From Chloroflexota bacterium (GTDB lineage: Bacteria; Chloroflexota; Limnocylindria; Limnocylindrales; CSP1-4): a DNA stretch of 29,332 bases. The translations under genes and the position numbers were made by a program. The notes beneath the pieces were generated by a model that did not search any database, was not told where the DNA came from, and was given only the letters and a program-made list of their open reading frames with translations. The stretch lies in NCBI GenBank assembly GCA_017882025.1, contig JADGQG010000001.1, positions 1-29,332 on the forward strand, written 5' to 3'. Positions 1 to 29,332 of this stretch are shown here, one piece after another; positions within the stretch are counted from its first letter, which is position 1; every line of letters starts with the position of its first letter.

Positions 1-1263
1 GGCGACTGCCGGCGCATTCTCGTTCGTGACGCGGAAATCGGCGCGGACGGCGAGGGCCCGTGCGACGAAGAGCCGGACCGCTTCGTATTGGTTGAGCGTG
101 GCCGGGTCGGCGGCGCGGATTTCGGCGGGCAGTCGGGCCAGCTCGAAGGTCGAGAGATGTCGCCGATCGGGGGGCGCCGGGAGGCCCGGCACCGCGTATT
201 CCTGTTCCCCGGAGACGTGGAGGGCGCCCCGACTGGTGGTCACGATCGTGAGGTTCGGGCAGGCGCGCAGGAGCTGTGCGGCGAGGGGAGCGGCGGCGAT
301 CACCTGCTCGAAGTTGTCGAGGACCAGCAGGCAGGTCCGGGGCGCGAAGTGCTCTATCAGCAGCTCCAGGGTCGGTCGGACGCCGCTGTCCGCCAGCCCG
401 ACGGCGCGGGCGATCGTGCCCGGCACGAGCTCCGCCTCGCGGAGCGGCTCGAGCGGGACGAACCAGACGCCGTCCGGGTAGCGGTCGGCGGCTGCGGCGG
501 CGAGCTGGAGCGCGAGGCGGGTCTTGCCGATCCCGCCGGGACCGGTGAGGGTGAGGAGGCGCGACGCGTCGAGAAGCAGGAGGGTGGCCGTGAGATCGTG
601 GTCACGGCCCACGAAAGACGTCAGCTGGGTCGGCAGGTTGTTGCGCCGCCGATCCAGCGAGCGGATCGGCGGGAAGTCGGCAGGCAGGCCGGCCGCGATG
701 AGCTGCGAGAGGCGCTCCGGCCGAAGGTCCTTGAGGCGGTGCTCGCCCAGGTCGCGGATCGTCACGTCGGCGGGGAGCACGCCGATGACCAGGGCGCGCG
801 TCGTCTCCGAAACCAGGACCTGGCCGCCGTGGCCGGCTGCGGCGATCCGGGCCGCCCGGTGGACCTCGAGCGATGTGTAGTCGCCGTCCGGGGTTGGGGT
901 CGCCTCTCCCGTGTGGAGCCCCATTCGCACGCGGATCCGCGAGTCGGAGGGCCAGGGGTGCGCGACGAGGGCTCGCTGCGCTGCGACGCACGCGGCCGCG
1001 GCCGCGCTCGCGCTCGCGAAGACGACGAAGAACGCATCGCCCTCCGTCTGGACCTCTACGCCGCCGGCAGCGTCGAAGGCGGCCCGGAGAATCCCGCGAT
1101 GCGCTTCGAGGAGCGGCTCGTAGGCGCTCCCCAGGCGGGTGATGAGGGCGGTCGAGCCCTCGATGTCCGTGAACAGGAACGTCACGGTCCCGGCGGGCAG
1201 CGGCCGCGGCGTGCCGGCAGGAGCGCCGTGACCGGGCGACGAGGGCTGGGCGGGCGGTTCCAC
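1..1263 (-). CDS. Class III adenylate/guanylate cyclase fused to NB-ARC/STAND-type ATPase (3' part outside window)
   Basis: Manual translation of the minus strand from GTG at 1263, open to the window edge: PLPAGTVTFLFTDIEGST, VQTEGDAFF, RMGLHTGE, VHRAARI, NNLPTQLTSFVGR, Walker A LTGPGGIGKTRLA, Walker B LLVLDNFEQV. Not in the ORF track. Confidence 0.92.
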   Translation of the reverse strand, partial: MEPPAQPSSPGHGAPAGTPRPLPAGTVTFLFTDIEGSTALITRLGSAYEPLLEAHRGILRAAFDAAGGVEVQTEGDAFFVVFASASAAAAACVAAQRALVAHPWPSDSRIRVRMGLHTGEATPTPDGDYTSLEVHRAARIAAAGHGGQVLVSETTRALVIGVLPADVTIRDLGEHRLKDLRPERLSQLIAAGLPADFPPIRSLDRRRNNLPTQLTSFVGRDHDLTATLLLLDASRLLTLTGPGGIGKTRLALQLAAAAADRYPDGVWFVPLEPLREAELVPGTIARAVGLADSGVRPTLELLIEHFAPRTCLLVLDNFEQVIAAAPLAAQLLRACPNLTIVTTSRGALHVSGEQEYAVPGLPAPPDRRHLSTFELARLPAEIRAADPATLNQYEAVRLFVARALAVRADFRVTNENAPAVA

Positions 1264-1270
1264 CGGCCCG

Positions 1271-1299
1271 ATGCTGCGTCAGCACGGCGCTGCCGTCAA
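1271..1299 (-). promoter_or_regulatory. Putative sigma70-type promoter of the cyclase gene (leaderless)
   Basis: Minus strand TTGACG-17 nt-CAGCAT, then 7 nt to the GTG start at 1263. Confidence 0.55.
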
Positions 1300-1543
1300 C
1301 GCCGAATCGGGGCGGGTATGCATCCCACCGTCCGTGCCGCCCGCCCGCCTCGCGCCCGGGTCGCCGGGCCACGCGGGTCGCCGGGTAGAGCGGGGTCCCT
1401 GGTCCGGGCCATCTGCATGGGACGTGACCCGAGAGACCTGGCACGGACAAAAGGACGTTCCCCGGGGGCCGGCCCAGGCGCCGGCACCGCGAACCTCCCT
1501 GGCCGCACCGTCCGGCTCGTCCCGACCGGCCGATCGACCGCGT

Positions 1544-1580
1544 GTCAGCCGTTGACGGCTAACCGTCCCTCCCGTAGCCT
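1544..1580 (+). promoter_or_regulatory. Putative sigma70-type promoter with overlapping palindromic operator (satD-lysE)
   Basis: TTGACG (1552-1557)-17 nt-TAGCCT (1575-1580), then 6 nt to GTG 1587. Imperfect palindrome GTCAGCCGTTGACGGCTAAC (1544-1563) covers the -35. Confidence 0.65.
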
Positions 1581-1586
1581 CTACCT

Positions 1587-2219
1587 GTGGACGGCATCCG
1601 GCTCGTGGCCATCGCGGAGCCGGCTGCAGGCGCAGGGTGCGCGGACGACGCAGGGCCCGTGAGCAGTGGGCGGCCCCGGATCGGGACGGGGGAGGGGACC
1701 CGTCTCCGGACCGCGGAAGGCATTTCGCGCGGCCCCGCCGCCTCGTCCCCGGCCGGCGCAGACGTGCTGGATCGCGTCATGACGTCCCGCCTCGATCGGG
1801 CCGGCGCAGCCGTTCGCTGGGGGATCGGTTCCGGCGGCGACGATGCGTCGGCCACCACGCACGCTGCGCTCGCCCTGCGGAGCGCCCGCGACCGCGGCGC
1901 TGAGCTCGGCTTCGCGACGGGCGACCCGTGGCGTGACGCGTTGCTGGTGGACCTCGGCCTGGCGCTGGCCGCGCTCCTCGATGACCTGACGCCGCGCCAG
2001 GCCGAGATCGCCTGCCTGATCCTCGTGGATGGGGCACGCCAGACGGAGGTTGCCGCCGCGCTCGGCGTGAGCCGCGCGACCGTCTCCGTGGCGGTCGCGC
2101 GGGGGCGCCTCCCCGCCATCGCCGGTGCTCGCCGGGCGATCGAGGCGCTCCTGGTGGGGCCCCCGGTGCCGCGGTCCGGACGCGGCCCCGGTGGCGCGTC
2201 CGGATCCGGGGCGCGATGA
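1587..2219 (+). CDS. SatD-family-like protein with C-terminal helix-turn-helix
   Basis: VRWGIGSG...AALALRSAR...FATGDPWRDALL...LTPRQAEIACLILVDGARQTEVAAALGVSRATVS matches the SatD C-terminal half and HTH pattern. N-terminus is divergent. Confidence 0.65.
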   Translation: MDGIRLVAIAEPAAGAGCADDAGPVSSGRPRIGTGEGTRLRTAEGISRGPAASSPAGADVLDRVMTSRLDRAGAAVRWGIGSGGDDASATTHAALALRSARDRGAELGFATGDPWRDALLVDLGLALAALLDDLTPRQAEIACLILVDGARQTEVAAALGVSRATVSVAVARGRLPAIAGARRAIEALLVGPPVPRSGRGPGGASGSGAR

Positions 2220-2875
2220 TCGGCGCGCTCCTCGCCGGGTTCGCCGCGGGCTACGGCATCGCGATCCCGGTCGGTGCGGTCGCCGTGCTCATCGTGGAGA
2301 CCGGGATTCGGTCCGGGTTTCGCGCCGCCGCGGCCGCCGGGGCCGGCGCCGCCTCCGCCGACGGGATCTATGCAGCCATCGCGGCAATCTTCGGCGCCGT
2401 GCTCGCCGGCGTGCTGACACCCTGGCAGGTGCCGCTTCGAGCGGCGGCGGTCCTCGTGCTCGTGGGGCTCGCGCTGCGCGGCTTCCGGTCGGTGGCTCGC
2501 GATGCCGAGCGGGCGCGTGTGCGGGAGCCGGCGGCCCCGGGTCCGCCCGGCCCGGAGCACGCCGGAGGGGCCACGCGATCACCTCGACGGACCTACGCGG
2601 CCTTCCTCGGGCTCACGCTCTTGAACCCGATGACGATCACCTACTTCGCCGCGCTCATCCTTGGTCTCGGGGGAACCGGGACGGAGCCGGCCGAGAAGAT
2701 GGCGTTCGTGGTCGGCGCGTTCATCGCCTCCCTCTCGTGGCAGACGCTGATCGCGGCCGCCGGTGCGGCGCTCCACCGGCGCCTTGGACCACCGATGCGC
2801 CTCGCCGTCGGCGTCACTGGGAACGTCATCGTGCTGGCCTTCGCGGCCGTCATCGCGTCCGGCCGCGCCGGGTAG
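2216..2875 (+). CDS. LysE/RhtB family amino acid exporter
   Basis: GIAIPVGAVAVLIVETGIRSGFRAAAAAGAGAASADGIYA and LTLLNPMTITYF motifs; hydrophobic; ATGA overlap with the upstream gene. Confidence 0.9.
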   Translation: MIGALLAGFAAGYGIAIPVGAVAVLIVETGIRSGFRAAAAAGAGAASADGIYAAIAAIFGAVLAGVLTPWQVPLRAAAVLVLVGLALRGFRSVARDAERARVREPAAPGPPGPEHAGGATRSPRRTYAAFLGLTLLNPMTITYFAALILGLGGTGTEPAEKMAFVVGAFIASLSWQTLIAAAGAALHRRLGPPMRLAVGVTGNVIVLAFAAVIASGRAG

Positions 2876-2910
2876 GCACGCGCCCGGCACGCGCCCGGCG
2901 GGCGACCTCG

Positions 2911-4368
2911 TCAGGGTGCGGGCGGGACCCGGCCCGGAAGCGTCACGCTGAAGCAGGTGCGACCCGGCGCGGACGCCACCTCGATCCGGCCGGCATGCCG
3001 GTCCACGATGGACTGGACGATGTGGAGCCCCAGGCCACTCCCCGCCCCGACGTCCTTGGTCGTGAAGAAGGGCTCGAAGATCCGGGCGCGGACATCCTCT
3101 GGAATCCCGGACCCCGAGTCGCACACCTCGACCCTGACGCCCGGAGCGACGGCCGGCCCGGACCCCGGCAGTCGCTGGGCGTCGGCCTGCGGATCACGCC
3201 GGACGGTGATCTCGAGGATGCCACGTCCGCGCATCGCGTCCGCCGCATTGACGATCAGGTTCGTCCAGACCTGGTTGAGCTCGCTGCCGAAGGCTTCGAT
3301 GCGCGGCCGTCCGGCCGGGTAGGTGCGGCGGACCTCGATCCCCGCCTTCAGGCGTGGGCGCAACATCACGAGCGTGCTCTCGATCCCGGCGATCACGTCC
3401 ACCTCGCCGACCGGCGCCCGATCCAGGTAGCTGTACTCCCGGACGGATGCGACGATCTCCCCGATCCGTTCTCCCGCGGCCCCGATCTCGGCCAGGAGCT
3501 GGCGCCCGAGCGCTCCCGCGGCAAGCCAGGCGAGCACGACGTGCCGGGCTTCGTCGCTCTCGAACGGCGCGAGCAGGTCGTCGAGCTGGTTGCCGTCCCA
3601 GCCGAACGCGACGAGCGTTGCCGCCGGCTCCGCCGGCCTCGCGATGCCAAGCCGGTCGAGCAGCGCGACCATCGCGTCCTCGCGGTCGGCGGCGTCGACC
3701 GGGTCCAGGATCGGGGGCGTCGCGGCCCTGCGGTCCAGCTCGTCGCGCAACGCAGCGGCCACCTCGCGGGCCACGCCGTCCGGGTCCAGGTCGTCGGGTC
3801 CGAGCGCCCCGAGGGCGCCGGCTGCGCGATCCCATTCGCCCGCGAGCGTCGTCAGGCGGCCGACGGTGCTTCGGATTGCGGCCGCCGGGTTGTTCAGCTC
3901 GTGGGCGAGCCCAGCCGCGAGCGTTCCGAGCGCCGCAAGCTTCTCGCGCTCGCGGAGAAGCGACTCCGTGGCCCGGAGGCGGCCCGCGATGGTGCGCAGG
4001 AGCGCCAGCGCGAGCTCGGGCCGTCGACCGAGCACGTCCAGGAGCGCGTCGCGGCGCAGGCGAAGGAGCGTGGCGGGGCCGACGGCGCGGACCGTGGCCG
4101 ATCGGGGCCGGCCTTCCAGGACGGCCAGCTCTCCCTGGACCTCGCCCGGACCAACGACCGCCAGGGGGATGTCCGCGTTGCCGGAGCGCTTCGAGACCGC
4201 GAGCTCGCCGGTGAGCACGACAAAGAGCGCATCCCCAGCCTCACCCTCGCGGAGGAGGATCGTGCCCGGCGCCAGCTCCACGTTCTCGGCGACGGCGGCA
4301 AGCCGCCCGAGCTCGGAGTCGTCGAGCCCCGCAAGGAGCGGGATGCGGCGGAGCGGCGCGAGGTCCAC
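2911..4368 (-). CDS. Cytoplasmic sensor histidine kinase with N-terminal cyclic nucleotide-binding domain
   Basis: cNMP cassette GELAVLEGRPRSATVRA; H-box LAHELNNPAAAI; N-box ELNQVWTNLIVNAADAM; DSGSGIP; IFEPFFTTK; GSGLGL. GTG start at 4368, 8 nt past the upstream stop, with GAGG before it (track start 4791 is over-extended). Confidence 0.93.
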   Translation of the reverse strand: MDLAPLRRIPLLAGLDDSELGRLAAVAENVELAPGTILLREGEAGDALFVVLTGELAVSKRSGNADIPLAVVGPGEVQGELAVLEGRPRSATVRAVGPATLLRLRRDALLDVLGRRPELALALLRTIAGRLRATESLLREREKLAALGTLAAGLAHELNNPAAAIRSTVGRLTTLAGEWDRAAGALGALGPDDLDPDGVAREVAAALRDELDRRAATPPILDPVDAADREDAMVALLDRLGIARPAEPAATLVAFGWDGNQLDDLLAPFESDEARHVVLAWLAAGALGRQLLAEIGAAGERIGEIVASVREYSYLDRAPVGEVDVIAGIESTLVMLRPRLKAGIEVRRTYPAGRPRIEAFGSELNQVWTNLIVNAADAMRGRGILEITVRRDPQADAQRLPGSGPAVAPGVRVEVCDSGSGIPEDVRARIFEPFFTTKDVGAGSGLGLHIVQSIVDRHAGRIEVASAPGRTCFSVTLPGRVPPAP

Positions 4369-4375
4369 CAGCGCC

Positions 4376-6031
4376 TCAGAGGCCGGCGAGGTGCTGATGT
4401 ACGAACTGGACGGCCATCGCGCCTTCGCCGACGCCCGATGCGATCCGCTTGACGGAGCGAGCCCGGACGTCGCCGGCCGCGAAGATCCCGGACACGTTCG
4501 TCTCGAGCAGGAACGGCTCGCGGGCAAGCGGCCAGCCGGGCACGTGGCCGTCGACCCGCGAGAGTGCCGGCCCCGTGACGATGAAGCCGGCGCCGTCCCG
4601 CTCCACCACGCCGTCGAGCCAGTCCGTGCGCGGGAGCGCACCGACAAACAGGAAGAGCGCCTGCATCGGCACGTCGGTCGTCCCAGCCGCGTCGGCGATC
4701 GTGATCGCTTCGAGCTCGTCGGTCCCCCGCACCGCGGCGACGTTCGCGTTGAGCCGCACCTGAATCGTGGGACGTGCCGCGATCTGGTCAACGAGGTACT
4801 GGCTCATGCCAGCCTCCAGGCGCCCTCCGCGGACCACGAGCGTCACCTGGCGGGCGAAGGCGGCCAGGTAGACCGCGGCCTGGCCGGCCGAGTTCCCGCC
4901 ACCGACGACGGCCACGTCGTGGTCGCGGAAGGCAAGCGCCTCGGTGATCGCGGCACCGTAGAAGACGCCGAGGCCGATGAGCGCGTCCACCCCCGGCGCC
5001 TCCAGCCGGCGGTACTGCACGCCCATTGCCAGGATCAGCGCCTGGCAGCTCAGCTCGCTTCCGTCTCCCAGCGTGACGAAGCAGTACGGGTCCTCGCGCC
5101 GGATGCGCTGGACCTCCTGCGGCGTGAGGATCTCCGCCCCGAGACGGGTCGCCTGGGCAACCGCCCGGCGGGCGAGGTCCGCCCCGGTGAGCCCGGCGGG
5201 GAAGCCGAGGTAGTTCTCGATCCGCGAGGTCGTGCCGGCTTGCCCACCCGGCGCCTCGCGTTCCAGGAGCAGGGTCCGGAGCCCCTCGGAGGCACCGTAG
5301 ACCGCCGCCGCGAGACCGGCCGGGCCTCCGCCGATGATGACGAGGTCGTAGAACGGAAGGACTGCGCGGGTCCGCAGACCCACCTTCTCGGCGATCTGCA
5401 CGTTGGTCGGGGCCCGCAGGTGACTCCCGTCCGGGAAGACGAGGAGCGGATCGCGCCCGGGGTCGATGCCCGCGCTCGCAACGAGGCGGGCCGCTTCCGG
5501 GTCCGTTTCGACATCCACCCAGCGATAGGGAACCTGGTTGCGGGCGAGGTAGTCCTTGATCTCGTGGGCCCGCGCGGACCAGCGATGGCCCACCAGCCGG
5601 ATCCCTTCGAACGGCGGAATCCAGCCGGCGCGCCAATCGTCCAGGAGCTCTTCGAGGGCGGGGAAGAGCCGTTCCTCGGGTGGGTCCCATGGCTTGAGGA
5701 GGTACTGGTCCAGCCCGATCTCGTTGATCGCCCGGATCGCGACATCGGTGTCCGCGTAGGCCGTCAGCAGCACCCGCTTCGCCGCCGGCAGCAGGGTCAG
5801 GGTTGCCCCCAGCAGCTCGACGCCGCTCATCCCGGGCATGCGTTGATCAACCACGAGCAGCGCGATCGGCGTGCCGCGCAGGGTCAGTCGCCGGATGGCA
5901 TCCAGGGCGTCTGCGCCGGAGCCGGACGCCACGATCCGGTAGTCGCCGCCGAACCGACCCCGGACCTCGCGCCCCACGGCGCGCAGGACCTGGGGGTCGT
6001 CGTCAACGACCAGGATGACCGGGTTCGCCAT
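4376..6031 (-). CDS. Response regulator receiver + glutaredoxin-like + thioredoxin-reductase-like FAD oxidoreductase fusion
   Basis: REC: VVDDD, VVDQRMPGMSG, LLTAY, LLKPW. FAD: IIGGGPAGL, IFAAGDVR. NAD(P): VVGGGNSAGQAA. GGAGG RBS upstream. Confidence 0.93.
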   Translation of the reverse strand: MANPVILVVDDDPQVLRAVGREVRGRFGGDYRIVASGSGADALDAIRRLTLRGTPIALLVVDQRMPGMSGVELLGATLTLLPAAKRVLLTAYADTDVAIRAINEIGLDQYLLKPWDPPEERLFPALEELLDDWRAGWIPPFEGIRLVGHRWSARAHEIKDYLARNQVPYRWVDVETDPEAARLVASAGIDPGRDPLLVFPDGSHLRAPTNVQIAEKVGLRTRAVLPFYDLVIIGGGPAGLAAAVYGASEGLRTLLLEREAPGGQAGTTSRIENYLGFPAGLTGADLARRAVAQATRLGAEILTPQEVQRIRREDPYCFVTLGDGSELSCQALILAMGVQYRRLEAPGVDALIGLGVFYGAAITEALAFRDHDVAVVGGGNSAGQAAVYLAAFARQVTLVVRGGRLEAGMSQYLVDQIAARPTIQVRLNANVAAVRGTDELEAITIADAAGTTDVPMQALFLFVGALPRTDWLDGVVERDGAGFIVTGPALSRVDGHVPGWPLAREPFLLETNVSGIFAAGDVRARSVKRIASGVGEGAMAVQFVHQHLAGL

Positions 6032-6212
6032 CGCGGGCGTGCCTCCGTCGCGCCCGCTGAGCGCCGTCCGGCCATGCCGCAGGACGCGCCCTTGTGGGAT
6101 CGCGCCTGCATGCTAGTCGACAACGCCGTTCCCGACGAGAGCGGGGTGCCTGCACCTCAAGGGCGACCGGTCAGGCCGCGAGCCGCGTCGCGAGTGCGCG
6201 GATCGTCCCGGC

Positions 6213-6788
6213 TCAGGACTTTGGGTCCTCGCGGAGCCGGGCGAACATCACGGCGTCCACCAGCTCGCCGCGGAACGGCAGGTAGCCGCGAAGGACGCCC
6301 TCCCGCGCGAATCCCGCCCGAAGCGCGACGCGGCCGGATGCCTCGTTGCCCACCAGGGTCAGGAGCTCCATCCGCACGAGTCTCGGCTCGACCTTGAACG
6401 CCCAGCGGACGACGAGCCGGACGGCGCGGGTCGCCGCGCCGCGCCCGCGCGCCTCCGGGCTCAACCAGTAGCCGACCGCGGCCTTGCCGGGTTCATCCGG
6501 CCGCCGGTGGATGCCGATCGTGCCCACGAGCGTTCGGCTCGCCGCATCAACGATCACGAACGTCGGCTCGCGGCCCGTGGACCATGCCTCGGCGGCGAAG
6601 GCCACGAACGCTCTCGCGTCCTCGAGGCGATAGGGGGTCGGGACGGGTATCCAGCGCGCGATCTCCGGGTCGCGACACGCCGCGGCGATCGCCGGCGCGT
6701 CCGCGTCCCGCGGGAGGCGCAGGACCACCGTCCCGTCGGTGAGTGGCGGATCCGGCGGGGGGAACGGGCGGAACAGCGGGACGGTCAT
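6213..6788 (-). CDS. GNAT N-acetyltransferase, RimJ/RimL family
   Basis: VGYWLSPEARGRGAATRAVRL, NEASGRVALRAGFAREGVLR. Confidence 0.92.
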   Translation of the reverse strand: MTVPLFRPFPPPDPPLTDGTVVLRLPRDADAPAIAAACRDPEIARWIPVPTPYRLEDARAFVAFAAEAWSTGREPTFVIVDAASRTLVGTIGIHRRPDEPGKAAVGYWLSPEARGRGAATRAVRLVVRWAFKVEPRLVRMELLTLVGNEASGRVALRAGFAREGVLRGYLPFRGELVDAVMFARLREDPKS

Positions 6789-6947
6789 GCTCCCCAGACT
6801 CTACGGCGCGAGAGATCGCTCGGTGTGGCCCGGGTGGCGGCGCGCCCGTCGCACCGGGAGGCTCGCCATGCCGGATCGCCTGCATGCCGTGGATTTGATT
6901 CGCCGGTATCGACCTGCAGAAGATGCCGTGGGCACGGGGTCCGGACC

Positions 6948-7245
6948 GAGCACCTGCGAATCCCGGAGGACGACGGCGTCCGCCTGGCGGACCGAGCGCG
7001 ACGGGGTGGTCGGGACGCGCGCTACCGGGTGACGGTGGCGGACGGGTTCTCGGACCGCCGAGCCGTCGGGACGATCCGCCACCGGCTGGCGTACCCGCAC
7101 GGCCCCGAGGTCGTCGCCGATGCCGGCCTGACGCGACTGGGACCGGGACGAGCTCCCGATTCGCGTGACCCTGGCGGTCACCGAGGGTGCCGGGCCGGTC
7201 TTCGATCGGACCTGGGAGCTGCCCGTGCCGCGCGATCTCCTGTGA
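6948..7245 (+). pseudogene. Frameshifted remnant resembling the C-terminus of a CocE/NonD-family hydrolase
   Basis: Joining two frames at about 7134 gives ARYRVTVADGFSDRRAVGTIRHRLAYPHGPEVVADAGLT/DWDRDELPIRVTLAVTEGAGPVFDRTWELPVPRDLL*, similar to the VFxRxWxxxIPRDLL terminus. No catalytic domain upstream. Confidence 0.45.
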
Positions 7246-7303
7246 CCGCGAGCCGGCCCGCGGACGCGTACGATGAGCGCCGACGGATAGAGGAGAACCC
7301 GCC

Positions 7304-7875
7304 ATGGCCCAGCGCTCACCGGACGTGGGCGGCGATGACGACGCGTACGCGGACGAGCCGGCCCCCCTTGCGCCGAAGCAGATCGCGACGCTCCTCGACG
7401 CCTCGCGCCGGGCGATCATCCTGGAGGTCGAGGCGCTGGTCCCGCACGGCGACTTCCAGCCCATGCCGGGGATCTGGAGCCCGAACGAGGTCGTCGGTCA
7501 CCTGATCGAGGCCGACAAGCGTGGCTTCGCGTGGCGGATCCGTTCGATGATTGCCGAGGAGAACCCCGCCCTGCACACGTGGGTGCCGACCGCGATGGAG
7601 GCGGCCGCCACGACGGCGGCCGTGACTCGGCCGAGCTGGCCGCCGAATTCGGGGCCCTTCGCGACGAGTCGCTGGCACTGGTCCGTTCGCTCGGGCCCGC
7701 CGCTCTCGCCCGTCCGGGCCGTCATCCGCAGGTCGGCGACGTGACGATCCGCGACATCCTCCACGAGCGGGTCCACCGCGACCGGGACCACCTGGCGCAG
7801 CTGACGGCGCTGACGCAGCGGCCGGTCTGGCCAGGGATGGGCAACGCCCGCCGCTTCTCGCAGCCGGACGCCTGA
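7304..7875 (+). pseudogene. DinB-family protein, frameshifted
   Basis: AGGAG RBS. N-half WSPNEVVGHLIEADKRGF (frame of 7304) and C-half GRHPQVGDVTIRDILHERVHRDRDHL...VWPGMGNARRFS (frame of 7531) are joined by a 1-nt deletion near 7607. Confidence 0.8.
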
Positions 7876-7880
7876 GCCCC

Positions 7881-8363
7881 GTGGACGGGGCGCGGCTTCC
7901 GTCGCTCGGGCCGCGCGGCGAGGGCTGGGTCGCGCTCCAGGGCATCTTCTTCGTGGGCGTGGGCCTAGCCGGGTTGCTGGGCCCCGCGTGGGGCGGCTCG
8001 TGGCGAACCGCCGGCCTCGTGGCCGGGGTCGGGCTGATCGTCCTTGGGGCAGTTGCCGCCGTGCTCGGTGTCATCGGGCTGCGGGAGAACCTGACCGCGG
8101 TGCCGCGCCCCGTCGACGGCGGCCGGCTGATCGACTCCGGCGTCTACGGCCTGGTCCGCCACCCGATCTACTCGGGGATCATCACCGCCGCGCTGGGCTG
8201 GGGGCTGGCGACCGCGAGCCCACCGGCGCTCCTCGCGGCCGTGCTCCTCGGCTGCTTCTTCGATCTCAAGGCCCGGCGCGAGGAGGTATGGCTGATGGCC
8301 GCCTACCCGGACTACGGAGCGTACCGGGCGCGGGTCCGCAAGCTCGTGCCGTTCATCTATTGA
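7881..8363 (+). CDS. Isoprenylcysteine carboxylmethyltransferase (ICMT/PEMT) family membrane protein
   Basis: GVYGLVRHPIYSG and REEVWL...YPDYGAYRARVRKLVPFIY. Confidence 0.88.
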   Translation: MDGARLPSLGPRGEGWVALQGIFFVGVGLAGLLGPAWGGSWRTAGLVAGVGLIVLGAVAAVLGVIGLRENLTAVPRPVDGGRLIDSGVYGLVRHPIYSGIITAALGWGLATASPPALLAAVLLGCFFDLKARREEVWLMAAYPDYGAYRARVRKLVPFIY

Positions 8364-9471
8364 AGGCCGGTTCTTCGCGGACGTCGCCTGCCGCGCGGGC
8401 GGCGCGCCGCAGGCGATCCATCACGGCCCGACCCAGGCCCACGTCGGGGAACGGCTCCGCCACGATCCGGGAGAGATCGGCGGCCTGGAGCGAATGGAGC
8501 GCGTCGAACAGGCGCGCGGCGGCGCCCACGGCATCGCCGTTGGCGTCGAGGACCTCGACCGCTGCGAACGGTCCCCCGGCCGCTTCGGCGGCGGCCCGGC
8601 CCGCGGCCGAGGCGGCGAGGAAGCCGACACGCTCCCCCGGACGCACCACGAACGCCAGGGCAGCCTCCGGGTCGCGCGGGTTCGCGAGCACGAGCGGGAT
8701 GCGCGGTGCGTAGTGCGCACCGGCACGGCCGGGCGCCAGCTCGGCCGTGCGCGGGGCTCCGTCGACGAGCACCTCGAGACGCCCGATCTCCGCCTCGATC
8801 GCCTCGATCGCGAGGCCCCCGGGACGCAGGAGCGTGGCGCGGCCCGCTGCGAGCAGGATGACCGTGGACTCGATCCCAACCCGGCACGGCCCGCCGTCGA
8901 GGACCAGGTCGACACGCGATCCAAGCCCCGCCACGACGTGCGCCGCACGGGTCGGGGAGAGGTGCCCGAACCGGTTCGCGGAGGGCGCGGCCACCGGGAC
9001 GCCGGCGGCACGGATCAGGGCGCGTGCCACGGGGTGGTCGGGCACCCGCAGGCCCACGGTCGGGAGCCCGGCCGTGACGATCCCCGGGATGACGGCCCGC
9101 TTCCGCAGCACGAGCGTGAGCGGCCCCGGCCAGAACCGCGCCGCGAGCCGCGCGACGCGGGGATCGTCCGCGTCCTCCATCTCCGCGTACGTCCCGACCG
9201 CCGACGCGTCCGCGAGGTGGACGATCAGCGGGTCGAAGGCCGGTCGCTCCTTCGCGGCAAAGACGCGTGCGACCGCGCGGGCGTCGAGGGCGTTGGCGCC
9301 AAGGCCGTAGACCGTCTCGGTCGGGAAGACGACGAGGCCGCCGGCGCGGAGCCGCTCCGCGGCGATGGCGATCGAGCCCGGGTCGTCGCCGGGCAGAACC
9401 GGCGGCGCGGGCCAGGCCGGCGGCCTGGACGGGTCGCGGCCGCGGATCGGGGCGTCTTCACGCGTGGGCAT
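8353..9471 (-). CDS. sua5: L-threonylcarbamoyladenylate synthase, Sua5 type (TsaC domain + Sua5 C-terminal domain)
   Basis: VVFPTETVYGLGA, AKERPAFDPLIVH, FWPGPLTLVL, AAPSANRFG, GIESTV, HYAPR. Start 9471; in-frame alternative 9543. Confidence 0.95.
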   Translation of the reverse strand: MPTREDAPIRGRDPSRPPAWPAPPVLPGDDPGSIAIAAERLRAGGLVVFPTETVYGLGANALDARAVARVFAAKERPAFDPLIVHLADASAVGTYAEMEDADDPRVARLAARFWPGPLTLVLRKRAVIPGIVTAGLPTVGLRVPDHPVARALIRAAGVPVAAPSANRFGHLSPTRAAHVVAGLGSRVDLVLDGGPCRVGIESTVILLAAGRATLLRPGGLAIEAIEAEIGRLEVLVDGAPRTAELAPGRAGAHYAPRIPLVLANPRDPEAALAFVVRPGERVGFLAASAAGRAAAEAAGGPFAAVEVLDANGDAVGAAARLFDALHSLQAADLSRIVAEPFPDVGLGRAVMDRLRRAARAAGDVREEPAFNR

Positions 9472-9560
9472 CTCGCGCAGGATCGCGCGTTCGACACGAT
9501 GGCGCACGGCAGGCCGGATTCGTAGCCACGTCGCGGCGCCCATCCAGCTCCGGCGCGGAC

Positions 9561-9570
9561 ATCGTACGAT
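9561..9570. promoter_or_regulatory. Palindromic ATCGTACGAT providing a TACGAT -10 on both strands (sua5/MFS divergent promoter)
   Basis: Perfect 10-bp palindrome between the divergent starts, 10 nt upstream of the MFS ATG. Confidence 0.5.
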
Positions 9571-9580
9571 CGGGCGGCCC

Positions 9581-10852
9581 ATGCCGACCACGACGACGGC
9601 CGTGCCCGACGCAGCCCACATCGCCCCCGAGCCCCTGGCGCGCAACCGGGACTTCAAGGTCGTCCTGCTGGGCCAGGGCGTGAGCTCGTTCGGGGATGCG
9701 ATCACGAACACGGCGCTCCCGCTGCTCGTGCTGGCACTGACCGGCTCGGGCTTCGCGATGGGGATCGTGGGAGCGCTCTCGACGCTGCCGGACCTCCTGA
9801 TCGGGCTGCCGGCCGGCGCGTACGCCGACCGCTGGGACCGGCGCCGGATGATGTTCGTCGCGGACCTCGGCCGGGCCGTCATCACCGTCGCGGTGCCGCT
9901 CACGTACTGGCTGGGTGGGCCCACGATGGCGGTCATCCTGCTCATCACGTTCCCGCTCAACGTCCTGCGCGTGCTCTGGCTGGCGGCCTACACCGCGGCC
10001 GTGCCCGGCCTGGTCGGCCGACCCCAGATCGCCCGGGCCAACGCGATCTTCGAGACGTTCTTCACGGTGGGCTGGATCGCGGGGCCGGCGCTGGCCGGCA
10101 TCCTCTCGGCGGCCATCGGGCCCGCCTCGACGATCGCCATCGACGCGATCACGTTCGCGGTCTCCTCGGCCGCGCTTCTCCTGGTCCGCCGTCCGCTGCG
10201 TCCGGCCCCCCGCGCCGCGCGGCCGCACCTCCTGACTGACATCCGCGAGGGCGTGCGGTACGTGGCGGGCCATCCGACGCTGCGCACGGTGATCCTGTTC
10301 TGGGCCACCTCGCAGGTGATCACCGCGGCGCTCGCGACAGCGCTCACGTACTACGTCACCCGGGACCGGGGCCTCCCGGCGGACGTGCTGGGCATCATCC
10401 TCTCGGCCTTCGGCGTCGGGTCGCTGATCGGATCGCTGGCGGCCGGCCGACGACCCCCCGAGGCGGTCGGCCGCGCCCTGCTGGTCGGCACCGTCGTGAC
10501 CGGCGTCATCCTCCTCGCGTTCACGATCGGCGCACCGGTCGCCGTGCTTGTCGCCGGCGCCCTCGTGGCCGGCACGACGCAGTCGGTGGTGCTGATCGGG
10601 TATATCACGCTGCGGACCGCGCTCTCACCGGACGCGATGCTGGGCCGGATCGGCAGCACGGCCCGGGCGATCTCCGTCGGGCTCATGCCGATCGGGTCGT
10701 TCGTCGGCGGCGCGATGATCGACCTCACGAACGGCGGCGTGACGCTGGCGACGATGGGCGCCCTGCTCCTCGTGGCGAGCGGCGCGTTCGCGCTCATGCC
10801 GAATCTCCGACGGGCGCGCGTACCCCGGCCCGGGAAGCGAGTCATCGCATGA
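9581..10852 (+). CDS. MFS transporter (MFS_3/DHA3-like efflux)
   Basis: RNRDFKVVLLGQGVSSFGDAIT, motif A GAYADRWDRRRMM, about 12 hydrophobic segments. Start trimmed to ATG 9581. Confidence 0.93.
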   Translation: MPTTTTAVPDAAHIAPEPLARNRDFKVVLLGQGVSSFGDAITNTALPLLVLALTGSGFAMGIVGALSTLPDLLIGLPAGAYADRWDRRRMMFVADLGRAVITVAVPLTYWLGGPTMAVILLITFPLNVLRVLWLAAYTAAVPGLVGRPQIARANAIFETFFTVGWIAGPALAGILSAAIGPASTIAIDAITFAVSSAALLLVRRPLRPAPRAARPHLLTDIREGVRYVAGHPTLRTVILFWATSQVITAALATALTYYVTRDRGLPADVLGIILSAFGVGSLIGSLAAGRRPPEAVGRALLVGTVVTGVILLAFTIGAPVAVLVAGALVAGTTQSVVLIGYITLRTALSPDAMLGRIGSTARAISVGLMPIGSFVGGAMIDLTNGGVTLATMGALLLVASGAFALMPNLRRARVPRPGKRVIA

Positions 10853-11023
10853 GCAACGAAGGGGACGCCGTCCGGTGACGTCGCGACCAACGGCGATCCC
10901 GCGCCCGCCGCAACCCACGCCGGCCTTCCTGGCTCCCCGCGTCTCCGTGCACCTCCCCGACCACGTCCGCCACCGCTTCGCGCTCGCGGATGCGGTCCGC
11001 GGACTCCGGGTACCCTTCCAGGC

Positions 11024-11923
11024 ATGAAGGTCGGGCTGCTTCTCCCGCTCAGCGACGACGACGGCTCGGGAGCGCCAGCGTGGCCGTTCATTCGCGATCT
11101 CGCGCTCCAGGCCGAGGCCGGCGGGATCGACTCGCTCTGGATCTGCGACCACCTCCTCTTCCGGCTCGGCGGCGAGGCGACCGGGATCCACGAGGCGTGG
11201 ACCGTGCTGACCGCCGTGGCGACCGCGACTGAGCGGGTCGAGCTCGGCACGATCGTGCTCTCCGCCAGCTTCCGCAACCCGGCGCTCCTCGCGAAGATGG
11301 CCACGACCCTCGACACGGTCTCCGGCGGGCGCCTGATCCTTGGCCTCGGCTGCGGCTGGCACGAGTCTGAGTACACCGCATTCGGCTACCCGTTCGACCA
11401 CCGCGTGACGCGCTTCGACGAGGCGCTCCGGATCATCGGGCCGCTCCTCCGCGAGGGTCGCGTCACGTACGAGGGGATCTACCACCGCGCCGTCGACTGC
11501 GAGATCCTCCCCCGCGGCCCCCGGCCTGCCGGTCCGCCGATCATGGTCGCCGCGCTCGGAGAGCGGATGCTTGGCCTTGCTGCGGAGCATGCGGACCTCT
11601 GGAACACCGCCTGGTTTGGCCTCCCGGACGACCGCCTCGTGCAGCGTCTTGGTGCCATGCGTGCCGCATGCGACGCGATCGGCCGCGAACCCGCGACCCT
11701 GGGCATCACGGTCGGCGTCACGGTCAGGGACGAGCCGGAGGAGGCGTGGGGAAGACCGGGCGCCTCGGCCGCGCTGGTCGCCCAGCCGCAGGTGATCGGG
11801 GACGCCCTCAATGCGTATGCCGCGCTCGGCATCGCCCACATCCAGCTCGACGTCCAGCCCGCCACGCCGACGACGTTCGCGGCGGTCCTGGATGGGTTGG
11901 CCCGGCACCGCGCCGGCGCGTAA
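11024..11923 (+). CDS. LLM class flavin-dependent oxidoreductase (probable F420-dependent type)
   Basis: WICDHL, EAWTVLTAVATATERVELGTIV, RNPALLAKMATTLDTVSGGRLILGLGCGW. Confidence 0.92.
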   Translation: MKVGLLLPLSDDDGSGAPAWPFIRDLALQAEAGGIDSLWICDHLLFRLGGEATGIHEAWTVLTAVATATERVELGTIVLSASFRNPALLAKMATTLDTVSGGRLILGLGCGWHESEYTAFGYPFDHRVTRFDEALRIIGPLLREGRVTYEGIYHRAVDCEILPRGPRPAGPPIMVAALGERMLGLAAEHADLWNTAWFGLPDDRLVQRLGAMRAACDAIGREPATLGITVGVTVRDEPEEAWGRPGASAALVAQPQVIGDALNAYAALGIAHIQLDVQPATPTTFAAVLDGLARHRAGA

Positions 11924-11937
11924 GCCACCGAGCACCG

Positions 11938-14496
11938 TCAGCCAGGTCGAACCTTCCGTGGGACCGCGCGCATCAGCGCCGGAGCAACGCGCGGCACGAG
12001 GCCGGTGCGTCGAAGGCCGTGGACCAGGACGGTCCATGCGACGCCGATGCCGAGCAGCGTGAGGACCTCGCGCGCGCCGAGCGTCGTGAGCTCGTAGAAG
12101 TCGCGTGCGAAGGGGAGCGCCAGGATGACGAGGTAGACGACCAGCATGATTCCCGCCAGGAGCCAGGGCCACCACCGGACAAGGCGCCCCGGCGATTCCT
12201 CGCGCGCCCCCGATGAGATCAGCGGCAGGAGCCCCAGCCCGCAGAAGACCGTGACCGACGTGAGCACGGTCTGGGCTTCGACGACGGAGACGCCGGTGCC
12301 GAGCGCGTACGCGTACGTGGGGAGCGCGACGAGCACGACCGCGAAGGAGACCGGGATGGACACCCGGAGCGTCTCTGCCAGGAGGCTGCGGGGGAGCCGG
12401 CGCGGCGGGACCCAGATCGCCAGGACGATCAACGGGATGCCGACGGTCGCGAACGCCAGCACGGAATTCTGGCGCGGGGTAAGCGGGAACGGAAGGCCCA
12501 CGATCGCGGCGCCGGCGATGATGAGGAGCACGTAGAACGTCCGCGAGAGGAGGAGCACCAGGGTCGCCTCCATCGCCGCCACGATTCGCTGGCCCTCGAT
12601 CACCGCCTTCGGGAGCACGCCGAACCGGTCCCCGAGCAGGACGAGGTCGGCGACGCCGCGCGCGGCTGCCGAGCCCGACTCCATCGCGATCCCGAGGTTC
12701 GCCCGGCGAAGCGAAAGGATGTCGTTGACGCCGTCGCCGACCATCGCAACGTAGTGCCCGCGGCCGCGGAGGAGCGCGACGAGCCGGGCCTTGAGGGCGG
12801 GCTCGACGCGACCGAAGATGGAGCGCCGTTCCGCCTCGTCGGCCGCCCCGGCGTCCTCGAGCGTCGCGATCGCCGGCCCGGACGCCGCCCCGCCGGCGAC
12901 GTCGAGGCCGACTCGACGGGCGAGCGCCTCCACGGTCGCCGGGTCGTCGCCGGAGATCACCTTGAGATCGATGCCGGCCCGCGCGAACCCGCCGAGGATC
13001 TCGCGCACGTCCGTGCGCAGCTCCTCGCCGAAGCGGAGGAGCGCCACCGGTGCCAGGTCGGCCGGAACCGCCGGCCGGCCGTCATGGTCCCGGAGCGCGG
13101 CAGGTACCGGGACGCGTGCCAGTAGCAGGACGCGCGCACCCTCGGCGGCGACGGCGGCTGCGCGCGCCGCGACGGCCTCCGGAGTGGGTGCGATCGCCCC
13201 GGGGGCAGCCGCATCGGTCCGGTCGGCACGCGCGAGGCGCGGCACGAGGACCGCCGGCGCACCCAGGACCCAGGCGCCCCCATCCGCGAAGCGAAGGCCG
13301 GACCAGCGCCGTTCCGACGCGAACGCGATCTCGTCATCGACCGGCCGCGCGAGCCCCGGGTTGGCCGCGGCGATCGCGTCGGTCGTGCGGTTCGGCGCGG
13401 TCGTGCTGGCGGCCAGCATCCCGAGGGTCGCGGCCACGCCGCCGGCGTCGTGGCCGCCCAGGACCTCGGCACCGGCGTACCAGATCCGCTGGGTGGTGAG
13501 CGTTCCGGTCTTGTCCATGCAGAGCGTGTCCACGCGCGCCATCGACTCGACGGCGTTCTGGCGCTGGACGAGGGCGCCGAGGTGGCTGATCCGGAGCGCC
13601 CCGGCGGCGTACGTGACGGTCACCATGATCGCGAGGCCCTGCGGCACGAGCGTCACGAGGACTGCCACGGCTGTGAGCGTCTGGGTCGAGTTGAACCCGC
13701 CCGGCAGCGCGGCCAGGGCCAGGGCTACCGGGATCACCGTGACTGCGACGAGCCCAGCGATCGCCCAGATCGTGGCGGCGATCTCGCGCTGGAGCGGGGT
13801 GCGCTCGTCGCCAAGCCGCTTCGCCTCCGCGAGGAGCCGGTTCGCGAAGCTCGAGGCGCCGACCGTCTCCACCTCGAAGACCGCCGTGCCCGAGATGATC
13901 GCGCTCCCGGACAGGACAGGGTCGCCGGCCTGCTTCTGGACCGGGTCCGACTCCCCGGTGAGAAGGGATTCGTCCAGCTCGACGCGGCCCTCGCCGACGA
14001 GCGTGCCGTCGAGGACCACCTCGTCGCCGCGGCGGGCGACGAGGAGGTCGCCCAGGACGGCCTCCTCGGGATCGATGCCGCGCTCATGGGCCTCGCGGAT
14101 GACGCGGGCCTGCGGGCGCGCCAGGAACGCGATCCGGTCCAGCTTTCGCTTCGCCCGCGACTCCTGGACGACGCCGATCCCGATGTTGGCGAGGACCGGG
14201 CCCGCGGTCAGGAGCGCCTCCACGGCCATCCCGAACAGCAGGAGGAGGACTGAGACGGCGATGAGGATCCCGTTGATTCCCGGGTACGCGTTCTGGCGGA
14301 GGATCTCCCAGTACGTCCGCGAGGTTGACGGGCGGTACGTGTTTCCCTCGCCGCGTGCCCGCCGCGCGGTCGCCTCCGCCTCCGAGAGCCCGTCGGCTGG
14401 GGTGCGCACCGGCTTGACCACGCGCGGGTACGGCGGCAGCGTGGGAACCCGGGCGCCCCCGGCCGGGATCGGCGGGTGGGCGGGCGCAGCGATCAT
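11938..14496 (-). CDS. Cation-translocating P-type ATPase (HAD-IC, CtpE-like)
   Basis: LTGESDP, CMDKTGTLT, KVISGDDPATV, AMVGDGVNDIL; M4 motif VPQGL. Start uncertain (14508, 14496 or 14421); 14496 lies 7 nt after CATGAT. Confidence 0.93.
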   Translation of the reverse strand: MIAAPAHPPIPAGGARVPTLPPYPRVVKPVRTPADGLSEAEATARRARGEGNTYRPSTSRTYWEILRQNAYPGINGILIAVSVLLLLFGMAVEALLTAGPVLANIGIGVVQESRAKRKLDRIAFLARPQARVIREAHERGIDPEEAVLGDLLVARRGDEVVLDGTLVGEGRVELDESLLTGESDPVQKQAGDPVLSGSAIISGTAVFEVETVGASSFANRLLAEAKRLGDERTPLQREIAATIWAIAGLVAVTVIPVALALAALPGGFNSTQTLTAVAVLVTLVPQGLAIMVTVTYAAGALRISHLGALVQRQNAVESMARVDTLCMDKTGTLTTQRIWYAGAEVLGGHDAGGVAATLGMLAASTTAPNRTTDAIAAANPGLARPVDDEIAFASERRWSGLRFADGGAWVLGAPAVLVPRLARADRTDAAAPGAIAPTPEAVAARAAAVAAEGARVLLLARVPVPAALRDHDGRPAVPADLAPVALLRFGEELRTDVREILGGFARAGIDLKVISGDDPATVEALARRVGLDVAGGAASGPAIATLEDAGAADEAERRSIFGRVEPALKARLVALLRGRGHYVAMVGDGVNDILSLRRANLGIAMESGSAAARGVADLVLLGDRFGVLPKAVIEGQRIVAAMEATLVLLLSRTFYVLLIIAGAAIVGLPFPLTPRQNSVLAFATVGIPLIVLAIWVPPRRLPRSLLAETLRVSIPVSFAVVLVALPTYAYALGTGVSVVEAQTVLTSVTVFCGLGLLPLISSGAREESPGRLVRWWPWLLAGIMLVVYLVILALPFARDFYELTTLGAREVLTLLGIGVAWTVLVHGLRRTGLVPRVAPALMRAVPRKVRPG

Positions 14497-14542
14497 CGCG
14501 TGGATCATGCCGGATCGCGGCGCTCGTGTACCGTTCCGCCGT

Positions 14543-15484
14543 GTGGACGCGATCGCGACGGAGGGCCTGACAAAGCACTACGGGTTGCCGCGCTGGTGGC
14601 GCGGCGGGTCCGCCCGATTCGCGCCGATCCGGGCGCTCGACGACCTCACGATCGCCGTCCATGCGGGCGAGATCTTCGGCTTCCTCGGCCCGAACGGCTC
14701 CGGCAAGAGCACTGCGATCCGCCTCTTCCTCGGTTTCATCCACCCGACAGCCGGTCGGGCGCACGTCCTCGGCCAGGACGTTTCCACCGCCGGCGCGGCG
14801 CTCCGGGGCCGGATCGGCTACCTGCCGGGTGGCATCGCCCTCTACGACAGCCTCACCGGGACCCAGCTCCTCGACTACCTCGGGGCGTTCTATGCCCGCC
14901 CGCCGCTCCTGCGCGACAGCCTCGTCGAACGCCTCGATCTGTCCGGGCGGGATCTCGGGCGCCCCATTCGCGACTACTCGCGCGGGATGCGCCAGAAGAT
15001 CGGGATCGTCCAGGCGCTCCAGCACGATCCGGAGCTCGCCATCCTCGATGAGCCATCCGAAGGCCTCGACCCGCTCATGCAGCGGGCGTTCTATGCGATC
15101 CTCGACGAGCGAAAGGCCGCTGGCAGGACCGTGTTCTTCAGCTCCCACGTGCTCTCCGAAGTGGAGCGGGTCTGCGACCGGGTCGCGATCATTCGGGATG
15201 GCCGACTGGTGGCGCTCGAGAGCGTGGGCGCGCTCCTGGCCCGGCGCCGGCGACACGTCGAGGCGCGGCTGGATGCGCCGGCGCCGGCTCTGGCGGCCGC
15301 GCTCGCCGCCCTCCCGGGCGTCTCGGCGTTCGAGGCGCGCGACGATCGGCTGGCGTTTGGGCTCGACGGGGACGTGGCGCCACTCCTGCGCCTCCTGGAG
15401 GGCGCTCCGCTTGCCGATCTCACGATCGAGCCGGCCCGCCTGGAGGACGCGTTCCTGGAGCTGTACGACGAGCCGGCGCCGTGA
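14543..15484 (+). CDS. ABC transporter ATP-binding protein (ABC-2 exporter type)
   Basis: Walker A GPNGSGKS, signature YSRGMRQK, Walker B ILDEP, H-loop SSHVL. GTG 14543 lies 8 nt after TACCGT (alternative ATG 14507). Confidence 0.94.
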   Translation: MDAIATEGLTKHYGLPRWWRGGSARFAPIRALDDLTIAVHAGEIFGFLGPNGSGKSTAIRLFLGFIHPTAGRAHVLGQDVSTAGAALRGRIGYLPGGIALYDSLTGTQLLDYLGAFYARPPLLRDSLVERLDLSGRDLGRPIRDYSRGMRQKIGIVQALQHDPELAILDEPSEGLDPLMQRAFYAILDERKAAGRTVFFSSHVLSEVERVCDRVAIIRDGRLVALESVGALLARRRRHVEARLDAPAPALAAALAALPGVSAFEARDDRLAFGLDGDVAPLLRLLEGAPLADLTIEPARLEDAFLELYDEPAP

Positions 15485-16293
15485 GCGGGATCCTCTTCCG
15501 GCGGACGTGGGCAGCCCAGCGCGTCCGCCTGCTCCTCGTGATGCTGGCGCTCGCGGTCTGGGGGTTCCTGCTCCCGGTGGTCTACGCCACGTTCGGGAAG
15601 GAGATCGGGACGCTGGTCCAGAGCGGCGCGTTCGCGAACGTCTTCGACGTCCTTTCGCGTTTCACCGGCGGCGACGTCTTCAGCATCCGGGGAACCGTCG
15701 CGCTCGGGCTCGTCCACCCGATCGCCCTCGCCCTCGTGGCGATCCAGGTGATCGGGTTCGCGGCGGCTGCGGTCGCCGGAGAGCGCCAGCGCGGCACGCT
15801 TGAGGTGCTCCTCGCGCGGCCGCTGGAGCGCCGGGTCCTGTACGCGACGCTGCTGGCTGCGACGGTCCTCTTCGCCGCCCTCACGGAGGCGGCCGTCCTG
15901 GGCGGCATCGTGGCGGGCGCGCTCCTGTTCGGGGTGGCCGGCGATCTCCGGGCGATCGACATCGCGCTCTGCTGGCTCAACGCGGTGGCGCTCTTCGGCA
16001 CGCTCGGGGCGATCTCGCTGGCCGCGTCGGTGAGCTTCGACCGGCTGGGGCCGGCGATGGGAATCGCGCTGGGCGTCACGCTCGTCGGGTACGCCGTCGA
16101 GTTCCTGGGCACGCTCTGGCCGGACGCGGCGTGGCTTCGGCCGTACTCGCCATTCCGCTACTTCCAGCCGACGCGGATCCTGGCCGGCACCTTCGAGCTG
16201 GGCGACCTGCTGGTCCTCGGCGCGATCTTCGCCGCTGCGGTCGCGTGGGCCGCGTGGGTCTTCCCGCGCCGGGATCTCGCGGCCCCGAGCTGA
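15481..16293 (+). CDS. ABC-2 type permease
   Basis: VAGERQRGTLEVLLARPLERR, PYSPFRYF, six hydrophobic segments, GTGA overlap with the ATPase gene. Confidence 0.92.
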   Translation: MSGILFRRTWAAQRVRLLLVMLALAVWGFLLPVVYATFGKEIGTLVQSGAFANVFDVLSRFTGGDVFSIRGTVALGLVHPIALALVAIQVIGFAAAAVAGERQRGTLEVLLARPLERRVLYATLLAATVLFAALTEAAVLGGIVAGALLFGVAGDLRAIDIALCWLNAVALFGTLGAISLAASVSFDRLGPAMGIALGVTLVGYAVEFLGTLWPDAAWLRPYSPFRYFQPTRILAGTFELGDLLVLGAIFAAAVAWAAWVFPRRDLAAPS

Positions 16294-16297
16294 GCGG

Positions 16298-17233
16298 CTA
16301 CGGCGTCGCGGCCGGTACCTTCGACGCCATCGGGGCGGAGCTGCCGAGCGGGGCGGAGCTGCCTCCCGGTGTCGGGCTCGCGGGCGGTGCGGGCGCCGAG
16401 ACCGCTGCCATGGCATCGCTGATAGTCGACCAGCCGGCACTGAACCCGGACAGGATTCGCGTTCCGCCCGGACCGCTGAGGCGCACGGTCGGGGTGGACT
16501 CGATGCCGGCCGCGCGGCCCTGGGCCGTCTCGTCCGCGACTGCCTTCGCGACCGCCGGATCGTCGAGGCAGGCAGTGAACGCCGTCGCGTCGAGGGCCGC
16601 GATGCCGGCCAGGGTGACGAGGTTCGCCCGCGTGAACGCACCCTGGTTCTCACCCTTCTGCGAGGCGAACAGGAGGTCGTGGTAGCGCCAGTAGGCGCCC
16701 GGATCCTGGGAGCCGGCGCACCGGGCGGCCACCGCGGCATCGATGGACTCCTGGCCCAGGAACACGAAGTCGCGGTAGACGATCCGGGCGATGCCGGGCA
16801 GCACGTACGCTCGCTCCATGGATCCGCCGAAGACCGTCGCCTCGAGACGGCAGTACGGGCACTGGTAGTCCGCCCACACCTCGATGGTCACCGGCGCGGC
16901 TGCGCTTCCCAGCGACGGCCCGTCGGCGGCGTTCGGGGGCGGCGTCGGGGTCGGTGCGAGAGTCGGCGTCGGTGAGGGCGAGGCGCGCCCGACCCCGCCG
17001 AATGCGACGAGGCTTCCCCCCACGAGCAGCGCCCCCGCGAGCGCCGCGGCCAGGTACCCCAGCGCGACGGCGGGCCCGCGCCCGGGTCGCGCCGCTGCCG
17101 GTGGCGGGCCCGTCGGCACGACCGGCTCGGTCGTCACGAAGTCGAAGGGCTCCGCGTCGGGCCCGGTGATCGGAAGCTCGGCCGCGTCGGCCGCGTGCCG
17201 GGCGTCAGCATCGGGAGGGAGGGAGTCGGTCAT
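16298..17233 (-). CDS. Membrane-anchored DsbA-like thioredoxin-fold protein
   Basis: TM helix, Pro/Thr linker, LGSAAAPVTIEVWADYQCPYCR, cis-Pro loop IESTPT. Start trimmed to ATG 17233. Confidence 0.9.
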   Translation of the reverse strand: MTDSLPPDADARHAADAAELPITGPDAEPFDFVTTEPVVPTGPPPAAARPGRGPAVALGYLAAALAGALLVGGSLVAFGGVGRASPSPTPTLAPTPTPPPNAADGPSLGSAAAPVTIEVWADYQCPYCRLEATVFGGSMERAYVLPGIARIVYRDFVFLGQESIDAAVAARCAGSQDPGAYWRYHDLLFASQKGENQGAFTRANLVTLAGIAALDATAFTACLDDPAVAKAVADETAQGRAAGIESTPTVRLSGPGGTRILSGFSAGWSTISDAMAAVSAPAPPASPTPGGSSAPLGSSAPMASKVPAATP

Positions 17234-17499
17234 GGGGAGGAACCTCGTCAGCGCGTGCCCGAAGCGTACCTGAACGGGTTCGCCGCGGGCGGGTCGGCGA
17301 CAGCGCGGGAAGTTGGTTTTGCACCAGACCCCACCGCACGCCACGCCTGGTGACCGGCGGCACCGCAAGATCGTCACAAAGGGCCACCCGACCGTCCCAC
17401 TTCCGGCCTCGCCGCGTGTAGAGTCGCGGTTGCGGCCGGGCGTGCCGCCCGACCACCTTGGGCGTGGCGGATGTGCCGGCCGTGAACGGGAAGGACCTC

Positions 17500-18459
17500 G
17501 TGTCGCCAGAACAGCTCACCTACATCCTCATCGCACTCATCGTCGCGGGTCTCGCGCTCGGTTTCCTTGTCGTTGTCGCCCTGCTCGCTCGCCGGCGCGA
17601 CGCGGGCTCGTCCAGGGAGGCGGACGAGCTCGTCGCGGCTGCCCAGGCCGTCCGCTCGGCCTATCCGGCGCAAGCCGCGCCCGCATCGACGGTCGCGGAT
17701 GAGCCCGCGGATGAGCCCGCGGATGCGGCCGCGGCGGTCCACGTCGCCGGCGCGCAGCCCAGCGCGGCGGACCTCGACGCGGACCTCCTCGACGCGCTCG
17801 ATGTCGCGCCGCCCGCGCGGGGCGTCCGGGCGGCCAACGCGCCGAGCGAGACGGGTCGGCGCTTCACGGTCGGCGATCGGCTCCACGAGCCTGGAGCCGA
17901 GGCGGCCATCGCCGGTTTCCTTGCGCTGGAGCCGAGGCGTGTCCCGCAGGAGGGCCCGGCTCCCGACCCCTACATCGACCCCCTGACCGGGCTGGATACG
18001 CTCCTCGCCTGGGAGCGGACGCTTGCGGAGGAGAACGCGCGGTACGTCCGATACCGCCACCCGGTGAGCGTTGTTGTCGCTGAGATCGACGGCCTGGGCC
18101 GCCTGGTGGACCGCTTCGGGGCCGAGCCCGCCCGCCGCGTCCTGCCGGCCGTGGGCGACGCGATGCGTCGCTATGCGCGTCGGACGGACCGGGTCGCCCA
18201 CGTGGGCGGCGGCCGTTTCCTCATCCTCCTCCCGGAGACCGACGAGGTGGCCGCGATCAACTACGTCGAGCGCGTGCGCGTGGCCTGTGAGCGCTGGCTC
18301 GAGTCGGGCGCGGTCGCCCTCCACCTGTCGATGGGCTGGGCCAGCCCGACCCCGGTCGGCGAGATCGACACCGCCCTCCGCGTCGCGGAGGAGCGGATGT
18401 ACGCAGAACGGCGGCGCGCCCCGCGCTCTGGGACGGTCGACGCCGACCCGACGCGCTGA
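17500..18459 (+). CDS. Membrane-anchored degenerate GGDEF-domain protein
   Basis: N-terminal TM helix; DPLTGL...RRTDRVAHVGGGRFLILLPET. GTG 17500 is preceded by AAGGA. Confidence 0.88.
   Translation: MSPEQLTYILIALIVAGLALGFLVVVALLARRRDAGSSREADELVAAAQAVRSAYPAQAAPASTVADEPADEPADAAAAVHVAGAQPSAADLDADLLDALDVAPPARGVRAANAPSETGRRFTVGDRLHEPGAEAAIAGFLALEPRRVPQEGPAPDPYIDPLTGLDTLLAWERTLAEENARYVRYRHPVSVVVAEIDGLGRLVDRFGAEPARRVLPAVGDAMRRYARRTDRVAHVGGGRFLILLPETDEVAAINYVERVRVACERWLESGAVALHLSMGWASPTPVGEIDTALRVAEERMYAERRRAPRSGTVDADPTR
17695..17730 (+). repeat. 12-nt tandem repeat in the GGDEF protein linker (ADEP ADEP ADAA)
   Basis: gcggatgagccc x2 followed by gcggatgcggcc. Confidence 0.7.
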
Positions 18460-18564
18460 GCAGCGCGCGACGCGTCGGGTCCGACGTGCCCGCCGCGCCG
18501 TCGCGCCGGATTCCCGGGGTCGCGGTCGGCTCGCCAGTGCCCGGCGGCCGGCCGCGATGTCCCG

Positions 18565-19740
18565 TCAGACCACCAGCTGCGCCAGCATGATCGGCAGGCC
18601 GATCTTGTTCCCGTACTGGGGTCGGTAGCGGTCGACGTTGTACTGGTGCTCGACATCCACGGTCCGGGCCCCCGGCTCCGGGATGGGGCAGAAGCTGTAG
18701 CGGCCATCCCGGATCGCCGTCATGTAGCCGGACTTGCCGTCGACCACGAGCTCCATGGCCACGTTCGCAAACGTGATCGCGACCATCTGGTCGACCGCGT
18801 CCGGGTCGCCGGAGCGGAGGTCGTAGGTCAGCTCGGAGTTGACGGTCTCGATCCCCGTGCGGCGCCTGATCTCGTCAGCCAGGAACTCGCCGATGCTCGC
18901 CTTGTGGCGGTGGCCGTAGGCGTCGGCCTCGCCGACCTCCTGGAGCTCCAGCCCCTCGGGGAGGGCGCCCTCGGACGCGATCACGAACGAGTATCGGCTC
19001 GGGTTGTTGCGGCGATCCTCGACGAGCACGTCGACGAGATGCTGGAGGTCGAAGCGGGACTCCGGGATCACGCACCGCGCCGAGGTCACGTACGCGGTAT
19101 ACAGGGCGGTGAAGCCGGCGTTTCGGCCGAAGATTCGGAAGACGCCGATCCGCTCGTGCGAGCCGAGGGTGGTCCGCTGGCGGTTGATCGCGTCCTTCGC
19201 CCGGGTGATCGCGGTCGAGAAGCCGATGCAGTACTCGGTCTCACGGACGTCGTTGTCCATGGTCTTTGGAATCGCGATGACCTGGACGCCGGCGTCCGCG
19301 AGCACCTTGGAGTAGGAGAGGGTGTCGTCGCCGCCGATGGAGATCAGCGTGTCGATGCCGAGGCGCTCGAGGTTCTCGAGGACGACCGGCGTGAAGTCGT
19401 AGATCCCGTCGCCAGTCTGCATCGCAGCCAGGCGGTCCGGGCCCACGAAGTCGGGCAGGTTACCGGCCCGCATGCGCTTCGGGTTGGTCCGTGAAGAGTG
19501 GAGCGCCGTCCCGCCGGTCCGATCGATTGTCCGCGTGCTCATGCGATCCAGGGGTCGGACGTAGTCCGGGTCCGGCTCCGGACCTGGGCGCATGTGCGTC
19601 AGCGCCTCCCAGCCGCGGCGCAGGCCGAGGACGTCGTAGCCGAGCTCCGTGGACCGGTACACGACGCTCTTGATGACGGAGTTGAGGCCGGGGACGTCGC
19701 CCCCGCCCGTGAGGATGCCGATACGGCGCGAGGTGGACAT
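18565..19740 (-). CDS. pfk: PfkA-family phosphofructokinase with pyrophosphate-dependent signature
   Basis: ILTGGGDVPGLN, SSRTNP, IGGDDT, IPKTMDND, ELTYDLRSG. AGGAG RBS; start 19740. Confidence 0.93.
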   Translation of the reverse strand: MSTSRRIGILTGGGDVPGLNSVIKSVVYRSTELGYDVLGLRRGWEALTHMRPGPEPDPDYVRPLDRMSTRTIDRTGGTALHSSRTNPKRMRAGNLPDFVGPDRLAAMQTGDGIYDFTPVVLENLERLGIDTLISIGGDDTLSYSKVLADAGVQVIAIPKTMDNDVRETEYCIGFSTAITRAKDAINRQRTTLGSHERIGVFRIFGRNAGFTALYTAYVTSARCVIPESRFDLQHLVDVLVEDRRNNPSRYSFVIASEGALPEGLELQEVGEADAYGHRHKASIGEFLADEIRRRTGIETVNSELTYDLRSGDPDAVDQMVAITFANVAMELVVDGKSGYMTAIRDGRYSFCPIPEPGARTVDVEHQYNVDRYRPQYGNKIGLPIMLAQLVV

Positions 19741-19887
19741 GGGTCGGAGCGCTCCTGAGCGTGCTTCAGCGCGTCCCATGGTAGCCCGGACGGGCGATCA
19801 AGCTGTCGGGCCGGAGGTCACGCCGCCAGGGGCGCTTGGGCCGGGAGCCCGGCGAGGGCGCGGCGAGCGGTCCGACCCCGTGCGGCG

Positions 19888-21138
19888 TCAGCCGCGGTGA
19901 CGCACCAGGTCCGCCTTGTGCCGGTGCTCCGGCGGCCGGGCCTCCCCGCGCCCGCCCCCGGAGAACGTGTGGATCGGTCGCGGCGGCGTCTCCGGGTCGG
20001 GGAGGAAGCGCTCCTCCACTTCCACCGGGATCGCCCGCTTGAGAAGCCGCTGGATCGCCCGGAGGAGATCCACCTCGTCCGGGCAGGCGAGCGAGATCGC
20101 GATGCCGGACGCGCCGGCGCGGCCTGTCCGCCCGATGCGGTGGACGTAGTCCTCCGCCTTGACCGGCAGCTCGTAGTTCACGACCACCGGGAGCTCCTCG
20201 ATGTCGAGCCCGCGCGAGGCGACGTCCGTCGCCACCAGGACCCGGACCGCGCCCGCCTTGAAGTCCTGGAGCGCCCGCAGCCGCTCCGCCTGCGTCCGGT
20301 CCGAGTGGATGGCCGTGGCCGCGACCCCGTGCCGGTCGAGATCCGAGGCGAGCCGCCGCGCGGCGACCTTGGTGCGGGTGAACACGAGCACCTGGCGGAG
20401 GTCGTGCGACCGGACGAGGTGCTCCAGAAGGTCCGTCTTGCGCTCCCGGTCGACCGGGTAGAGCACCTGGCGGACCATTTCGGGGGGCGCGTACCGACGA
20501 GCGACCTCCAGCGTGGCCGGCTCGGTCAGGAACTCGCGCGCGAGCCGCCGGATCTCGTCCGAGAACGTCGCCGAGAAGAGGAGCGTCTGCTTCCGGTTTG
20601 GCATGAGCGCGAGGATCCGGCGGATATCCGGGATGAAGCCCATGTCCAGCATCCGGTCCCCTTCGTCGAGGACCAGGATCTCCACCTGACCGAGGTTCGC
20701 GGCGCGCTGGCCAACGAGGTCCAGGAGTCGGCCGGGCGTGGCGACCAGCAGCTCAACGCCGGAGCGGAGCTCCTTGATCTGCGGGTCCAGCGGGACGCCA
20801 CCGTAGACCACGGTGCTGCGGAGCGGGACGTGGCGGCCGTAGGCTTCGGCCATCTCGTTGACCTGGATCGCGAGCTCGCGAGTCGGCGCGAGGACGAGCG
20901 CGCGCACGGGATGCCGCGCGGGCGAGAAGGAGGTGTTCGCGTACGGCTTCAGCCGCTCGAAGATCGGCAGCACGAATGCCGCCGTCTTGCCGGTCCCGGT
21001 CTGGGCGGCACCCATGAGGTCACGTCCCGCAAGGACGAGCGGGATAGCCTGCGCCTGGATGGGCGTGGGCGTGGTGTAGCCGGAATCAGCCACCGCGCGG
21101 AGGAGTTCAGCCGACAGGCCGAGCGATTCGAAGGTCAC
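19888..21138 (-). CDS. rhlE: DEAD-box RNA helicase, RhlE-like
   Basis: Q motif GYTTPTPIQ, AQTGTGKT, PTRELA, TPGRLLD, DEGD, SAT, HRIGRTGRAG. GTG start 21138. Confidence 0.9.
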   Translation of the reverse strand: MTFESLGLSAELLRAVADSGYTTPTPIQAQAIPLVLAGRDLMGAAQTGTGKTAAFVLPIFERLKPYANTSFSPARHPVRALVLAPTRELAIQVNEMAEAYGRHVPLRSTVVYGGVPLDPQIKELRSGVELLVATPGRLLDLVGQRAANLGQVEILVLDEGDRMLDMGFIPDIRRILALMPNRKQTLLFSATFSDEIRRLAREFLTEPATLEVARRYAPPEMVRQVLYPVDRERKTDLLEHLVRSHDLRQVLVFTRTKVAARRLASDLDRHGVAATAIHSDRTQAERLRALQDFKAGAVRVLVATDVASRGLDIEELPVVVNYELPVKAEDYVHRIGRTGRAGASGIAISLACPDEVDLLRAIQRLLKRAIPVEVEERFLPDPETPPRPIHTFSGGGRGEARPPEHRHKADLVRHRG

Positions 21139-21191
21139 GTCGGTGCAGCATACTGGACCGGACGCCGAAAGCTCTCCGCGGAGGACGAAGC

Positions 21192-22106
21192 ATGGCCAGG
21201 ACGAAGGCGCACGAGGGCAACCAACCGACCCCGGCTGGACGCAATCGACGCCCGGAGCGCGACGCGCTGGACATCCCGGCGACCGCGATGAACCCGACCA
21301 CTGCACCGGGAGCCGAGCTCAAGCACGCCGACGGCCCATCCCGGAAGGAGTACGAGGCGCAGCTCCAGCGCCTCAACGTCGAGCTCGTCAAGTGGGAGGA
21401 GTGGATCAAGGCACGCGGCCTCAAGGTCGTGGTCATCTTCGAGGGGCGCGACGCGGCGGGCAAGGGCGGCGCGATCAAGCGAATCATGGAACCCCTCAAC
21501 CCGCGTTTCGCGCGCGTCGCGGCGCTCCCGGCTCCTACCGAGCGCCAGCGGACGCAGTGGTATTTCCAGCGTTACGTCGAGCACCTGCCGGCCGCCGGCG
21601 AGATCGTCCTGTTCGACCGCAGCTGGTACAACCGCGCCGGCGTCGAGCGGGTGATGGGCTTCTGCTCCGAGGAGGAGTACCAGGAGTTCCTGCGCTCCTG
21701 TCCCGAGTTCGAGCGGATGCTCGTCCGCAGCGGCATCATCCTCATCAAGTACTGGTTCAGCGTCTCCGACGCGGAGCAGGAGCGCCGGTTCCAGGGACGC
21801 CTGGACGACCCGACGAAGCGCTGGAAGCTGTCGCCGATGGACGTCGAGAGCCGCGCCAGATGGCTCGACTACTCGAAGGCGAAGGACGAGATGTTCGCCC
21901 ACACGGACTTCAAGCAGGCTCCCTGGTGGGTGGTCCGAAGCGACGACAAGAAGCGCGCCCGGCTCAACGTGATCGCGCACCTGCTGAGCCAGGTCCGCTA
22001 TGAGGACCTGACTCCCGAACCGATCTTCCTGCCGCCACGCCAGAAGGACACGGGGTACGTCCGGCCGCCGATGAGCGATCAGACGTTCATCCCGGAACCC
22101 TTCTGA
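21192..22106 (+). CDS. ppk2: Polyphosphate kinase 2, single-domain class I type
   Basis: IFEGRDAAGKGG, WYFQRY, FDRSWYNRAGVERVMGF, KRWKLSPMD. GAGGA RBS. Confidence 0.96.
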   Translation: MARTKAHEGNQPTPAGRNRRPERDALDIPATAMNPTTAPGAELKHADGPSRKEYEAQLQRLNVELVKWEEWIKARGLKVVVIFEGRDAAGKGGAIKRIMEPLNPRFARVAALPAPTERQRTQWYFQRYVEHLPAAGEIVLFDRSWYNRAGVERVMGFCSEEEYQEFLRSCPEFERMLVRSGIILIKYWFSVSDAEQERRFQGRLDDPTKRWKLSPMDVESRARWLDYSKAKDEMFAHTDFKQAPWWVVRSDDKKRARLNVIAHLLSQVRYEDLTPEPIFLPPRQKDTGYVRPPMSDQTFIPEPF

Positions 22107-22131
22107 GCGTCCGTCCTACGCCGCGTTCCCG

Positions 22132-22554
22132 TTGGACCCACGCCGAGACGAGGGTGGGGTCGAGCGCTCCGCGCTGCTGACCGCGTGCGGCCGGCTCCTC
22201 GGCTCGATCGGCCTGCTCCTCCTCGTGGTGCTCCTCCCCGCCACGTTCCTGGTCGTGGCGGGCACGCTGGGCCTCGTCAACGCGCCGGGCTGGGCCGGCG
22301 ACAATACGAGCGTCTTCGGGTTCTTCCTCGTCGTGGTGCCGGCGGGGATCGCGCTCGCCGCGGTCCACTTCCTGCTGGGCGGCCTGATCCTCGCCCGCCG
22401 CTTCTGGCCCGTGGTCGTCACGGTCCTCCTGGTCCTCGCGGTCGTCACGCTCTTCCCGCTCGGCCTGCGGATCAGCTGGCCGTTTCTCAGCCTGACGCTC
22501 CTCTATGCGGCCAGCCTCCTGCTCACGATCGCGCGACAGGCCGAGTTCGGGTGA
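22132..22554 (+). CDS. Hypothetical membrane protein (about 4 TM helices)
   Basis: Strongly hydrophobic ORF with GC3-biased codons directly after ppk2. TTG start uncertain. Confidence 0.65.
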   Translation: MDPRRDEGGVERSALLTACGRLLGSIGLLLLVVLLPATFLVVAGTLGLVNAPGWAGDNTSVFGFFLVVVPAGIALAAVHFLLGGLILARRFWPVVVTVLLVLAVVTLFPLGLRISWPFLSLTLLYAASLLLTIARQAEFG

Positions 22555-22594
22555 GCGGCCGCGGGACGCCGGCCGGGATCGCCCGGGAAGGCGG

Positions 22595-23845
22595 TCAGCC
22601 GATCGTGACCTTGCCGACGCCTCCGCGGACGGCGATCTCGACGTGGTTCGGGTTTGCATCGAAGTCCGGCGATGCCCAGGCCGTTCCGTCCGCCGTCCGC
22701 GGGAAGCGGGTCGTGTCCACATCCGTCGTCCCGATCGCCATCGCGCTCGTGATCCGGGCGGCAACCCCGACCGGGACTCGGAAGCGCATCTGCGCCGCCC
22801 CGCCCTCGGCGTTCACCCGCGTCACGCCGGCCGCCGGCAGGGTCACCCGCGACTGCGCCGCTCCCGTCCGAAGCCGGAGGTCCGTGACACGCAGGCTGCT
22901 CAGGTCGAGCTCGTTGTCGGAGGCGCCGGTCTCCACCTCCAGGCGGAGCGGGACCTCGGCCGTGAGGCCCACCCGCCAGTCGAACGGCGCGCGGCCCCAG
23001 CCCCAGCTCCACGAAGCAAGGTGGGGCATGGTGAGCCGGACGCGACCGGGGCCTGCGGGCGTCGCATCCACGCCGCCGTCGAAGGTCCCGTCCACCAGCC
23101 GTCCGCTCGCGGCGGGCCCGATGAGCAGCTTCCCGGCGCCGAACGCGATTCGAACCTCGGCATCCGCAGCCCCGTCGAGGGCCAGCGCGAGCGCCTGGGG
23201 TGGGTTCCCAGCGGGCGGCGGGGCCCCCGCGATCCCCGGTGCCGTCCCGGTGCCGCCCGCCGTCCAGGGCACCTGGCCGGCCCGCGGAGACGCCGACCGC
23301 GATCGACGCCGCCAGGGTCCCGGGATGACCGCGCCCACCAGGACTGCGGCCCCGATCCCCATGATCACGATCGGCACGGCGATGTCGGTCAGGTTCGCGA
23401 ACCCGTTGCCGTTCAGGTGGAGGACGCCCTCGAAGAAGAGGAAGCCGATGAGGAAGAGCACGACGCCGGTCACGAGCGAGCCCAGCCCCCCGCGCGCGAT
23501 GTCGCTTCGACGCGTCAGCAGGCCGTAGAGCAGGAGCCCGACGCCGACGCCGCCCGGAGCCACGAGCGCCCACGCATACGCCCAGCTCGCGTACGTCCCG
23601 GTCGCATCCTGGACGGCCAGCACCGTGCCCACGGCAGTCACGATGCCGCCCGCCGCAGCAAGGCCGGAGGCACCGGGCTCGGGGACGGCGAACGCGGCGA
23701 TGAGCAGGGCGACGCCGGGCAGGATCACCCAGGCGGGCCACCCGACCTCGACGCCGGATACCCGGACGACCAGCGCGGCCGCGCCGAGGACGATGAGCAG
23801 GGCGCCGACGAGGAGCGCGCCGCGCGAGGTGCCCGATTCATGCAT
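22595..23845 (-). CDS. LiaF/DUF5668-like multi-TM domain fused to toast-rack (DUF2154-like) beta domain
   Basis: About six TM segments (WPAWVILPGVALL, WAYAWAL), then a beta-repeat region (LRLEVETGASDNELDLSSLRVTDLRLRTGAAQSRVTLP). GGAGG RBS before ATG 23845. Confidence 0.75.
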   Translation of the reverse strand: MHESGTSRGALLVGALLIVLGAAALVVRVSGVEVGWPAWVILPGVALLIAAFAVPEPGASGLAAAGGIVTAVGTVLAVQDATGTYASWAYAWALVAPGGVGVGLLLYGLLTRRSDIARGGLGSLVTGVVLFLIGFLFFEGVLHLNGNGFANLTDIAVPIVIMGIGAAVLVGAVIPGPWRRRSRSASPRAGQVPWTAGGTGTAPGIAGAPPPAGNPPQALALALDGAADAEVRIAFGAGKLLIGPAASGRLVDGTFDGGVDATPAGPGRVRLTMPHLASWSWGWGRAPFDWRVGLTAEVPLRLEVETGASDNELDLSSLRVTDLRLRTGAAQSRVTLPAAGVTRVNAEGGAAQMRFRVPVGVAARITSAMAIGTTDVDTTRFPRTADGTAWASPDFDANPNHVEIAVRGGVGKVTIG

Positions 23846-23898
23846 GCTGCGAACCTCCAGATTGGCCAACCAGCGGCCGCGTCAGGTGTCGGCGGGGG

Positions 23899-24411
23899 TC
23901 AGTCGTCGGCGCGGAGCGCCGCGGCGATGTCCAGTGCCCAGCTCCTCACGCGAGGCAGATCGCGCCAGTCGCCCTCGAGCCCGGCCTTGGCCATGATCGC
24001 CATCGCGAAGCCGCCCTGCTGGGAGTCGACCCGTCCGCCGAACATGGCGCGCCCCCGCGCCCCGATCTCATCGGCCAGCTGGTCGACGCCGCCGGGGTGG
24101 GGCACGGTCTCCGGGTGCCGTGTCGACTTGCCGTCACCGACCGGACCGCTGCTGAAGAGCCAGACCTCACGCTCGGCCAGCGCGAGACGCTCGCGCCGGA
24201 CCAGCTCGAGGGCGGGGCTTTCCCACTGGAACATGTACACGGCGCTCCCGACGATGACGGCCCCGTACGGCTCGATCGTAACCACGTCGGCGGCCGCACG
24301 AAGGTCCACCTCGAAGCCCGCGTGGCGGAGCGTGTCACTGATCTCGGCGGCCATCTCCTCCGTGCCGTGATGCCGGCTGGCATAGGCGACGAGGATCGGT
24401 TTCGCGAGCAT
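23899..24411 (-). CDS. Flavodoxin-domain protein (HemG/Flavodoxin_5-like)
   Basis: ILVAYASRHHGT, AVIVGSAVY, VWLFSSGP, MFGG, GDWRD. GGAGG before ATG 24411. Confidence 0.88.
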   Translation of the reverse strand: MLAKPILVAYASRHHGTEEMAAEISDTLRHAGFEVDLRAAADVVTIEPYGAVIVGSAVYMFQWESPALELVRRERLALAEREVWLFSSGPVGDGKSTRHPETVPHPGGVDQLADEIGARGRAMFGGRVDSQQGGFAMAIMAKAGLEGDWRDLPRVRSWALDIAAALRADD

Positions 24412-24548
24412 CCGGAGCAGCCTCCAAGGGTGAGCCTCGCCGAGCATGGGGTCCGCGCCGGTCCCGGAGAAGGGACCTCCGGCACGGGCAGGAGGGGCCG
24501 GGCGGCCGAAAGGCGGGCTCGGGGCGCCAACCGGCGTACCATCCGGCA

Positions 24549-25124
24549 ATGACAACGACCCGACCCGCATCCCTTCCGTTCACCGGTGACGCCGCGGCCG
24601 ATGCGCTCCTCGCCAGCGACCCGCTTGCGCTGCTGATCGGGTTCGTGCTGGACCAGCAGGTCACCGTCCAGAAGGCGTTCGCGGGCCCGGCGGAGCTGCT
24701 GCGGCGGCTTGGGACCCTCGATCCGGCGGCGCTCGCCGCCATGGAGCCCGGGGCATTCGCGGCGGCGTTCGCGGCGCGGCCGGCCCTCCACCGCTTCCCC
24801 GGCGCCATGGCCGGCCGTGTCCAGGAGCTGTGCGCCGTCGTCGCCCGCGACCACGCCGGTGACGCAAGCCGCGTCTGGACCGAGGCACGCGACGGTGCGG
24901 ACCTCGAGCGGCGGCTGCGTGCGCTCCCGGGGATCGGGGAGATGAAGGCCCGGACGCTGGTCGGGCTGCTCGCCAAGCGGTTCGGTGTCCGGCCCCCTGG
25001 GTGGGAGGCCGTCGCCCCGTCCCACCCGACTTTGGCCGACGTCGACTCGGCCGAGGCGCTCGCCCAGTACCAGGAGCAGAAGCGGGCCTGGAAGGCGAGC
25101 CAGAAGGCCGCCGGCCGCGCATAG
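24549..25124 (+). CDS. Uncharacterised HhH-GPD-type base-excision repair family protein
   Basis: DPLALLIGFVLDQQVTVQKAFAGP, LHRFPGAMA, HhH LPGIGEMKA. TACCAT lies 6 nt upstream. Confidence 0.88.
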   Translation: MTTTRPASLPFTGDAAADALLASDPLALLIGFVLDQQVTVQKAFAGPAELLRRLGTLDPAALAAMEPGAFAAAFAARPALHRFPGAMAGRVQELCAVVARDHAGDASRVWTEARDGADLERRLRALPGIGEMKARTLVGLLAKRFGVRPPGWEAVAPSHPTLADVDSAEALAQYQEQKRAWKASQKAAGRA

Positions 25125-25145
25125 CCGCCGCCGGGTAGCCCCGCC

Positions 25146-25164
25146 CCGGCGGGTTCCCCGCCGG
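25146..25164. terminator. GC hairpin between convergent genes (no U tract)
   Basis: ccggcggg-ttc-cccgccgg, 8-bp stem. Confidence 0.35.
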
Positions 25165-25177
25165 CGTGTGGCCGCCC

Positions 25178-25594
25178 CTACGGTGCGGATGCCACCCGCA
25201 CCAGGGTCCGCACGAGGTGCTCGAGCGTCGCCGCCGGATCGGCGGTCAGGCCGGCGTGGACGGCCGACGGCTGGATCACCGTGGAGGAGGGCGCCACGAG
25301 CCAGTGGAATCGCTCGGCCTGCGAGAGCGCCGCGATCGGTCCGGCGCTCGAGTCGCCCGCCGCGATCCGCCGGACCAGCTCCAGGTGTGCCCGGACCTCG
25401 TCGACGTCGCATGCCAGGTCGAGCGACCGCAGGCGTGCCTCGTCGAGCCACATCTCCGCGCCGAGGAACCGCCGAGGGCGACACAGCAGCACGATCCCGG
25501 CGTTCAGGCGCTCGCCGCGCTCGACACGTGGGACCACCCGCACGATCGCGTAGGCGAACGCGGCGCGAGCGGCCTCAGGCGGCGGTTCGGGCAT
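25178..25594 (-). CDS. DUF3037 domain protein
   Basis: FAYAIVRVVPRVERGERLNAGIVL...ERFHWLVAPSSTVIQPSAVHAG. Confidence 0.9.
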   Translation of the reverse strand: MPEPPPEAARAAFAYAIVRVVPRVERGERLNAGIVLLCRPRRFLGAEMWLDEARLRSLDLACDVDEVRAHLELVRRIAAGDSSAGPIAALSQAERFHWLVAPSSTVIQPSAVHAGLTADPAATLEHLVRTLVRVASAP

Positions 25595-26354
25595 GCTCGG
25601 CCTCCTCCACGAATCTCCGCGGCGGGGCGAGCCGCGCCAGCAGGTACGTTACGTACGCGTCCCGGTTCTGCGCCACGGATGCGAAGGCCGAGTCGCCGGC
25701 GAGCCACGCGTCCGGGACGTCCGCCACGATCTTGTCGAGGAGGCGCGAGGTGACGAGCGGAGCAAGCCTCGCATCGGCCTCGGGGATCGGCGCCGCAAAG
25801 GGGAGGAGCACGTGGTCGGCGATCCACGGGAAGGGTCGCCGCGCCTGGGCGACCGGGTCCTCCCAGCGGTGATGAGCGAACAGCGCCGCGCCGTGGTCGA
25901 TGCAATAGACACGGCCGTGCCAGGTCAGCAGGTTGACGTTCCGCGCGCTCCGGTCCGGGTTCGTGACGAGCGCGTCGAACCAGGCGATCGCCGCCGCCTG
26001 CGCAGGATCGGGCCGCGGCCCGAGCGCGGGCGCGAACGCGAGCGCACCGGGCAGGAAATCGACTCCGAGGTTCGTGCCTGGCGACCGATCCAGCAGCTCC
26101 TTGACCTCCCATTGGGGCTCGCCGGCGCCGATTGCCGGGTCAAGCTCGACAAGGACCTGCTCGGGCACCAGGAGCCCGAGCGCGCGCCCCAGCTCCCCGG
26201 CGATCACCTCGGCCGCCAGCGCCTTGGGGCCCTGCCCGGCACCGCGGAACTTCACGACGTAGAGCCCGTCGTCGTCCGCTTCACAGAGGCCGGGCAGCGA
26301 GCCGCCTTCCCGGAAGGGCGTGACGTAGCGCGTCGCCGTGACGGTCCGGAGCAT
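25575..26354 (-). CDS. HipA-like Ser/Thr kinase (HipA_2 type)
   Basis: RYVTPFREGGSLPG, YVVKFRGAGQG, LAAEVIA, NPDRSARNVN, IDHG. ATG 26354 lies 7 nt after TACACT. Confidence 0.88.
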   Translation of the reverse strand: MLRTVTATRYVTPFREGGSLPGLCEADDDGLYVVKFRGAGQGPKALAAEVIAGELGRALGLLVPEQVLVELDPAIGAGEPQWEVKELLDRSPGTNLGVDFLPGALAFAPALGPRPDPAQAAAIAWFDALVTNPDRSARNVNLLTWHGRVYCIDHGAALFAHHRWEDPVAQARRPFPWIADHVLLPFAAPIPEADARLAPLVTSRLLDKIVADVPDAWLAGDSAFASVAQNRDAYVTYLLARLAPPRRFVEEAEHARTAA

Positions 26355-26443
26355 GCCCGGCAGTGTACGGGTCGGCGCGGGCCGTGGCGGCGGGCACGGC
26401 CGCCCTTCCGGCGCCGCCTCCATCAGACGCCGCCCGCATGAGA

Positions 26444-26563
26444 CGCACGATCGCAATGACGCGGTGACACGAGACGCGTCCACGCGTCAAGATCAGTCCA
26501 TCGGATCCCGTGCTGGGTCGTACGCCCGGTGCACGGATCCGACGCGCGGTGTGCGATCGTGCG
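26444..26563. other. Candidate multibranch stem-loop element (ncRNA or cis-element), strand unknown
   Basis: A 12-bp perfect closing stem (26444-26455 with 26552-26563) encloses two hairpins. Confidence 0.4.
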
Positions 26564-26674
26564 CGCATTCAGGCTCACCGGCTGAAGGCACGACGTCAAT
26601 CAGGACCCCGATCAACCTGGCGAGCCTTCGCACCCGGCAATGACAGACTGCATGCTCACGGAGGGAGTTCGTTC

Positions 26675-27646
26675 GTGGCGCACGTCGACATGCCACTCGC
26701 CGAGATGCGGTCCTACCGCCCGGAGCTCGCCGTCCCGGTAGACCTGGACGGGTTCTGGTCGGCCACGCTCGCCGAGGCGCGCGCCCACGACCTCGGCGCC
26801 GCGTTCCGGCCCGTCGACAGCGGGCTTACTGTGCTCGACACGTATGACGTCACGTATGCGGGGTTCGGCGGGTCGCCGGTTCGGGCCTGGCTGCACGTGC
26901 CCGCGGGGACCCGCGGTCCACTGCCCACCGTGGTCGAGTACGTCGGCTACGGGGGCGGCAGGGGCCTGGCTCACGAGCGGATTCTCTGGGCAGCCGCGGG
27001 CTACGCCCATTTCGTCATGGACACGCGCGGCCAGGGATCGAGCTGGGCCGTGGGGGATACCCCCGACCCTGACGCGTCTGGCGCCCCGTCCCACCCCGGG
27101 TTCATGACCCAGGGGATCCTGGATCCGCGGACGTACTACTACCGGCGGATCTATACGGACGCCGTGCGCGGGATCGAGGCAGCCCGCGCCCACCCGGTGG
27201 TGGATGCGACGCGCGTGGCGGTCACGGGCGGCAGCCAGGGAGGTGGGATCAGCCTTGCCGTGGCGGGTCTCGTGGAGGACCTCTCGGCGGTCGCGCCCGA
27301 CGTGCCCTTCCTGTGCGACTTCCCCCGCGCGACCACGCTCGTCGACACCGACCCGTACGCGGAGATCGCCCGGTACCTCAAGGCTCACCGCGACCACGTC
27401 GAGCAGGTCTACGAGACGTTGTCCTACTTCGACGCCGCGATCCTCGGTCGCCGGGCGACCGCGCCGGCGCTCTTCTCCGTCGGCCTCATGGACCAGGTCT
27501 GCCCGCCATCGACGGTCTACGCGGCGTTCAACCACTACGCCGGGCCCGCGGAGATCCGCGAGTATCCGTTCAACGATCACGAAGGCGGAGAGGGTTTCCA
27601 CGACCTCGTGAAGATGCGCTGGCTCGGCGAGCGCCTCCGCCGCTGA
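26675..27646 (+). CDS. Acetylxylan esterase / cephalosporin-C deacetylase (CE7)
   Basis: DTRGQG, nucleophile motif GGSQGGG, GLMDQVCPPSTVYAAFN, DHEGG. GGAGGGAG RBS before GTG 26675. Confidence 0.94.
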   Translation: MAHVDMPLAEMRSYRPELAVPVDLDGFWSATLAEARAHDLGAAFRPVDSGLTVLDTYDVTYAGFGGSPVRAWLHVPAGTRGPLPTVVEYVGYGGGRGLAHERILWAAAGYAHFVMDTRGQGSSWAVGDTPDPDASGAPSHPGFMTQGILDPRTYYYRRIYTDAVRGIEAARAHPVVDATRVAVTGGSQGGGISLAVAGLVEDLSAVAPDVPFLCDFPRATTLVDTDPYAEIARYLKAHRDHVEQVYETLSYFDAAILGRRATAPALFSVGLMDQVCPPSTVYAAFNHYAGPAEIREYPFNDHEGGEGFHDLVKMRWLGERLRR

Positions 27647-27794
27647 CAGGCACTCGGCCGCTGCACTGACGCGGCCCCGGTAGCGGGCTCCGACGCGGCC
27701 GCGCACGGCCCGCACGAATATCGTGCCAGCCGATCGCCAGGACCCCCGCGGAGCGAGGAAGACCCGGCCGCCGCACGGAACCGTCGGTCGTGCG

Positions 27795-27814
27795 ATAGTT
27801 GCGGATGCAATTAT
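27795..27814. promoter_or_regulatory. AT-rich palindromic operator-like site ATAGTTGC-N4-GCAATTAT
   Basis: 8-nt arms match 7/8; the site is 40 nt upstream of ATG 27854. Confidence 0.55.
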
Positions 27815-27853
27815 GTGCAGCTGCCGACCGACGCGCTCGCTGAGGACCCCCGC

Positions 27854-28231
27854 ATGAACGACGCGATCCGCGCCGCCCTGGCCCGGGGCGGGATCATCGA
27901 CCTCACCACCACCGGCCGAAAGAGCGGCGAACCGCGCCGGATCGAGATCGTCTTCCACGCGATCGATGGCCGTATCGTGATCAGCGGGATGCCCCGCGGG
28001 GAGAAGCGCGCCTGGCTGGCCAACGTCGAGGCCGACCCGCGGGTGACGATCCACCTGAAGCAGGACGTGGTCGCCGATCTCTCCGGGGCGGCGCGGGTCA
28101 TCGCCGACGACGAGGAGCGTCATGCGCTCCTGGCCCACGTGGCTCGGGCCTGGGGCCGCGACGACCTCGAGGTGATGGTCCGCGACAGCCCGCTCATCGA
28201 GGTCGTGCTGGACGACCCGGCGACGGCCTGA
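27854..28231 (+). CDS. Nitroreductase-family deazaflavin (F420)-dependent oxidoreductase-like protein (split barrel)
   Basis: LTTTGRKSGEPRRIEI and WLANVEADPRVTI. GAGGA RBS before ATG 27854. Confidence 0.85.
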   Translation: MNDAIRAALARGGIIDLTTTGRKSGEPRRIEIVFHAIDGRIVISGMPRGEKRAWLANVEADPRVTIHLKQDVVADLSGAARVIADDEERHALLAHVARAWGRDDLEVMVRDSPLIEVVLDDPATA

Positions 28232-28297
28232 TCGTCGCACCCGACCGGACCATCGGGCCATACCGCGGCCGAGCTACGCGCGTATACGGTCCGGGGC

Positions 28298-28960
28298 ATG
28301 TCGATGCGCACCCGGTTGCAGGGTCCGTTGCGGATGGTCTTTCAGGCCGCACCGCACGCGGCGGACGCCGAGTGCCCCACGCTGGAAGCGCCGCCGGTCC
28401 CCATCGTGGAGCTGACCGTCTACGCGGGTGACTCCGTGGCCTTCGGCCGCGTGGCGCTCACCGCGGACCGGGTGACCGACCTCATGAACGACTGCACCGA
28501 GTTCGAGTTCGTCGATACGTTCCTGCAGAGCCTCGACGACAGCCACGGGCTGCTGGTCAGGACGGTCGTGGTGGCGCGAAACGAGATCTTCGCCGTGGCG
28601 GTCGCCGGTCCGCGTGGCAATCCGACGCGCCGGATCCGGACTCGCCCGGTCCCCGTCGAGCTTCAGCTTGGACGCTACGACGTCAGCGGGAACATCCACG
28701 TGGTGCCCGGCACCGACCCGATCATCGGCTTCCGTCGTCGACGGGTCATGGTTCCGCTCACGGAGGCGACGATCGAGTTCGACTCGCCGGACGGACGGAA
28801 GCTCTCCCGGTTTGGGACCCTCCTCGTGAACCGGGATCTCACTGACTGGATCGCACCCGCATCGCGGTCGGACGTCCGGCCGCCCGAGGTGGTCCCGGAG
28901 CTCGAAGGGCGCGGCCTCGCCAAGGATTTCACCCCGCAGATGCTGGGTCACGAGGCGTAA
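28298..28960 (+). CDS. Hypothetical protein with two similar beta-rich halves (possibly DUF6812-like)
   Basis: GC3-biased codons; TACGGT lies 7 nt upstream of the ATG; internal similarity between halves. Confidence 0.75.
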   Translation: MSMRTRLQGPLRMVFQAAPHAADAECPTLEAPPVPIVELTVYAGDSVAFGRVALTADRVTDLMNDCTEFEFVDTFLQSLDDSHGLLVRTVVVARNEIFAVAVAGPRGNPTRRIRTRPVPVELQLGRYDVSGNIHVVPGTDPIIGFRRRRVMVPLTEATIEFDSPDGRKLSRFGTLLVNRDLTDWIAPASRSDVRPPEVVPELEGRGLAKDFTPQMLGHEA

Positions 28961-29011
28961 GTCGGGTCGGCCGCGCGGTTGGCCCGCCTCCCGCCTCCCG
29001 ACCGCTGCCGG

Positions 29012-29332
29012 CTATTCGGCCGGCACCCCGCCCAGCCCGATCGGGCATGCCACGCCCGTTCCGTGGTCCGGGCAGTATCCGTTCGGGTTCTTATCCAGGT
29101 ACTGCTGGTGGTAGTCCTCGGCGAAGAAGAACGGCCCGGCGGGCGCGATCTCGGTCGTGATCCGGCCAAACCCCGCCGCGGCAAGGCGCTCCTGGTACGC
29201 GTCCCGCGATGCTTCGGCGAGCACCAGCTCGTCGGCGTCGGCGACGTAGATGGCGGATCGGTACTGGGTGCCCGTGTCGTTGCCCTGGCGCATTCCCTGC
29301 GTCGGGTCGTGCGCCTCCCAGAACGCGCGCAG
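29012..29332 (-). CDS. msrA: Peptide-methionine (S)-S-oxide reductase (5' part outside window)
   Basis: [46 protein letters not shown]. Confidence 0.96.

Follow-up and report, generated by a model that had tools for sequence, protein, structure and literature searches.

Can the level of a cyclic nucleotide reach a redox enzyme through a two-component system? The question is raised by two adjoining genes in a stretch of 29,332 nucleotides from a Chloroflexota bacterium (the window), for which a preliminary description had proposed a cyclic-nucleotide-gated histidine kinase acting on a flavoenzyme. To our knowledge, the output of nearly every two-component system studied so far is DNA binding or an enzyme of c-di-GMP or chemotaxis signalling; cAMP signalling in bacteria is known mostly via CRP.

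The gene pair and its conservation

Both genes are on the minus strand, the regulator at 4376-6031 being followed by the kinase at 2911-4368, exactly where a tightly coupled unit had been described. The genes considered here are the following.

1..1263, minus strand: class III nucleotide cyclase and STAND ATPase gene, truncated where the contig ends (PF00211, E 1.5e-12)
2911..4368, minus strand: soluble histidine kinase (485 aa) with a cyclic-nucleotide-binding (CNB) domain, a split DHp and a catalytic ATPase domain
4369..4375, minus strand: spacer of 7 nt from the regulator stop codon to the kinase GTG
4376..6031, minus strand: response regulator (P0001, 551 aa) whose output is a flavoprotein; it consists of a receiver, a Cys-less glutaredoxin-like domain and a thioredoxin-reductase-like FAD/NAD(P)H module
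6213..6788, minus strand: GNAT gene (RimJ/RimL-type, Acetyltransf_3), 181 nt upstream of the regulator (residues 1-182 of P0290 match at 65% identity, E 2e-65)

The regulator ORF begins with ATG and ends with a TGA stop codon at 4378-4376. The kinase start was placed at the GTG at 4368, although the longest ORF spans 2911-4791. The resulting 485 aa match the length of database proteins at 96% identity, and a GAGG motif, which overlaps the regulator stop codon, lies 5 nt upstream of this GTG. A scan of 1200-7000 for promoters and terminators gave no signal beyond the shuffled expectation. Two soil metatranscriptome libraries yielded contigs over parts of four genes (kinase, regulator, GNAT and cyclase), with DNA carry-over possible; none of these contigs bridges the regulator-kinase junction, and co-transcription is not proven.

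The regulator had matches in more than 8000 clusters (90% identity). The family was found in Chloroflexota, Actinomycetota (among them Streptomyces, Nocardia and Mycolicibacterium), Acidobacteriota, Bacteroidota, Gemmatimonadota, Cyanobacteriota, Verrucomicrobiota and Pseudomonadota; a search of seven other genomes of the source organism's own family did not find the gene. A kinase of the same family was immediately adjacent, on the same strand, in 38 of the 41 sampled loci with an intact receiver (at least 8 phyla). No kinase of this family adjoined the regulator gene at the 7 loci whose receiver is degenerate (T90V/I or other changes) or the flavoprotein gene at the 21 loci where a CNB domain is fused to it (0/28 in total). 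Because this adjacency is conserved across phyla, chance juxtaposition of the two genes can be rejected. The pair had earlier been described as occurring in other soil bacteria, and the rare co-occurrence that would have spoken against the pairing was not seen. A CNB domain was present in 9 of 10 partner kinases tested by Pfam; a phmmer search with the CNB domain of the source kinase had overlooked it in many partner kinases. All-against-all ORF clustering of the 38 loci recovered only the two genes and shadow frames, with no third gene conserved across phyla and no acceptor or substrate gene conserved beside the pair.

The flavoprotein output

The regulator is made up of three parts, and its AlphaFold model has a pLDDT of 95.1 and a pTM of 0.92.

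5675..6016, minus strand: receiver (REC) domain, residues 6-119 (Pfam Response_reg PF00072, E 1.4e-13)
5381..5602, minus strand: glutaredoxin/mycoredoxin-like domain, residues ~144-217, between receiver and flavoprotein (TIGR02200, E 1.2e-7)
4391..5350, minus strand: thioredoxin-reductase-like module, residues 228-547 (TIGR01292, PDB thioredoxin reductase matches, conserved motifs)

The receiver is intact, as had been claimed from D62, T and K: the full quintet of D10, D11, the phospho-acceptor D62, T90 and K113 is present, and it is kept in all kinase-linked homologs.

An FAD/NAD(P) oxidoreductase had been proposed as the output, and the cofactor motifs and the fold agree with this. Pfam Pyr_redox_2 matched residues 228-537 (E 3.9e-34). 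The module retains the GxGxxG, GGQ, GGGNSA and GD motifs by which thioredoxin reductases bind FAD and NAD(P)H, and an alignment (MAFFT, fast settings) showed G234, G236, G239, G262-G263-Q264, N273, G377, N380 and G520-D521 invariant in 92 sequences, down to 34% identity. The best PDB matches were thioredoxin reductases (E 7e-47 for 7jyp). Thioredoxin-reductase-type ferredoxin-NADP reductase was rejected as the nearest family, with PDB E values of 1e-17 to 1e-9 against 1e-47 for thioredoxin reductase. A Swiss-Prot structural search with the model returned thioredoxin reductase and AhpF only, and the reductase module superposed best on flavin-reducing (FR) conformers (rmsd 2.0-2.5 A).

What the earlier proposal did not include is that this is a thioredoxin reductase fold lacking the redox disulfide, preceded by a glutaredoxin-like domain that also lacks one. 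In the alignment to solved thioredoxin reductases, their CAAC or CATC corresponds to G-A-A-I-T in the regulator, within a region that reads Y-G-A-A-I-T-E-A (358-365) and in which Tyr358 and Glu364 are conserved. The family-wide replacement is YG[AST]xxxEA, and CxxC was absent from the regulator and from 75/75 sensor-linked homologs sampled. The TIGR01292 score is 231.5 bits, below the equivalog cut-off of 343.45. The glutaredoxin-like domain scored 32 bits with TIGR02200, under the curated cut-off of 89.5; it has W-S-A-R-A-H at the CxxC position (S-A-R-A over CxxC), where the family motif is RWSxxxHE and thiol-active relatives have CPDC. The regulator contains only two cysteines, and no cysteine position is conserved in the family consensus. 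As the motif for the NADPH 2'-phosphate, HRR..K, aligns with VRG..E in the module, the reductant itself is uncertain. No canonical TrxB scored above the TIGR01292 cut-off in the source genome, from which nothing follows because this genome is only 79% complete.

In the family tree, true glutaredoxin-thioredoxin reductase fusions with CPDC and CATC (L061, L062, L071, L077) are set apart in a clade of their own (support 100%). Loss of both disulfide centres falls at the base of the sensor-linked clade, in which the cofactor sites are invariant. By these motifs and this tree, the module descends from a glutaredoxin-thioredoxin-reductase fusion that lost both redox disulfides and kept every cofactor-binding signature. 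Judged from sequence, then, the output is no thioredoxin reductase: other conserved motifs stand family-wide at both CxxC centres, while the FAD and NAD(P)H motifs are invariant.

All ten family representatives with a non-receiver N-terminus had a Pfam cNMP_binding domain fused to the same flavoprotein module, and these CNB-fused forms are nested in at least five places among the receiver forms. Such repeated exchange of receiver and CNB domain on one module is a natural experiment pointing to the module as the regulated effector, and the fusions support the predicted link from cyclic nucleotide to flavoprotein. The fused CNB domains have the Gly-Glu and lack the phosphate-binding Arg, so the ligand may not be a cyclic nucleotide across the family.

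The kinase and the neighbouring genes

Three parts of the kinase are relevant to its input and activity.

4027..4281, minus strand: CNB domain, residues 30-114, with the cassette G79-E80 ... R89-S90-A91 (Pfam cNMP_binding PF00027)
3556..3807, minus strand: ~85-residue helical insertion (residues 188-271) in the DHp hairpin tip, separating the H156 helix from DHp helix 2 (model secondary structure)
2935..3282, minus strand: HATPase_c catalytic domain, residues 363-478 (Pfam E 1.1e-20; N, G1, F and G2 boxes)

The claim of a soluble kinase with an intact cyclic nucleotide cassette was upheld. The CNB domain scored 71.4 bits against a curated cut-off of 27.5, and its best PDB matches were cAMP-bound PKA regulatory subunits (E 1e-27 to 1e-22). 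Its phosphate-binding cassette, GELAVLEGRPRSAT, is PKA-like: G79-E80 supplies the Gly-Glu for the ribose 2'-OH and R89-S90-A91 the Arg-Ser/Thr-Ala for the phosphate. The highest mean Kyte-Doolittle value over 19 residues was 1.46, which implies no transmembrane helix. The structure model of the kinase has a pLDDT of 87.5. The H-box, HELNNP, contains the phospho-accepting H156 (HExxN motif), and H156, N159, N160 and P161 are invariant in 35 orthologs, as are N365/N374, G419, F434 and G441-G447 of the ATPase boxes. The Pfam HisKA match covers only profile positions 2-29. The insertion in the DHp is family-specific, with a conserved SDRED...WL..HG block in the 35 orthologs.

The cassette is kept in all relatives of the kinase at 81% identity or more, and its Glu and Arg are retained down to ~50% identity within Chloroflexota. 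Among the 35 aligned orthologous kinases, just 3 have both residues and 32 lack one or both. Orthologs from Actinomycetota, Bacteroidota, Acidobacteriota and other phyla lack the Glu and Arg that contact the nucleotide, and divergent kinases carry clade-conserved motifs in the cassette's place, such as G-x-L-P-F-S-R or GVYxGA. Gating by a cyclic nucleotide is therefore predicted for the source lineage and not for the entire family. The control of the flavoprotein by a cyclic nucleotide, as first described, thus stood in every computable part at the source locus and did not extend to most other phyla.

The truncated gene at the contig end corresponds to a cyclase-STAND protein of ~910-934 aa in relatives. 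The closest solved structure is that of the Ma1120 adenylyl cyclase, and the protein has Gln at the substrate-specifying Lys position and His at the transition-state Asn position. At the source locus, two genes on the opposite strand lie between cyclase and kinase. In related Chloroflexota, the cyclase-STAND gene is directly downstream of the kinase, with a gap of 92 nt in one relative and an overlap of 4 nt in another; a further relative repeats the arrangement of the source locus, and one related locus has no cyclase nearby. Over its 1.95 Mb, the source genome encodes 6 cyclase domains and 5 CNB proteins. Relatives have fused GNAT-CNB-kinases, and the GNAT gene is orthologous to their N-terminal domain; among related Chloroflexota, a GNAT is encoded by the gene upstream or is fused to the kinase. 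By gene order and homology, the unit at the source locus is larger than two genes, with GNAT and cyclase belonging to it. Cyclase synteny and the PKA-like cassette both support the proposed link from cyclic nucleotide to flavoprotein.

Proposed mechanism and comparison with known systems

Our preferred reading is that kinase and regulator form a cognate two-component pair within a small cyclic-nucleotide cassette. To this reading as a whole, with the pair, the cyclic nucleotide input and the switched flavin module taken jointly, we give a probability of roughly 55%. The nearby cyclase-STAND protein would make cAMP, possibly cGMP, and the nucleotide would bind the CNB domain, whose contact residues are intact. 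In the structure model, one continuous helix (residues 117-187) leads from the C-helix of the CNB domain into the DHp helix 1 that bears H156; a signal could run along it and alter the balance between kinase and phosphatase activity. The intact motifs and the conserved adjacency suggest that the phosphoryl group would pass to D62, and the phosphorylated receiver would then switch the attached module. Because both disulfides are lost and the cofactor signatures are kept, the module most likely oxidises NAD(P)H and passes flavin electrons to a non-disulfide acceptor, for example O2, a quinone, a metal or a small redox protein. In the sister proteins, the fused CNB-like domain may switch the same module directly, and the GNAT would be a further member of the cassette in the source lineage. 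A second messenger would thus probably switch a redox reaction through the kinase and a Cys-less flavoprotein regulator.

This reading could fail at its input. The CNB fold of the kinase might sense a ligand other than cAMP or cGMP, or might be only a structural or dimerisation module, leaving a two-component system with a different input. Many CRP/FNR-type CNB folds bind other ligands, and the loss of cassette residues from most aligned kinases and from the flavoprotein-fused domains points the same way. At the source locus, however, the domain has the full PKA/CAP cassette and resembles cAMP-bound PKA subunits most closely, selection maintains the cassette in all close relatives, and the kinase has a syntenic cyclase gene, with translational coupling of the two in one relative. 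We regard a different input as rather unlikely here.

The output may also be something else. That the module is a sensor of the redox or NAD(P)H state, or a pseudoenzyme acting by conformation or protein contacts, perhaps integrating redox state with phosphorylation, would agree with the joint loss of two disulfides, the lack of a conserved cysteine and the lack of a conserved acceptor gene nearby. Thioredoxin reductase folds undergo a large FO/FR domain rotation, which could act as a switch, and the model is in the FR state. The cofactor signatures are nevertheless invariant in 92 diverse members, the former CxxC region has a conserved Tyr358 and Glu364 in place of decaying sequence, and NAD(P)H:DTNB activity was reported for a CNB-fused homolog (PMC6544261). 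This explanation is about as improbable as a different input. Far less probable still is a genuine phosphorylation-regulated thioredoxin reductase, the name in most databases and, as 'thioredoxin reductase (NADPH)', in the source annotations. The same CNB-fused homolog was reported to reduce thioredoxin and insulin (PMC6544261), and S. coelicolor sco7298 was named trxB3 and is induced by polysulfide (PMC9952706). Such an enzyme is difficult to reconcile with the TIGR01292 score, a CxxC missing from every sensor-linked homolog sampled, the near-absence of cysteines and the separate clade of the fusions that have CPDC and CATC.

On the preferred reading, the phosphorelay at the source locus appears to carry a second-messenger signal to a redox cofactor. 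With both disulfide centres gone and the cofactor sites invariant, solving the module's substrate could reveal new chemistry for the thioredoxin reductase fold, and thousands of 'thioredoxin reductase' annotations would be corrected as well. One tractable host is S. coelicolor, with SCO7297/7298. A wider proposal, which we advance tentatively and with the odds somewhat against it, is that the proteins gated by a receiver and those gated by a CNB domain make up a single large family, spanning phyla, of cysteine-free flavoenzymes with the thioredoxin reductase fold that are switched allosterically and have a non-disulfide chemistry, for example regulated NAD(P)H oxidation giving a reactive-oxygen or reduced-acceptor signal. 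Limnocylindria-like Chloroflexota might then have cyclase, CNB-kinase, receiver-flavoenzyme and GNAT in one self-contained cassette that couples cAMP or cGMP directly to electron transfer, possibly also to protein acetylation, without a transcription factor.

The nearest known class is that of the 'TrxB-type' response regulators, listed among those with enzymatic output in P2CS/P2RP and in the Galperin censuses (PMC9739842, PMC5847659). Its members, such as S. coelicolor SCO7298 with the kinase SCO7297, have the same receiver and thioredoxin-reductase-like domain beside a classic histidine kinase. The source regulator likewise has its receiver N-terminal to a TrxB-like domain and an adjacent kinase gene, and Streptomyces loci (L016, L021) belong to its family. 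The censuses consulted do not mention the lack of CxxC, the glutaredoxin-like domain, the CNB domain as input of the kinase or the linkage to cyclase and GNAT. The literature searched held only catalogue entries, with no functional study of a 'TrxB-type' regulator or of a CNB histidine kinase with cAMP; that literature was limited, so one may exist.

TrxB itself (TIGR01292) has the same two-Rossmann fold (rmsd ~2 A to FR-state structures) and the FAD GxGxxG, GGQ, GGGNSA and GD motifs; the regulator differs in having no CxxC, VRG for HRR, a score below the cut-off, and an N-terminal receiver and Cys-less glutaredoxin-like domain. In AhpF, as here, a thioredoxin-fold domain is N-terminal to a thioredoxin-reductase-like module, and AhpF entries were the top full-length structural matches. 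The nearest thiol-active relatives are the glutaredoxin-thioredoxin reductase fusions with CPDC and CATC. Both AhpF and these fusions relay electrons via two disulfide centres, whereas the regulator has neither and has an added signalling domain.

ATII-TrxR (Cupriavidus-like, 552 aa), described as a CNB domain joined to a TrxB-like domain, was obtained as a purified FAD protein that oxidised both NADPH and NADH, the acceptor being DTNB (PMC6544261). It has the architecture of the CNB-fused sisters; this architecture and its proposed non-CxxC cysteine pairs make it a putative member of the Cys-less clade. Its fused CNB domain would sense directly, with no kinase or receiver step.

Known cAMP effectors with a CNB domain (PKA regulatory subunit, CRP, Rv0998) share the Gly-Glu and Arg-Ser-Ala cassette (E 1e-22 to PKA RI-alpha), but the effector at the source locus is a histidine kinase. 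Rv0998 is a mycobacterial CNB-GNAT acetyltransferase that subjects acetylation to cAMP control, which the GNAT fused to the CNB-kinase in relatives recalls; the GNAT here is of the RimJ/RimL type and is either encoded by its own gene or placed on the N-terminal side of the CNB domain.

Regulator, kinase and a cysteine-less output

The regulator and kinase genes are encoded on the minus strand exactly where the preliminary description had placed them: the TGA of the regulator is followed, after a 7-nt gap, by a GTG start at 4368, with GAGG five bases upstream of this GTG. The features of the window discussed here are as follows.

1-1263, same strand as the kinase: class III cyclase-STAND gene, 1.6 kb beyond the kinase and clipped by the contig end
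2911-4368, minus strand: histidine kinase (485 aa) with a cyclic-nucleotide-binding (CNB) domain, H-box and ATPase domain
4376-6031, minus strand: response regulator (551 aa) in three parts
Regulator residues 6-119, minus strand: receiver (Pfam)
Regulator residues ~144-217, minus strand: glutaredoxin (Grx)/mycoredoxin-like domain (TIGR02200, E 1.2e-7, under the cut-off)
Regulator residues 228-547, minus strand: thioredoxin reductase (TrxR)-like module (TrxRs in PDB, best E 7e-47)
6213-6788, same strand: RimJ/RimL-type GNAT gene, 181 nt upstream of the regulator

The receiver is intact, as claimed from D62, T and K: D10, D11, D62, T90 and K113 are all present. Its output had been described as an FAD/NAD(P) oxidoreductase. 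This part stood, with the FAD and NAD(P)H signatures (G234/G236/G239, G262-G263-Q264, N273, G377/N380 and G520-D521) invariant in 92 sequences with identity down to 34%, and the identity of the enzyme could be narrowed. Thioredoxin reductase itself was rejected as the output, because the regulator scored 231 bits with the curated TrxR model (TIGR01292; cut-off 343), its CxxC site is replaced, and the family alignment had no conserved cysteine at any position. Alignment to solved TrxRs placed G-A-A-I-T at the CxxC site. Throughout the family (150 representatives and 75 sampled loci), this site carried a conserved substitute motif, Y-G-[AST]-x-x-x-E-A, and the would-be CxxC site of the Grx-like domain read R-W-S-x-x-x-H-E. 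The output is a Cys-less TrxR-fold flavoprotein. The AlphaFold model of the regulator was very confident (pLDDT 95.1, pTM 0.92), and its reductase module superposed best on flavin-reducing (FR) TrxR conformers (rmsd 2.0-2.5 Å, against ~7.5 Å for flavin-oxidising conformers). The NADPH 2′-phosphate motif HRR..K is VRG..E in the regulator and, therefore, NADH may serve as its reductant.

The kinase carries a CNB domain at residues 30-114 (71 bits, Pfam), an H-box (HELNNP, H156) and a complete ATPase domain. It had been called soluble, and no membrane-spanning hydrophobic stretch was found in its sequence. Database proteins at 96% identity have the same length of 485 aa, and the longer ORF reaching 4791 was accordingly discarded as an artefact of overlap. 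In the kinase model (pLDDT 87.5), the CNB C-helix and DHp helix 1 form a single unbroken helix (117-187) that bears H156. A conserved four-helix insert of ~85 residues comes next, at the hairpin tip, and then the second DHp helix and the ATPase domain. The helical insert (residues 188-271; window 3556-3807) splits the DHp and has the motif SDRED..L..WL..HG in 35 orthologs; no known domain could be assigned to it. Pfam HisKA matched the window kinase at only its first 28 profile positions.

Conservation of the pair and loss of disulfides

Relatives of the regulator form more than 8000 clusters at 90% identity, and many of its 50%-identity representatives are full-length, at 38-58% identity. For the survey of neighbourhood conservation, we took 80 loci from one-genome-per-species contigs and scored their neighbouring ORFs with the domains of the window. 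A kinase of the same family adjoined the regulator on the same strand in 38 of the 41 loci with the full DD/D/T/K quintet, among the best 80 of 222 confirmed loci, whose members are relatives and not independent. Rare co-occurrence, named beforehand as an outcome that would refute the proposed system, was clearly not seen. Two of the three unpaired loci with an intact receiver were at contig edges. The kinase gene immediately followed that of the regulator, or immediately preceded it in Bacteroidota and some other groups, and its product matched the window family including the unusual split DHp (E 1e-40 to 1e-71). Paired loci were found in Chloroflexota, Cyanobacteriota, Acidobacteriota, Pseudomonadota, Gemmatimonadota, Bacteroidota, Actinomycetota and Verrucomicrobiota. 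When all the flanking ORFs were clustered, no third gene proved to be conserved across phyla.

Pfam detected a CNB domain in nine of ten partner kinases for which single-sequence phmmer had shown none. No CNB domain was present in two partner kinases belonging to this core family: L031:4449-5867, with receiver-like sequence at the N-terminus where the CNB domain would be, and L013:4383-5996, with no domain assigned there.

No adjacent kinase was found in the seven loci with T90V/I or a degenerate acidic pocket in the receiver, nor in the 21 loci with a CNB-fused form, in which a CNB domain replaces the receiver on the flavoprotein module. The seven loci (L042-L044, L063, L064, L066 and L067) form a clade with 99% support, and only some have the degenerate pocket. 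The T90V/I receiver-flavoproteins may be orphan or pseudo-receiver forms.

Four sampled relatives (L061, L062, L071 and L077) were Grx-TrxR fusions with intact CPDC and CATC and without a sensor domain. In the maximum-likelihood tree, a branch with 100% support parts these fusions from all 75 Cys-less sensor-linked proteins, to which the four form a thiol-active sister group. If the root is assumed to lie on this branch, both disulfides would have disappeared a single time, in the ancestor of the sensor-linked proteins.

Proposed cyclic-nucleotide input and neighbouring genes

The proposed input, gating of the kinase by cNMP, was supported for this locus and its lineage but not for the whole family. 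On the supporting side, the window kinase has the intact phosphate-binding cassette that had been claimed, G79-E80 ... R89-S90-A91, which is the PKA/CAP cassette, and the best solved matches of its CNB domain were PKA regulatory subunits. GELAVLEGRPR[ST]AT was kept in all kinase relatives at least 81% identical, and Glu and Arg of the cassette were kept in Chloroflexota relatives to ~50% identity. In all ten family representatives with a non-receiver N-terminus, Pfam detected a CNB domain, joined directly to the same Grx-like/TrxR-like module. The tree nests these CNB fusions within the receiver forms at five or more separate points; evolution has therefore repeatedly treated the CNB fusion and the receiver/CNB-kinase pair as interchangeable controls of the module. 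On the other side, only 3 of 35 aligned kinases had both Glu and Arg. Other clade-conserved motifs replace them in kinases of Actinomycetota, Bacteroidota, Acidobacteriota, Gemmatimonadota and Pseudomonadota, and in the CNB domains fused to the flavoprotein Gly-Glu remains but Arg is missing. Thus, cNMP gating should not be extended to the whole family. A putative cNMP-gated kinase is well supported in the lineage of the window; outside it, the ligand of the CNB fold is probably a different one.

The cyclase is a candidate source of the cNMP, and its synteny with the kinase also speaks for a cyclic nucleotide as the input, as do the six cyclase domains and five CNB proteins of the small genome. 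Aligned with Ma1120 adenylyl cyclase, it keeps both metal-binding Asp residues; the Lys that specifies the substrate and the transition-state Asn are replaced by Gln and His, respectively, so its product could be cAMP or cGMP. HTH (sigma-70 region 4-like) and LysE exporter genes lie on the opposite strand between kinase and cyclase (1587-2875). The arrangement was identical, HTH and LysE included, in a relative whose kinase is 81% identical and whose cyclase has 934 aa. In two more distant relatives the cyclase came right after the kinase, with a 92-nt gap in one and a 4-nt overlap in the other and no HTH/LysE insertion; one relative had no cyclase nearby.

In ~45 Chloroflexota relatives (~60% identity; P0287-P0334, L084:6001-8061), a GNAT is fused N-terminally to the CNB-kinase, and the free-standing GNAT of the window is 65% identical to the fused domain (E 2e-65). 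This fusion ties the GNAT functionally to the module. In the fused proteins, one CNB domain could control both acetyltransferase and kinase. The pair, described as a two-gene unit, is conserved as such, and synteny and fusion indicate that the cassette of this lineage extends to the cyclase and GNAT.

Proposed pathway, host genome and known systems

The observation made from the sequence is confirmed, and its interpretation for this locus, as amended, is supported. The most likely pathway runs from cyclase through CNB-kinase and D62 to flavoprotein. cNMP produced by the cyclase would bind the CNB domain of the kinase, and a helical signal would shift the kinase/phosphatase balance (an HExxN motif is present). 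The phosphoryl group would pass to D62 of the receiver, which would then switch the NAD(P)H-dependent redox activity of the flavoprotein toward a non-disulfide acceptor. The analysis shows motifs, architecture, conservation and synteny; ligand binding, phosphotransfer and the direction and nature of the output are inferred.

The window spans an entire contig (29.3 kb) from a metagenome-assembled genome of 1.95 Mb (completeness 79%, G+C ~73%), which encodes six cyclase domains and five CNB proteins. No TrxR above the TIGR01292 cut-off was found in this 79%-complete genome, the best match being the window gene. The nearest named homologs are from 'Candidatus Limnocylindrales' (Chloroflexota), and near-identical DNA is present in peat, permafrost and soil metagenomes. 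A regulator homolog was found, with patchy distribution, in 33 of 201 sampled genomes of the phylum. All 12 sister-family genomes in this sample had one, but the gene was not found in any of the seven further genomes from the family of the window itself, one of which is 95% complete and belongs to the same genus. Such a pattern points to accessory or transferred DNA, or possibly to a mis-binned contig.

No Swiss-Prot or PDB entry with the architecture of the regulator was found. A purified CNB-fused homolog was FAD-bound and oxidised NADPH and NADH with DTNB; thioredoxin reduction was also reported for it, and cyclic nucleotides were left out of the assays (PMC6544261). A cyanobacterial census table has its only cNMP_binding kinase and its only TrxB regulator in the same genome column (PMC9953108). 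In S. coelicolor, sco7298 ('trxB3') is inducible by polysulfide (PMC9952706). The preliminary description had placed the gene pair in other soil bacteria, with no known functional characterisation. Receiver-TrxB regulators are already catalogued as the 'TrxB' type, with the S. coelicolor pair SCO7297/SCO7298 (PMC9739842), and no functional analysis of the pair was found in the literature. The locus encodes a two-component system, a known kind, whose input is unusual and whose output is enzymatic.
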